DNA of 61,610 nt, filler included, from Sphacelaria rigidula (Eukaryota), in NCBI GenBank assembly GCA_964200075.2. It is 10 parts of 10 records of this genome, joined end to end, with 100 filler letters (N's around TTAATTAATTAA, not from the genome) between each part and the next. Parts side by side here need not be neighbours in the genome. Positions count along the whole stretch, not along the records: positions 24,687 to 30,757 come from CAXNAA020022432.1; 9 more parts are not named here. One strand, written 5' to 3'. Positions 1 through 61,610 of the stretch are shown here, in pieces. Each line of letters begins with the position of its first letter. Position 1 is the first letter of the stretch. A program made the position numbers and the translations under genes. The notes below the pieces were generated by a model. The model made no database searches, had not been told where the DNA came from, and saw nothing but the letters and a program-made list of their open reading frames with translations.

Positions 1-66
1 CTCACTTAACGCGAATGATCAAAGCCACTCTCAATCGTATCATCTACTCTCAATCTCGCGAAAACA
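1..66. mobile_element. Right end of a ~295-bp TIR element (MITE family A), cut by the contig start
   Basis: gcgaatgatcaaagccactctcaatc...ctctcaatctcgcgaaaac matches the right ends of the copies at 231-527 and 2959-3248. Confidence 0.65.
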
Positions 67-230
67 CTGTTGATAACGTTTCAATAGATGGACACACGTG
101 CTCGGTCAAAGGGCTGAACTTTCTTCGATTTACTAATCGTTGATTCCCGTATCGTGATTCGAACACTCCTATGAGTGTCACTTGTACAAATCGCTGGACC
201 TTTATACTTCTCACAGTGACTGGCGCACAT

Positions 231-527
231 AACGTTTTCGTGAGATCAAGAGTAGAGAATAATACCATTGAGAGCAAAAAGCGGTCAATTAGTGGATGAA
301 TCGTTTCAGTTCCGAAATGCCCCCCCGCAAGACCCAATATGCTTCCTATAGTAGCTTGCCACTGAGGCTCTTGATATCCCTGAGTGGGATATCGACTTGT
401 AGCTGTAAGCACACGCCAGTAATGGAGGCAAATAAAAGCACACACTGAACGAAAAAATGGCCAAGTTAAAGCGAATCATCAAAGCCACTTTCAATCAGCG
501 TTCTGCTCTCAATCTCACGAAAACGTT
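231..527. mobile_element. MITE family A, full copy
   Basis: Terminal inverted repeats aacgttttcgtgagat...atctcacgaaaacgtt; colinear with 2959-3248 along its length. Confidence 0.7.
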
Positions 528-863
528 GGTACATTTGTTTTACGGGGGAAACACGCAACCAAGAATTGTGCTCAATTGTTGACTGCCACAAAACTTCTCT
601 GTTGTCAATTTCCAGGGTATCTTACCGCGCATCTGAAATGTTCCATATGGCGTATCAAGGATGCCACTAGTAATCGCCATTATCTCCTGCCGTCCTGTCG
701 GCGGCCGGTGATAAACGTAACTAACTTCGGTTTACATGCTTGTTGTCGAAATCATCGAGTAGCGGACTCCTTGCTGTTGTCTAGCACAGGTCGCGTGACC
801 CCCTTTGCGATCACACGGGACTTTCGACGCATTGTCGCTCTTCGCACAGCATCGGCAATCTTG

Positions 864-2639
864 CTAGCTTTTATTGTCCTTCACGAGGCGACCTGATTGA
901 CATCCTTCGCCGCCTCTCTGTGATGACACATGATACCCTTTGTTGGCTAACTCAGTATCGGAGTAGACCGGTTCGCCGACACAGCTCCCCTGACTTGACT
1001 CAATCGATGCCGCGGCTGGATGAGGCATAGCCGCAGGTGTACCATCAACGATCACGTGCTCCAGTTTCTCATTTGTCAACTTAGCCTTTTTGCGACGACT
1101 ATCACTACCTGCTGTTGATGCTTGCTGGCACCGTGATTGCTTTGCCTCTGTTATCCTGTTATCCCGCCCCAGGTGCTCATGGTTCATCGCAGCTCCAACT
1201 GTCATCTGTCTGGCTACACGAGGATTCAGCTTGGCCAGAACAGCTGACGTGAGGTAGCGATTGCGTTGCCGTGTTTCATCTCTAGAGGTGATCGATGCTA
1301 CTGGAGGCAATGGCGTTAACGCGTCGTGGGCTCTGTTCGTGGTCGGTACACAAAGTGGCCAGCCAGGGAGGCATGGAGGTGTGGACTGTTGGTTCCTGCC
1401 ATTCGGTGGTCCCGGTGCTCCGGTTGCTTCGAAGCTGGAGTACTGGGGGCCCTGTGCGAGGCCACGTTTTGCAGCAGCTATGAAGCGATTCTGGCGTATG
1501 GACAGCAGAGTGGCGTCGGCAGCATCAACACCGTGAAGAATATTCTTTGTTCCCCTCGCCGTGTCAATTGTACCAGCCACCGCTTCGAGGTGGAGCGTCG
1601 TTGGTGACGCTTCACTAGCTGGGATTTTGGAATGGAATACAGATGCTATCAAAGTGCCAGCATGATGGCAGGAGCCCGGACTGTATACAGACAGTGGTGG
1701 AGCTGAAGTACGACGTGCACGATTCAATGTCGTAGTGGTAGTTTGCTTCTCCACCCGAAGGGCGGGTGTAGGTGCAGGTGTAGCGCCGCAAGATCGAGTT
1801 GGCGTTCCTTTGTTGGAGTTTTGATGTGCACCGGTTGACTCGTGAGCGCCGATGATAACGGCGCTCGCGTTGCCACTATATGACAGCACCTTGACTGACG
1901 TGGACATATTTGCTAGAGTCGTGACACCCTGCTGGTATTTTGTGTCCCGTACTCCACGACCTCCAATATTCCCTTTTGCGATGACGGTCTTGAGCACCAA
2001 AGTGCCGAGGGATGCCACGATGCTTTTCTTCTTCCCAGGCAATGCTAAGGCAACTGAACCTCGCGGAACGGGCAGAGCTTCACCTGCCGACGCGTGCGAC
2101 ACTGGTACAGCCGGACTGGTTCGCGCAAAGTCGTGTCTTGCAGTTGGTGCGGCTTCAGCTTTTCGAGCATCATCCACACTTCCGAGTGGGATGACAAAGG
2201 GAAATACTTCGCTAAAATACGGGTGGACTAGCGCCTGTATCGGCGTGAGGCGCTCGTCTGGGTCCAAGCAGAGCATCCCAGCTAGAAAACTTAGGAGGCG
2301 TGGATCTATTCTGGCGATGCTGAACCTGTTCCTGCCACCACTGCTGCGCCCGAAGTCGGCGGCACTGATTAACCGTTGCAAATGAGCATAGGCCACCTGC
2401 CACCTGTGCGGCTTGGAAGCCTGTGCTTGGCCCGTCCGCTGTTGCAACCCCGCACTCTTCTCGACTTTTGAAGACCCCTTGCCGACACTAGCATGGTGGA
2501 ACAAAAGCGTGCAAGAGCGCTCGCAGGTCCCACGAGCTTCAGTCGTTTCCCGTACTCCTTCCATCGCTTGGGGTTCTATCCAGCAGCAACAGCAGCATCC
2601 AAACTCACCATCTTCGATTCTGCCCTCATTTGCGGTAGA
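864..2639 (-). CDS. Large exon of a Ser/Thr protein kinase (C-lobe end, subdomain XI, CMGC-like) followed by a long low-complexity tail; partial gene
   Basis: LLSFLAGMLCLDPDERLTPIQALVHPYF matches kinase subdomain XI within a 616-codon ORF. Pyrimidine tract plus gtgcag| acceptor in phase 0 at 2640/2639. The 3' end (stop at 864 or an earlier donor) is uncertain; upstream kinase exons were not found on the contig. Confidence 0.75.
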   Translation of the reverse strand, partial: STANEGRIEDGEFGCCCCCWIEPQAMEGVRETTEARGTCERSCTLLFHHASVGKGSSKVEKSAGLQQRTGQAQASKPHRWQVAYAHLQRLISAADFGRSSGGRNRFSIARIDPRLLSFLAGMLCLDPDERLTPIQALVHPYFSEVFPFVIPLGSVDDARKAEAAPTARHDFARTSPAVPVSHASAGEALPVPRGSVALALPGKKKSIVASLGTLVLKTVIAKGNIGGRGVRDTKYQQGVTTLANMSTSVKVLSYSGNASAVIIGAHESTGAHQNSNKGTPTRSCGATPAPTPALRVEKQTTTTTLNRARRTSAPPLSVYSPGSCHHAGTLIASVFHSKIPASEASPTTLHLEAVAGTIDTARGTKNILHGVDAADATLLSIRQNRFIAAAKRGLAQGPQYSSFEATGAPGPPNGRNQQSTPPCLPGWPLCVPTTNRAHDALTPLPPVASITSRDETRQRNRYLTSAVLAKLNPRVARQMTVGAAMNHEHLGRDNRITEAKQSRCQQASTAGSDSRRKKAKLTNEKLEHVIVDGTPAAMPHPAAASIESSQGSCVGEPVYSDTELANKGYHVSSQRGGEGCQSGRLVKDNKS

Positions 2640-2958
2640 CTGCACGGACCATGTGTGGGCGAGATCGAAAGTGGAAAGACGAGTGCAAAGAGCAAAAAAA
2701 TTGGGCAGCAACATGCACAGCGAGGGCGAGAATTAGGGGCCAAACGTCGGGTTGGGTTGCTGGGTGAGCGACCCATACTGCTCCGGTGCGGCAAGTAAAA
2801 CTTGAGTGGCGACAGAGACACAACGCCAATGCGAATGAAACACGAGGGAGCAAGCTTTTTTCAGCCATCCCTTTTGAAGTTCGGTAGAGCCTCTTGAAGA
2901 TCGTGAACTGATGGGGTTGGGTACTGGCGCATTCAACCAGGATCCGGCATATTGAACA

Positions 2959-3248
2959 ATGTCTTCGCAAGGTTGAGAGAAGAGGATACGATTGAAAACG
3001 TAGCGGTTAATTCGTGAATGAATCGTTTCAGTTCCGAAACGCCCCTCCATGAGGTCCGATATTCTTTCCGTGGTAGCTCGTCACTGATGCACTTGCTTTC
3101 CCTGAGTAGGATATCGACGTGCAGCTGTAAGCACATGGCAGTGATGGAGGCAGAAAAAAGCACACACGGAATGAAGAATTGGCTAAGTTGAAGCGAATGA
3201 TCAAAGCCACTCTCAATCCGCGCTGAACTCTCAATCTCACGAAAACGT
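2959..3248. mobile_element. MITE family A, second full copy, same orientation as 231-527
   Basis: Shares gcggtyaatt.gtg.atgaatcgtttcagttccgaaa.gcccc and the aagccactctcaatc...atctcacgaaaacg end. Confidence 0.7.
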
Positions 3249-3560
3249 CATGGGCTACGTTTGCAGCGAGTACATTTGATATTATCAGTACACTAATCGC
3301 AGCTGCGCCGCGACCACCGATGCCCTGAGCTGGTGAGTGGCACCCGCTGGAGGCGCCCCACCGGAGGCCCTTTTTTTCGCACTTCGTCTTCTCTGGGCAA
3401 CAATTTTCCATCCATTTTTCACGATATGTGGAGGCATGGACTCGGGAGAAAGGATCGAACAGGACACCTGATAATCCCTCAAAAACCGGTACTATTAGCT
3501 AGGTAAATTGGCGAAAAACAATTACACGAGGAATGTGCCTCACACCGAGCGAAGAAGAAC

Positions 3561-4188
3561 GGGGCTGCGCCCCGGTCCCGTCCGTTTTTTTCGAGGGTCT
3601 CGGTATTCTCGCCTTGCCAAGCCCTCGTGAGAATCGATCCTCTCTCGAAATGTTCATCCCCGTCGGAAACATTGCAGGACCACCGCGATCGCGCGTCCGT
3701 TCGAACGGTCGCGAGCGCATGTGCACCCCCGCACGAAGTTTGGCACAAATCCGCGTACCGGGCCCCTAGCATTATCATTGGCCCGAACAGTCATCTCCCG
3801 GGGCGGGTGCGGAGAAACTTGCACACTGAAATCAGCAATGAATCTCGTGGACGCCTCGTTACAAAGTATGCTTGACGCTCGTGAGTTCGAAATATTCTAT
3901 ATATATATATATACTACAAGTCGCACGGGACCTGGGGCTGCGCCCTGATCCCGTCCGTCTTTTTCGAGGGTCTCGGTATTCTTGCTTTGCCCAGCCCTCG
4001 TGAGAATGGATCCTCTCTCGAGATTTTCATCTTGCATACTCCAAACAAAAACACACGTAAACTCTTCCAGGGTTGCAAGTGTGAACGACGAGCAAAAGTG
4101 GGTATCGAAGACAGTAGAGCCCCCCGGCCCCGCCCGTCTTCTCAGAGGGTCGCGGTATTCTTGCCTTGCCAAGCTCCTGTGAGGAATG
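3561..4188. repeat. Local ~100-bp direct repeat in three diverged copies (about 3561-3658, 3933-4031, 4120-4188)
   Basis: ggggctgcgccc...cgagggtctcggtattct.gc.ttgcc.agccctcgtgagaat recurs; the third copy is partial. Confidence 0.75.
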
Positions 4189-4479
4189 ATTATTGCTTAC
4201 AATTTCTTGTTGTATAGGTTGTTGATTCTATCCTTAGTCGGTGGCTCTGCGGTGCCCACTGGTGTATGTCTGTATCTAGTCTGCTGCCCTGAATCCCTCG
4301 GGCTCCTCCTTTTTATAATTATTTGATTCCATTTTTTTTCAGGTGGACCATCTCTTTCTGTGCTTTGCTTCTGCTGATTTTTTCTTCCTTTACTACTATT
4401 ATTTTTTTTGCGTCTTAGTTACGGTGTCGTTCTATTCGACTCTTCTCTGCTCCTTCGTTTTCTTGAAGGAGTCTTGCAG

Positions 4480-4698
4480 TTTTACTTTTCTCGGGTACGT
4501 CTATGATGCGACCACGGCTGTACCCATGGGTGGTCAGTTCAAGTGCGACAATCAATAAATCAATCAACCGATCATACGGAAGCAATGAGACGCGAGAAAG
4601 AGTACTGGATTGCGGGTGGAACGACGAGAAAAAGTGCATAGGAAAAAGATTGCAGCGCGACTGTAGCATTCCCTCTGCTCGCACCGATGCCTTCGAGG
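4480..4698. repeat. Diverged dispersed repeat shared with about 48935-49127
   Basis: ctcgg.tacgtc...atg.gac.acggctg and accgatgcctt.cgag blocks occur in the same order on two contigs. Confidence 0.5.
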
Positions 4699-4991
4699 TT
4701 ATTGTGTTTCTTTACAAAAAAGACGATACTGGTTGACGGAAGTGGGGAGGGATAATATTATGATGGGAACAAAGCTTGCGAGACCATGAGGAATAGGACA
4801 GCGGGTAAGCATGATGACAGGCCGTGCGGTGATTGCAATGCAAGACAAAATAAATCGGCTCCCGGTGTAGAAAAGTTGTGTTCTTATACGGCACCACCAG
4901 CATAGAAAAAATACCCGACCCAGAACTCGAACTCGACTCCCGGTGTGAAGAAACAGTATTCTACTCACGCACCAACAGCAAAAAACGTGTA

Positions 4992-5061
4992 GATGGAACA
5001 GGGTTCGAACCCATGCCGGCGTCACGCACAGGTCAAACATGTTCCGTTCAGCTACAGAGTA
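4992..5061 (-). mobile_element. tRNA-like head (probable tRNA-derived SINE or pseudo-tRNA)
   Basis: Minus strand has A-box-like TAGCTGAACGG and B-box GGGTTCGAACCC at tRNA-like spacing; no intact cloverleaf. Confidence 0.5.
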
Positions 5062-6072
5062 GCTACACATAACAAAACCGAACCGCCAAATTTCATCTTC
5101 TATATATGCCAAACTTAGATATACTATTAGCATAATTCCAACATATATTATTTTCATCCATCATGTTTGTCCACATTCCGCGTCTCTGGACGCAGGTGCA
5201 ACAATTACGGGGCCTGAGAGCGCACCATTGCCCCGAAGTCCGACGCACCAGCGGCCAGTATTTCATTCTTCCGTTTCTCTGTGATCAACAGCGTCTTTTG
5301 CTTTTTCTTGAAAAATTGCGCTTTCGCCGATTTATTCATTCAGAATTTCACAATTTTTCGCGACTTCGCCACCACTGACTGCTTTACCCCTCTGTCGGAA
5401 TTTCACTTTTTCGGCCACTTCGACCACTGACAACTCCATCTCTCTCGGATCATCATACTCTTTTCTCTTGCCACTTCGGCACCACCTCACGAGTGACTTC
5501 GGCAGCCGTTTGCACGGAATTCACCCTGGAATCAGTGGCGTTTTCAGCCGTTTGACCTCCTTTCGCGCCCAGTGACGCTCCCGGCCCTTTGACTACCGTT
5601 TCGCAATATTTAATTCTCCCGTTTCTCTGTGATCACTACAGGTTTTTTTTCCGTTTCCTCTCTACGGACTTCAAAACAATTTTTTTGTTTTGTCTTCAGT
5701 CCATTTCGAGTCTCCTTCCCGGCCGTCCGCACCTCTCTCGCTGTTGGCGACACCTACCTCTCTACTTCTCCACCACTACCCAACTTGCCTCATTTCTGCA
5801 GCAGTTTGTTTTGTTGGAGCTCACCGCGTGCCGCGCCTGGCGCGAAGGTGCCCCGTACACCCTAGGGTAGTGTAAACGCACTCGAATGTCACCGCTAGTA
5901 AATATGCCTTACCTGAGATCGCTCCGGCCGAGCGCTCCAACGCAGGCCTTGATATCTTTGAAGAGATGTCGATTTCACAAATTTATTTTTTTATGCCGTC
6001 AGCAAATGGAGACCTGCGGCGGTCCAAGGCTTTGCTTTGTTATAAGCCCCCTTCTACACAAAATCCGCGTCG

Positions 6073-6172
6073 NNNNNNNNNNNNNNNNNNNNNNNNNNNN
6101 NNNNNNNNNNNNNNNNTTAATTAATTAANNNNNNNNNNNNNNNNNNNNNNNNNNNNNNNNNNNNNNNNNNNN
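6073..6172. other. Artificial contig spacer
   Basis: N44-TTAATTAATTAA-N44, stop codons in all six frames. Confidence 0.98.
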
Positions 6173-6321
6173 TGCACCTAGCCACAGCTGCTCAACTTCT
6201 GCGAACATTTGGGGAGGAAGATGGCTTCGCTCGGTCGCAAGTGTTTCGCGTCATCCCTGCAAGAGAGAAATGCCACTTCAGCCCCATTTTTCAGATGGAC
6301 TCCATTTTCCAGGATCCACTG
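6173..6321. mobile_element. End of a CAGnGGATCC-terminated TIR element running off the contig start
   Basis: Reverse complement of 12099-12244 over about 140 bp; ends in ggatccactg. Confidence 0.7.
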
Positions 6322-6370
6322 TTACTCGTCGTTCACAGAACCATGCAAACCCCACACAACTTATTCCCAG

Positions 6371-6732
6371 CTACCACCGCAACCCTTCAGCATAGAGCAC
6401 GAGTTGGGCACAGGGATAGATACACCGCAGTAGTTGGGTATGATGTGCGTATTTCCTTTTGGCGAAAACCTGGGCATATAGTATTTTTTCATGATAAGGA
6501 TCGGCGACGGAGCTGCGTGGTACGGCGGCGGACGACCGACTTGCGTATACACTCATGGACAGTACAGGCAGTTCAAAAATGCACGTTGTTCAAACCCTTT
6601 TCATGTCGCACTGCGAGCAGAGAGTACAGATAGATAGTCCTGCGCTGTCTGTACTGTATTTCGCCCGCGCCTCTTTTACGTCCTACTGTACGAAAGACGC
6701 ACACACGCACACTCTGGCTCGTACTATTTGCA
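6371..6732. repeat. Dispersed ~360-bp repeat shared with 59386-59772
   Basis: Colinear blocks cagcatag.gcacgagttg.gcacag, gcgta.ac.ctcatggacag and gtactatttgca. Confidence 0.75.
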
Positions 6733-7602
6733 ACGTGTATCGCAGCTGACGCTATATAACACCCCCGATCAAAACTTGCACGCATGCAAATGGTAGCGAT
6801 ACATAGCGTATACCCGATATTCTGCAGTACGACATCGCACGTTTCTGCACGGTACGGTACGGTCCGGTACAGCACCATAACGTGCTTGTACTGATTCGTA
6901 TCCCTATCAAAGTGCAAACCGCGATCAACGTTATTCGACGGCCTTACTTTGTTTCTACGTGCTTTTTTGTACAAATGTATGAAGTAATCGTGCACTGGGG
7001 ACTACATCGAAAGTGTAGTATCTATTCTATACACAGAGCGTACATTCGTGATATCAACCATCAACGGCTGTCACTTCGTAGCATGGCCGTGCATACATAA
7101 ACTGGCAGCCAGTATATGAGATTTCTACAGCAGAAGCTTGTGACGCAAGCCAGACGAAGAGCTGCTAAATCACTGCTGTTTGAGGGACTCCCTAGTCTCA
7201 CTGGCCTTAGTTTCAATTGTTTACAACATTTCATTATCCGGAGTGCCGTTACAAGTACAGCCTGATAGACCTCTCAGGGTATCATCCCCGTGTCCCAGGT
7301 CATTATCGAGAATCCTCCCAGAATCCTCCAGAATCCCCGTGCTGCCGGTCATTATCCAGATCATCACCACGAACTCAACGTAACGACGGAAATTCGTCAC
7401 AGGCTGTTTGAAATTCTCGTTTGCCCAATCGATATGAATTGGCGGGCAACACGAGGATTAGTTTTCACAATTTCTGCTGTCCCAATCTCATAGACTGACA
7501 AGAATATAGTATATGGGATTTGTACAGAAGAGGCTTTTCGAAGGCCCTCGTTTTTCCCAGCTTCAGGGTAACTTTTCGGGCAAAATGAGGACATTTGACC
7601 AA

Positions 7603-7890
7603 TCTCTGCTGTTCAAGTTTCACATACAACTGCGTCAAATCGAATTTGAGGTTCATCATTCGGGAGAGGTTGAAGTCATCATCGGAATTTCATTCATTTC
7701 GTGCAGTAGGCTCGGGGTACGCAAGCAGGTTCGGCCGTGTAACTTTAGGTCAGAAATTTCTGTGCGGCAGCTCAAGCATGATGAGCAGTTCAAAAGAAAA
7801 CCCACCGTCAGGGTGCGGCATTTTTTCAACAGGATTTGCCTCTAAGCGCTGCATAACACGTAACAGGGCGATGTCCCCGTCGCGCAACTG
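7603..7890. repeat. ~290-bp repeat, inverted partner of 9093-9395
   Basis: cgtaacagggcgatgtccccgtcgcgcaactg is the reverse complement of cagttgcgcgacggggacatcgccctgttacg; similarity continues across the block. Confidence 0.8.
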
Positions 7891-8695
7891 CAGAATATGG
7901 CTGGAAAAGAAACAGGTAAAACAGTGTTTAAGGGTACTGTAGTACATTTTCCCCTGTTAAGAATCAAAATTTCCTTGCTTGAATGGTTTATACCCGTTAC
8001 AATGTACGACTGGTTTCCTCGAAAACCATCCGTCCCTTCACGACTTCCCCTGGGCGCTGAAAAACACGGTGTAATTGTTTCTCGTCATATCTAAGGAAGA
8101 CCAAGCCAACGCTTTCCCTGGCTGGTTCAGAGCCCCCTTGTATGAGAGATAATATATATACTTCGAAAAACTATACGATGGCCGTCAGGATACTGTTTTA
8201 GTGCACTAGGAGCTAGAGTTTCCAGACAACAGGCTCACCTACCTGGTGGAAGCTGCTACAGGGTGCAATAGATGAAGCCGTGTCTCTCCTGCACACTTCC
8301 TCCTACGACATGCTCAACACTACTGCAAGTAAGTGATAAAGCACATCTTCTGCACATATATACATGGTTGTGCAAAGGTACGAAAATGACGGGGAGTGGC
8401 TGTATCTGCTGTTTTTTTTGTCACCTTATCTGCGGGTTGTAAATAAAAAAACGGGATGCAAGCACGCTGCACGATACAGCGATGCAGCCCACCCCAAAAC
8501 CAGTTCCCAACACCGCCACGAAGAAAGTGACCATACAAGGGGTGCTAGCTGGTTCAGACTGGATGAAGCGCCTCTCATGAGCGTGACTGGCGAAACAACT
8601 CTACGCGTGGCAGTTTTCACCATCTCGTTGTGTGTATTTCCACTTTTGTTTTTGTTCGTTTCACCCAACTGACAGGATTTCCCCCCGGGGCTGTG

Positions 8696-8940
8696 GACTA
8701 ATGCCGAGATAGCCCCCCCACAAAAAGTGCACCGGAGCCGTCCAACAAACCGGCTGCGATCCTACTATTGGGCTCGTTTGCAGCAATTTCGCACACATGA
8801 CAGGCGTGTAGCAGTCCAAAATCGGCTATAACGCACAGATGAGTCGCGTCGTGCAGCACGAAACCAGCTCTAACGGCATTTATGATCATTGCCTCCGTGA
8901 ACTTTTGTGGCCGGTTCGGGGGGGGCTATCTCGGCAGCAG
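8696..8940. mobile_element. ~245-bp MITE-like element, second copy inverted at 58858-59107
   Basis: Inverted repeats tgccgagatagccccccc...gggggggctatctcggca; interior colinear with the other copy. Confidence 0.75.
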
Positions 8941-9092
8941 CCGCTGCTAGGAGCTTAGTAGAGGTTACAGAGGTGCGGTAGCTCACGCTCGTGTCAGCGC
9001 AGCAGGCGAGCACCTCGCTGCTACATTTTCTCTGCTCTTCACTTCGAAAGTATGTATGTACGCAAACGGCCAGCACCGTGCTTGCGTCAGCG

Positions 9093-9395
9093 GCAGTTGC
9101 GCGACGGGGACATCGCCCTGTTACGTGTTCTGCAGCGCTTAGAGGCATGTCCTGTTAAAAAAGTGCCGCCCCCTGACGGTGGGTTTTCTTTTGAACTCCT
9201 CATCACGCTTGGGCTGCGGTATAGAAACTTCTAAATTAGAGTTACATGGCCGAAACTGCTTGCGGATCCCGAGCCTATTGGATGAAATAAACGAAATTTC
9301 GATGTCGACTTTAACCTCTCCCGAATGACGTGCCTCAAATTCGATTTGACGCTGTTATACTGTACTGCCAGTATATAGGATTTGAACAGCAGAGG
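9093..9395. repeat. Inverted partner of 7603-7890 (possible DNA transposon end beginning CAGTTG)
   Basis: Reverse-complement alignment by eye. Confidence 0.8.
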
Positions 9396-10067
9396 CTGTT
9401 CGAGATAAATCTTCTCTCTTCCCAATTGAATAAATTGGGCAAAACGAGGAATTATTTCACACCCTGGACAATATATGTTCAATAGATGCAATAGGCGAGA
9501 AGTGTACTGCATAAATCAGTACGTTTCTTGTCTACTGCAACTATTGAGCATATAGTATCCAAGGTGTGAATTATTTCAAACGGCCTCTGCTGTACGAATG
9601 CCATATATGCTGTAACAAGTATGGGATTTCCACATCACGAGTGCCTTCAGAAACGACCCAGGGGATTTCGCATTGACACAAACCATATCGAGGGATACCC
9701 CGAAGTTGAAAACCCTCTAGAGGATTTCGAATACCTAATATCCTCTAGTAGTGTGGAGTTCCAAAACGGACGGCATGTCGGGACACGTTTGAAAATTCCA
9801 CTATAATATTTCCGAGACTAGCCGAATGGACCACGTGTGACGATGTTCAAGGAAGAGAGATAATTGTTTTCTGTGCAGTTTTTTCATGCCTTATAAACAA
9901 CCCGAACGACAAAGACGCGCATGCGATTGCCAGCCCACACACAAGAGCATAACCTCCTTCCAGGATTCCATTCATAACCTAATTTTGTACATTCTCTGCA
10001 AATCATATCTGCCGCCCTGAACACTCCACATCATTAATTGCCTTGAAAGCGATCGATTCGGGGGCGT

Positions 10068-10130
10068 ACTCATTTGTTGCTTGCCTTAGTCATTTGACCA
10101 TTGACCACGCATCCCTTTCGAGACGGAGCA
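10068..10130. repeat. High-copy short repeat (also about 33688-33750, 37029-37091, 48337-48400; inverted about 48150-48290)
   Basis: actcatttgttgcttgccttagtc.tt.gaccattgaccac..atc.ctttcgagacg.agca recurs on four contigs. Confidence 0.8.
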
Positions 10131-10263
10131 GGGGGTGGCGCGAAGCACCCGAAACCTCAGACCAACCATACGAGCTACATTTTCAGTGGAAATCCTTCCC
10201 ACAGACAGGTGCCATTTCGCTCTAGACGTCCGGAAGGCGAGCATTTCGTCTTTGCCTGATTTT

Positions 10264-10350
10264 AAGTCATCCTACGATAGGGGCAGGGGGTATTTGATTA
10301 CACGAAAAAAGAGGCCCACAGGTGTGTCAGACGACCTGCCACACTCGCGG

Positions 10351-10393
<43 letters not shown>

Positions 10394-10728
10394 CGTCTTC
10401 ACATTAAAAAACCGTTCCGATGTCTGCGCGGCACGACCGTCCTGCGCATCTGATGCGGCCGCCTCCCGCCGNNNNNNNNNNGATATCTGCGCGGTACGTT
10501 CGTACTGGGCATCTGATGCGGACGCCTTCCGTGGTCACAGGCTAGCAAAACGCGGTGCGCTTGTATTGGTTGAAAACGGTGTCAAACAGTATGTCAAGTA
10601 GTATGAATGGGCGTTACATGTCTATAACAAGCTCGTTCGAACGCCGGCTGCTACTTTCAACGACGGTTTGACTTGGAACTTCGTGCAAGGAGTGGTCTGA
10701 AATACCCCCCCCCACCGTAGGACGACTC
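10264..10728. mobile_element. GAG...CTC MITE (family B) interrupted by a retroposon
   Basis: Degenerate TIRs aagtcatcctacgatagggg...ccccaccgtaggacgactc; interior matches the uninterrupted copies at 44863-45127 and 48396-48660. Confidence 0.7.
10352..10550 (-). mobile_element. Short retroposon (SINE or LINE 3' end) with (AAC)n tail and 6-bp TSD CGCGGT
   Basis: (GTT)n at 10350-10393; CGCGGT at 10346-10351 and 10551-10556; homolog with a caacaacaac tail at 19954-20050. Confidence 0.75.
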
Positions 10729-10828
10729 TTCTATAGTACCATCCATTTCCATTTTCGTCACATGGTATTCCCTGCAAACAGGCGTCATTTCGGTGGAGAC
10801 GCTTGAGAAGCCGGCATTTCGCCTTCAA

Positions 10829-11251
10829 CAGAGGATCCTCGAAAATGGGGTTGAAGATAAAAATGAGCTTCAACTCGAAAACAGCGCATTCCCTGACCTG
10901 AAGTCTTCACAAATGCCTTTCATATGGATAACCTCATGCCCTCCGACCCCCTGGAACTATTTTCGGGGGATTACGCCTTTCGTTCCCCCAAAGGGTATGT
11001 GCGAAAAAACAATTTTACCTCGATTTCGAGGCGGAAAAAGGGACGCTTTTGACTCCGAAAATCGTGCTTTCGCACACATCCTTTCTTTGGGGGAACGAAA
11101 GACGGGAAACCCTCAAAAATAGTTCTAGGGGGGTCGGGGGGCATGAGGTCGTCCATATGAAAGTCATTTGTCATGACCTCAGATCAGGGAAAGCACTGTT
11201 TTGAAATTGAAGCTCATTTTTATGTTCAACATCATTTCTCAGGATCCTCTG
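10829..11251. mobile_element. 423-bp foldback MITE with ~170-bp imperfect TIRs
   Basis: cagaggatcct...aggatcctctg termini; arms pair through aaaaatgagcttcaa/ttgaagctcattttt and ttcgttcccccaaag/ctttgggggaacgaa. Confidence 0.85.
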
Positions 11252-11749
11252 TACATTTCTTTTGGCGTCAGTTTGTTCTCTCTGAGACTCTCTGAAGCCA
11301 GCATTTTGTCTTTGCTTCATTTACGATCTTGTTCGCTCATTCTCTCCTTTCTAGTATTATATTGCGTGGGTTTGGAGCACCACTTGATTCCCACGTGGAC
11401 GGTGGGGTTCGTTCTGTTTCTGCTTGGGTGTGGAGTGCACTACTAGTTGTTCGCGCTGTGTTCTTCGTGGCATTCGGCAGTCATGGCACTGCTTTGTGAA
11501 CCATTTCATTTTCCACATCTCACCAGACCCCGTCGACTGTCCGGGATACCTTCACCCATCTCGATCGCCCTTCATTTATGCAATCGGCATCGTATTAACC
11601 CCAAATCAAGTCGCCATCACCTTTAGCTCAAACCCGAATCGCCATTTTGTTTATATGAGAATCAGAAGACACGAGACATGATCGTGAATCGTCCCACCGC
11701 TCTCCGTTGAACGTAGTTCACTTGTCGTCGAGCCTTGGCTTGCAATCCT

Positions 11750-12088
11750 CGAGCGTGTTTTGATCTTGCTCGCATGTACTATCGTCTCAATAGTACATAT
11801 ATGTTTCTTCCGTCTCTGCCCTGCTGCTGCCATTACTGCCGATGCAGTTACTGCTGCCTCTTTCACGGCACATGCGAGGTTTACTCATGACTGGCCGGAT
11901 GCAACAGTTCTCACGTCTCTTTCGAATTGGAATCGGAATCATGCATATCAACGGGTGCTGACCTATGTGTGCGTGTGCTGTGCGCGCATCTCACACGAAT
12001 CACCGTTTCCCATTGAATTCTGAGCAGATATGTACAAGGTCACGCACCACGTGCTCCGTTGATGGGAATCACGGCTTTTCCTTCAACC
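11750..12088. repeat. Diverged dispersed repeat shared with about 50780-51097
   Basis: gagcgtgttttgat, tcaacgggt.ctgacc and tgctgtgcgcg..tctcacac in the same order. Confidence 0.65.
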
Positions 12089-12098
12089 TATGATATAA

Positions 12099-12244
12099 CA
12101 GCGGATCCTAATTTTTGGGGTCGATGTCTGAAATGGGGGTGAAGTGGCATTTCTCTCTTGCAGGGAAGACGCGAAACACTTGCGACCGAGCGAAGCCATC
12201 TCCGCCCCCCAAATGTCCGCAGCAGTTGAGCAGCTGTGGCTAGG
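12099..12244. mobile_element. Start of a CAGnGGATCC-terminated TIR element running off the contig end
   Basis: Begins cagcggatcc; reverse complement of 6173-6321. Confidence 0.7.
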
Positions 12245-12344
12245 NNNNNNNNNNNNNNNNNNNNNNNNNNNNNNNNNNNNNNNNNNNNTTAATTAATTAA
12301 NNNNNNNNNNNNNNNNNNNNNNNNNNNNNNNNNNNNNNNNNNNN
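12245..12344. other. Artificial contig spacer
   Basis: N44-TTAATTAATTAA-N44. Confidence 0.98.
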
Positions 12345-13768
12345 GGCCCCGAAACACCCAGTTCGTTTGGATTTTTTTTTTGCCTTACGGGGGGGGGGGG
12401 GAGTGTGGGTCCAGGACTTTTTGTTTTGTGCCCTTTCGCATGGTGTGAGAAAACGAATCAGCAGGCTACTGCGGTAGATCTCTTTGCTGCTTGCAATTAC
12501 TACATGCAGGTGCTGTGCGGGCATCTACGTCGCAGAGTACAGAGGGCGCCCGCCGTTAAGAATCGCCAATGTGGGGTCGAGGCTCAATTTTTTATGTTGA
12601 AGTGCATTTTTTAAATGGCAGCTTCTTGTTTCTCTGTAGGCCTGTCATCCATCCATGCCTGTTTCTTGCTTCTCGTATCCTCCTTGGTGGACGAAAATCA
12701 CGATTCACATTGACTTCGCAGTCGCATAGAAAGGAAACGCAGCGCTGTGGCTCGCCTACAGAGAGTATTCCGTACGGTATCCCCTACTGCCCTGCAGTAG
12801 CCAACAAAGTGAAAAACGTCTTCCGTCGGGCTCACGCTGCAAACTGCTGTACATTGTACAGCTGTGTTTCCCGCCGGTCCACCAGAGCCGACAAACGGGG
12901 AACGTGGAAATGAAAAATGTCCGCCAAAACACCCAATAACTGTTACCACGGAACATCCCGCCCTCAACTGCCCCAAAAGATCAACGTCGCGAATATTGGG
13001 AGAAGCACCCGTCCCGACCTCCTCACCCCAGCGTGCGGCATTATCTCTACCAACGCTCGTGCCCCAATGGTTGCGTCGTCACCTCTGATGTACAACTCTA
13101 ACAGCAAATTTCAAGCTGTGTGGGCATCCGTCAGCGTTGATCGCTGTCATTCCTTATCCGGCTGTTTCTTACCTTGTCCAATTTGATATATATTTCTGAC
13201 ACGATCTTTATCCCTCACCCGAAAACTAGGTTTAACTTCTTGACACAACTTCCGAAATATGGGCGCCCACTAAATGCTGAATTGTCCTGCTGAATCGTTG
13301 GCGTCGCAAAAATTCGTTGCACGGTAACATGAGCCCCACGCTCTTCACTTTGTACCGCATTTTCCTCATCTTCCAAAAACTTGAGGGCCGGGGCTGAGAA
13401 GATTGTTTTTACCCAAGTAGCTAGCACAACGGGTGCCGGTAAGTGTTGCCTCTCGTGTGTGCCAGAAATAAATTTAGATTCAGACTTCTGTCAGCGCCCA
13501 GGTGAAGAAAATTACGCTCCTTGTGCGGGGAAATGGGTGGAGACTGTTCTCCACGTTTGCGGTCATATTCTCGTCACGTCTTTCTGCATTCTCACACCAA
13601 GTGCAACGGAGATACTTCTCCTCGATTTCAAAGATGAATCATGTTGCCTCTGGTTCCCCACCTACGATCAGACCGGACTCGAAACACGAGTCACATCCAG
13701 TTACACGCTCCCGAATTGGTCACTACCTGCACAGGGACATTAAGTGGCACTCCCAAACTGCACTGGCA

Positions 13769-13832
13769 TGTAGTGTAGTGTAGTGTAGTGTAGTGCAATG
13801 CAATGGACTGGACTGGACTGGACTGGACTGGA
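13769..13832. repeat. Compound pentanucleotide microsatellite (TGTAG)n(TGCAA)n(TGGAC)n
   Basis: Directly visible. Confidence 0.95.
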
Positions 13833-15092
13833 GACGGAATTGTACTGTCTGCTCCCGCCGTGACATGCAAACACGCCAACGACAATCATCAAACACGCAC
13901 AAACACGCACGCACGCACGCATCATCCCTGCAGGATGAGAGTGATGAACAGAGGTGGCCTTTCGATTACGTCGTCGCTGGAGCTCGGGCGCGAAAAGTGC
14001 ATTATATGTGTGTGTACTTACGGTACTCATTGATGAGCGTCGCTGGCGTCCTTTGCGCGCCACGGGACAAGCAGACAGCACGGTGCGACCAGCACTCCAG
14101 TGCCGTCACCGGATTAGTTCAGGACAGCACAGTACAGTACGGCTCCGGAGTCGCTGGCGTCACTATATTGGTAATACTCACGTCGGGAGTGCCACGGGAC
14201 GTGCCTTGTGCTTCGTGTCACGTCAGATCGGAGTCGAGGAACAGAGAGGCAATAGAATTCCTCTGCAGCCGAGGAGACGGAAATATGCGGGGCACAGACG
14301 CAGCAGAAGCAGCTCGTGGCATTCGCAAATTACCGAACGAGCGCGGTGAACACCCGGCCAGACTGGACCCTTTCATCTATACGATTCATTGTCCAACCTT
14401 ATGAAGAGGGATTCCGTGAGTATCGCATTTGCGAGGTACTAAATGTTCCTGGCGAAGAGACAGATATAGCGGGGTCTTAGCATCCGCGGATTTCGTACAT
14501 GGTTCACGAATGAAATTTCCGTACTTGTCGCTGGTCACCTACAGAATACTACTGGTTATGGAATTTTTCAGGTACTTTTCGGGCTTCAGGCAACAGTTTC
14601 GGGGGGGGAGTGAACGCTTCCAGGTACACCTGCTGCGGTTATGGTCATGTTCAGGTATTCCACTTTTTGAGCCAATTACATGACCGCGTTCCATGCAGTT
14701 CATGACGTTACAGCCTTGTCCCTGAATACGTTTGAAAAGTGCTCAGGTATAGCTCAGTGTGACCATTTGATTTTTGGATCAATACCACTAGCAAAGTTGT
14801 AGACTGGAATGCGCTCTCACATGAACGGTTGAAATGACTCAAATCAAATTTTCTCCGCGCCTTCGGGATAATGCCCAAGCCATCGAGTTGTGCGCAAGTG
14901 CTACGGAAATATGTTGCTTGTAGAAGGGATCGAAGTATGTAAATATGGATGAGCCAATCCCTCGGCTACCGAAGTGCATGATGACAGACGAGCGATCGGT
15001 TCCACGCCAAAACAGACGTCTTCGTCGAGCTGAAGCCCTGTGCTGAAACTGCTCACCTTTCCAAACAGAGAAGCGTTTGGTTTTGACGATTA

Positions 15093-15329
15093 TTACTGGA
15101 TCGTGCACATGGAAGCGCTAGTGGTAATTAGGCCCGGACATCCGTTTGACTTAGCCCACTCGATCAGCGCATAGTGCCTCGACGACGCGGCCGCATTACC
15201 CACCCATGAGTCCCAGGGACAGCCGTTGGCCCTACACCACTGCAGCGTCTCAAGGTGCCCGCGCTTAGCCGCCGCTCTGCAAGTGAAAGTGTTCCATGAA
15301 CAGCCATTGGCCTTGCACCATTGCAGGAC
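15093..15329 (-). CDS. Terminal exon of the ankyrin-repeat gene (frame not shown in the ORF track)
   Basis: Acceptor caatag| then VLQWCKANGCSWNTFTCRAAAKRGHLETLQWCRANGCPWDSWVGNAAASSRHYALIEWAKSNGCPGLITTSASMCTIQ-stop; phase 0, continuing the repeat from GGHLE|. Confidence 0.9.
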   Translation of the reverse strand, partial: VLQWCKANGCSWNTFTCRAAAKRGHLETLQWCRANGCPWDSWVGNAAASSRHYALIEWAKSNGCPGLITTSASMCTIQ

Positions 15330-15675
15330 CTATTGTTTGAAGTACCATGACCGCCGGGGTGGCGCGAAAATGAAGCAAAAGCGTTGATGGTAGGAGGCGA
15401 TGACAACGATGATTATGGGTCCAGTTTTCTCTTGATCAAATACTGGACAGTACACTACGTACCGCGGCTAATATCACGTTCTTTTCTAAAAAAATGGGGT
15501 ATATAACACGACTCGGGTATGGAGGAGGGTGTCTACATGTCAAACGGCTACGAAATGAAAACGCAATGATACCGACAGCATGTGATCCGGTATTTTGTGA
15601 AAACTTACTCGTGGGGGTAAAATCATGCTTGGCACTACTACAGTGTAAAACACACACAGCCAATATATCGTTCAC

Positions 15676-17136
15676 CTCGAGGTGCCCCCCCGACGCCGCG
15701 AGGGTGCATTCGTGTCCACTCCATGGGCATCCGTTTGACCTGGACCACTGCAAGACCTCAAGGTGCCCTCGGAGCGCAGCAATGATGCAAGTTCTCTTGT
15801 TCCAGGGACAACCGTTGGCCCGACACCATTTCAAAACCTCGAGGTGCCCACCCCCAGCCGCCGCCGAACACGCTCTCGCATTCCACGGACAGCCATTAGC
15901 CCTACTCCATCTGAGGACTTCGAGGTTCCCTCCCCCAGCAGCCGCCGAACACGTACCTTCATTCCAGGGACAGCCGTTAGCCCAGCACCACTGCAAAAGT
16001 TCGAGATGCCCCCCTCCAGCCGCCGCCGCGCAAGTCTGCTCGTCCCAAGGACAGCCATTTGCGCTGCACCACTCAAGTACCCCCAGATGTCCTCCACCCG
16101 CCGCTGCCGTTGATGTCCTTTCGTCCCACGGACAGCCGTTGGCCCTGCACCACTGGATCGCCGCAAGGTGTCCCCCGGCAGCAGCCGCTTCACAAGTACG
16201 CTCGCTCCAATGACAACCTTGTGCCCGACACCATCTCAGCATCTCGAGACGATCGCTGCGCGCAGCTGCAGCCATCGTTCGCTCATCCCACCCGCAGCCG
16301 TTTGCCCTACACCACTTGAGCACTTCCAGGTGTCCGCCCCTCGCGGCGTACTCACAGGTCCTGTCGTCCCAGTTACATCCATTCGCCCTGCACCACTGGA
16401 GAACGTTGAGTTTTCCGGCCGACGCAGCGGAAAGGCACGTCACTTTACTCCAGGGGCATCGATTTTCGCGGCACCACTGCAATATGGAGAGATTGCCGGA
16501 CCTCGCCGCGGACGAACAGGTAGCGTCATCCCAAGGACAACCTTCCTCTCTCGCGTACTGAAGAGTTTCAAGGTTGCCCGCTTCTGCCGCCTTAGCGCAC
16601 ACGCTCTCATCCCAGCGGCACCCGCAATTCCGTGCCCATGCCAGCCTACGCGGACTTGCGAGCGCCGCTTCTAGCATAGTTTCTCGGGGATTGCTGTCTC
16701 GCCACGCCGATCTCCAATGTTTGGATACTCCGCCGACAAATATGAACCCTTCGGATCTAACAAAGGGTAATACATGCCTGAGTACGTCGGCATTATCCAC
16801 CAGAGGATTTCTTCGTCTCATGGGCATGGAGGGGGTAATACCACCGCCGATACACCTTGGCATGGCAGTATCAACCATGAAATATATCGCTCCATCCTGT
16901 ACTCCCATAGGAGCGTGGGTAATGTCGGGGTTCTCACACGTATTCGTGGCACATGCTGAGCTGGTCGTTATGGGGTGCGGCAAACCGTCGGGTAAAGGTC
17001 CTAGTTGGATGTTCTCGTCACTGTTATCTTGAGGTTTGGTCGTCAACCTTCGATCATAGCTGAGTACGGGCAGATGAAAGCCTGCCGAAGGCGTGTCGTG
17101 TTGAAGCCTGGCCGCCACGTAAGATCCGTCTCGCAT
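15676..17136 (-). CDS. Main exon of a GCPW-type ankyrin-repeat protein with an N-terminal F-box-like segment
   Basis: About 13 tandem 27-aa units (W.E.TC.AAA.GGHLEVL.WCRANGCP); DVLRHVLPFV...FVGGVSKHWR precedes them; donor GAG|gtgaac at 15676/15675; intron 15330-15675. The true start may be a downstream ATG, since 17136 abuts a TATA-like run. Confidence 0.9.
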
Positions 17137-18134
17137 ATATATAAACGCACACGCAATGGAAGCCCTGTTTATCTATTCCCCAAGTCAGTGGGAAATCACC
17201 CGTTGAAGTATCGACTGCGGTATGCACGTGCTAGTTGCAGTTGATGGGAACGCGTTGCATAGAGTATTGTACTGTGTTGTACTCTAATGTACTGTACTGT
17301 ACTGAACTGTATCTGTACTGACTGCAACGGTCGGGTTGAGCTGCAATCTTCTACACTGCCGAAAAAACACCGCAAAATAACCGTAGACGGCAGATATAGC
17401 ACTTCGGATATCACGTGAGAGCTTATCTTGGTCCCATCCAAGCTCTGTGGTAGACCGCCGGATCTCTCAGCCTAGCGCCTCCGTGTTGTGGTGGGGTGAG
17501 TTACAGCTGCAAAGCAAAAACATCAACCTGCAGCCGGCGGGACTGTCAGCGAAAAAACGGATCGGCGGAAAAGTGACGTTGCCCTACCCATTTATGCCCT
17601 TTGCAGGAAGATCCGGTATACTGTACTACTCACGGATTCGTTCCTTTGACGCGACGATTACAGATCGACCCCTGATAAAACAGTACAGTACATGACGCCA
17701 AGTCAGTGCGAGCGATCTTCGCTATTGAGGGACTGAAGGCAACACTCATACTATGACGGTTCTACGAATATCTCTGCTGTAACAGTGAAGCCCGTGGTAT
17801 GACATAAGAACCGGTATTGCACCATGCTTTGTGCCCTGTGGAGTGAAATGCTGCCAGTGGATATACGGCAATTCAAAATCAAGATTAGCGCGGCCAGAAC
17901 ATCCCTTCCACACTATCTGTTGTAGAGCAGGGGTAGACTCAAGGATGTGACAAAAGCAGTATCGTTATGTAATATCCTCGGGTTGACAAATGGCCGCAAA
18001 AAAAATGTGGTCGTAACCAGCAGTAACGTGTGTCCCATCTCGTCGCAAACAAGTGATGCATGGTTGAATACACTTGTATTCTGGATCGCCATGTATATAT
18101 GTTATCATCCTGTTAATCCTCAGGCCAACTCTTA

Positions 18135-18296
18135 CTCTTATGGGAGCGTTTGAAATTTTATTTTGCAAACAATATCAGAGGAGTTTATTTTTTCTTCTTC
18201 ATCATGGTGAACAGGCACAAAATTCAAAACTATGGCGAAGAAAAAAAAATCTTTCAAAATTATTGCAAAATAAAATTCTAAACGCTCCCATAAGAG
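18135..18296. mobile_element. 162-bp MITE with ~33-bp TIRs, inserted in a piggyBac-like MITE end
   Basis: ctcttatgggagcgtttgaaattttattttgcaa ... ttgcaaaataaaattctaaacgctcccataagag; flanks ta/tt; host sequence resumes gaccgcgag...tgatgccgattcaacaga. Confidence 0.75.
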
Positions 18297-18415
18297 TTGA
18301 CCGCGAGATTAGTCTTTCTGGACCATGCATACTTTTTTTCACTTGAAATTGATGCCGATTCAACAGAAGAGCAAGATTGTTATGTTGGTGTTTCTGGTTC
18401 TAGCATAATATTTTT

Positions 18416-18515
18416 NNNNNNNNNNNNNNNNNNNNNNNNNNNNNNNNNNNNNNNNNNNNTTAATTAATTAANNNNNNNNNNNNNNNNNNNNNNNNNNNNN
18501 NNNNNNNNNNNNNNN
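18416..18515. other. Artificial contig spacer
   Basis: N44-TTAATTAATTAA-N44. Confidence 0.98.
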
Positions 18516-18607
18516 CACTTCCCGAGACAGCCACAGCTTATACACTGCCCCATGGGTGTCTCACCATGGGGGTGGGGGGGGGGGGAGCTTGGAAAAGCCA
18601 ATAGAGT

Positions 18608-18701
18608 GTGCTCATGATGATGCATGTCGTGGTCAGAAGACCGTTGACCTCGCATCCCTACAAAGGCGGGACGGTGCACACCGGGTTTTCGCCGGACCAG
18701 G
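18608..18701. repeat. High-copy repeat (also about 25033-25081, 56385-56459, 61388-61480; inverted 49371-49430)
   Basis: ttgacctcgcatccctacaaag.cggg.cgg.gcac.ccgggttttcgccggacca recurs on four contigs. Confidence 0.8.
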
Positions 18702-19953
18702 CTCGCGATAAATCACCAAGCGCGAAGCGCCGTACGGGAGAGGATCGAGATCCAGTACATGAACGGCTGGGATCTTCTCCCGTAAGGGAGGAGGACGGGC
18801 CGACACGAAATGCACGCAAGTGTCCCTGTCAACAAAAGTTGGACACGCTGAGAAAATGTGCATGGCACATGAACCTCTTCGTGAAACATTTCAACCTGTT
18901 GACTGATTAAGTGTCGCACTTTAACTGACCCCCCAGGGGTCCAACCGTGGTCTCATGATGGACGTACCCAACAAAAACGAAACTGAAACACGTGAGGCAT
19001 CATGCTGTTGAAAAGTGAAGTGGGGTTGCGCAGTGGCATGGCACATGATCCTTTCCAGGAACCGTTTTGAACAAGTACGTCCTACTATGCGGTACTGTTG
19101 ATGGTTGACTTCGGGTTGTGCAGTGGAATTGAACACTCCAAAGCACGTAACTCATTAGCGGAGCGCTGAGGACCGAAAATCGGGGTCCTTGTCATGGACC
19201 TTTCACCCGCTCACATACTACACACACGTTCTCCCTCGCGTTTTAAGAGGCTGCAGTCCGTCGAAAGCGTAGGCACTTACGACGAGATTTTCGTCACGTT
19301 CTACATGTGCAAATTCCCGCACATCTGTCTTGGCTATCAAACATCAAGCTGGTCTGGCCAACCTTCCAGCATGCTTTATTTCAGTTGAAACGCTGTGAGC
19401 TTTCGGCGATAGGTACGAATGAGCGTTGGGAAGCCATGAGGATGCGTACACGAGGGACTACACAGAAGGACACGGGAATAGCCTGTTGGGTACGCAGATG
19501 ATATGCGGAAGGGGGAAAAGCACGTCCGTGTTCTACGACAGATGAAATTATTAGGATCATATCGGGATGAGTTTTTCCTTCCAAATCTGGCAAGGTGCCG
19601 AATGCCTTCATCAGGCTACTGTAATGTGCCTGCGAGCGTGGCAGCTAGATACTAAAAAAAATTATTATAGGGAGACATATGAACGAGGTGATTTCCTTGA
19701 ATCCAAAGAGGCTTAGGATAGGGTAAGGTACGAGGACGAGTAATATGAGGTGTCAATATTGCAGGTACAATTTTCACTTGGTGTCGCGCGTCGAGTTGGA
19801 AAGCCAGGCGCCACCCCCTGAAGTCCGAATGGCCACCTGCGGCCCGCATCTTTTGAGGTTAGCCATATGTACTCTTCTTTCTTCATTATTGATCCCTGTT
19901 TGTGCTTGTATCGCGTTTTGTGAGCTTTAATCTGGGTCTTTTTCTTTTTTTTC

Positions 19954-20050
19954 GCTGACCTGTGACCACGGAAGGCGTTCGCATCAGATGCCGAGTACGA
20001 ATGTACCACGCAGATATCGGAACGGTTTTTAATGCGAAGACAACAACAAC
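19954..20050 (+). mobile_element. Second copy of the (AAC)n-tailed retroposon
   Basis: cctgtgaccacggaaggcgttcgcatcagatgcc...ggaacggtttttaatgcgaagacaacaacaac. Confidence 0.7.
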
Positions 20051-22077
20051 TCTGGAATACTCCGCAGTCGATACTCCAGCTACACCTTTTGCCGAGCACA
20101 AGCCGCGCCCACAATAGTACCGTCATCGGTGCATGACAAGCCGGATCCAGCGACATCATCATTTTTCGATTTTATCCATTACAGCACGGCAGAGCACAGC
20201 ACCCGCGATTGCGCCAACAGCAGTACATTCATAAGGTCAAGACACAACCGTTCATTGCTCGACAGGTGAAAGGCGTGTGGCGTATTTGGTGCGGGGTGTA
20301 CATGCTGCAGCGGCGCGTGCGGATGAGGCTCGGAGGCATTTTGATATTAGACTGGAAGTTTGTGGAGATCATCTCCATACCACAAACAGCCAACTGAGCC
20401 CGACAACACAAACTTTTACACATGCAATAAAAACGCATGGGGTCGAAGTCGTGAGCTTGTTCTCCTCGCATGCCCCTCGCCTTCTCACGCACCCTTGCGT
20501 TCATCAGCGTGCGTTTGCTGCTGAGTCGCCAGCGGACACGATGTAAATTAAACGAACCGCCCCTCAACTATGTTAAAGTGCAATGATATTGGTTGAAACC
20601 ACCACGAGAAACTGATGTGATCGACCCCCGGAGGCCAGCAAGCGGTCACATTCGCGTGTGCTTTTGACATTCTCCAATAATTGGCGGAACTGTCACATCA
20701 GTCACTCGACTGTGGGCGCTCCAAGAATTTACCCGTTCACAGTATACGATGCTCAGGGTACCCATTATGAAATACGCCCGCATCTTCCCAAGAGCAGTGA
20801 AGCCCCTTGGTCGAGCACCACATCACGCGAAAAAAAAACATGAGAAAAGCACTGCACGTGGGAGATTGTTCCGCGACGACGGCAGGCTTGTTTTTGGTGA
20901 ATACCTCAACCTAACCCGGTTTGATTTGCTTGTTTGCCCTTCTCAGTCCACCAATCCAACCCCCCCTTCCGTTCAGTCCCCTCCGCTCCCACCCACGCCC
21001 CCCCCCGGGGCGCCCCATCCTCCCTCACGGGATTTCAGCGATAGTGTTCCGAAATACGTAATTAGACCCAGCGGCACAAGCTGAGGATGCCGTTTGCCAC
21101 AGACTGGGAGGTTCTTAGTACAATTTTACTGCCCCGGAACAAATTTGAAGGAAATGAGCTGAGGGAGAAAGTTCCAGCACAGCTATGAATAGACGTGAGT
21201 GGCACGTCATCGTCTGGATCGTGGCACCGGGAGCGCGCGTTTTCTTTTTCAACCGCATGTGTGATAGTGGATAACAATTCAACACCAGCAAAAGATTAAA
21301 CCGCCGAGTACGTGACGGAATAACGTCGGACTACAGTAAGGAATTCAGGACAGTTATAGCGCAGTAGCACAGCACGAGAAAAGGGGGGACGCCAGATACC
21401 GGAAATCGATTACATGTGTAACCGGTAATGCTGACGCCAGGGGTATGTGGTGCATAAAAACGGGCACATCGCCTTGTCCTCACAGTCTACCCTCCTGTAC
21501 TGTATGTACTGACTGTACTGTCTGGCTGTTTGCACAATATACTGCAGACCGTAGGAACAGCTGTCGTTGTTTCACTGATTTTCGCACATGTCCTCGGTCG
21601 TACATGGGTTAAATTCATGGTTGGATGGGGCGGCTCGTTTTTCGCGCCTTTTCATGCGCAACGAATACATGAACAGATAGCATGCAAACTACGAGTAAAA
21701 CTCGGGTGTGATGCCGGGACGTCGCCCTAATACTTCAGCATATAACAGGCTCACTGCATGACCATAATGTAGGTTTTTGTGTATACAGCTTTCATGTATA
21801 CTACACTACATCATGTTTCTGTCTTTGTCATGTATTGGTTCACGGCAAGTCCAATAATACAGACCGCGGTATCACCTTCAGCTCGATTGTCTTGATGGGA
21901 AGCAACAGCAGGCATAGGAGTTGAAGCCGGGAATGCACCCTGACCCGACCGGGCACCCGGCTTGGGTGTGCATATACATGCTGTCGACAGAGGGATTTTC
22001 GGTACAAGATGGAACAAAGCAAAGCTACAGACAAAGACACACACATCCACGTGTTCAGAACTCATGACAGAACAGGT

Positions 22078-22078
<1 letters not shown>

Positions 22079-22144
<66 letters not shown>
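22079..22144. repeat. (AC)n microsatellite in the first intron of the BASS gene
   Basis: Directly visible. Confidence 0.97.
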
Positions 22145-22146
<2 letters not shown>

Positions 22147-22244
22147 CAGGTCCAGGGGTACAACGACGGTCCGGTAAAATAACATCCCGCATTCAAATTT
22201 ACGAGTGCGACGTGACATGCGGGCGAAGAACACAAAACACTTAC

Positions 22245-22759
22245 TCTGTTGTAAACCACGCGAACATGTTCGGGTCCTTGAGCGCTACAAGGCTGAAAAC
22301 CGTGAGCCAGACGGGGAACAGATTGGTGAAGTACTCCGCCCCCTTCTCGTAAGCTTTGAAAAGCTTGCTCTTTTTCTCAGTCCCCCCTGATACTGACAGC
22401 TCGAAGCTATTGTCCCCCACCGACACGTCCACAGAAGCCGACGCGCTCCCGGAAAGCGTAGTCACCGGCAACACTCGATTTGCGGCGGCAGCTGCCGCCG
22501 CAAGCTGCGGCTGTTGGTGCTGCCTGGCTGGTGACGTCTTGTCAAAGCTGTCGTGGGACATGGACATGGGCATGATTCCTACTGGTAACCTCGGGGGGGT
22601 AAACCGTGCGAGCCTCGCGTGTTGGTGGTGCTGCTGCTGCTGTAGCTGCTGCTTCGCCACAGGCGCCATAAAGCTTGCTGCCTGAAAGGCATGCACGGTC
22701 TTGGGTGATGCCAGCAGCAGGCATGATGCCGCCGCGACGAAGGAAGATGTCGGCCTCAT
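22245..22759 (-). CDS. BASS2: First exon of a plastid-targeted bile acid:sodium symporter family protein (BASS2-like pyruvate/Na+ cotransporter)
   Basis: MRPTSSFVAAASCLLLASPKTVHA|FQ signal peptide with Phe at +1, then a transit peptide. YEKGAEYFTNLFPVWLTVFSLVALKDPNMFAWFTTE resembles the first membrane segment of plant BASS2 as I recall it. Donor GA|gtaagt at 22245/22244. Orthology is not tested. Confidence 0.85.
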
Positions 22760-24516
22760 GATTCGCACACCGCAGTTGTCGTCGTTGTGTTGTGATGTGT
22801 GTCGTAATTTGGAGCTCAAGATGGCTCGGCTAAAAATCAACCAAACATAAAAAAAAACGCCGCGCTTCTCGCGTAGACTGCCCTAGGACGTACGTGAAAT
22901 CTTGTCTGATCGATTCCCGAGGGATGCTGTACAAAACAGCTGGTGCGGGCTGTCCGGTACTGTTGTCGGAGACTGGCTTGTAAGACTCCTGTGTCTGGTG
23001 TTGTCTGCCTGTGCTGTCTGCATAGCAGTACGTACAGCAGTGTATTCTTATAGGAGAGGTAGGATAGAGCAGTACATTAGCGTTGTCACATATACCGCTC
23101 ATGATGCGGCGTGATCGCTGTGTGCGCAGCGGCGGTCGTCGGTTGGTGTTTTGTACCATTATCATTTCGCTGAGCGATCAGGGTGTGCCGCTACCATCAA
23201 CATTATTTCGCTGCTGTCGCCCTGGTTCCATCTCACCCTACTCTGACATTGCTACTACGGGTACGAGCCGGGCATCAATCGTCAACACCGTATCAGACTC
23301 ATCGCCATCTGGTTTTCGCCATGCGCAGGATCGCAACAGATGGCGATGTTACTGTACCCTACCAGTAGCTGATGGGCACGTTGGCGTCGCGGAATATGAA
23401 AGCCAAGACCCTCTCAACGAGGCAGGACAAGACCCCGAGGAGGGTGCTACTTCTAGGAGTTCAGGCGAGTTGTGTACTGTTGATCCGCATAGTGACTAGA
23501 CTTTACTTGACTTTTTCGCCAAGGGTGCTTCGCATCCTCAACTCAAACTTCAGTTGCTCATGTCCAGGAGCCGCCTCCCTGGTTTGTCACAGATTATCTC
23601 GCCTCGCAGCGCCCCAGCCGTTGGCGACGCTGGCGACATGCGGCTCGTGGTGGGGTGACCCGAGTTTTGGGTCGGGCATTACAACGACGCGTAGAGGATG
23701 GCGGTCCGAGGCACAATGATTTCGTTGCGCGCGATGAGCGACACGTCTCGGGTGGAAAGGCGAGAGAAGCAGATTCCATGTTGTTACTTGTACTAATAAT
23801 ATTAACACTAGAGCTTTCATGACAGTAAGTTCAACAGCTGGGTACAAATAACTGACACAGGAGCACACCCAACAGTACACCACGCTAAGACTGTGCTACA
23901 GCACTGTCTTAGGTTTTGATGGCCATTCCTCCTGAGTTGTTTTACGTACTTGAGAGAAGAACAATTGGATCGGGATTTGGTCTTTGAGATTGTATTGTTA
24001 CCTTTGAGCTACAATTGAGGTACCTTGTGCACTGTCACAACACTCAGTGGGGTAGCAGAATCTGATGACCAGGTACTTATTTGTGTGGTCAACACGCCTC
24101 GTTGATTTTTTCCCGCATAAGTTGTACACGGTCAACTTCAACACCCTATTTCGGCTGTACAGGTGTCACCTAAATAGGCGTGTGGGGAATGCTGTAGGAG
24201 GCACGAAGAAGGCTTCGTGCGCACCCTTGTGCAGTCCTTTCTACGGCCCCTGCGCTCTCTTCATTCCCAGTCTGTTGTACAATCCTACCGCACAAACACA
24301 CGCGACAACGCGCATTTGAGACAATGTCGATAAGTCACCCAAAGAGATGACTGCTTCAATCCAGGTATGCAATTAGTAATCATGTACAAACAGCACATGA
24401 GAGATGCTCTCCGTAATACCGAATGCACAGTGCAGTCAATAATCAATTCTCTATCTGTATCGTCTCATACGGTACTCGTCTCTGAGCGATGTTTTTTTTC
24501 TCTACGGCACCCGGTC

Positions 24517-24586
24517 GCCCCGGTGGCTCAGTTGGTAACCTCGTAACCTTCTGATGGTTGAGTTGTGGGGTTCGATTCTCGGAGCG
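24517..24586 (+). mobile_element. tRNA-like sequence (SINE head or pseudo-tRNA), cut by the contig end
   Basis: A-box TGGCTCAGTTGG, anticodon-like arm taacc-ttCTGat-ggttg, B-box GGTTCGATTC; the D stem does not pair. Confidence 0.6.
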
Positions 24587-24686
24587 NNNNNNNNNNNNNN
24601 NNNNNNNNNNNNNNNNNNNNNNNNNNNNNNTTAATTAATTAANNNNNNNNNNNNNNNNNNNNNNNNNNNNNNNNNNNNNNNNNNNN
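24587..24686. other. Artificial contig spacer
   Basis: N44-TTAATTAATTAA-N44. Confidence 0.98.
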
Positions 24687-24853
24687 GCTAAGATTGTTCG
24701 ACCCGAAGCCTACTGATTATCTTGCATTTGGATGACAGCCTCCGATGAGTTGCTTTGTTTTCTGGCATCGCCACTTCCAGAGACAGCCACGGCTTATACG
24801 CTGCCTTATGGCTGCCTCACCATTTCAACAGTGCGTATTTCGACCATCCCAAT

Positions 24854-24937
24854 TGTGCGCAGTTGAGGTTCTCCCACGCCGCACAATATGATCTAGCTTG
24901 ACTACCATCATAGTTACCGCAGAACAAACGCAAGCGC
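24854..24937. repeat. Repeat block shared with 61508-61590
   Basis: tgtgcg.agttgaggttctcccacgccgcacaatatga...accatcat.gtta.cgca...aaacgcaagcgc. Confidence 0.8.
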
Positions 24938-25289
24938 GCGAAAAGTATCGGTAACCTGGTTGCCTAGCTCACGCAGTGAGTGGCGTGTTTTATAGCGTCA
25001 TCGCCAACAGACGCCAACCCCATCGGAGGTTCATCCCTACAAAGCCGGGACGGAGCACGCCGGGTTTTCGCCGGACCAGGCAGTCGAATGAGGTGGGCGC
25101 CTCGCGCGTCCGGAAAGCTTTCTCAATGCAGCGTGGAGGGTCGGACTCACGGAAACCCCCTGTCGACTTGGCGCAGTGCACGCGCCACCCTACTCTTATG
25201 AGCTTCCGCCCTAGTACGAGACCGATTATGTTGCCCATAGTTCAAGTCTACTGTAGTAGGGCTGCATTGCAATGTACTGACTATGGGGT

Positions 25290-25915
25290 TGTTAGATGTA
25301 CAACACATCCACTGAGCTAACAGCCAGCGCTGACTGTTAGCTCAGTGGATGTGTTGTACACTTAACAAAAGTACAACCGGGTCCGACCGTTGGTTAGACT
25401 GTTGGACTCCGGTTGTACTCGTGGGTGGTAATCCTTCTAATCAGCGCTGCCCCAAGCGGTTCGTCGGCTTACAGGCGGGAGCGCTGATTAGAAGGATTAC
25501 AACCCACGAGTACAACCGGAGTCCAACAGTCTAACCAACTGTCGGACCCGGTTGTACTTTTGTTAAGTGTACAACACATCCACTGAGCTAACAGTCAGCG
25601 CTGACTGTTAGCTCAGTGGATATGTTGTATACCTACAGTAACAAAAGTACAACCGGGGTCCGACAGTTGGTTAGACTGTGGGACTCCGGTTGTACTCGTG
25701 GGTTGTAATCCCTCTAATCAGCGCTACCCCAAGCGGTTCGTCGGCTTACAGGCGGGAGCGCTGATTAGAGGGATTACAGCCCACGGGTACAACCGGAGTC
25801 CAACAGTCTAACCAACTGTCGGACCCGGTTGTACTTTTGTCAAGTGTACAACATATCCACTGAGCTAACAGTCAGCGCTGACTGTTAGCTCAGTGGATAT
25901 GTTGTATATCTAACA
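25290..25915. mobile_element. Non-coding TG...CA element made of nested palindromes, with 5-bp TSD (repeat-internal-repeat-internal-repeat)
   Basis: GGGGT at 25285-25289 and 25916-25920; termini TGTTAGAT...ATCTAACA; palindromic repeats 25290-25367, 25561-25643, 25838-25915; hairpin internal regions 25368-25560 and 25644-25837. Confidence 0.9.
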
Positions 25916-26079
25916 GGGGTAGCGTAAACACTAGACATAATTCGTATACAGCAAGGGTGCATTCGTACAGTAGTGGCACGCAGAGCTCGCTGGCATCGCT
26001 TCGCAACAGTAGACAGCTGTGCTGCCGTGTTTCAATCACGGACGGCAACACTTTGACGGAGAATTTGCAAGGCGAAGGC

Positions 26080-26470
26080 TGTTGAGATACTGGTCGACTG
26101 CTGGACTAATCAGCTAGCGCGTTGACTGCTGAGCTAATCAGCCAGCTGGCTGACAAGCTCAGTAGTCAACCAGTATCTCAACGAAAGTCAAGCTCTGGGG
26201 TTCGAATCCCTGTGCAAGTGAAAATAGTCTTCGATGGTGAGCACCGGGTGCGGTCGAAAAGCTTGAAAACTTCGAGGTTGCCGAGAATAGTGGCGAGTCG
26301 ACTGGTTGACGTTATCAGCGTTGGTCACGGAGATGGCAACCCTTGGGTGTGAATACTCGGGGGTATACGACGGACCCACCGATCTTGACTTTTGTTAACA
26401 TACTGATTGACTGCCAAGCTAATCAGCCAGCGCTGGCTGACTTGCTCAGCAGTCAACCAGTATGTTAACA
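26080..26470. mobile_element. Related element with palindromic terminal repeats and a B-box-containing interior
   Basis: Repeats 26080-26183 and 26393-26470 (78 bp, TGTTAACA...TGTTAACA, centre CAGCGCTG); interior bounded by aaagtcaag/cttgacttt; contains GGGTTCGAATCCC; no clean TSD. Confidence 0.75.
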
Positions 26471-26693
26471 AAAAGACGCTGCGTGACCTGCCGTGGCTGC
26501 TGACTGTATCATACACCCACCCGATATTGCGGGTTGACTTGAGTGCACGGTAGTATCGCAGTACGACCCACGTCGGAGGCAGAACAAGATTCACCTCGTG
26601 ACGACAGTAGGGGGTGACGGATCATATTTCAACCCCAAGCCAGACAGCTTGTCGGGACATTCTAGCTGGCTGTCCCTGAGCACATGGTACAGG

Positions 26694-28125
26694 TCACGGC
26701 TCTATACGTACGTGTGTCGTCTTCTGTCCACTCTCGCTGGCCATCATGGTCTCGTGTCCCTCGTGCTCAAGTGGTGCACGGCATGGCCCCCAACACCCCC
26801 GGACTGAATAACTTCCTACGTCCCTTCTACTCTCACCACTGCGTTTTGCAAATGTTCGACTTGTGCACACCGCGCTGAACACGAAAATTCACCCAGGGAC
26901 TGCAACGGAGCAGGTCACGTCGAGCGACGCAACCAGGGCGCGAACGAGGGCCACCATAAGCGGCCATCGCACTGTGGACAGGCTGGTGGCAGAGTGACGG
27001 TCTGCGCCCAGCACGCCAATCAATGCCGGAAACAAGTGCGCTACAGGCGAGGCGGTGTACCGCAAGCAAGGGATGTACGGTGTGACGTCGACAAGAGAGC
27101 AGGAACTATACACCGTATACACCAACATTGGGAACATCAACCTCTAGATCATCAAGCTCCCGATTCCGAGGCGGCGCGTGTGTGGCAACAAGCTCAACTC
27201 CAAGCAGGCACCGGCCGGCGTGAAAGCAACAGTATGGTGTTCTGTGCTGGTCGAACCCGTATTCAAGGCGGGAATAGCCGATTCGGACTGCCAGAGGTGC
27301 GGCGGTATGGGCTGCTCCAGGCAGGCGCCTCTTGATACGCAGGGCAAGGATGCAGAGTATAGAACCGAGCATGCCAGGTCGGGGATCGCTAATATCAAAG
27401 GCCAGACGAGCGGGATGAGTCTTCTCAACAAAGCCATGCCCAAGAGTTCGGCGTGCAATCGGGCAGGTGGTGCGTACACGCGGCAGCAAGAAGGCGGAGG
27501 CATGCGCACACGAGCAGAGGATGTAGTGATGGAGAGGAACTGCAAGCGGACGGTTCTTAGTGAGCTGGGTGGTGAGGTGTCCAGTTCCGAACACGCCGCT
27601 TGATCAACCGCCGTACCCCAGACAAGGCGATTTGGATCCTCGTCCAACGTTCTACCGATCGGCACACCTCCGCGTCCTGATACCAAAGGATCAAGACTAA
27701 TCAATATCATGAGTAAAAATGCAGCTCCGAGGCTGCCGTGAGCAGTGGACGGGCGCGGTGTCCAGCAGGCCAGGTCGCGGATCATCAACGATCGCATCGC
27801 CATCGGCAGGAGAGTGCGGTGCAAAGGCATGTTCTGTGAAGCAATACTGAGACGAAGTTCTGGGCGAAGTATAGGATGCTTCGGGGAACGATGGGTGTGG
27901 CACACGAGACGTGCTTGGAGGAGGGAGTTTGGGCTGGAAATGGCAAGTCTAGTTCTGCGTGACGCGAGCTGATCAATACGTCTCGGGAGCGACCAACCCG
28001 GCAGTGAAAAAGCCGATACAAGCAAGGGGGGAGGGTTACCTGTTCTTGCCCAGGAGACGTGCTATAGTCCAATGCGTAGCAAAGTCTGTCTGGCCAACTC
28101 GACCACGTCCACAGCAGCACGGTTC
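26694..28125 (-). pseudogene. Nearly open intronless reading frame, function unknown
   Basis: ORFs 27144-28025, 26889-27140 and 26694-26882 share one frame, separated by single stops. Confidence 0.3.
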
Positions 28126-30757
28126 TAGGAGAAGACGGGGCTATTGGGCGTGATCGGGTGTCAAGACACAGTGAGGGATGAAGCGAAATGTTATTGCTTG
28201 TGCGACTGGTGGTGGTGGTGTGCAGGCTGGCATCGAGGAGGCTATGGGGAGCGAGCGCGCCACCACTACGTCGTTGGCGATGGCGATGGCCTCACGGATG
28301 GCCGGGCGGCTTTGCTAGGCGGGATGATGCTGCTGGTGTGAGGAATAGCCCGTTACCCAAGAGCCTTGGTTGTGTGGAACAGACGCAGCAACAAATCAAG
28401 GTGGAGTGGGCGTTTTTGCTGCTCCCTGAGTGCGTCATGGGTCGATTCTTCCTTCACACTTGAGCAGTAAAAGCGTACCTGGTAGACATCGATCACGGAG
28501 CAATGGTGCGAGTGGTGGTCGCGTCATGAAATAGTCGTAGGGTGGGGTCGTTCAACAATACAGTGGAGGGTGGGGGGACTGGGCGGGGGAAAAATACGTT
28601 GGGACTGCGGCTACGCGAGTCCCTTAGAACTATGCACGGGTAAACAGTGAAACTGCTCAAGGCCGTACCGTCGTCAAGTCTCGACGACAACGGCTGATGA
28701 GATCTTAACCTACCCCTCCACGACTCAGCAGGCCGTTAGATGATAGGGTCGGCATCAGGAAGCAGCGCTACTCAGTGTGAGGGGAAAAGTACACGGGCAG
28801 CAAGCCAAGCCGCTGTTCAAAAGCTTCCTTCTTTGACAGGGACAAAGCCCAATAGTCTAGGATCTCAAGACATGGTTGGATCGAAACTAGACCTTGCCCT
28901 CCCGCCTGACATTAACGCGAAGGTTGCCGCTGCTCAGGCTGTTTTCCTGCCCGGGCTTTTGTTGATCGTTGTTTGGTACATGGACACGAACACGACGCGA
29001 CAAGGTGTCGTGGAGTTTGCGCCGCCCCTCCCTCCGATCCCCACCCCCGTAAGCAACCGTAACGAGACGTGCATGTGTTTTATTCGGAGGTGCAAGGCGC
29101 GAGGCTCAGGCGAACTCCCATGTTCGTGCAGCTTGCTTAGTCAGAAGTCAGATGTTACATATTCGTGACCTCCAGACGTTTTCGGTGTAGTCTAGGGCGC
29201 GGAGGGCGACCGCAATTTTCCTCTTTTCCAACGCGGCAGGCAGTCGTGTCATGCCCATGTTTCATCGACGTTGTTTTTTCGGAGATCTCCGACACTGTCG
29301 GGACTGGCAAGATTCCTGATGATGCTCGAACGCCTGCGAGCGATACGGCGTATTCACGTATTCACAGGGCAGCTCACGAAGTGGTGCGTTCCAGTCCGAA
29401 TTTTTCGGATTTGTCAAAAAAAATCAGCTTCGGAGAAGAAAGCGGGCCGCTTCGTTCTCGAAGAAGTCTGAACGTAGAGTCCGGCAAGTCAGAAAGTGTC
29501 TGATATCTCTGAAACAAGAAGCGTCGATAATAATGTGCCTTACAGTAGAAGTATGGCAGCGCTATCCTGTGCAAAAGATGACGTAGCTGGTTGCGGTTGT
29601 GCCGTGTAGTCAAAGCATTTGCTTCCAGAGGATTGTAGGAGTGGGATGTCTATCTGCATACGATTGATCGAGCCAGGCGGGTAGAGTGTTGGCCACCCCG
29701 AATGCGACGCTTTCGGATCCCGGGTATGATGCGTGTCATCATCTGTACTGTTGTAGCATGAAGAAAGATCGAACAGCTACAGAGGGACAGACGGTATGGG
29801 AACGTGTTGACGCGGCGGAGAGAGCTCGCCCGTTTCACAGGTCATGCGTATGGTATGACGAGAGGAAGAGTATGGGTTGCAAGGTTCCACAAGTAGGGCT
29901 TTGTGAACACGCGACATGGATAGATATCAGCGCCGCTCTTGGCAATGTGTCGAGTCCCATGTGCTGCGGAACTGTAGCCTGCCCGGGACAGACACGGGTT
30001 TATGAACTGGGATGCTGGGATGCTGGGATGCACACGTCACACGTGTGCGCATGTATGCAGGGGTGCAAAGCATACGGTATTAGCGGCGAGACGCTGTCCA
30101 ATGAAAAAAAACACCGCGTTGAAGAGTGACCAGCTGCGTTGTTCGTTGTTGTTTCACTTGCTCAAAGTATGGCGGACTCGCTATTTGTGCGGGACCGGTA
30201 GACCGCGTGCAGTTGGAAGGGTTCGGTGTCGCGTCGTGTGTCGCGTCGTCTGATGTTCATAGCTGCTAGGCGCCATGAACCTCCCGTGCAGGAGACAGGC
30301 GCGTGGAACCGGGTGCGGTATTGCGGGCCTGCCAATGTCCACACGCCGCTTCTAGCACCGTGGAAACCGTGGATACAAATGAATTCTGCTGGCTAGCAGT
30401 GTTGGGTGCGGGTTGGTGCTCACGGTTCGTGGTGACTCAAATTTACTATTGTACAAATGAGTGAGCCACGAGTTGTCGTGCCGTCGAGGGCCGAAGCACG
30501 GCACAGCTTAGGCGGTGCACAGCGACCTGGTAGCTTGCAGGAGAGCGGCCCTTGACTTGTGCTCCACTCCCTTGGGGTCGGCGTGGGCAAGTCTGCCTGC
30601 AGTAGATGTGACGCCGGTCTCTGAAGTGGGCTGTTTCCATGCACATGGTGCGCGACTCTGCCATTCTGTAGCTGGAACGGGGGTGGTATTTTCTGTTCTC
30701 ACGGCGCGTGTTTTGCGTTCCGCGATGTAACCGAGGGGTGTGTACTACTGTAGAGCA

Positions 30758-30857
30758 NNNNNNNNNNNNNNNNNNNNNNNNNNNNNNNNNNNNNNNNNNN
30801 NTTAATTAATTAANNNNNNNNNNNNNNNNNNNNNNNNNNNNNNNNNNNNNNNNNNNN
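30758..30857. other. Artificial contig spacer
   Basis: N44-TTAATTAATTAA-N44. Confidence 0.98.
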
Positions 30858-31104
30858 CCCCCCCACTCTATTGTAGCATGGCTCGGAAGTCGTTTTAGCT
30901 GCCGATCGTCGTGCTACAGTGGTGTCTTTCTCTGTGTACAATATCGCCATCAGGAGCCGCGGCAGGCCGCGGGCTCTGAAACGATCACGACTTGCGAAGT
31001 TCTGCCACTAGCCAAGCGTTTTTCCAGCTCCTCGCAGTATGTTCTTTCTCATTATATCCCCACAAATTTTCGTGTAGGTGTTTTTGTTGCTTGCCTTCTT
31101 CTGC

Positions 31105-31208
31105 GGGCTGTTTGGGTTATGGGTATATTCGTGGTATGCTNNNNNNNNNNGTGACCACGGGTTCGAGAGATCGAGCTAATGTGATGGATATAAGAATAAT
31201 AATAATAA
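31105..31208 (+). mobile_element. Retroposon 3' end with (AAT)n tail; second copy 34868-34970 with a (GAT)n tail
   Basis: gttatgggtat...gtgaccacggg.tcgagagatcgagct(t)aatgtga.ggata followed by a trinucleotide tail in both copies. Confidence 0.6.
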
Positions 31209-31777
31209 ATGAAGTCCGCCGTAAGGTTCATTCTTCCTGTACCTGTCCGTCGGAAGTGGAAATGCGGAAAATTCGAAAACTACGTGAGTTCGCGAAAATG
31301 TTTTTGGCGGATCACGCGCTCACTGCGCGGTGCATGTGAAACTGGTGACTGAGTGATGCCACAACAGGGGTGCACTTTTTTTTGGCCACAAAGGTTCTCG
31401 GGGCTGCTCGGGGTGTTGGAGAGGCCTTTTTGTGAATCGACATCATCTTTACTCGAAAAAGATTGAAAATGATGGCGACTCACGAAATGGCCCGTGCGTG
31501 CAAACACCATGTTTTCCTGGAGTCCGGTCCCCGAAAGGCTGGGGCTACACAGTAGTACAAGTTATCATTATTACAAGTAAGCCCCAGATATTGTGCTCCT
31601 ACAAGAAAGAGGCTCCAGAACCCAAAAGTGCACCTCTGCCATGGCATTACTCTACTTCACATTTTTTTGTTTGTTGCTTACAGACAGAGGTGTTTGCTTT
31701 GTCTCGATGTGTGGTGTGGCATGTGTGTCACACTCCGCATCTATGCCGCAAAATGGAAGGCCGTAGGTATGGGTCAA

Positions 31778-31979
31778 CTCATTGACGGCCAGCGTAGGTC
31801 GTCGGGTTCACACAATTGTTTTTTCAAGTGAAGGCGATGCCGATTCAACAGATGGACTGCCGTGACGATGGAAGGGTTAACCCTTAGACCGCGAGGGTAG
31901 TCTTTCTGGATCTTGCGTACTTTTTTCAAGTGAATCTTGATGCCGATTCAGCAGGTGACCTACCCTCGCGGTCAAAGGG
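31778..31979. mobile_element. Two tandem ~99-bp piggyBac-like MITEs sharing a TTAA
   Basis: Copy 31881-31979 reads TTAA|cccttagaccgcgagggtag...ctaccctcgcggtcaaaggg|TTAA; a more diverged copy 31778-31876 abuts it. Confidence 0.85.
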
Positions 31980-32066
31980 TTAATGATGTGGTGTACTTTT
32001 TATTTGTCGTGTGTCTTGGTATTTTTGTGTAGTGTCTCGCACGCTTGCACAAAATTGGTTGATCAA

Positions 32067-32168
32067 CCCTTTCACCGCGAGGGTGGGTCACCTGTTGAAT
32101 GGGCATCAATTGTCACTTGGAGAATGTATTAGTGACCTAGATGGACTACACGCACCGCGGTCGAGGGG
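32067..32168. mobile_element. piggyBac-like MITE, opposite orientation
   Basis: tcaa|ccctttcaccgcgagggt...ccgcggtcgagggg|ctaa; interior is the reverse complement of 31881-31979. Confidence 0.75.
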
Positions 32169-32444
32169 CTAAAATACCACACGTTTGGGCTATTTATTTT
32201 TTTATTTATCAGCAGCAGCAACAACAGCAGTAGTAATACTATATTACTGTTATTCTTACTGTTATTTTCATCATCATTAATATTTATTGTGGAATACGGC
32301 GCATGTGTCATATCCCGCACGCCCGCAGAGGGGGAAGACTATACATGGCTTATTCAGTCATCATGCATGATATTTTATTTTATTTTTCCAATGAGAAACA
32401 TGACATATGGCATATGGGTCATACTCCGCGCACCCCTGCTGCAG

Positions 32445-32641
32445 GTGGAAGGCCGTATGGGATATGACCACTACGTGGGCGGAGACTCCGAGTCGGACGA
32501 GATCCGGCAAGGCGGCGAGTTCGTTGTAGTGTGCGGCTACGGCCGCATTGGGCGCTTAGTGTGCGAGCTACTGGGCAAGAAGTTCATCAACTTTGTCGCC
32601 TTCGACAACAATCCGCTCAAGGCTATGGAGGCGCGAAATCG
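32445..32641 (+). CDS. Internal exon of a KEA/KefC-type K+/H+ antiporter, start of the KTN (TrkA-N) domain
   Basis: ctgcag| VEGRMGYDHYVGGDSESDEIRQGGEFVVVCGYGRIGRLVCELLGKKFINFVAFDNNPLKAMEARNR |gtgcga; GxGxxG Rossmann motif followed by the AFD strand. Confidence 0.85.
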
Positions 32642-33113
32642 GTGCGACCATGATTCCATGATTTCCTAGTCTTTTTGTTGTTGTGAGTTAGTCTCTGCTT
32701 TTCATTTTTGGAGATATGTGTTCTTGTTTCTGCGTTGGGGAGGGTATCTAACTGCTGATCCCAAGCGGGCCCATGTCGTGGTCCCCTCTTTGCTCGACAG
32801 AAGGACGGAAGTTCAGTCGATACACGAGGCTCTTCGTCATTCTCCGCACATGTGGACATGTCGACTTTTTACACGAGCTCGACTGTGACTTGACCAACCC
32901 CATCCTGCCCCCACGAGACGATCGAATGAGTCCTTTCTTTCCTCGTGTCGCTACTCTCGTACCTACGTATGGCTATCATAAACGGGGGAGGAAGGGAGGG
33001 GGGGGGGCGCGGGGGGGGGGTATTTTAGACATCTGATATGCTCAGGTGCATGGCAGGAATGCAGAGAGAAGCAGTCGAAACATTTGGCTTTTTAACACAA
33101 CCACCAGCATTAA

Positions 33114-33642
33114 CTCTTGGACCGCGAGGGTAGTCCATGTAGATCATGCTTAGTTTTTTTCAAGTGAAATCTGACGCCGATTCAACAGTTGGCCTACTCT
33201 CGCTGTCTCAAAGTTCACCACTTGATCACCACGGTGGGCGATTCGGTTCGCAGATTCACGGTTCAAGTGAAAAATATTATGCCGGTTCAGTAGATATGCC
33301 CCACCTCTCGGCGATCAGAAGGTTTTCGTTTACCCTTGCACCGCGAGGGTACGCCGTCCATCTGGATCACTCATACTTATTTCAAGTTGAATTGATGCCG
33401 GTTCAACACCTACTCTCGCTGTCTAAGGGTCAAGCCTTTGACTACTGGAGTAGATGATCTCTTAAACCCGCATCGTTTACACTTGAGAAATAGGGTAAAA
33501 TTATGTCATTTCAACAGATCGCTCGCCTATCCTGGCCAGTCAAATGGTAAACCGCGCGACCGTAGGTCATCTGTTGAATCAGCATTAATTTTACTTGAAA
33601 AATTACTGCACGACCAGGTGACCGACCCTTGTGGTCAAACGG
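33114..33642. mobile_element. Chain of about five abutting piggyBac-like MITE copies in both orientations
   Basis: Repeated ttcaagtgaa...atgccg.ttca core about every 105 bp, with reverse-complement cores in the last copies; outer TTAA at 33110-33113 and 33643-33646. Confidence 0.7.
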
Positions 33643-33824
33643 TTAATTGTGGTGTGGTACGTGTGATCAGGGGGGGGCGGGGGCGCACTCATTTGTTGCT
33701 TGCCTTAGTCGTTCGACCATTGACCACCTATCGCTTTCGAGACGGAGCACCGTTCCTTCTCCTAATAGAGACACCATGCGCTCATTACGTTTATTCCATA
33801 CACAACACAAACACCTTTTAAATA

Positions 33825-34357
33825 TAGTAGTTAGCGTCTGAACTTTTCATTTTGTAATTTTTTCGTAATTGGCGAATTTCTCGGGCTCTTTTCGCTTGCC
33901 ACCGCTTTTCACATTGTGGATGCGAAGATATTTGAATCTGCTTCACATTCCAAGAAACAAAAATTATCAATACTTATTACTGAGTGACTTACGGGCTGAC
34001 CGGTCATCGGGGTCCTGCCACTATTTAGCCCAGAGTTTGACTCTCCGGTATTTTCGACCAATCGAGCCTATTCCGATCGTAATTGTGAAGGAACTGAAAC
34101 GATTTTTTTTTAAATTCTACCCATTCATTGTACTAGAGCAGAAAAACTGTGTTTCACGGTCAATAACACCCTCCTGATAAATGGGGTATCCACTCGTATC
34201 GCCCGATAACACCAAGTTACACTAACTTGGGCACTGTGTTTGGCGGACCTGTTTATTACACCAAAATCTACCGACGCCAGCACTTTCGAGTTCTATCGAA
34301 GTGTAGTACGCGAGAAATTCCTAAAACAACCCGGAATAGTTATGGTGCTGACTACCA
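33825..34357. mobile_element. Non-autonomous Tc1/mariner-like element (TA flanks), relative of 37617-38526
   Basis: ta|tagtagttagc...gctgactacca|ta; interior is reverse-complementary to 37690-38526. Confidence 0.65.
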
Positions 34358-35614
34358 TATATTTTTCCCGTCCTGTTTCGCCGTCTGTGCCCAGTATCTA
34401 TCTCGCATTATAGCCATCGCTTTCTCCCTACTGTCTAAAGCATCAAACGACTTCATGCCATCTTTGTTCACGTCCCGCACTTCATCTTCAGGTTTCCACT
34501 GAAGGACGTTAGTCAGGTCGTGCTTTCGCACATTATTCCGATCTGATGGGTCGTCACTTCAATATGAATGACGTGAACATGAATTATGACCTATCTGTCA
34601 GATCGGAAATTTTTGTTTTCTACCGAAGTTTTTTCGATTTAAAAAATAAGTTGCCTAGACACGGCCTCGAAGCTATCACGATTTTGCCAAGTTGATAGCG
34701 GCGAGAAACTCACATCTCTCTATATATTTTATTGAGCTGTATAGGGTGACGCATATGGTATCACGTGTTTACTGGCGGTTAGTTTAGTTCAATCAGTCTA
34801 ATACGGCTCTGTCGTAGTGTGTAAGTGCTCTTTTTCGTCAAGATAAATTGTTTCTCGCCCTCCTCTACGGGTTGTTTTGAGTTATGGGTATGGGTGGTAT
34901 GGTCCTTGCGCTCTGTGACCACGGGCTCGAGAGATCGAGCTTAATGTGACGGATACAATGATGATGATAATATAGTTGAGAGGGGTACGTGATGGATTGT
35001 TGTTGTTTTTGTTTTTCATCGTGTTGCGGCCGAGTCATAAGGCCTTGTCTTGACATACCATTTTTCAATCAGAAAGGTGCGGCGGAAAAAAAAATTCTGG
35101 TATAATGGGTCATCATTTATGTCCACGTCATTGGAGTTGAAATGACGACCAGTCAGATCGGAATTATATTTTCCACCGCACTTTTCGGACTGGAAGCTAA
35201 TGCGCTATTATAAGACACGCCCCAGAAACTACAGAAGAAAAACAAGAAATAACTGGTGCAAAGAGAGACCAAATACTCGCACAAGAGAAACGAGCTGGAC
35301 CAAGCAACGATTTATGGTTTCGGTTGGGAGGGTGACACACCGCTTAATATTACGGGTTGGGCGCTGGAAGTTTGACAGGACGTTTTTGGCATCAATATGT
35401 GGAATATGTTCGAAGCATCAAAAAAGAAGGAAAAAAAAGTTGGAGCGATTTGAAAATTCAACATATATATATCGTAAGTCCATGAAAACAGCCACAAAAA
35501 TGTTGCCGTTTCGAGCACAAATTTTCAACTTGCGTCCAGAAGATTTTTGTAAAAATTCGGCTCGGAGCTCCTCAAATTTTGCTGTGCGTGCAGCTTCATG
35601 TGTGACACTGCTTC

Positions 35615-35685
35615 ACTCCTGTCGTCTAACTGGTACAGAAGACATCAGCTACGGAGGTCGCGAGTTCGAATCTCGACATATGCCT
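35615..35685 (+). mobile_element. tRNA-like head (probable SINE)
   Basis: A-box-like TCGTCTAACTGG and T-arm cgag-ttcgaat-ctcg; anticodon arm incomplete. Confidence 0.5.
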
Positions 35686-36928
35686 TCTTTCTTTTTTGCA
35701 GAATCTGATTTCCGTTGTTGAGGTTACTTTTTATACAGAACATTCAACTTTCAGTTGAAAAAAAGAAAAGATTTCGGCACTTTTGCACGAGCTTCTGCTC
35801 CCAAAAATGCGCGAAACTGATCTTTTTCGCCTCAGTGGGGATTCGGCTTTTCTACAAGACCATTCTTGAGCAATTTTCCACCTTATCAGGGGCTCAGTTG
35901 CAGGAAATCGCCGTCAGCACCTGTTATTTTTTATTTTCAACTGTGAAAAAAGGGATCACCATCGGGGATTGGATCAAAAAGAAGTGCGCTGTTTTTATGT
36001 GAAAATCGGCTCGGAGGTCCTCTCCCATGATGAAGTTGTTGACAAGCTTGGTGGCATGTTGCAGCATCACCAGTGCACTCTTGATTGTGTTTGTGTGTGT
36101 GTCAAAGTTGTCATAATATACGTTATTCCGCCGCGTTTTATACAGAAAAAAGACACCAAAGCACGCTATCACGCTACGAAATGAAAACGCACTCGGCACT
36201 CAATGCAGTACGATAACGTCATCGCGAAAACTGCGTCAATCGAACAGCGGGGGAGCCGTGCATGACCAGGTTGGTCTGCAGTTCACAGCGATAATGTTCA
36301 CATAGGGCTGATTCGGGAAGCTGTGAAAAGTTGTTGTGTGCCCGGGGAATTCAAGTTTCACGGCTGGCCCGCCTCGTGGCAGAAGGTGTGTGCGACCATA
36401 CGCCTTTTTTTCTTGTGTCAATGAATGCCTGCAGCGCACTCCTTCCCCCTGCGTCACTGGTGTGCAAGAATCTTGCTGTGGGCTGTATGCGTGTCGGGTC
36501 GTGTGTGTATTTCTTCTTTACCCATGTTTGTATCTCCGGTTGTCTGGTCATCTCTCGTTTTCTTGCGTCCCTTTTTGTTTTTACATCCGTCGTGTGTCTC
36601 GCGTATCTCGTGTGAGCTGCTCGCTTTTGTCTCCCTTTCTCATCTCTCGTCTCTCGTCTCTCCCCCCCTCCTCCTTGTGCCGATTGTCTTTCTGTCTCTC
36701 TCCGTAGGTCGTGTGTAAGTTCTGTGCCCCTCGTCTTTTGTTTTTCCCGTTGTGTCTCTATTATATCTCGATTTATGTGATATCCTTTCGTGTGACCTGT
36801 CTTATGTGTTTGCTGTGTTGTTTCATGTCAAGAGTCACGCTACGATAAGGCGAGGGAGGGGGGGGGGAGTCCACGAAAAGAGGGCATGGAGGAGATAGGA
36901 ATAGCGTCGGCTAGGGACAGAGAGCGGA

Positions 36929-37028
36929 NNNNNNNNNNNNNNNNNNNNNNNNNNNNNNNNNNNNNNNNNNNNTTAATTAATTAANNNNNNNNNNNNNNNN
37001 NNNNNNNNNNNNNNNNNNNNNNNNNNNN
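36929..37028. other. Artificial contig spacer
   Basis: N44-TTAATTAATTAA-N44. Confidence 0.98.
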
Positions 37029-37616
37029 ACTCATTTGTTGCTTGCCTTAGTCATTTGACCATTGACCACGCATCCCTTTCGAGACGAAGCATCGACGGGG
37101 GGGGGGGGAAGGGGAGGTATTACGGCATCAGTTAAGTTTTGGAGTTGTGCAAAGGGATTTTTGCTCGAATGGTCGAGTTTCACCTCCTCATATATGTATA
37201 TATGTTTATCGAGAGAGCTTTTAGCACTGAGTATCAGATCAGACGGGGTATTCCCATCTCGATCACTCACTCAGCCCCTTGTCCCCAACTTCACTTTCCC
37301 GAGTTAAGGTATTACTTTAGTGCTCTCTAATAAACGACATAAACCATCCACGTGTGCCTGAGCCAACGAATACGGGCAGGACGTATGCCACTCTCCGTGT
37401 GGTTGACGATGATCGGATGCGTGAGGGGTCAGACTATTTTTGAACCGGTGATCCATGCGGCTTCCCCCCCCTCCCCAAAAGTGGATGGGGGGCGGGAAGT
37501 GCACTAATGATAAAATTCGGAAGTAACTGAAAATATTTCATGTCTTGCTTATATCCCATGTTTTTTTGCTTGAATTACGTTCTGCTGCTGATTGATTCAT
37601 TGTTGCACATCAATTA

Positions 37617-38526
37617 TAGTAGTCAGCATGAGAAGTTTTCAGAATTCGTAGTTCTTGTAGTTCTTGAGTTTTTCCCGACTACTATCCTTCATTACTTGAA
37701 AGTGCTAGCGCCGGTAAATTTAGGGGAAAACGTAGGCCGCACTCAAACGACAGTGCCCAAGTTCGTATTTTTGGGGCGATACGGACTAGATACCCCGTTT
37801 ATCAGGAGGGTGCTATTGAACGTTTTTCTCCAATAAAAACAGTTTTCCGGATCTTCCGCAACGAAACGGTAAATATCCAGATAAATGAATAGGTAAATAA
37901 TTCTTCACAATAACGATCAAGATAGTGTTTCCCTCCTATACTGCACAGACCTCAGTCAAGCATTTTCTGCGGATGGCCTCTTTTCGCCTTTTTTTTCGCA
38001 AAAAAAAACCCATGAGCACTCGAAAGTTCTAGCGTCGAAAGTTTTGGCAGAAAAAGCAGACCGTGCTCAGATTACAATGCCCGAGTTGGTGTTGTTGGTG
38101 CGGTACGGCATAAATTCCCCGTTTATCAGGAAGGTGTTATTGACCGTGAATGGCCCAAGAAACATAGTTTCCCGGCTTTAGCGCAGTGAATAGGTGGGAA
38201 TTTTAAAAAATAATCATTTTTGAGTCCTTGCTTACATGACTTATATGATCGGGATCGAGTCGGTCCACCGAAAATACCGAAAAGCTAGAACCTTGGGTTG
38301 CACTTTCGCAGAACCCCCGAAGATCGGTCAAGCCCGTAAGTCACTCAATACTAATCGCCGATATTTTTTCTCTCAATATTTGTCAAGATGATACAAATAT
38401 CTTCAGATGCCCATTTTTTGGCATCCAACAGTCGCTGTGAAGGGCGGTGGCATGCGAAACAAATTTGGAAAATCTTTGAGAAACTAAGAAATTACGAATT
38501 CTGCATACTTCTGACGCTGACTACTG
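37617..38526. mobile_element. Non-autonomous Tc1/mariner-like element with an internal tandem duplication
   Basis: ta|tagtagtcagc...gctgactactg|ta; ccccgtttatcagga.ggtg.tattga occurs at about 37794 and about 38117. Confidence 0.65.
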
Positions 38527-38806
38527 TACTGATCTCCTACGATGGTGATGACGAGATATACATAACCAAGCGTAGCATTGGTTATATCACTGTACGGAAG
38601 TTACGCGTGGTGCGCTTGTTGAAAGATATATATCACAGATCCGTTTCATTACACCCAACGTTGATTGCGCCTCCATATTATCATGCATCATGTGCCCAAC
38701 ACATGCATACGGTTTATAATGAGCATATACGACATGATGTCCAGCACGCTGAATAATTTATCGGACGAGGAACGACCATGAATGTTTCCCTAGTGGCGAG
38801 GTTCAC

Positions 38807-38887
38807 TTGGTGGTTCATGAATTTTCGCACTAGGTAGCCTTCGCGGCAAATCTGGGAAAGGCGCTCCCTCACCACTGTGGTGTAGAG
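38807..38887 (-). CDS. Possible next exon of the gene at 39130-39330
   Basis: ctcaag| LYTTVVRERLSQICREGYLVRKFMNHQ |gtgaac in phase 0; boundaries tentative. Confidence 0.3.
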
Positions 38888-39129
38888 CTTGAGGCTGCGG
38901 GGTACGTCCATTGTGGGCATTGTATGCACAGAACTACGAATTAGCTGCACCGATGCCGAACATGGTCGGACACCAGACTCGCTTCTTCTCAAGGTACAAC
39001 ATGCACATATTTTAAAATTACCCATGCTATAATCTCCGTCGAGAAACTTGACCTGGCGTGATAGAAAGCGATAGCAGACATGAAGAACCGCGCGTGTTTA
39101 TAGCTGGGCAAGAGTGAATGGGCGCGCAC

Positions 39130-39330
39130 CTTGGCCTGCGTGTTGATCCTATCTTTCACCCTGTCTCGCTCGATGAACCTACGGGACATGATTCGTGCAG
39201 ATTCCACTCGAGCCATAGCGCGCCGGTCGAAATGCCCGTCTTCTGGAGGCTGCAGGTCTTCCACACTTAAGCCCATTTGGTTCAGCTCATTTTCGAGGGC
39301 ATCGAGCGATTCGTCCTCTTCTTCCTTCAT
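39130..39330 (-). CDS. Probable exon, hypothetical protein with acidic helical N-terminus
   Basis: MKEEEDESLDALENELNQMGLSVEDLQPPEDGHFDRRAMARVESARIMSRRFIERDRVKDRINTQAK ends in donor AAG|gtgcgc; 5' boundary uncertain. Confidence 0.55.
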
Positions 39331-39745
39331 GTTCGGCGTCGGGTTCTTCCCATATATACAGCAGCTTCACCGTGTTTGGCCACTCGGCTGCTCAACGGCG
39401 GGATGTTGGTACATTCAAAATGCGGCGTAAACTCCAGGTCTATGGTTTCAATGTTTGCGCCGCAACCCCCAGATCTACAAAATGCGGGCTGTTCAGAAAT
39501 ATGAAGATATCACCAACTTTAGCCAAATTAATTGCACAACGGACATTTTGGAATCCGCGCACAAATAAAATCCCCAGATCTTAGGACTAACTAGCATGGA
39601 ATTGCTTGCGTAGCACAAGACCCACTACCGAGAGCTGCGGCGTTAATCAGTCCCACCGGTTCCGGTGACACCGTATGTTCCAACAAAATAGTATCTTCAA
39701 CATCGCTACAGTTCTACATCAACTGAGCCGCGATCTATCTTCTAG

Positions 39746-40029
39746 CGGATACGATGGGTTTATCATCGCACACTCGGCATATCCTGCGGCGGCTACACGA
39801 TGCGATTCGTCACGGCCAAGGTGCAGGTTGGAATGGGTTTAATCAACTCCGTAGTCAACTCCACGACGTTTGTGTGACAAGCCAGAGGTCGGCCTCGGAG
39901 CAAGACTTCCGGGCAGCTGTGGTGGGAGCTGGGCTTTTGTCAACAGAAGATGCCGGTGTACTGTTCAGAGGAGTGTTGCTGGCGAGTGGCGCTGATCAAG
40001 AAGATGAAAAAATATTGCCGGTTGCCACG
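39746..40029 (+). CDS. Probable exon, hypothetical protein (weakly EF-hand/calcyphosin-like)
   Basis: Acceptor tcttctag| and donor ACG|gtacgc bound the open frame ...RHILRRLHDAIRHG...SEQDFRAAVVGAGLLSTEDAGVLFRG. Confidence 0.45.
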
Positions 40030-41950
40030 GTACGCTATGGGCCGTTGATTGCAGCAGAAACAGGGTGGACACAGTACTGCTCGACAATATGAAGAGACTT
40101 CCATCGTGGCCAAAAGTTGTTAACAGCTGCGTACAGTCTCGTCATAAGCAGCAGGACGTTCTGCCGTCTCCTAGCCTAGCACGCAGATTGGCGTAGGTAA
40201 TTTCTCTGCTATTCCAGGTCGCACGTATTAGAGATTTTCGAGTTCAGTTCAGTACAGCAGCGAACTCGTTATAGGCGCACACAATTTGACAGATGATGCA
40301 CAGTTAAGTAGTATATAAACAACATTTAAGTTGAAGTCGGATTTGGGCGGCAGGTGTCCGTGGTGATGTGTTCAACGGTGAATATAGGCAGGCGTGGTTT
40401 ACACCGTTTTGGCCTGAACCGTGCGAATGACGATATGTTTTGATGACATGATCTCTTTGTCGGGATACTTGAAATATGAAGAAGAGATAAATAAATAAGG
40501 AACATTTCCGTATCCGGAGATTAAATACATGCACCCCCGCAAAAAATAAATCGTCATACGGGTGGTATCTATCGTTTTGGCCTGTTCACACACGAATGGC
40601 GATGTACCTAAACACACGAACACATCCAAAGAACGTGTACAAGGTGTATCCTCCCTCTCCATTTCTCCCTAACCGGGGACGACATCGCTCCATCCCCTCC
40701 TCAGACATTTTGGGAGGTGTTATCCGCTGTTTTCAAACGGATGGCGAGGACCGTATCGTTAAGACGTATCCACTGCACACGGTGTTCCCCCATGAACCCA
40801 TTCCCCTGTCATTCCTTTTCCTGGGGAGTGCCACCCTACCGTAGCATCACTTGGGGATGAAATCAACGCATCCCCGCTCTGGACAATCTCAGCGGAAAGG
40901 GGCTGCTATTCGACGTTTAAGCCATATGTGGCCGGAGAACAATGATTCTGAAAACTTCGCCGATACTAATAGGAAACGTACAATCTACCCTTGCTAGTGA
41001 TGATCCCTAATTTTTCTTAAGAAGGTTACAGACGTGCCGGATAAGAAATCCTCTATCTCCTCCCTAACCAGGCGCAGGAGTCATCATGCACCGTCAGGGC
41101 CTTTTACATAGGGATGACAATGTCCCTCGACACGCAAGAGGAGTCATGAGTACGTACTTATTCCATCGTACTGCTTTATTGCCCCCCCCCCCCCCCCCCC
41201 CTCCCCGTTGCCCGCTCCCCCCGGACATGAAAACAACGTATCTCCTCTCCGAAAAATCTCAGCGGAAAGGGGGTGTTATCCCAAGTGTGAGTCATTCGCG
41301 GCCGGACAAAAACGAAAATGAACACGTAACCGGTACCAACAGAAGAATAATGATTTAGCATACTTACTTATATTTCCTCCTTCTCTTCACTGGGCTACAG
41401 ACACCCCGTGGAAGGTATTGTCCCACCCCCACCCTACACACGTGCTGGCATCACAATCTACTGTCAGGACCAAACACAAACAGCGAGGTCCCCTGAACAT
41501 GCGCGCGGCCACGAGGATGTATGTACCTTATTTGCTGATTCGATTTCACTCCACTCCCCCTCCCCAACGGTCAGATGCGCATATCTCCTCCCAAACATCT
41601 TCACGAGGGGGATGTTATACGACGTGTTGGCCGTTTACGTGCAGACTACATCACGATGCTTCTGAACACATGACAGATATTGTCGCAACATCGACATCCT
41701 TACTGTTACCCCTAGGATAGCCAGAAGAACCACCGTTCGCTTGCAACAGGACGCGTCGGTGTGTCCCATGCACTCTCGTGGATGACTACTTTCCTATCCC
41801 TGGAAAAAGGCTATGGGCCTCACCTCCACACGAGAAATCGTCAATGCATTACACATGTCTTCTACATACTCGTAGGTGACATGCAAAACAACTTCCCACA
41901 CTTGATGGGGTCTTGAATAGAATGAAAAAGGCGTAAGAAAAGTGTCTTAA

Positions 41951-42050
41951 CCCTGCGAGGGCGAGAGTAGGTCATCTGTTCAATCGGCATCAATTTCACC
42001 TGAAAAAAAGTACGAATGATCCGGATGGACCACCCCTCGCGGTCTAACGG
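41951..42050. mobile_element. piggyBac-like MITE copy
   Basis: ttaa|ccct...gtaggtcatctgttcaatcggcatcaatttcacctgaaaaaa...ctcgcggtctaacgg|ttga. Confidence 0.75.
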
Positions 42051-43099
42051 TTGACATCAGTCCGCAAGTTGTTCTAAATTTAAATGAATTGGTCAGAACC
42101 CGTCAGTCGATGGGCCAAAATCTTCCCTCGACGTTTGCCGCGACTGACGTCGCCCGATTCGGCCGCGAGTTCACACGTGGCCATTGGCTCCTATCCTGCG
42201 TGATATTTTTTCAAACCTCAGAGTATTTCGTAGCAATCTGCTTCGGTCGTTGATTCTTACGCAAGAGTATATGCATGCAGTCCTCTGCAATCCTCTGGAG
42301 GAGGGCATGATTTCCTCCGGAGAAATATGTGTCCTCTAGAGATTTCACATATCGTAATTGTTTTAGCGATGTTGACTCTCTAGTACTCTAGTCTTTCTTT
42401 TTCTGAAATACTCTGGAGGTACAAGCCTTGTCGCAAGCAACTCAAGAGGAATATTTGCGCTCTAGAGTTTTCACATGCCGTATGCTCTCTGCAAGAATCC
42501 GAATACTTTAAAGTATATGCATGTACTCTAGATAGAAAGCTGATTAGCCACGTGCGTTGCTTCTATTGCCCCTAGTTCGACAGCGTATATTCGATTTCCG
42601 GGTTGGCTCTTTTTGTTACATGCCTTCAATCACCCCGAATAGACAGTGCGTAGTTTTGAGTGCTCATTATTCCACTGAATGAACGGCTACTATCGAAGAA
42701 GGTGCCTCGGATTCTGCGTCTCCACCCAATTTCCAGTCGGGATATGTTGTTTTTTTCTCCATTCAAGAAAGGAGTGGGCGGGCGAGACTTTGGCCCGGAA
42801 TAGCGGAGAACTGCCCCGTGGTATCCTCTCGCGCATGGATGATATTGTTGAACAGGGATACAGGTACTACTCTTTTACATTACTCGTGATGGGTTTGACT
42901 CAGTACGGTGCTGCCCATGAACTCGGAATGTGAAGTTTAAGTTACTTTGGCCGGATGTTATGGCAAGCACAGATTTTTGCACACGAAGTTTTGTTCAGCG
43001 GCCAATCTCGAAACCTCGGAGCCAAGCGAATAACAATAAATTGTGCGAATTGAGGTTTAACTTCGAGATGAGGTTCAAGCTTAAAACAGTGCTTTCCCC

Positions 43100-43199
43100 N
43101 NNNNNNNNNNNNNNNNNNNNNNNNNNNNNNNNNNNNNNNNNNNTTAATTAATTAANNNNNNNNNNNNNNNNNNNNNNNNNNNNNNNNNNNNNNNNNNNN
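43100..43199. other. Artificial contig spacer
   Basis: N44-TTAATTAATTAA-N44. Confidence 0.98.
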
Positions 43200-43265
43200 T
43201 CACGGCGCGGGGGGGGGGGGAGTAAAGGAGGGGGGGGAACTCAGGGGGAATGGTTTGATATGTGG

Positions 43266-43301
<36 letters not shown>

Positions 43302-44862
43302 CCCCGCGCCCGCCCCTCTTTCCGTCCGATGTTGCCCCGTTCTCCTATTGCCGCATTGTGCTCCTTCTACTGATGTCATCCTCGTGTTCCACAGAATTCG
43401 TGATCGTATGCAAGAAGTTCCCGAACATACTCTTCCCGTCCACAGGAAAATAGAAGCGCTGCGTCGTTCAGGTGCCGAAGGTCAGAAGGACCGCAAAACA
43501 GGATTTTGGGGACCCTGGTTTTTCGATGCGCGTTATGTAGCTTTGGCTTGCCGATGACGTTACGTGATGGGACGCTTGAAGAATGTTGCAGAAGGCAGAA
43601 AACCGTTCACGGTGCTAGCGGGCCGAGGGAGAAGTCCTCTCAAAGTATTGCGTGTAATGCGGGCATGCCCTGGACAGCATGCGTACAGGTTTTGGTCTTC
43701 AAGGGCAACAGCTAGGTCACCCGAGAGGATAGCCCGCGAGCCTAGTATTTCTTCAGCGCGGCGTCCCGACTCGGAATGCAGCGAGGAAATAGTGTCGATT
43801 TGAACCCAAGCTCATTAGCTAAAGCAGGAAGATGCCGAGCTGTGTTGCCCTTTATCCCGTGACATGTAGGAACTACGCGAATATGTGGAAGCCGTGGACC
43901 GTGACCGGCGCTAGGGTCCGCTAAGGAAATGTCACACGACCGAGCCTGAGTTGGCTGGCCGAAATCGATGTTCACACGGATCAAACTAGAAATCGCGATA
44001 CTTCCAAAACAATCAAACCATGAACTAGTTTGGAAATCCTTGCTCTCCTCCGCTTTGGGGCATACTGCGTCGTCGTCGTGTCGCTCGAGTCACCTCGCCT
44101 GGCTTCGCTACCCCTGGCTCGATAAATACGCGGCTCCGGTGCGCTCGGGACGCTATCCCTATTGTCACTGAGTCCAAGCGGTCCTCCCGACACGTCGGTC
44201 TCGGGGTGATCAAACTCCGATGCGGTCCTAAAAGCACGCCGTCTGAACATGCACTGCAATATCAAAGTGTGATTTCCGTTGCCAGTTAACATCAATATAA
44301 TGGGGTCCGCGACGAAGAGCTCATGAAGAAGCTGGTTATGTTTTCGCAAACACGTTCAATTTTACCATCTTCTTATCGCTTCAGTTAGTGGATAATTGTG
44401 CGTCCGGTCCTCGCTAAGCCATGCGGTCATCTCGAGACATCCCTCATCACAAGGGTCTCCCAAATGGGCGCAAAAACGGCGGACGCGTACTTTTCGGTCG
44501 AAAATCCATCTCATTCGTGGTAATCTCGGATATTTCTTCACATTTTCGCGTCGATTTTACTTGTCCGCGCGGTTATTTTCCGCCATAAGTTTTTGTTACA
44601 TCGGCCTCAAGTGATTGAAGAGAAACGGACAGTTTCTAGGTACTACATGCATATATAAAGACTGTATTTCAGTGGATAACAATTTCGCTCCCAGTCACTC
44701 TGCATCTGATTTGTTGAATAAAATAGCCCTCACTCTTGAGCGAAATATCATAGGTGTCACTTAGCAGTGACTACCGTACCGTAGAACCCCATAGTTCGCG
44801 TCATATTCCAGTGCAGATGGAGTTTCTTTCTTCTTTGACCACCTCGCAGTCAAGCTGTGTTT

Positions 44863-45127
44863 GAGTGATGGTATGATAGGGGAGTGGGCGGGGGGGGTTG
44901 ATTCCATCAAAAACAGGGGCCAACAGGTGTGTCACACCAACTAACTACTGGCGGTGCGTTCATATTAGGGTGAAAACGGTGTTAAGTGGTATGAATGAGG
45001 TGTGTCTCATTTGGTACCAAGCGCGTTCGAACAAATGTTGCTGCTGAAAATGACGATTTGAGGTGGAATTTCGTGGAAGCAATCGCCAAGAATACTCCGC
45101 CTCCTCTTTCGTAGCGTAGCATCACTC
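44863..45127. mobile_element. GAG...CTC MITE (family B) with 4-bp TSD
   Basis: GTTT|gagtgatggtatgatagggg...cgtagcatcactc|GTTT. Confidence 0.8.
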
Positions 45128-48100
45128 GTTTTGACCAATTTGTAGCGACCATTGGGCTCTTCAAGGACAGTAAAAGAGGAAGTACTTGCCGCGCTTCGCG
45201 CAGTCGGTGCGATTCGTCTGCGCCCTCATTTGCTTCGAGATATCTGCACTCTGTCGTAATCCAGTGCTAGCTCAGATGCGAACAGCGCAACACATCTGTG
45301 GAGGAGAGCGATGGCGCCAGCACTGGTTGTTTTATACTGCTTCGTCATGTTCTGATTTTTTTTTTCCCCCACTCATACTTTCTTTTCTTGGTCAACGGTG
45401 TTTTATTGTCTCTTAACTTCTCCTCCGCGATTGTTTGCATTTTGTTTGATCTCGGTTACGGCTAATATGTGACTACGCCCGGATCCTTGGGGCATCCGTC
45501 AAGTGCATAAATGAACCCCATCAATCCATCAATGTAGCCGACAGAAGAAAAAAATCGAACGTTCTGTGTGGGGGTCAGTCTAGCCATCACGATGCAGTGC
45601 AGCAGTGGACCCAATACAAGGCCGCCTATTGCATGCCAGCAAAACTCCCTCTCACCCGCTGGACCTAAAACCAGGCCATACGCAAAAGCTACGATTGCAA
45701 AGTACTTCAGTAGCCGCACACACAATCAAGATGACAAGGTGTGCATGCTGGTTTGACAGCATCACAGGCACACCATCTTCAAACAGGATTCAAACAATGT
45801 TTGAGTTGTGCTGAATGCACTTGTACCTCGTTCCTGCGCACGGACTGCACAACCCTCCTCTCTCTCGCACGACGCCTGTGAACCTGAACCGTAATAATAC
45901 AGCGCGGCATGGAGCATCGAATCCAACACGACAGTCACGACATCCTCTCCCTGGGCGCCAGCCCGCGAACCGGGGAATTTCTCGATGAGTCCCTCCGGAC
46001 CAACAATCACTCCTCATCTTCACTGCAAAAAAATACGCTGCGGTCGCCCTCGAGACTGCAGCGCTCACCCGCTACACTGGACATGCCCTCTACTGCGTCA
46101 GTCTCCACCAACCAACAGAGTGTCTACTGTACCTACCCGTGACCGCACGAATAAAACACTTGTCGCATGAATTAAACTCGCGCGCGTCATTATACATGGC
46201 TCGAGCTTAGGCCGGCTTGGCGACGCAATAGCAAAAGCACCCTCATAGACCTCGAAAAATGGTGCACTCCAAATAACTGGCCTTACATCCGTTCGGCCCA
46301 AAATCTGTAGGCCGTGTGTCGGGTGGGTGCACCCGCTGTGCAGTTCAAACAGTGTGCAACTGAAATGAATATCCATGCAGTCCAACAGCAACTCATGCTA
46401 GGGGTGTACCAGCACTGCTGCGACAGTGCCAAAACTACCGAGGCAGAGGACGGGAGGACGTGTGTTGCCTGCATACGTCGCAGCATTTGTCGTGACCAGC
46501 GTGCACCACTCCCATCGCATGAAAGTATGTAGTCCGCAAAACGCTCCGAGAAATAACAGTGGATACAACACTTGAGTTGTGCTTCAAAGCCGGCCAGAGG
46601 TCCTCGAACACTCAAGGCTCTAGAAAAATGCCCAAGACTGACGTGTCTCGTGTAAGTGGGAGTGCTTCGCTACTCAAAGAACAATAGTTCCGGACCGAAA
46701 TTGACCCCAAGTCATTTCCGGCAATCTAGAGGGGATAGACGCTGCCGAAGGGTTGAAATACTGCAACGTACCGCGTGTTGATGACTTAGTTCTAAACCCG
46801 AATAACGAGCCTAGTGCTGTCGTCTCACCGTGTCCTACTGTATAACATGCGTACGAGTATGATCTAATGTAACGTTGGGCTTCCATGCGCCTAGTGCCCA
46901 AAACTTCATTCAAGGTGACCATTCAACATTCTATCTACTGCGACTCGATCAACTCTACGTGTACACCCATTCGCAAAGGCCGCTGGAATATACTCCTGTG
47001 TACGATGAGGAGCAGAACTACTGCAGCAGATAGATCCTTCCGCTATTTACACAAGGCCGTTCCATATTCGAAGAGTGCAACGGAAGTCAGCATATACTGT
47101 AGACGGCAGTCACGACTACTGGTCCGACATGAAAACGTGCCGCCCTCTAAAACCCTGCACATTATGGGCATATTGCGGTTCTCCAGTATAAAACCTTTGA
47201 ATAACTCGACTCACCCTACTATCACAGCTAGCATCTCCGTCAACGCATTCCGAACGAACTCTTCCTCGAAATGGATGCTCACAGTCTACCCCCGCCCCCC
47301 GAATCACCATCATCGATATCGTCCCACCATCCCGTCAAACATTTCAAGGCACCCTCACGATCTTTCAGCAACACCACAGTATCTGTACAGATTTTTACCG
47401 ACTCGCGCTCATTTTCTTGTGTGTAGCCGCGAGATTGAGGAAACAACTACACCGGGACAACATGATAAAATTCAACCGAAGACCGAACGGTATAATTGAG
47501 CTGGAGCCCTTTTTACCGCCAAAATACTTGAGGTCACGGAGCAGAAACAACGAGGTACACCAGCTGAATTCAGGCTACCCTCCATTAATTACCTACCGGA
47601 AGTTGAATGGGGTAAGAGCGCGGGGGGGGGGTAGCTGGATAGCTCTACGCTAAGTCCCATACAGCAGTTGCTGCAGCATCCCAGCAAGGCGAGGAAGGAC
47701 AGGCAGCGCTCTACAATCCGCGTCGAGTGTGTTAATTATGCTCGCGCACGGTACGAGGATCTTTTCTGTCAAGTTAAATATCCGATCCATGCCAGACTTC
47801 CTTGGAAAAGTCTTGTCCCATGGCGAGAGCAGGCTTGCGCTGTCTTCCTTGCCCCAACACCTTCGCGGGGACCCCGACGGCAACACACCTGTGGACGTAC
47901 ACACAATATATAAATGTACATACGCAAAAGAGAAACGCAACCGAAGGGCGAGGGTGAGTCAGCGATCGGTTTGATGAGTGATAGAAGACGATTCGGGAGT
48001 AACGTTCGGTGTAAGCGACTCGTCGGCACGAATGTTTTCGTTTCCCTCGCTAAAAGAAAACATCTCGTTCCTCGGGATGAGTCCATGCACGTGCACGAGT

Positions 48101-48395
48101 CCCTTGTCTAGAGAAATCAACCCCATCTCAACCCCCGCAAACGAATGCTCCATCTCGAAAGAGATGGGGATACGTGGTCAATGATCAACTACGGCAAGCA
48201 AAATATGAGTACCCCCCCGCCCCCCCCCCGCAAACGCCTGGTCCGTCTCGAAAGGGATGCGTGGTCAATGGTGAAAAGGCCAAGGCAGAGCACCGGGGCG
48301 CGGATGTATACTGAGTGATACTACTGAAGGTGGCGTACTCATTTTGTTGCTCGCCTTCGCCGTTTGACTCTTGCCCACGCATCCCTTTCGAGACG

Positions 48396-48660
48396 AAGCA
48401 ATGCTACTATAGGGAGGGAGGAGGGGGTATCGTATTTTGAGCCATTTCTTCCTCGAAATTCCGCTTCAAATGGTCGTTGAAAGCAACAACGTTTGTTGGA
48501 ACGCGCCCGCTACCAACAAGACACACTCATTCATATGACTTGACACCATTTTCACCCAAATACAAACGCACCGCGAGGAGTTAGGTCGTCTGACACACCT
48601 GTGAGCCCTGTTCTTCGTGACACCACCCCCCCCGCGCGCGCCCCTATCGTAGCATCATTC
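48396..48660. mobile_element. GAG...CTC MITE (family B), inverted copy; further family ends at about 30858-30885, 36832-36870, 49174-49205
   Basis: atgctactataggg...cccctatcgtagcatcattc; interior is the reverse complement of 44863-45127 and 10264-10728. Confidence 0.75.
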
Positions 48661-49270
48661 TACTGCATCTCGTATTTTATGCTTACTCAAAAGCCGCTCT
48701 CTGTTCCTACCGGTTCTTGATGTTTTGCACGATTTGGTATGACTGTGGTTTCTACAAAAGATTTCCAACCGAAGCCAAGGGACGGCGGCCCGCCATTTCT
48801 AGTTCTTTGTTTCTTTGTTTCTTTCTCGTCTGTTTCGTTTCGTTTCGATTTATTTTATTTTTTCGTCGTCTGCTCCATCTGTCTGGTCTCTGCCGTACAT
48901 TAAATCCTTCATTTTTCTTGCAGCGAGTGTTTCCACTTTGTGTTTTTACCTCGGATACGTCCACCATGTGACGACGGCTGGATCCCCGAGGGATGAGTTA
49001 GAGCGCATCGATGAATCAATGAACCAACGAATCGATAAACCAATCAGTCAACAAGTCACTCAACCAAGAGTCCATTGCGCGATCGTCTGAGCAGACCTAC
49101 TTACAGAGGACACCGATGCCTTGCGAGTAAACCCAACTGCCTTGTCTCTTACGGCGAACGTTAACGAGATACGAGTGATGCTACGATGGGGGGGGGGGGG
49201 GGGGATTTTTGGGGCCGCTTTTTTCCGAAAGAACACGCCGGACTAGGTGTGGTGCGCACCCACGTTTTAT

Positions 49271-49370
49271 NNNNNNNNNNNNNNNNNNNNNNNNNNNNNN
49301 NNNNNNNNNNNNNNTTAATTAATTAANNNNNNNNNNNNNNNNNNNNNNNNNNNNNNNNNNNNNNNNNNNN
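49271..49370. other. Artificial contig spacer
   Basis: N44-TTAATTAATTAA-N44. Confidence 0.98.
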
Positions 49371-51837
49371 TTTGTAGGGATGCGAGGTCAATGGTCTGAT
49401 GACTATGGCATGCATGATCATGAGTACACCCCCCCCCAATCGGCCCGAAATGCAAAAATGTGGGTGTGGATCCAGTATTTGTTTTTCTGGGCGCCCCTGG
49501 CTGAACCGAAATCGATCACCGGTATCGCACGCTGAATCCCGACTGCGACTTACATTTCGGCACATTCTTAACACACACGACTGATTGCGCCCACTGATAT
49601 GAGGTGAAATACGCGCATGTTGGGAAGGAACAAACTCCGTCGCAGGACGGAAGCACTGGTGTCTACATGTCGGGTCTATCCCGCCCATAAATCTTTGAAC
49701 CTTTTTCATGAAGGGGTGTTAATCACCGTCAGGTAGTGATAAATATCCGAGTTCCAGCTGCAGCGGTCACGCGGAGTAACACAAGTGTGGTGAGCTATCG
49801 CCCTGGACAGGGGTATTATGGCACAAGTGCACCTCATCATGTCTATTCGTGGGCAACTCGCAGATACCGCAATCATCGCCGTGCGATTGCGAGGTTACAT
49901 CTTCTTCTCGTTGAAGAGCATCTTACCATATCTCGTGGGCACTGCTACAAATGGGATGTCGCAAGGAGCCTACCGGTTACGCAAGATACATGCAGCAGGA
50001 AATAACGGCCAGTGTCACTAGGGCACAGGCCGTGCTACACGTTGTGGCGTGAGGTTTGCCTTACCCAACCCTACCTCATATGAGCACTATATCAGCACTG
50101 CATCATATACTCCGACGGGGGTGTTATATCGTCGTTCCGTCTGTACCCATCCCTACAGACTGTACTGTACTGACTTTGGTAGCGTCAGCAAGCAGTCATG
50201 CGCAACATCAGGGAGCAATGTCAAGTTCGGGTCGCCATCGACTCGCAGCGAATACGCACGGGAAATCACAAATGCACTTTGGTCATGAATTACTGCAGTT
50301 CGGCGACATGTGCCGATGCATGGTGCAGCGCGCCGCACCGCAGCGAGCACGTTGTAACCTCCCTGTATATGTCTACTCTTCGCCACACTCATGGTCTACG
50401 TGGTATAGTACAGAACGGCACCCAGCCAGGGTACGCGGACCATAGGCGATCGATTCACGGCATCGTCGTCACTACGTTGAGACATACATATACCGGGCAA
50501 TCAGTGCTTCTCAACCACGCAGCGACATACCTTCTTGCCCCTCCCACCGGGATAGACGCTCCCTGACCCCTGTAGTGCCAGTTATCCGGGCTGATGTGGA
50601 GCCCTCTTCCCCAAAAACGTCTGCTCCCTCCGGCGTCATATATTATACCTTGGAGCATGACCGTCTCGAAGTGTTCTCCCTTTTCGGATTATTTATCTGA
50701 TCAGCATACCGCCTCCATATTATTGAAGGGAATAACACTGTTGAACGGTCTTCCGCTCGGCGCAGGGCTTCCACACCTGGAGCGTGTTTTGATATTATCT
50801 TGCGCTCATCTCGCATCGTCGCTGTACTTCCAAGCCCCCCTGCCTCTGCACTGCCGCAGCTGGTGTTGTTACGTTTACGGCGCGCTTAAGTCTAGCTCGA
50901 CTTGAGTGGCTGTATGCAACGTTCACTTATGTTGGACTTTGAATCGGCATCATCTCAACGGGTTCTGACCCTCCGTCTGCGTATGCTGTGCGCGTGTCTC
51001 ACACAAACCATCGTTTCTCATTGATTCTGGACCGATTTGTGCAATGTCACATACCCCGTGCTCAGCTGATGAGCAGCTACGACTTTTTCTTCGAACTGTG
51101 CCATGTGCCATGACGCATCACCAGTCCTCATGTATCTTGGCTGTTACTCCATTCAGCGTGGCGATGGAAGACGTGGGAACCCTTGTACATATTTTGTTCA
51201 TACAACATATCGACGACCTACGATATACAACATATATAAACTGAACACTATTCTGGCGAAACAATGTGTGGACCAATGTGGGAATGTTAAATGTGTTGGT
51301 CGTACAAAAAGCCTACCACGTACGACTCGGAGGTATGTTATTCGCACAACATCTTCCTTCGGAAGGTGCGCCAACACATATCGTCTGTGTAGAGCGTTAC
51401 ATGCCGGACGAGCGATTTATGTGTTGACGGCGCGAAATGTGTCACGCATGAAAGGGGCAATAGATTGCCGGCGCGATACGTTGTGTGTGAGTGAGCGCCT
51501 TCGAGGTTGGACGTAAATGAGTGCAGTATGTATGTTGGGCGTGGAATATACGGGTGGGCCGACAGGTGCAACACGTGCCGAAGAGAATTTCAAATCGTGT
51601 GTTGCATGTAACCTGTCGACAAACCTCCAACATATTTTTCCTGATACGCCCTCAGTATGTACTGGTTCTACACCATCGGTGGCCCGCGGTGTACACTATA
51701 TGGGATAATGTCATAATACCCGTTGTATAGTTCGTGCTCGACATATGTTGTCTCTTCACTATTTTCTGTCTATTCTCCTGACTCGATGTACCGGTCTGTC
51801 GACATCTCCATAGCCCGCGGGGTAAGTACATGAGTAA

Positions 51838-51920
51838 CTCTTTGACCGCGACGGTAGGTCACCTGATGAATCGGCATCAATTCGTGGTCGAGATGGACTA
51901 CCCGCATCGCGGTCTAAGGG
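51838..51920. mobile_element. piggyBac-like MITE, internally deleted copy
   Basis: gtaa|ctctttgaccgcga...tcgcggtctaaggg|ttaa. Confidence 0.7.
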
Positions 51921-54900
51921 TTAAGTATGTTGCGCGGGGCGCAACCTCGTGCCCAACACATACCGACATGAACTCAACATACGGTATGGCCTCGATACTC
52001 CCAATTGGAGCACACGTCAAGATCCGAGTGGGTGCTGCCTCCTGCAAAGTATCGACATGTATCGAAAACCTCACCTACCCGTCTAGGGTGAGGCTCCGAC
52101 TCACCATGTCGTTCCTTCCGAAGGCAAGTTGGGAGGACATGGCAGACGCTTGCTACGATAGCCCCCCCAAAAACCAGCCCAAAGGTGTCACAAACAAAAT
52201 GGCCATAGAGCGCCTGATGCTGGGGTTCAGGTCGCATGAAGCGCCTCATATTGGCGACATTGGCTAAAACGAACTCAAGCGTGGGAATTCCCAGCTGCTC
52301 GTTGTGCTCGGTTTTTCCCATTTTGATTTATGTGAAGATTTTGCCTTCCGAAAGCATGCACTTTTGGAGGGGAGCTTTCGTAGAAAGTGTCGGCATGGGG
52401 AGGGGAGGTTGCAAGGGTGCTGTCTGTAGAGAAGCGCTTCGGCGTGATGGTATCAGGGGAACTGATTGCACCGAAGCGGTAATATCACTCTTAACAAGGA
52501 CATGTAACATCGTGTCACCGGCGTGGGAGCAACCCATCAGACAGGTATGCAGTCGGTCTTAGTCACGTTGAACGAGAGCGAGAGCGAGCGTGGTCTATGT
52601 GATGATGGTAGGTTCGTAGCACTTGTGTATTCAACCGATTGTGCTTGCGCTATTTTGATCATACCTTTGTAAATCTTTCCCCTCGCTCAAGTTTCCATCA
52701 TCAGTGGCGAGTGAATACGTTTTGTTCACCTTGAGTGCCTCTACTCTACCCATGCCTCGATTTATTGGGGATCACCTAGTGTGCGATAATCAAACAACAC
52801 GGAGAACTCATGTACGACACCAAGAATGGATCAACAGATGCCATGGCATGAACAAAGTGACCATGAATAAAACGCCGAGGCCACAAGAATTCAAGTCTGT
52901 CAACCCGATGAAGTAAATGTTTCCCAAGTATTACCCCCGGTCTCGTGTTCGGGGCCGGGTGTGATTCGCTCCTAGAGTAACGTTCACACGCCCTGTGCAC
53001 TGAGATGGTATGACTCGAAGGTGCTACCATGTGTTGATATTTTCGTCTGCCCGAAGCACCATTTTTCGGCAGCTACCGTGTCCAATATGCTGGTGCAAAA
53101 CTTGCTTCATTTTAGGTCCGTTCTGCTGACTCTTGCTGTTTTGCTCCAACGCCCCGGTTACAGTCCATACCAAAGGATCCGAGTTTACCACGACCACATA
53201 CAATGGGGTGTCCAAATCGCACAGTAGTTGGTTTTGAGTTATCGTGACAAACACGGGAAGCGGTGCATATTGCGTATATCCCTGCACATGTGAAGCCATA
53301 TTTATTCGCGGACTCTGCATCAACCCTCGAGGCATACTATGGAGGGATTCCAAGGAAATGGCGCAGTCCATCATGGCTTCTTCGAGGATCGTGTATTTGT
53401 GTTGAGCATCAATAATGTAGCCATGCACTAGTTATGGAGTCTCTTCCGGGATTCTTGAAGATTGTCATGTGCCGGTGTTGAGGCGGGGCCTGAGCTTTTA
53501 TAAACGACAACCAACGCGAACTCAATGTCTTCAAGCATGGGCTTCACCGCTCAAGCCATACCGTGGCTTTGTGACTTCCCTACGGAATAGACACTGCATA
53601 GTCGGTAGGCACCGATATCTACAACCCCTTTTTTTAATGAGCAAACCTGAGTAGTTTCATTGTCCTATATTTCGAATTGTATGATTGACCCATCCGTCTC
53701 GTGTCTCCTGGTTATGTTGACTAAACGTTTGTTGAGTAGATCCAGCATTCAGCAAGGCACTGACTCTCGGTTCTCGCATTAAGCGGCAGAAATGCTCGTG
53801 TTTGTCGTTTCTGTTGTGATAACCAGTCGTTCCAGTTGTCTTCCCTTCAGTATGTCGTGTTTCTGAGCTATCGCTTGGAAGATGGGTCGATGTCCACCGA
53901 GAATATAGTAGGATTCCTTACAGGTTTGTTAAAATTCCCGACTCAGACATGAAAAGATCAACGTGGGTTGTTTACTCTCGGTTTTTGTGGTGTAGTCCCA
54001 CGTACTTGTTGGACAATTCTCCGTACTCGTTTGTGACATGCATGTCAATGCGTGTTGCGGAAGCTGAAGGTTTGTAGCCATCAATCGCCGAGAACCCTGC
54101 CTGCCTTTTGAGACCTGTAGTCCTCGACCAGTTGTGTCAATACGAACAACTACAGCGACAGCACGTACCAATGCCGAAATTGGCCGGACGGTACACATGA
54201 CGAGGACGCTAACATCCTCTTAACCATGCCACTTCATCCGCGCAAATGGCTCAAGTTGAATGAATGAAGTTTCCTGAGGCCGAGACATTTGTGATATGCA
54301 TACATTTGAATTTTGTCAAGCTTTCTGCATGACACAACTGACGGCGACAGAGGGTGGGCTATGAATTTCTTGTGGAGGCTCGGAATATCACAACTTTCAA
54401 GAAGAAAATATATTTACATTTGGTAGTGTTTTTTGCGCTCGATAAGATCCCATACTGCTGGATTTTGGCCGTAGTGTGTGGCATGTGTTTGTTTGTCGTT
54501 TTTTTGCGTGGGCTGCGCAATTCAATTGAGAACCCAGTGGAGGAAACATGTAGGGTTTTGCAAAGCTCTCCACCAGAGGAATCGGGAGAACTATGTTATG
54601 TATTGGAAATGGAACTTCTGACAGAGCAAAAGCCTACCCGATCGTATCACATCGTGGAGGCCCACGCAAGATATGAGCCGCCCGTTCTTGTCATTTCCCC
54701 TCGAAATACTGTATGCCTCTTCTGACAAACACTTGACAATATTTGACCCTGTCTTTGAATTCATTTAATATTCCCAGGCAGCATCGGGAGGGACGGCTTG
54801 CCTCTCTTGTTCGGCGATTTGACAGTGGGGTCGCTAGAAGCGGCCGAAATCGTGTGCGCTAGAGCCTCTCGCTTTGCCGACGTAGCGGCGACGGTAGCTT

Positions 54901-55017
54901 GGCAGTGCGCCCAGAATGGCTGCTTGAAATGATCACCACATGGCATGACAGGTGTCATCGTCGTGGAGGGGCCGATGGTCAACGAAGTAAACAAATAGTG
55001 CGGTTAACGAAGACATC

Positions 55018-55440
55018 GCCAAGCAACCATCGTACGGTGTAGCGGGAAGCCGAAAAGCGTGGTCTGTGCCGACAACGCGGAGGTGGGGATCGTCAGTTTG
55101 GCGCGCACAAGGTGCGGCAACGAGGGCTGCTCCAAACTCTTAATGTACGGTGTGGCGAGGAGTCGTGAGGCGAAGTTCTGTGCCGACCACACCCGTGCAG
55201 GGATGGTGAATGTGGCGCACAAGAGGTGCGGCAACGAGGGCTGCTCCAAACAACCATCGTATGGTGTAGCGGGAAACCGGAAGGCGGAGTTCTGTGCTAA
55301 TCACTCCAGAGCGGGGATGGTGAATGTGGCGCACAAGAGGTGCGGCAACGAGGGCTGCTCCAAACAACCATCGTATGGTGTAGCGGGAAACCGGAAGGCG
55401 GAGTTCTGTGCTAATCACTCCAGAGCGGGGATGGTGAATG
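55018..55440 (+). CDS. EsV-1-7-type cysteine-rich repeat protein, truncated by the contig end; 5' repeats degenerate
   Basis: 38-aa units CGNEGCSKQPSYGVAGNRKAEFCANHSRAGMVNVAHKR (C-x4-C...C-x2-H); 114-bp period with 55200-55313 identical to 55314-55427; 1-nt frameshift near 55059. Confidence 0.85.
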
Positions 55441-55540
55441 NNNNNNNNNNNNNNNNNNNNNNNNNNNNNNNNNNNNNNNNNNNNTTAATTAATTAANNNN
55501 NNNNNNNNNNNNNNNNNNNNNNNNNNNNNNNNNNNNNNNN
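55441..55540. other. Artificial contig spacer
   Basis: N44-TTAATTAATTAA-N44. Confidence 0.98.
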
Positions 55541-56280
55541 CGATTTAATCCTACCTTCGTTCACGTCCCGCATTTCCCCCTCTAGCACGCCCCGTTCCTC
55601 CTTGTATAGTTCGCACTCTGCCGCTATATGACTTCTGCTCTCTATTGCTTTGCCACAGGGGCAATTCTATGCATCTACTTCCTCTTCCTTCCCACGACCG
55701 GTATATCTCTTTCTTCCTTCTGGTAGGTCCAGGTCCCCCACCCGAAATCGCACTTTCATATCTTTCGTAGTGTCCATTGGGCCATGCAAATATGCTTTCA
55801 TCCCTATCCCCTCTCTCAACCCCTCGTATATCTTCAGGTGCCCTTTCCTCGTCTACTTTGCATCTGAGCGCTTCTTTTCTCCTTATTTCTATCATGTCTC
55901 TTACGTTCGTCTTGTACCCCGCGCCTTCATCTATGGATAGTTTTTCGTCTTGGCTTCCTCGTATCTCCTTCCACACTTTCTCGACTTCTCTATCCCACCT
56001 TATTCTAGCCCGCCCTTCCGTAATTTTCTTCCATACAGGCTTATCAACTGTAGCTGGCAATATCTTTCTCTGCATGTTCTCCAACCCCTCGACCGTGAGG
56101 GCAGTCCATCTGGACTGTGCATACTTTTTTCAAGTGAGATTGATGCCGATTCAACAGATGACCCACTTTCGCCGTCTAAGGGTTAAGCTATGTTGCACCA
56201 TCGCAATTTTCTCATGTTTCTGTTTGTTTTAAGTGAGTACATTACCAACTCCGCTCTCAAAATTGTATTACTCTTCGTTG
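55541..56280 (-). mobile_element. Decayed non-LTR retrotransposon (LINE) ORF2 C-terminal region
   Basis: SNTILRAELVMYSLKTNRNMRKLRW, then MITE, then ILPATVDKPVWKKITEGRARIRWD..., frameshift, HLKIYEGLREGIGMKAYLHGPMD...RFRVGDLDLPE...CPCGKAIESRSHIAAEC (CCHC knuckle typical of LINE ORF2 ends); one in-frame stop. Confidence 0.8.
56085..56182. mobile_element. piggyBac-like MITE inserted in the LINE fragment
   Basis: ccaa|cccctcgaccgtgagggcagtccatctgga...cgccgtctaaggg|ttaa; LINE-like translation on both sides. Confidence 0.8.
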
Positions 56281-58741
56281 GGGGGGGGGGGGAAGGAGTC
56301 GAGAGTGTAAGTACACCATGTTACTTATCTACTGCTGGATGGTGGCGGTTGGGGGTGGAGGGGTGTACTCTTGATATTTCATGCCGTAGTCATATGACCA
56401 TTGACCTCATATCCCTACAAAGCCGGGGCGGAGCACGCCGAGTTCTCGCCAGATCAGGATTGGGGGAGGGGGTGTGTGTGGGGGGGGTACAAAAGTCTTC
56501 CTCATTGGTTTGGCATATATTGCCACTAAAAGAACACAAGAGGAGATCATTTTTTCCAGTCCAATACGTATATGTACCAAAAGGTAGCCACATCTACGCC
56601 AGTGGCGTACAACCTTTTCCGCATATGTACGGGGTGCTTCACTTGTTGAGTTTTCATATGGTACAGTAATTGTCCTAACTTTCCCACCCACCCCTTTTTG
56701 CGGCCCGCTTAACCCTTCTGAGTACCCGCTGATAGAAAACTAACCTGATCGTCATTCATTAAGTAAACATGATATCGATTCATCAGGCAAGCACCCTGGG
56801 CATTCTATATCGCCCATCACGGGCATTCACAAGCCATTTTTTGTTGTTTTCTTACCGAACTCTGAAACCCCTTCCCTTCCTCGGAAGGAGTCCGCGATTT
56901 CAAGGGATCAACCTTATATCTTCCCGGTTGGTATACACGCCTCGCACTGTTGGCCCCGCGGGTTGGGTCAGCACTTCTGCACCGCGTCAACTCTCGGCAA
57001 ACAAACTCAATCAACCACTTTTTTTGTTTACTCACGCATCCATGCTGGAAATCAGATACTTCAAAGAAAAAAAAAGCCTAACGCATCGGGAATCGAACCC
57101 ACATACCCTCCACCAAGTCATGCCTCTGAAAAAAACTTCGAAGTACCTATTTTGGCCATTCGGCGCCGGTTCCTGCCCGAACACGGGGACTGCCGGATGG
57201 CGTCACCTCGGAAAGATCTGCTGCACTCTCGGAGAGGATTCTAGGGGCATGGTTCTCACATTTTCAAGGGTTGGATGAAAAACGATTCATCTGATAGTTA
57301 CTTGCTTGTAGTGTGATTGATGCGTACCGTACGAATCAATCCTTGGGCCTTGTGTTCAGCTTTGAACTGCCACCCCAGGTACGCGCACCTGAGGCACGTG
57401 GAACAACACAAGAATTTGCATAGAGAATGTTTTGACCCACGGTCAACGTTTTGCAGTCTTTCGAGCAGTCCGTCCTCAGAAATCGTAGATTTGGCGATTC
57501 GACCCTGGCACGTTTCCGAACGCACAGTTTGACCTTCGGCAGGAACACTTGAATTTCTCACACGAACCAGCAAAGGTCCTTGAATTTCTCCCTCCCGACA
57601 AGAGTTACAAGAAGAAATCGGAGAAAAACGAGAGCGTTTTGGTTTGTTCGGAAAATTGCTACGATTAGTCCGACCGAACGTTAACATTGAGCGTACTAAA
57701 GATCGGGAGAGTGCGCTAGAGTCTCCCCGAAGAGTGCAGCAAGTCGTTCCAAACTTCGACAATCCTCCACGCCCCCGTTGCGGACGAAAAATTCCGCCGA
57801 TTCACTAGATTAGTCCTTTTTAGTATATAGATATCCAAAACCCGCAACAAGCAGCCGTCGGGGTTAACCCTTCTAGCGCCAAACTCCCTCAGCAGGTGAA
57901 CCATGCGTGAACCGTAACCCTTATTATTTATGGCAACCCCCACCAAGATCGCCCAGAATTGACCATGGTCAATTTGGGTTCGCGAACTTTTGTCTCGGCA
58001 CTTTTGGGCCAGTGTTAGCACCCTTCGAGCATGCCTTGGTTCTGAACGCATGAGCGTCATATTTTCTCAGCTGCACTCCTCCATCTGTACTGCTACCTAC
58101 GTCTGTGCCATACAGTACGCACAAACAAACGAGTTTCATCGGCGCCTATATACAGCGGTAAAAACAGCCAAGATGACATCACAGTCTTCTGTACGAAGTT
58201 TCTCTCTACAACAATTCAGTAGCGCAGCGCTCTTGACAGCACAAGAACGGTGTAGGCAGGTCGCAAAGGCTACGTACGCGCAAAGCACAAAACATGATTT
58301 TCGCGTACCTCACTCAAGGGTTCAAGTGGTTACTACAATAAATTTTACATGAAATTCCCCTTGACCGCTGAGTGAGTCATAGTGAATCGTTTGCAGAGGA
58401 GCATCACTGATAATTCGAACAATTTAGAACTGTCGGAATGGTCACTTCACCCCCCCCAGGTCCCATCTTAGGGAGACCGAGAAAACAAAAAAAGAGTGAG
58501 GAAGGCAGCTTGCCTGTCCACGAAGGGCTTTTTTGCGTTATAAGGAGGAAACACAGAACGGACTCTGTCAGAAGAGCGGTGTTTTTTTTGGCACTGGACG
58601 CAGTCGTGAACAGGTCTGGAAATCTGGACCGGCGTGGCTGGAACACGTTACACCTACATAACCGAGCCCAAGCACATCATACATGGCGCTAGCTCTTGCT
58701 CAGCTACACGGCAATCCGTTCCGGTATTGGAAAAGAGGCGG

Positions 58742-58743
<2 letters not shown>

Positions 58744-58787
<44 letters not shown>
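58744..58787. repeat. (GT)n microsatellite
   Basis: Directly visible. Confidence 0.97.
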
Positions 58788-58789
<2 letters not shown>

Positions 58790-58857
58790 CAAACATTGCT
58801 CACGATGACGTCGTTGACCGTTCGTGAGATTGTTAGGGCATGCCTCACAACAACAAC

Positions 58858-59107
58858 CTGCTGCCGAGATAGCCCCCCCCCCCCGAACCGGCCAAAAAAG
58901 TGCAGGGAGGCGATGATCATAACTGCCATCAGAGCTGGTTTCGTGCTGCACGACGCGACTCGTTTGGGCGTTATAGCTGATTTCAAACTGCTACACGCCT
59001 CTCATGTGGGCAAAGTTGCTGCAAATGAGCCCAATAAGGGGATCGCAGCCGGTCTGTCGGACGGTCTTTGATGCACTTTGTGTGGGAGGGCTTATCCCGG
59101 CATTAGT
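58858..59107. mobile_element. Inverted second copy of the 8696-8940 element
   Basis: ctgctgccgagatagccccc...cggcattagtc; colinear reverse complement. Confidence 0.75.
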
Positions 59108-59385
59108 CAACAACAGCAACAAAACGATCCAAAACGTGCGTCGGAAAAAAAAAATGTCGATCTGATAGGTCTACGTCATTTGTGTTCTTTGCCGGCTTCA
59201 ACTGTTGTTTATAATTATTCGCGCGCGGACAGAAGGCAAAAAATGTTGAAAGCCTAGCTTTTCGATCGAAAACATGCGGCGGAAAGGCATGAAGGGGCAC
59301 GTGACTCCTATCTATCTTGTAGACCATCGCGCCAGACACCACCCATTCATTGAACCATGCAGACCCCACGCAGTTAATTATCATC

Positions 59386-59772
59386 TACTCCCGTAACCCT
59401 GCAGCATAGGGCACGAGTTGAGCACAGAGGCATATGCACTCGAGTAATTGGGAACCGGTATTGTCACCCTCTTGGCATGATGCCCTTTTTTTCGGTGGCG
59501 AAGACCTTGAGCAACTCCCTTGCTTGTAGGGGTCGGCGATGGAACTGCGTAGTAGGGTGGGCGACCGAATTGCGTACACGCTCATGGACAGGACAGACAT
59601 TACAAACCTGCACATTGTTCAACTTTTTTCACACGTCACTGTGTTCAGGGAGTACAGACAGTCCTGTGCTGTCAGTACTACGATACACGTTGCCCGCTTC
59701 TTTGTTCACATCTTACTGCACGAAGCGCACACACTGTAGCCAGACAGTACAGACAGTGCTGTACTATTTGCA
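59386..59772. repeat. Second copy of the 6371-6732 repeat
   Basis: Colinear blocks as described for 6371-6732. Confidence 0.75.
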
Positions 59773-60651
59773 CTGATTTCAAGCGATGAAGTATCGCTTC
59801 GCAAAACTCGACCGTTTTTTTTTCGATCGAAAGGTCTCAAATGATCTCGGACCAGAACGGCGCAAAACGAACGACTCCGATCGAATCAATCCCGCCCCAC
59901 TTTCGTTCGATCGAAAACAAACTTGACAAGACTGGCCCTTGACGCCGTGTCTTATTGAGACAACAACGCCGTGTCTTACTGAGACAAAAAAAATGATGCG
60001 AGAAATGGAACAGGCATCCGAAAGCAGCACGTTGATTGGTCGCTGGGCGGGTCTACGGTTGCGGCGTCTTATCAACACGCTGCATTTGAACGCTTGTTTC
60101 GTTCCTCGCTTCTTACTTTTCCGTCTCGATAAGACACGGCGTTAGGGCGTGTCTTAGCACAATATTTTCGATCGACAATGTGCAGTGGAGAAGGAAAACT
60201 CCGATTTGATAGGTCGTTATGTCAACTATCGTCATTTATGTTGACGGTAGTTGAAACCACGGCGTATCTGGGCATTTACTGGTTATGCTAGCATAATTTC
60301 TGGCATAACTCCACCTTGGTAGCATGAAGAGCATAGCGTTTCAGCACGTAGCATAATCGAGCATAATTTTCCACCTTAGGGGTTGGCAAATTGGTCCAAA
60401 TGCTGGCCTGCTGCGATGATTTGGGCGGAAACCCTGCTATCATCGACCGCGGGTCCGAAATACGTGTATGCTCTGGAACTACGGTGGTCATTCACTGATA
60501 CTGATGGCAGTATAACACTGCCAGTCTGATCGATCGCGGGTCTGTAAAACGTTCTCATGAACGCACACGACACAAAACACAAACACGTACAACATGTAGT
60601 CTGTAGCACAGTAGCACAGTGGCACAACAGCACACAGCGTACAGCGCACAG

Positions 60652-60711
60652 TACGCAGCACAGCAGCACAGCAGCACAGCAGCACAGCAGCACAGCAGCA
60701 CAGCAGCACAG
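60652..60711. repeat. (CAGCACAG/GCACA) low-complexity tandem repeat
   Basis: Directly visible. Confidence 0.85.
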
Positions 60712-61005
60712 ACGGTATAACATGGCAAACAACGCCAGTGGTGACGATACAGAAAATTCCACCACTATCGATACGTCAATCTACGTGGACGACGAGGATG
60801 AGGACGACGACGACTGTGTGATGACGATGGGGATCAAACTCGTCACGACATATAGCACAAGATTCAGTACATATAGTACACGATGATGTACAACGATGTA
60901 CCGTGTATGACAACAGGAAAATATGGCAATCACTCGTACAAATGCAGGTAGGTAGTACTTCGTATATAGTATATATGATAGTATATATTCATGTCCTAAG
61001 AAATG

Positions 61006-61128
61006 TTGAACCGATTCACCCCCGGTTATTTTTAACCGACTTACCCCGAGTCATTTTGATCCGACTTTCCCCGAGTCATTTTGAACCGATTTTCCCCCAG
61101 CCATTTTGAACTGATTTTCGCCAAGCCA
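61006..61128. repeat. 25-bp minisatellite, about five diverged units
   Basis: Consensus ttgaaccgattttccccgagtcatt repeated in tandem. Confidence 0.85.
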
Positions 61129-61610
61129 AACACGCCATACTCATTCAATCACTAGCTTCGGCTCAAGCTGCTGACTGTCTATCCTGGGACAGTGAGATCA
61201 GAAGTTGATGTGACCGTGTTCCTCATGACCAGGCTTTGTGATAGCTGTGTACCACAGCAAGGGTAATTGCGCCGTTGGTTCACGCTGCCCTTCATGGCGA
61301 ACAGCCCGAAAAACATCTTGGCGAATTTGATAAATAAACGCCGCAGCCTCGAACTGTTCTTCCTTCGGTGAGTGTGTGTGGGGGGGTGTACTCATGATCA
61401 TGCATACCACAGGCATCATATCATTGACCTCGCATCCCCACGAAGCCGGGACGGAGCACGCCGGGTTTTCGCCGGACCACGCTCGCACTCAATCACCGTT
61501 GTGCGTTGTGCGGAGTTGAGGTTCTCCCACGCCGCACAATATGACATATCTCGACCACCATCATGGTTAACGCAAAAAAAACGCAAGCGCTAAAACAAAA
61601 ACGGAAACCT

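Follow-up and report, generated by a model that had tools for sequence, protein, structure and literature searches.

A sequence of 626 bp in Sphacelaria rigidula raises the question of whether it moves, or has moved, as an LTR retroelement or as a DNA transposon with terminal inverted repeats (TIRs), because its palindromic repeats can be read as either kind of terminus. The sequence lies in a stretch of 61,610 nucleotides, filler included, which was analysed as a whole and is called the window below. In the following, its anatomy is described first, then the possible modes of movement are weighed, and finally the element is compared with known systems.

Anatomy of the 626-bp element

Positions 25290-25915 are composed of P1(78)-interior(193)-P2(83)-interior(194)-P3(78), with an exact GGGGT on either flank (Table 1). 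All three P units are of the form TGT...ACA and are centred on CAGCGCTG; both interiors start with AAAGT and end with ACTTT. The initial annotation had reported these coordinates, the three palindromes, the hairpin interiors and the GGGGT flanks, and all of them were found again. Its description of the element as non-coding also holds, the longest ORF inside being 68 aa.

Table 1. Positions of the features of the element and of its downstream relative in the window.
Feature	Position	Strand	Description
Left GGGGT	25285..25289	.	putative target-site duplication (TSD) copy; outside the 277-bp repeat unit
P1	25290..25367	.	78-bp palindrome, TGTTAGAT...CTTAACA, centre CAGC/GCTG; 72/78 self-complementary
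P1, left half	within 25290..25367	.	left terminus of the element
Interior 1	25368..25560	+	193-bp hairpin, from inverted-repeat search and DNA fold
Interior 1, arms and loop	25368-25451, 25477-25560 (arms); 25452-25476 (loop)		asymmetric 25-nt loop
P2	25561..25643	.	83-bp palindrome common to both units; 5-bp insertion near right end
Interior 2	25644..25837	+	194-bp hairpin, loop 25729-25753, oriented like loop 1
P3	25838..25915	.	78-bp palindrome; right half (...ATCTAACA) is the right terminus of the element
Right GGGGT	25916..25920	.	putative TSD copy
Sibling	26080..26471	+	diverged sibling of the same plan, 165 bp downstream of the element
P'a	26080-26183		includes a 28-bp tandem duplication
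Sibling interior	26184-26391		non-palindromic, AAAGT at start and ACTTT at end
P'b	26392-26471		TGTTAAC...GTTAACA, centre CAGCGCTG

Self-complementarity of the P units is imperfect, with 74/88 positions in P2, which carries the 5-bp insertion, and 70/78 in P3. The longest inverted repeats have arms of 159 nt (96%), spanning the arms of interior 1 plus P halves, and of 162 nt (93%). Within each arm of interior 1 lies a sub-palindrome of about 50 bp, and the right half of P1 is identical to the reverse complement of the left half of P2 at 39/39 positions. The DNA fold of the element has an energy of -337.6 kcal/mol, compared with -86.9 +/- 5.0 kcal/mol for shuffles (z = -50).

TRF describes the same sequence as a tandem repeat of period 277 with 2.3 copies, 93% matches and a score of 1087. 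The left GGGGT is not part of this 277-bp unit, since P2 and P3 are preceded by ACTTT. The interiors are more alike as direct copies (185/194) than as inverted ones (175/199), and only the two 25-nt loops, which are direct to each other, give the element a strand polarity. As the loops share their orientation, the doubling is a direct tandem. Between the two units, the interiors are 95.4% alike and the P units, compared as direct repeats, 88-92%; because of these differences the dimer is not one copy that the assembler wrote twice. On the basis of diagnostic bases, the first and last repeats had been called inverted rather than direct copies. For P1 and P3 this stands (inverted 73/78, direct 69/78), whereas P2 and P3 are more alike in direct orientation (76/83, against 72/83 inverted). 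A palindrome scan of the whole window found only P1, P2, P3 and P'b, and a sequence search within the window detected neither the element nor its right flank nor the sibling a second time.

Transposase, integrase or reverse transcription

With moderate confidence, we interpret the element as a non-autonomous foldback or miniature inverted-repeat transposon of the cut-and-paste type, whose ends would serve an integrase-like DDE transposase resembling Ginger2/TDD or an undescribed relative of it. It is a known kind of transposon in an unusual build and no new class. The class of enzyme, how the dimer arose, and which of monomer and dimer was inserted are our inferences. Each P would consist of two transposon ends back to back with their tips pointing outward, and the basic unit would be P-interior-P of about 349 bp, to which the present copy would have added a second interior and P. 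A palindrome such as P counts as a direct repeat and equally as an inverted one, so that unequal exchange could make a dimer with a shared P: such exchange, or slippage, between P modules would lead to P-I-P-I-P, in which the middle P is common to both units. This route to shared-terminal tandems would normally be open only to LTR elements; the legend of Fig. 1 in PMC5932611 attributes such tandems to ectopic recombination between terminal direct repeats. At integration, the outermost half-palindromes, beginning with TGTTAGAT and ending with ATCTAACA, would have been used, and GGGGT would have been duplicated.

The termini are consistent with this interpretation. The outer tips are TGTTA...TAACA, and TGTTA at both outer ends agrees with the pattern TGTNR. 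For Ginger1 and Ginger2, Bao et al. 2010 (PMC2836005) give TGTNR termini and TIRs of 40-270 or 50-180 bp, and for TDD-4/-5 a TSD of 5 bp; the TSD of Ginger2 is stated as "4 or 5 bp" by Kojima 2023 (PMC10045372). In our element the inverted repeats comprise 39 nt at the tips, where the outer half-palindromes match at 36/39 positions, and reach 162 nt at 93%, which is within the range of Ginger-type TIRs. Table 1 of PMC3845634 lists MITEs derived from Ginger2 whose ends read TGTTA.... The integrase-type signature recognised in the initial annotation is present, with TGT...ACA ends and one exact 5-bp TSD; according to PMC2836005 and PMC10045372, this combination is found with LTR integrases as well as with Ginger-type transposases. 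As a target, GGGGT is rich in GC, against the AT-rich RTATAY/TATA preference of metazoan Ginger2 (RTATAY in PMC2836005).

A Pfam scan of 95 ORFs of the window (9 + 86) detected no integrase, transposase or reverse transcriptase. The 86 ORFs were drawn from 94 of at least 110 aa; the eight left out overlap the ankyrin gene, and two of these eight are among the other nine scanned, leaving six outside the Pfam scan. The relatives of the ankyrin ORF in the window are only generic ankyrin proteins. For the long ORF nearest to the element (27147-28061, minus strand), neither a Pfam family nor a homologue was found.

Alternatively, the element could be a TRIM-like non-autonomous LTR retroelement, with P as a very short LTR, copied through RNA, inserted by a Copia-type integrase and brought into tandem by recombination between LTRs; we consider this unlikely. 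The P units do double as direct repeats that are 88-92% alike, and their greater depth in reads, compared with the interiors, is as expected of solo LTRs. The TG...CA ends with a 5-bp TSD are like those of the Copia families in the curated Ectocarpus table, in which the Copia TSDs are all 5 bp and those of Gypsy, where stated, all 4 bp, and this curated library lists no autonomous Ginger (PMC12477816). Furthermore, the succession of repeat, interior, repeat, interior and repeat had been noted to match tandem TRIMs, and it is indeed the LTR-ID-LTR-ID-LTR layout published for Cassandra arrays (PMC7215508). A primer-binding site (PBS) and a polypurine tract, which define TRIMs, are absent on both strands. 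The 25 nt that follow P1 and those that follow P2 contain no TGG, and the best match to TGGTATCAGAGC, the PBS motif of Cassandra taken from PMC7215508, has 4 mismatches; the 25 nt before P2 and P3 contain 10/25 purines, and purine runs in the element reach a length of 7 at most. These results bear out the absence of both signals that the initial annotation had stated and argue against the retroelement half of its double reading. In addition, the interior forms a hairpin whose only strand polarity lies in the 25-nt loop, P with its 78 bp is shorter than the LTRs of the Ectocarpus table (187-1130 bp; PMC12477816), and P1 and P3 pair better inverted than direct. The P units are more diverged than the interiors, which is the opposite of young LTR pairs.

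It is quite unlikely that these palindromic elements exploit the integrase of a Copia-type retrotransposon, as DNA-level or self-primed parasites, and that the genome lacks a Ginger-type transposase. In the Ectocarpus library, as tabulated in PMC12477816, every 5-bp TSD except that of DNA5-N1 belongs to Copia, and a Copia integrase is therefore favoured if the host is similar. Priming by fold-back, which had been proposed as a substitute for a tRNA, finds no support here. If the elements were such parasites, a family without PBS, polypurine tract and polarity would still be inserted by the enzyme of LTR elements, and each palindromic end module would stand in for the two "LTR ends" simultaneously; a Pol III promoter of the tRNA type, for a hairpin transcript, might reside in these modules as well.

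Boundaries, dispersed copies and a diverged sibling

A very unlikely alternative to the preferred interpretation is that the sequence is not mobile, a palindromic repeat having been duplicated locally in tandem (a satellite seed) with GGGGT on both sides by chance, or that the dimer is a misjoin of two genomic copies. Of 53,277 window positions, 70 (0.13%) show an exact 5-mer match between the two flanks of a 626-bp span; if a slack of +/-2 bases per end is allowed, the value rises to 2.3% of positions. Only one TSD was seen, and inspection of the sibling's flanks revealed no recognisable one. None of the contigs spans the whole element, a missing bridge that is evidence neither way, and palindromes, which break short-read graphs, probably invite mis-joins. 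Against this explanation, the GGGGT match lies on either side directly at the base where the inverted repeat ends, and the two units differ from each other by 4.6%. In the unique right flank, contigs begin at 25887 in sequencing run X1 and at 25886 in run X5, that is 29-30 bases inside P3. By k-mer reasoning such contigs would begin about k-1 bases inside, and 25915 thus appears to be the last base of the sequence shared by the family. Runs of two studies contain the right junction, although the assembly was possibly built from one of these studies. On the left the boundary is less sharp, since a repeat also occupies the flank there (25096-25284) and stops 5 bases before the element; farther to the left, at 24702-25081, a very high-copy repeat is located.

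The reads also demonstrate that the element belongs to a multi-copy, dispersed family with differing flanks, which confirms the family membership that had been expected. In runs X1, X3 and X5, the depth of the unique flank was 41.6, 82.7 and 9.2, whereas the bins of P2 and P3 reached about 3800, 5600-6500 and 176-217, respectively; the values for interior bins were between 46 and 2270 across the three runs, the P bins being deeper. All these figures are summed contig depths and not copy numbers. Variant letters occur in several contigs, for example in 8-12 contigs at position 25680. Five bases are missing at 25634 in 4 (X1), 5 (X3), 2 (X5) and 1 (X6) of the family contigs, and others have differing small deletions at 25630-25637. 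Run X6 (79 million letters; RNA or low-coverage DNA) contains family contigs but no contig from the unique flank, and no RNA data set is listed as containing the locus. When collections of metagenome, genome and viral contigs were scanned for exact patterns of the P core, the loop and the P'b core, there were 0 matches in each.

The sibling immediately downstream has the termini TGTTG, with which it starts, and TGTTA. Its core aligns with P over 33 nt at 84.8% (E = 2e-4). For nine comparisons of the P1R, P2L and P3L arms with the sibling, z was between 4.1 and 5.6 and at most 1 of 2000 shuffles was as good; for all 15 arm comparisons, z was between 2.8 and 5.6, with at most 14 of 2000. According to read depth the sibling is multi-copy as well, and its other copies are about 82-84% alike. 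Because it shares the TGTT ends, the CAGCGCTG centre and the AAAGT/ACTTT junctions with the element, the plan is conserved across sub-families.

Most improbable is that the family's main activity is that of an RNA polymerase III unit making a long hairpin RNA, as a source of small RNAs or as a SINE-like retroposon. In such a unit, each P arm would contain a tRNA-type box A, followed 42 bases on by a box-B-like motif, and a T4 terminator would lie at the far end of the interior. The consensus of box A is TRGCNNAGTGG. The motif TAGCTCAGTGG fits it and occurs 7 times in the window, compared with 0.75 expected; 6 of the 7 are in P arms, where they represent one sequence copied six times. A perfect GGTTCGAATCC is found in the sibling interior, 42 bases after a degenerate box A of the sibling, and matches of this type number 4 in the window (0.38 expected). 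In the main element, GGGTCCGAC follows box A after 41-47 bases (25379 after 25338; 25656 after 25609), and T4 runs occur only at 25558 and 25835, which are the junctions from interior to P. Pol III promoters are also carried by the repeats of Cassandra TRIMs (PMC7215508). The box motifs were, however, searched post hoc. Rfam gave no tRNA match at E up to 10; its 33 matches at this threshold, to miRNA hairpins, were all below gathering, the best being mir-3012 with 38.8 bits against 90. ARAGORN predicted no tRNA by default, and the cloverleaves that it drew at 85% thresholds did not surpass one from the unique flank. The element lacks a tail of A-rich or LINE-like sequence, and a fixed 5-bp TSD with TGT/ACA ends is unlike the products of LINE-driven SINEs.

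Three further candidates were rejected: a rolling-hairpin (parvovirus-like) concatemer, since the loops are direct and not alternating; a Helitron, since TC...CTRR ends are missing and a TSD is present; and the abutted-end junction of an IS3-like circle, since the TGT/ACA tips point outward from P, away from its centre.

Significance and comparison with known systems

If a census agrees with the interpretation as a DNA transposon, the palindromic terminus blurs the distinction between LTR and TIR in practice: one module would offer an inverted end to the transposase and a direct repeat to unequal exchange, and a TIR-type element could then build shared-terminal tandem arrays and possibly "solo" modules. 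Given the same agreement, a miniature element with an integrase signature would be added to an algal lineage in which the sole comparable curated entry is question-marked and has no known autonomous partner. This raises the question of whether the mover is a Ginger-like transposase or a Copia integrase. For annotation, there is a risk that different tools mis-call such elements as LTR/TRIM, MITE, tandem repeat or miRNA hairpin.

The algal entry, DNA5-N1_Ec32 of Ectocarpus, is the closest description in print, the comparison being one of descriptions and not of sequences. According to the supplementary table of PMC12477816, it is classed as "DDE ?; possible Ginger?" and has 103 copies. It has in common with our element that it is non-autonomous and has a 5-bp TSD, and its TGTTG-CAACA ends recall the sibling, which begins in the same way. 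It differs in its length of 502 bp and its imperfect TIR of 9 bp, compared with 349 or 626 bp, inverted repeats of 39-162 bp and TGTTA-TAACA ends here. With this listing of similar ends and TSD, the statement that the element is not a described family cannot be upheld as it was made. The main text of the Ectocarpus TE paper contains no mention of MITE, palindromes, foldback, hairpin or Ginger, and a literature search for Ginger in stramenopiles yielded nothing relevant. Three strings from the window did not occur in a full-text literature search, and a search with three window strings, in DNA spelling, gave 0 occurrences in the searchable supplementary files to the miRNA paper on Ectocarpus, one file excepted.

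Ginger2/TDD transposons and their MITEs (Ginger2_NA of Bombyx and Rhodnius) have in common with the element TGTNR termini and TIRs whose length ranges from tens of bp to more than 100 bp; their TSD measures 4 or 5 bp (5 bp in TDD-4/-5), and the single putative TSD here 5 bp. The miniature forms of Ginger2 listed in PMC3845634 are 531-651 bp long and have TGTTA... ends. In contrast to these, the element has a GC-rich target, a full 78-bp palindrome at each terminus and a hairpin interior that is tandemly doubled. TRIMs such as Cassandra resemble the element in that their terminal direct repeats are short, their interior is short and non-coding, and they form arrays in which repeats are shared; they possess a PBS (TGGTATCAGAGC in Cassandra, PMC7215508), a polypurine tract and strand polarity, and tests for these three showed that the element lacks them.

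The single P of 78 bp is like the human Made1 in that it consists essentially of two inverted repeats and nothing else, and its RNA would fold to a stable hairpin. Made1 is a member of mariner, which makes TA duplications. As described in PMC1784062, Made1 (80 bp) is a near-perfect palindromic MITE of two 37-bp TIRs and the source of mir-548; it stands alone, whereas P brackets interiors. The foldback elements, represented by FB of Drosophila, show a likeness in that a long inverted repeat, containing sub-repeats and closed by a short loop, takes up nearly their full length. FB is not known to have TGT/ACA termini with a TSD of 5 bp. Unlike in FB, the doubling observed here is a direct tandem of the hairpin unit.

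Architecture of the element and its sibling

The stretch 25285-25920, as read from the sequence, consists of GGGGT, the palindromic module P1, interior 1, P2, interior 2, P3 and a second GGGGT. Detection of tandem repeats by TRF (period 277 bp, 2.3 copies, 93% matches, score 1087) and the fold of these 636 bases as single-stranded DNA (-337.6 kcal/mol versus -86.9 +/- 5.0 for shuffled sequences, z = -50) bear out, together with the sequence itself, the structure proposed in the initial annotation: its coordinates, three palindromes, hairpin interiors, GGGGT flanks and non-coding nature (longest ORF 68 aa). The G+C content is 50%. An exact match of flanking 5-mers at the spacing of this target-site duplication (TSD) was found for 70 of 53,277 window positions (0.13%); the chance rises to 2.3% if a two-base slide is allowed at each end.

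Features of the main element and of the sibling
Feature	Coordinates	Length	Description
TSD	25285-25289; 25916-25920	5 bp	GGGGT
P1	25290-25367	78 bp	TGT start, ACA end, centre CAGC|GCTG; self-complementary 72/78
Interior 1		193 bp	hairpin, AAAGT...ACTTT; 25-nt loop 25452-25476; inverted repeat I1, 159-nt arms, 96%
P2	25561-25643	83 bp	TGT start, ACA end, centre CAGC|GCTG; self-complementary 74/88
Interior 2		194 bp	hairpin, AAAGT...ACTTT; 25-nt loop 25729-25753; inverted repeat I4, 73-nt arms, 95%
P3	25838-25915	78 bp	TGT start, ACA end, centre CAGC|GCTG; self-complementary 70/78
Sibling	26080-26471		P'a palindrome (internal 28-bp duplication), AAAGT, 208-bp interior, ACTTT, P'b
P'b		80 bp	palindrome, TGTTAAC...GTTAACA, centre CAGCGCTG

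Let h denote one half of P (39 nt, running inwards from the tip), a one arm of an interior (84 nt) and l its loop; the order of parts is then h h' a l a' h h' a l a' h h'. Because it is self-complementary throughout except for the loops, and both loops point the same way, the doubling is a direct and not an inverted tandem of the hairpin unit. The left half of P2, when reverse-complemented, equals the right half of P1 at 39 of 39 positions. It had been claimed that diagnostic bases make the first and last modules inverted copies; this holds for the outermost 8 bases (TGTTAGAT / ATCTAACA) and for P1 against P3 (73/78 inverted, 69/78 direct), but P2 and P3 (76/83 direct, 72/83 inverted) as well as the two interiors (95.4%) agree better as direct copies. 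A search of the whole window for the terminal 15-mer, allowing up to 3 mismatches, hit five of the six half-ends of P and nothing else.

A diverged sibling of the same plan lies 165 bp downstream. Its ends are TGTT, its interior forms no hairpin, and no TSD is recognisable in its flanks. The sibling's core matches P over 33 nt (84.8%, E = 2e-4). Nine comparisons of its arms with the right arm of P1 and the left arms of P2 and P3 gave z = 4.1-5.6, equalled by at most 1 of 2000 shuffles; for all 15 arm comparisons, the values were z = 2.8-5.6 and at most 14 of 2000. According to read depth the sibling is multi-copy, other copies being about 82-84% alike.

Copy number, boundaries and neighbouring repeats

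The window contains no further copy of the main element. In five read runs, half or more of the words sampled from 24700-26700 are present, and the contigs of four runs were compared with the window. The depth of the unique flank is 41.6 (run X1), 82.7 (X3) and 9.2 (X5); summed contig depth, which does not equal copy number, is about 3800 (X1), 5600-6500 (X3) and 176-217 (X5) for the bins of P2 and P3, and 46 to 2270 for interior bins. Letters unlike those of the window occur in several distinct contigs (e.g. 8 and 12 contigs at 25680), and in some contigs P2 is without its 5 additional bases. This is clearly a multi-copy family, in which P outnumbers the interior. Contigs leading out of the unique right flank begin at 25887 (X1) and 25886 (X5), 29-30 bases inside P3, as a k=31 graph would give; the shared sequence thus appears to end at 25915. 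The dimer form is putative, being that of the assembly, and no contig of the four runs bridges the element.

Directly to the left lies a medium-copy repeat (25096-25284; bins at 54-181x unique depth in X1). A 189-base contig of run X6 is identical to this repeat (0 differences) and breaks off 5 bases short of the element, exactly before GGGGT; the element may have inserted at the edge of this other repeat. Farther left, 24687-25081 is a very high-copy repeat, whose summed contig depth is in the millions versus about 40-80 for unique sequence; partial copies are at 18516-18702, 56411-56458 and 61433-61590, its joints reach back about 380 bases, which means that it is tandem elsewhere, and G-rich loose ends lie behind 25081. 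By description only, it recalls RTEX-N1 of Ectocarpus, which is abundant, C-rich, sometimes tandem and LINE-dependent (PMC12477816). Paired 44-N runs (6073-6172, 12245-12344, 18416-18515, 24587-24686 and on, every 6171 bases) look like inserted masks, not biology; the 12 letters between two of them (24631-24642) are TTAATTAATTAA. Just ahead of this masked stretch, 24560-24586 contains the box-B/T-loop-like GGGGTTCGATTCTC (10/11 by eye).

Integrase-type signature and alternative readings

This is a genuine feature that resembles a mobile element and is unusual in its all-palindromic architecture. Its TGTTA ends, 39-162-bp inverted repeats and 5-bp duplication constitute the signature of a miniature integrase-like DDE transposon. 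Since P is palindromic, it is also a direct repeat. Tandems with a common terminal repeat are described as arising by ectopic exchange between terminal direct repeats (PMC5932611); such an exchange between P modules would give a dimer with a common middle P, a route thereby opened to a TIR-type element (one with terminal inverted repeats). We see about an even chance that the element is such a transposon, made tandem by P acting as a direct repeat. Of the initial reading as both LTR and TIR element, the integrase half stands on one TSD and a read-supported right boundary; the retroelement half fails the tests described next.

The LTR-like traits are repeats that are direct as well as inverted, TG...CA ends and the 5-bp TSD. 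In a retro or hijack reading, a Copia integrase would be the enzyme. A comparison with Ectocarpus bears on this, provided that the host is a related alga: in the curated table, TSDs are 4 bp in all Gypsy families stating one and 5 bp in all Copia families, and autonomous Ginger is absent (PMC12477816). As no Ginger transposase is known there, a Copia integrase stays a live candidate, which leaves the retro or hijack reading a rather low probability. TGG is absent within 25 nt after P, the best match to the Cassandra primer-binding motif (PMC7215508) has 4 mismatches, and the 25 nt before P contain 10 purines (longest purine run 7). Primer-binding site and polypurine tract, both already noted as lacking, were thus absent when tested; without these two defining features the element was not filed as a TRIM.

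TAGCTCAGTGG, which fits the tRNA box A consensus, is present in each P arm (25338-25348, 25609-25619, 25886-25896 and mirror sites). Box A matches number 7 in the window versus 0.75 expected, 6 of them in P arms and hence one sequence copied. The sibling's interior contains a perfect GGTTCGAATCC (box B, 26199-26209; 4 matches in the window versus 0.38 expected), 42 bases past a degenerate box A. In the main element, GGGTCCGAC follows 41-47 bases past box A, and T4 runs occur only at 25558 and 25835, the interior-to-P junctions. On sequence grounds, this putative order of box A, box-B-like motif and T4 is that of a Pol III type-2 unit, and the spacing is near that found in tRNA genes. A Pol III promoter inside a terminal repeat is already known from Cassandra (PMC7215508); still, the motifs were noticed after the fact, and transcription of the hairpin interior as primary function seems very unlikely. 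The layout is compatible with the transposon readings. A tRNA, SINE, miRNA or other Rfam family was ruled out: ARAGORN at default settings found no tRNA in the element, its relaxed calls were no better than one in unique flank, and Rfam gave sub-threshold hairpin matches only, none of them to tRNA, at E up to 10.

Pfam detected no integrase, transposase or reverse transcriptase among 95 window ORFs (9 in a first scan plus 86 of the 94 ORFs of at least 110 aa; the 8 omitted from the latter overlap an ankyrin gene, 2 being within the first scan and 6 unscanned). The uninterrupted 578-aa ORF at 15439-17172 (-) has ankyrin repeats (Ank_4, E = 1.8e-25) and many relatives, which are generic ankyrin proteins and say nothing about taxon.

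Comparison with known families

The termini of Ginger transposons are described as TGTNR, resembling those of Gypsy LTRs; TIRs span 40-270 bp in Ginger1, with 4-bp duplications (CCGG or CCGT), and 50-180 bp in Ginger2, also with 4-bp duplications, whereas those of TDD-4/-5 are 5 bp (PMC2836005). Kojima 2023 gives TSD lengths of 4 bp in Ginger1, 4 or 5 in Ginger2, 3-6 in LTR elements and 6 in Polinton (PMC10045372). GingerRoot/IS3EU produce 6-bp duplications, mostly with TA..TA ends. Ginger2-derived MITEs with TGTTA... ends are in print (Table 1 of PMC3845634). P alone resembles Made1, an 80-bp MITE of just two 37-bp inverted repeats (PMC1784062). The element had been called not a described family, which is not established: the non-autonomous Ectocarpus family DNA5-N1_Ec32 (103 copies; PMC12477816), set beside it by table description and not by sequence, agrees in end signature (TGTTG-CAACA) and TSD, but not in the lengths stated for the element and its TIRs. 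Annotated "possible Ginger?", it is the closest description in print.
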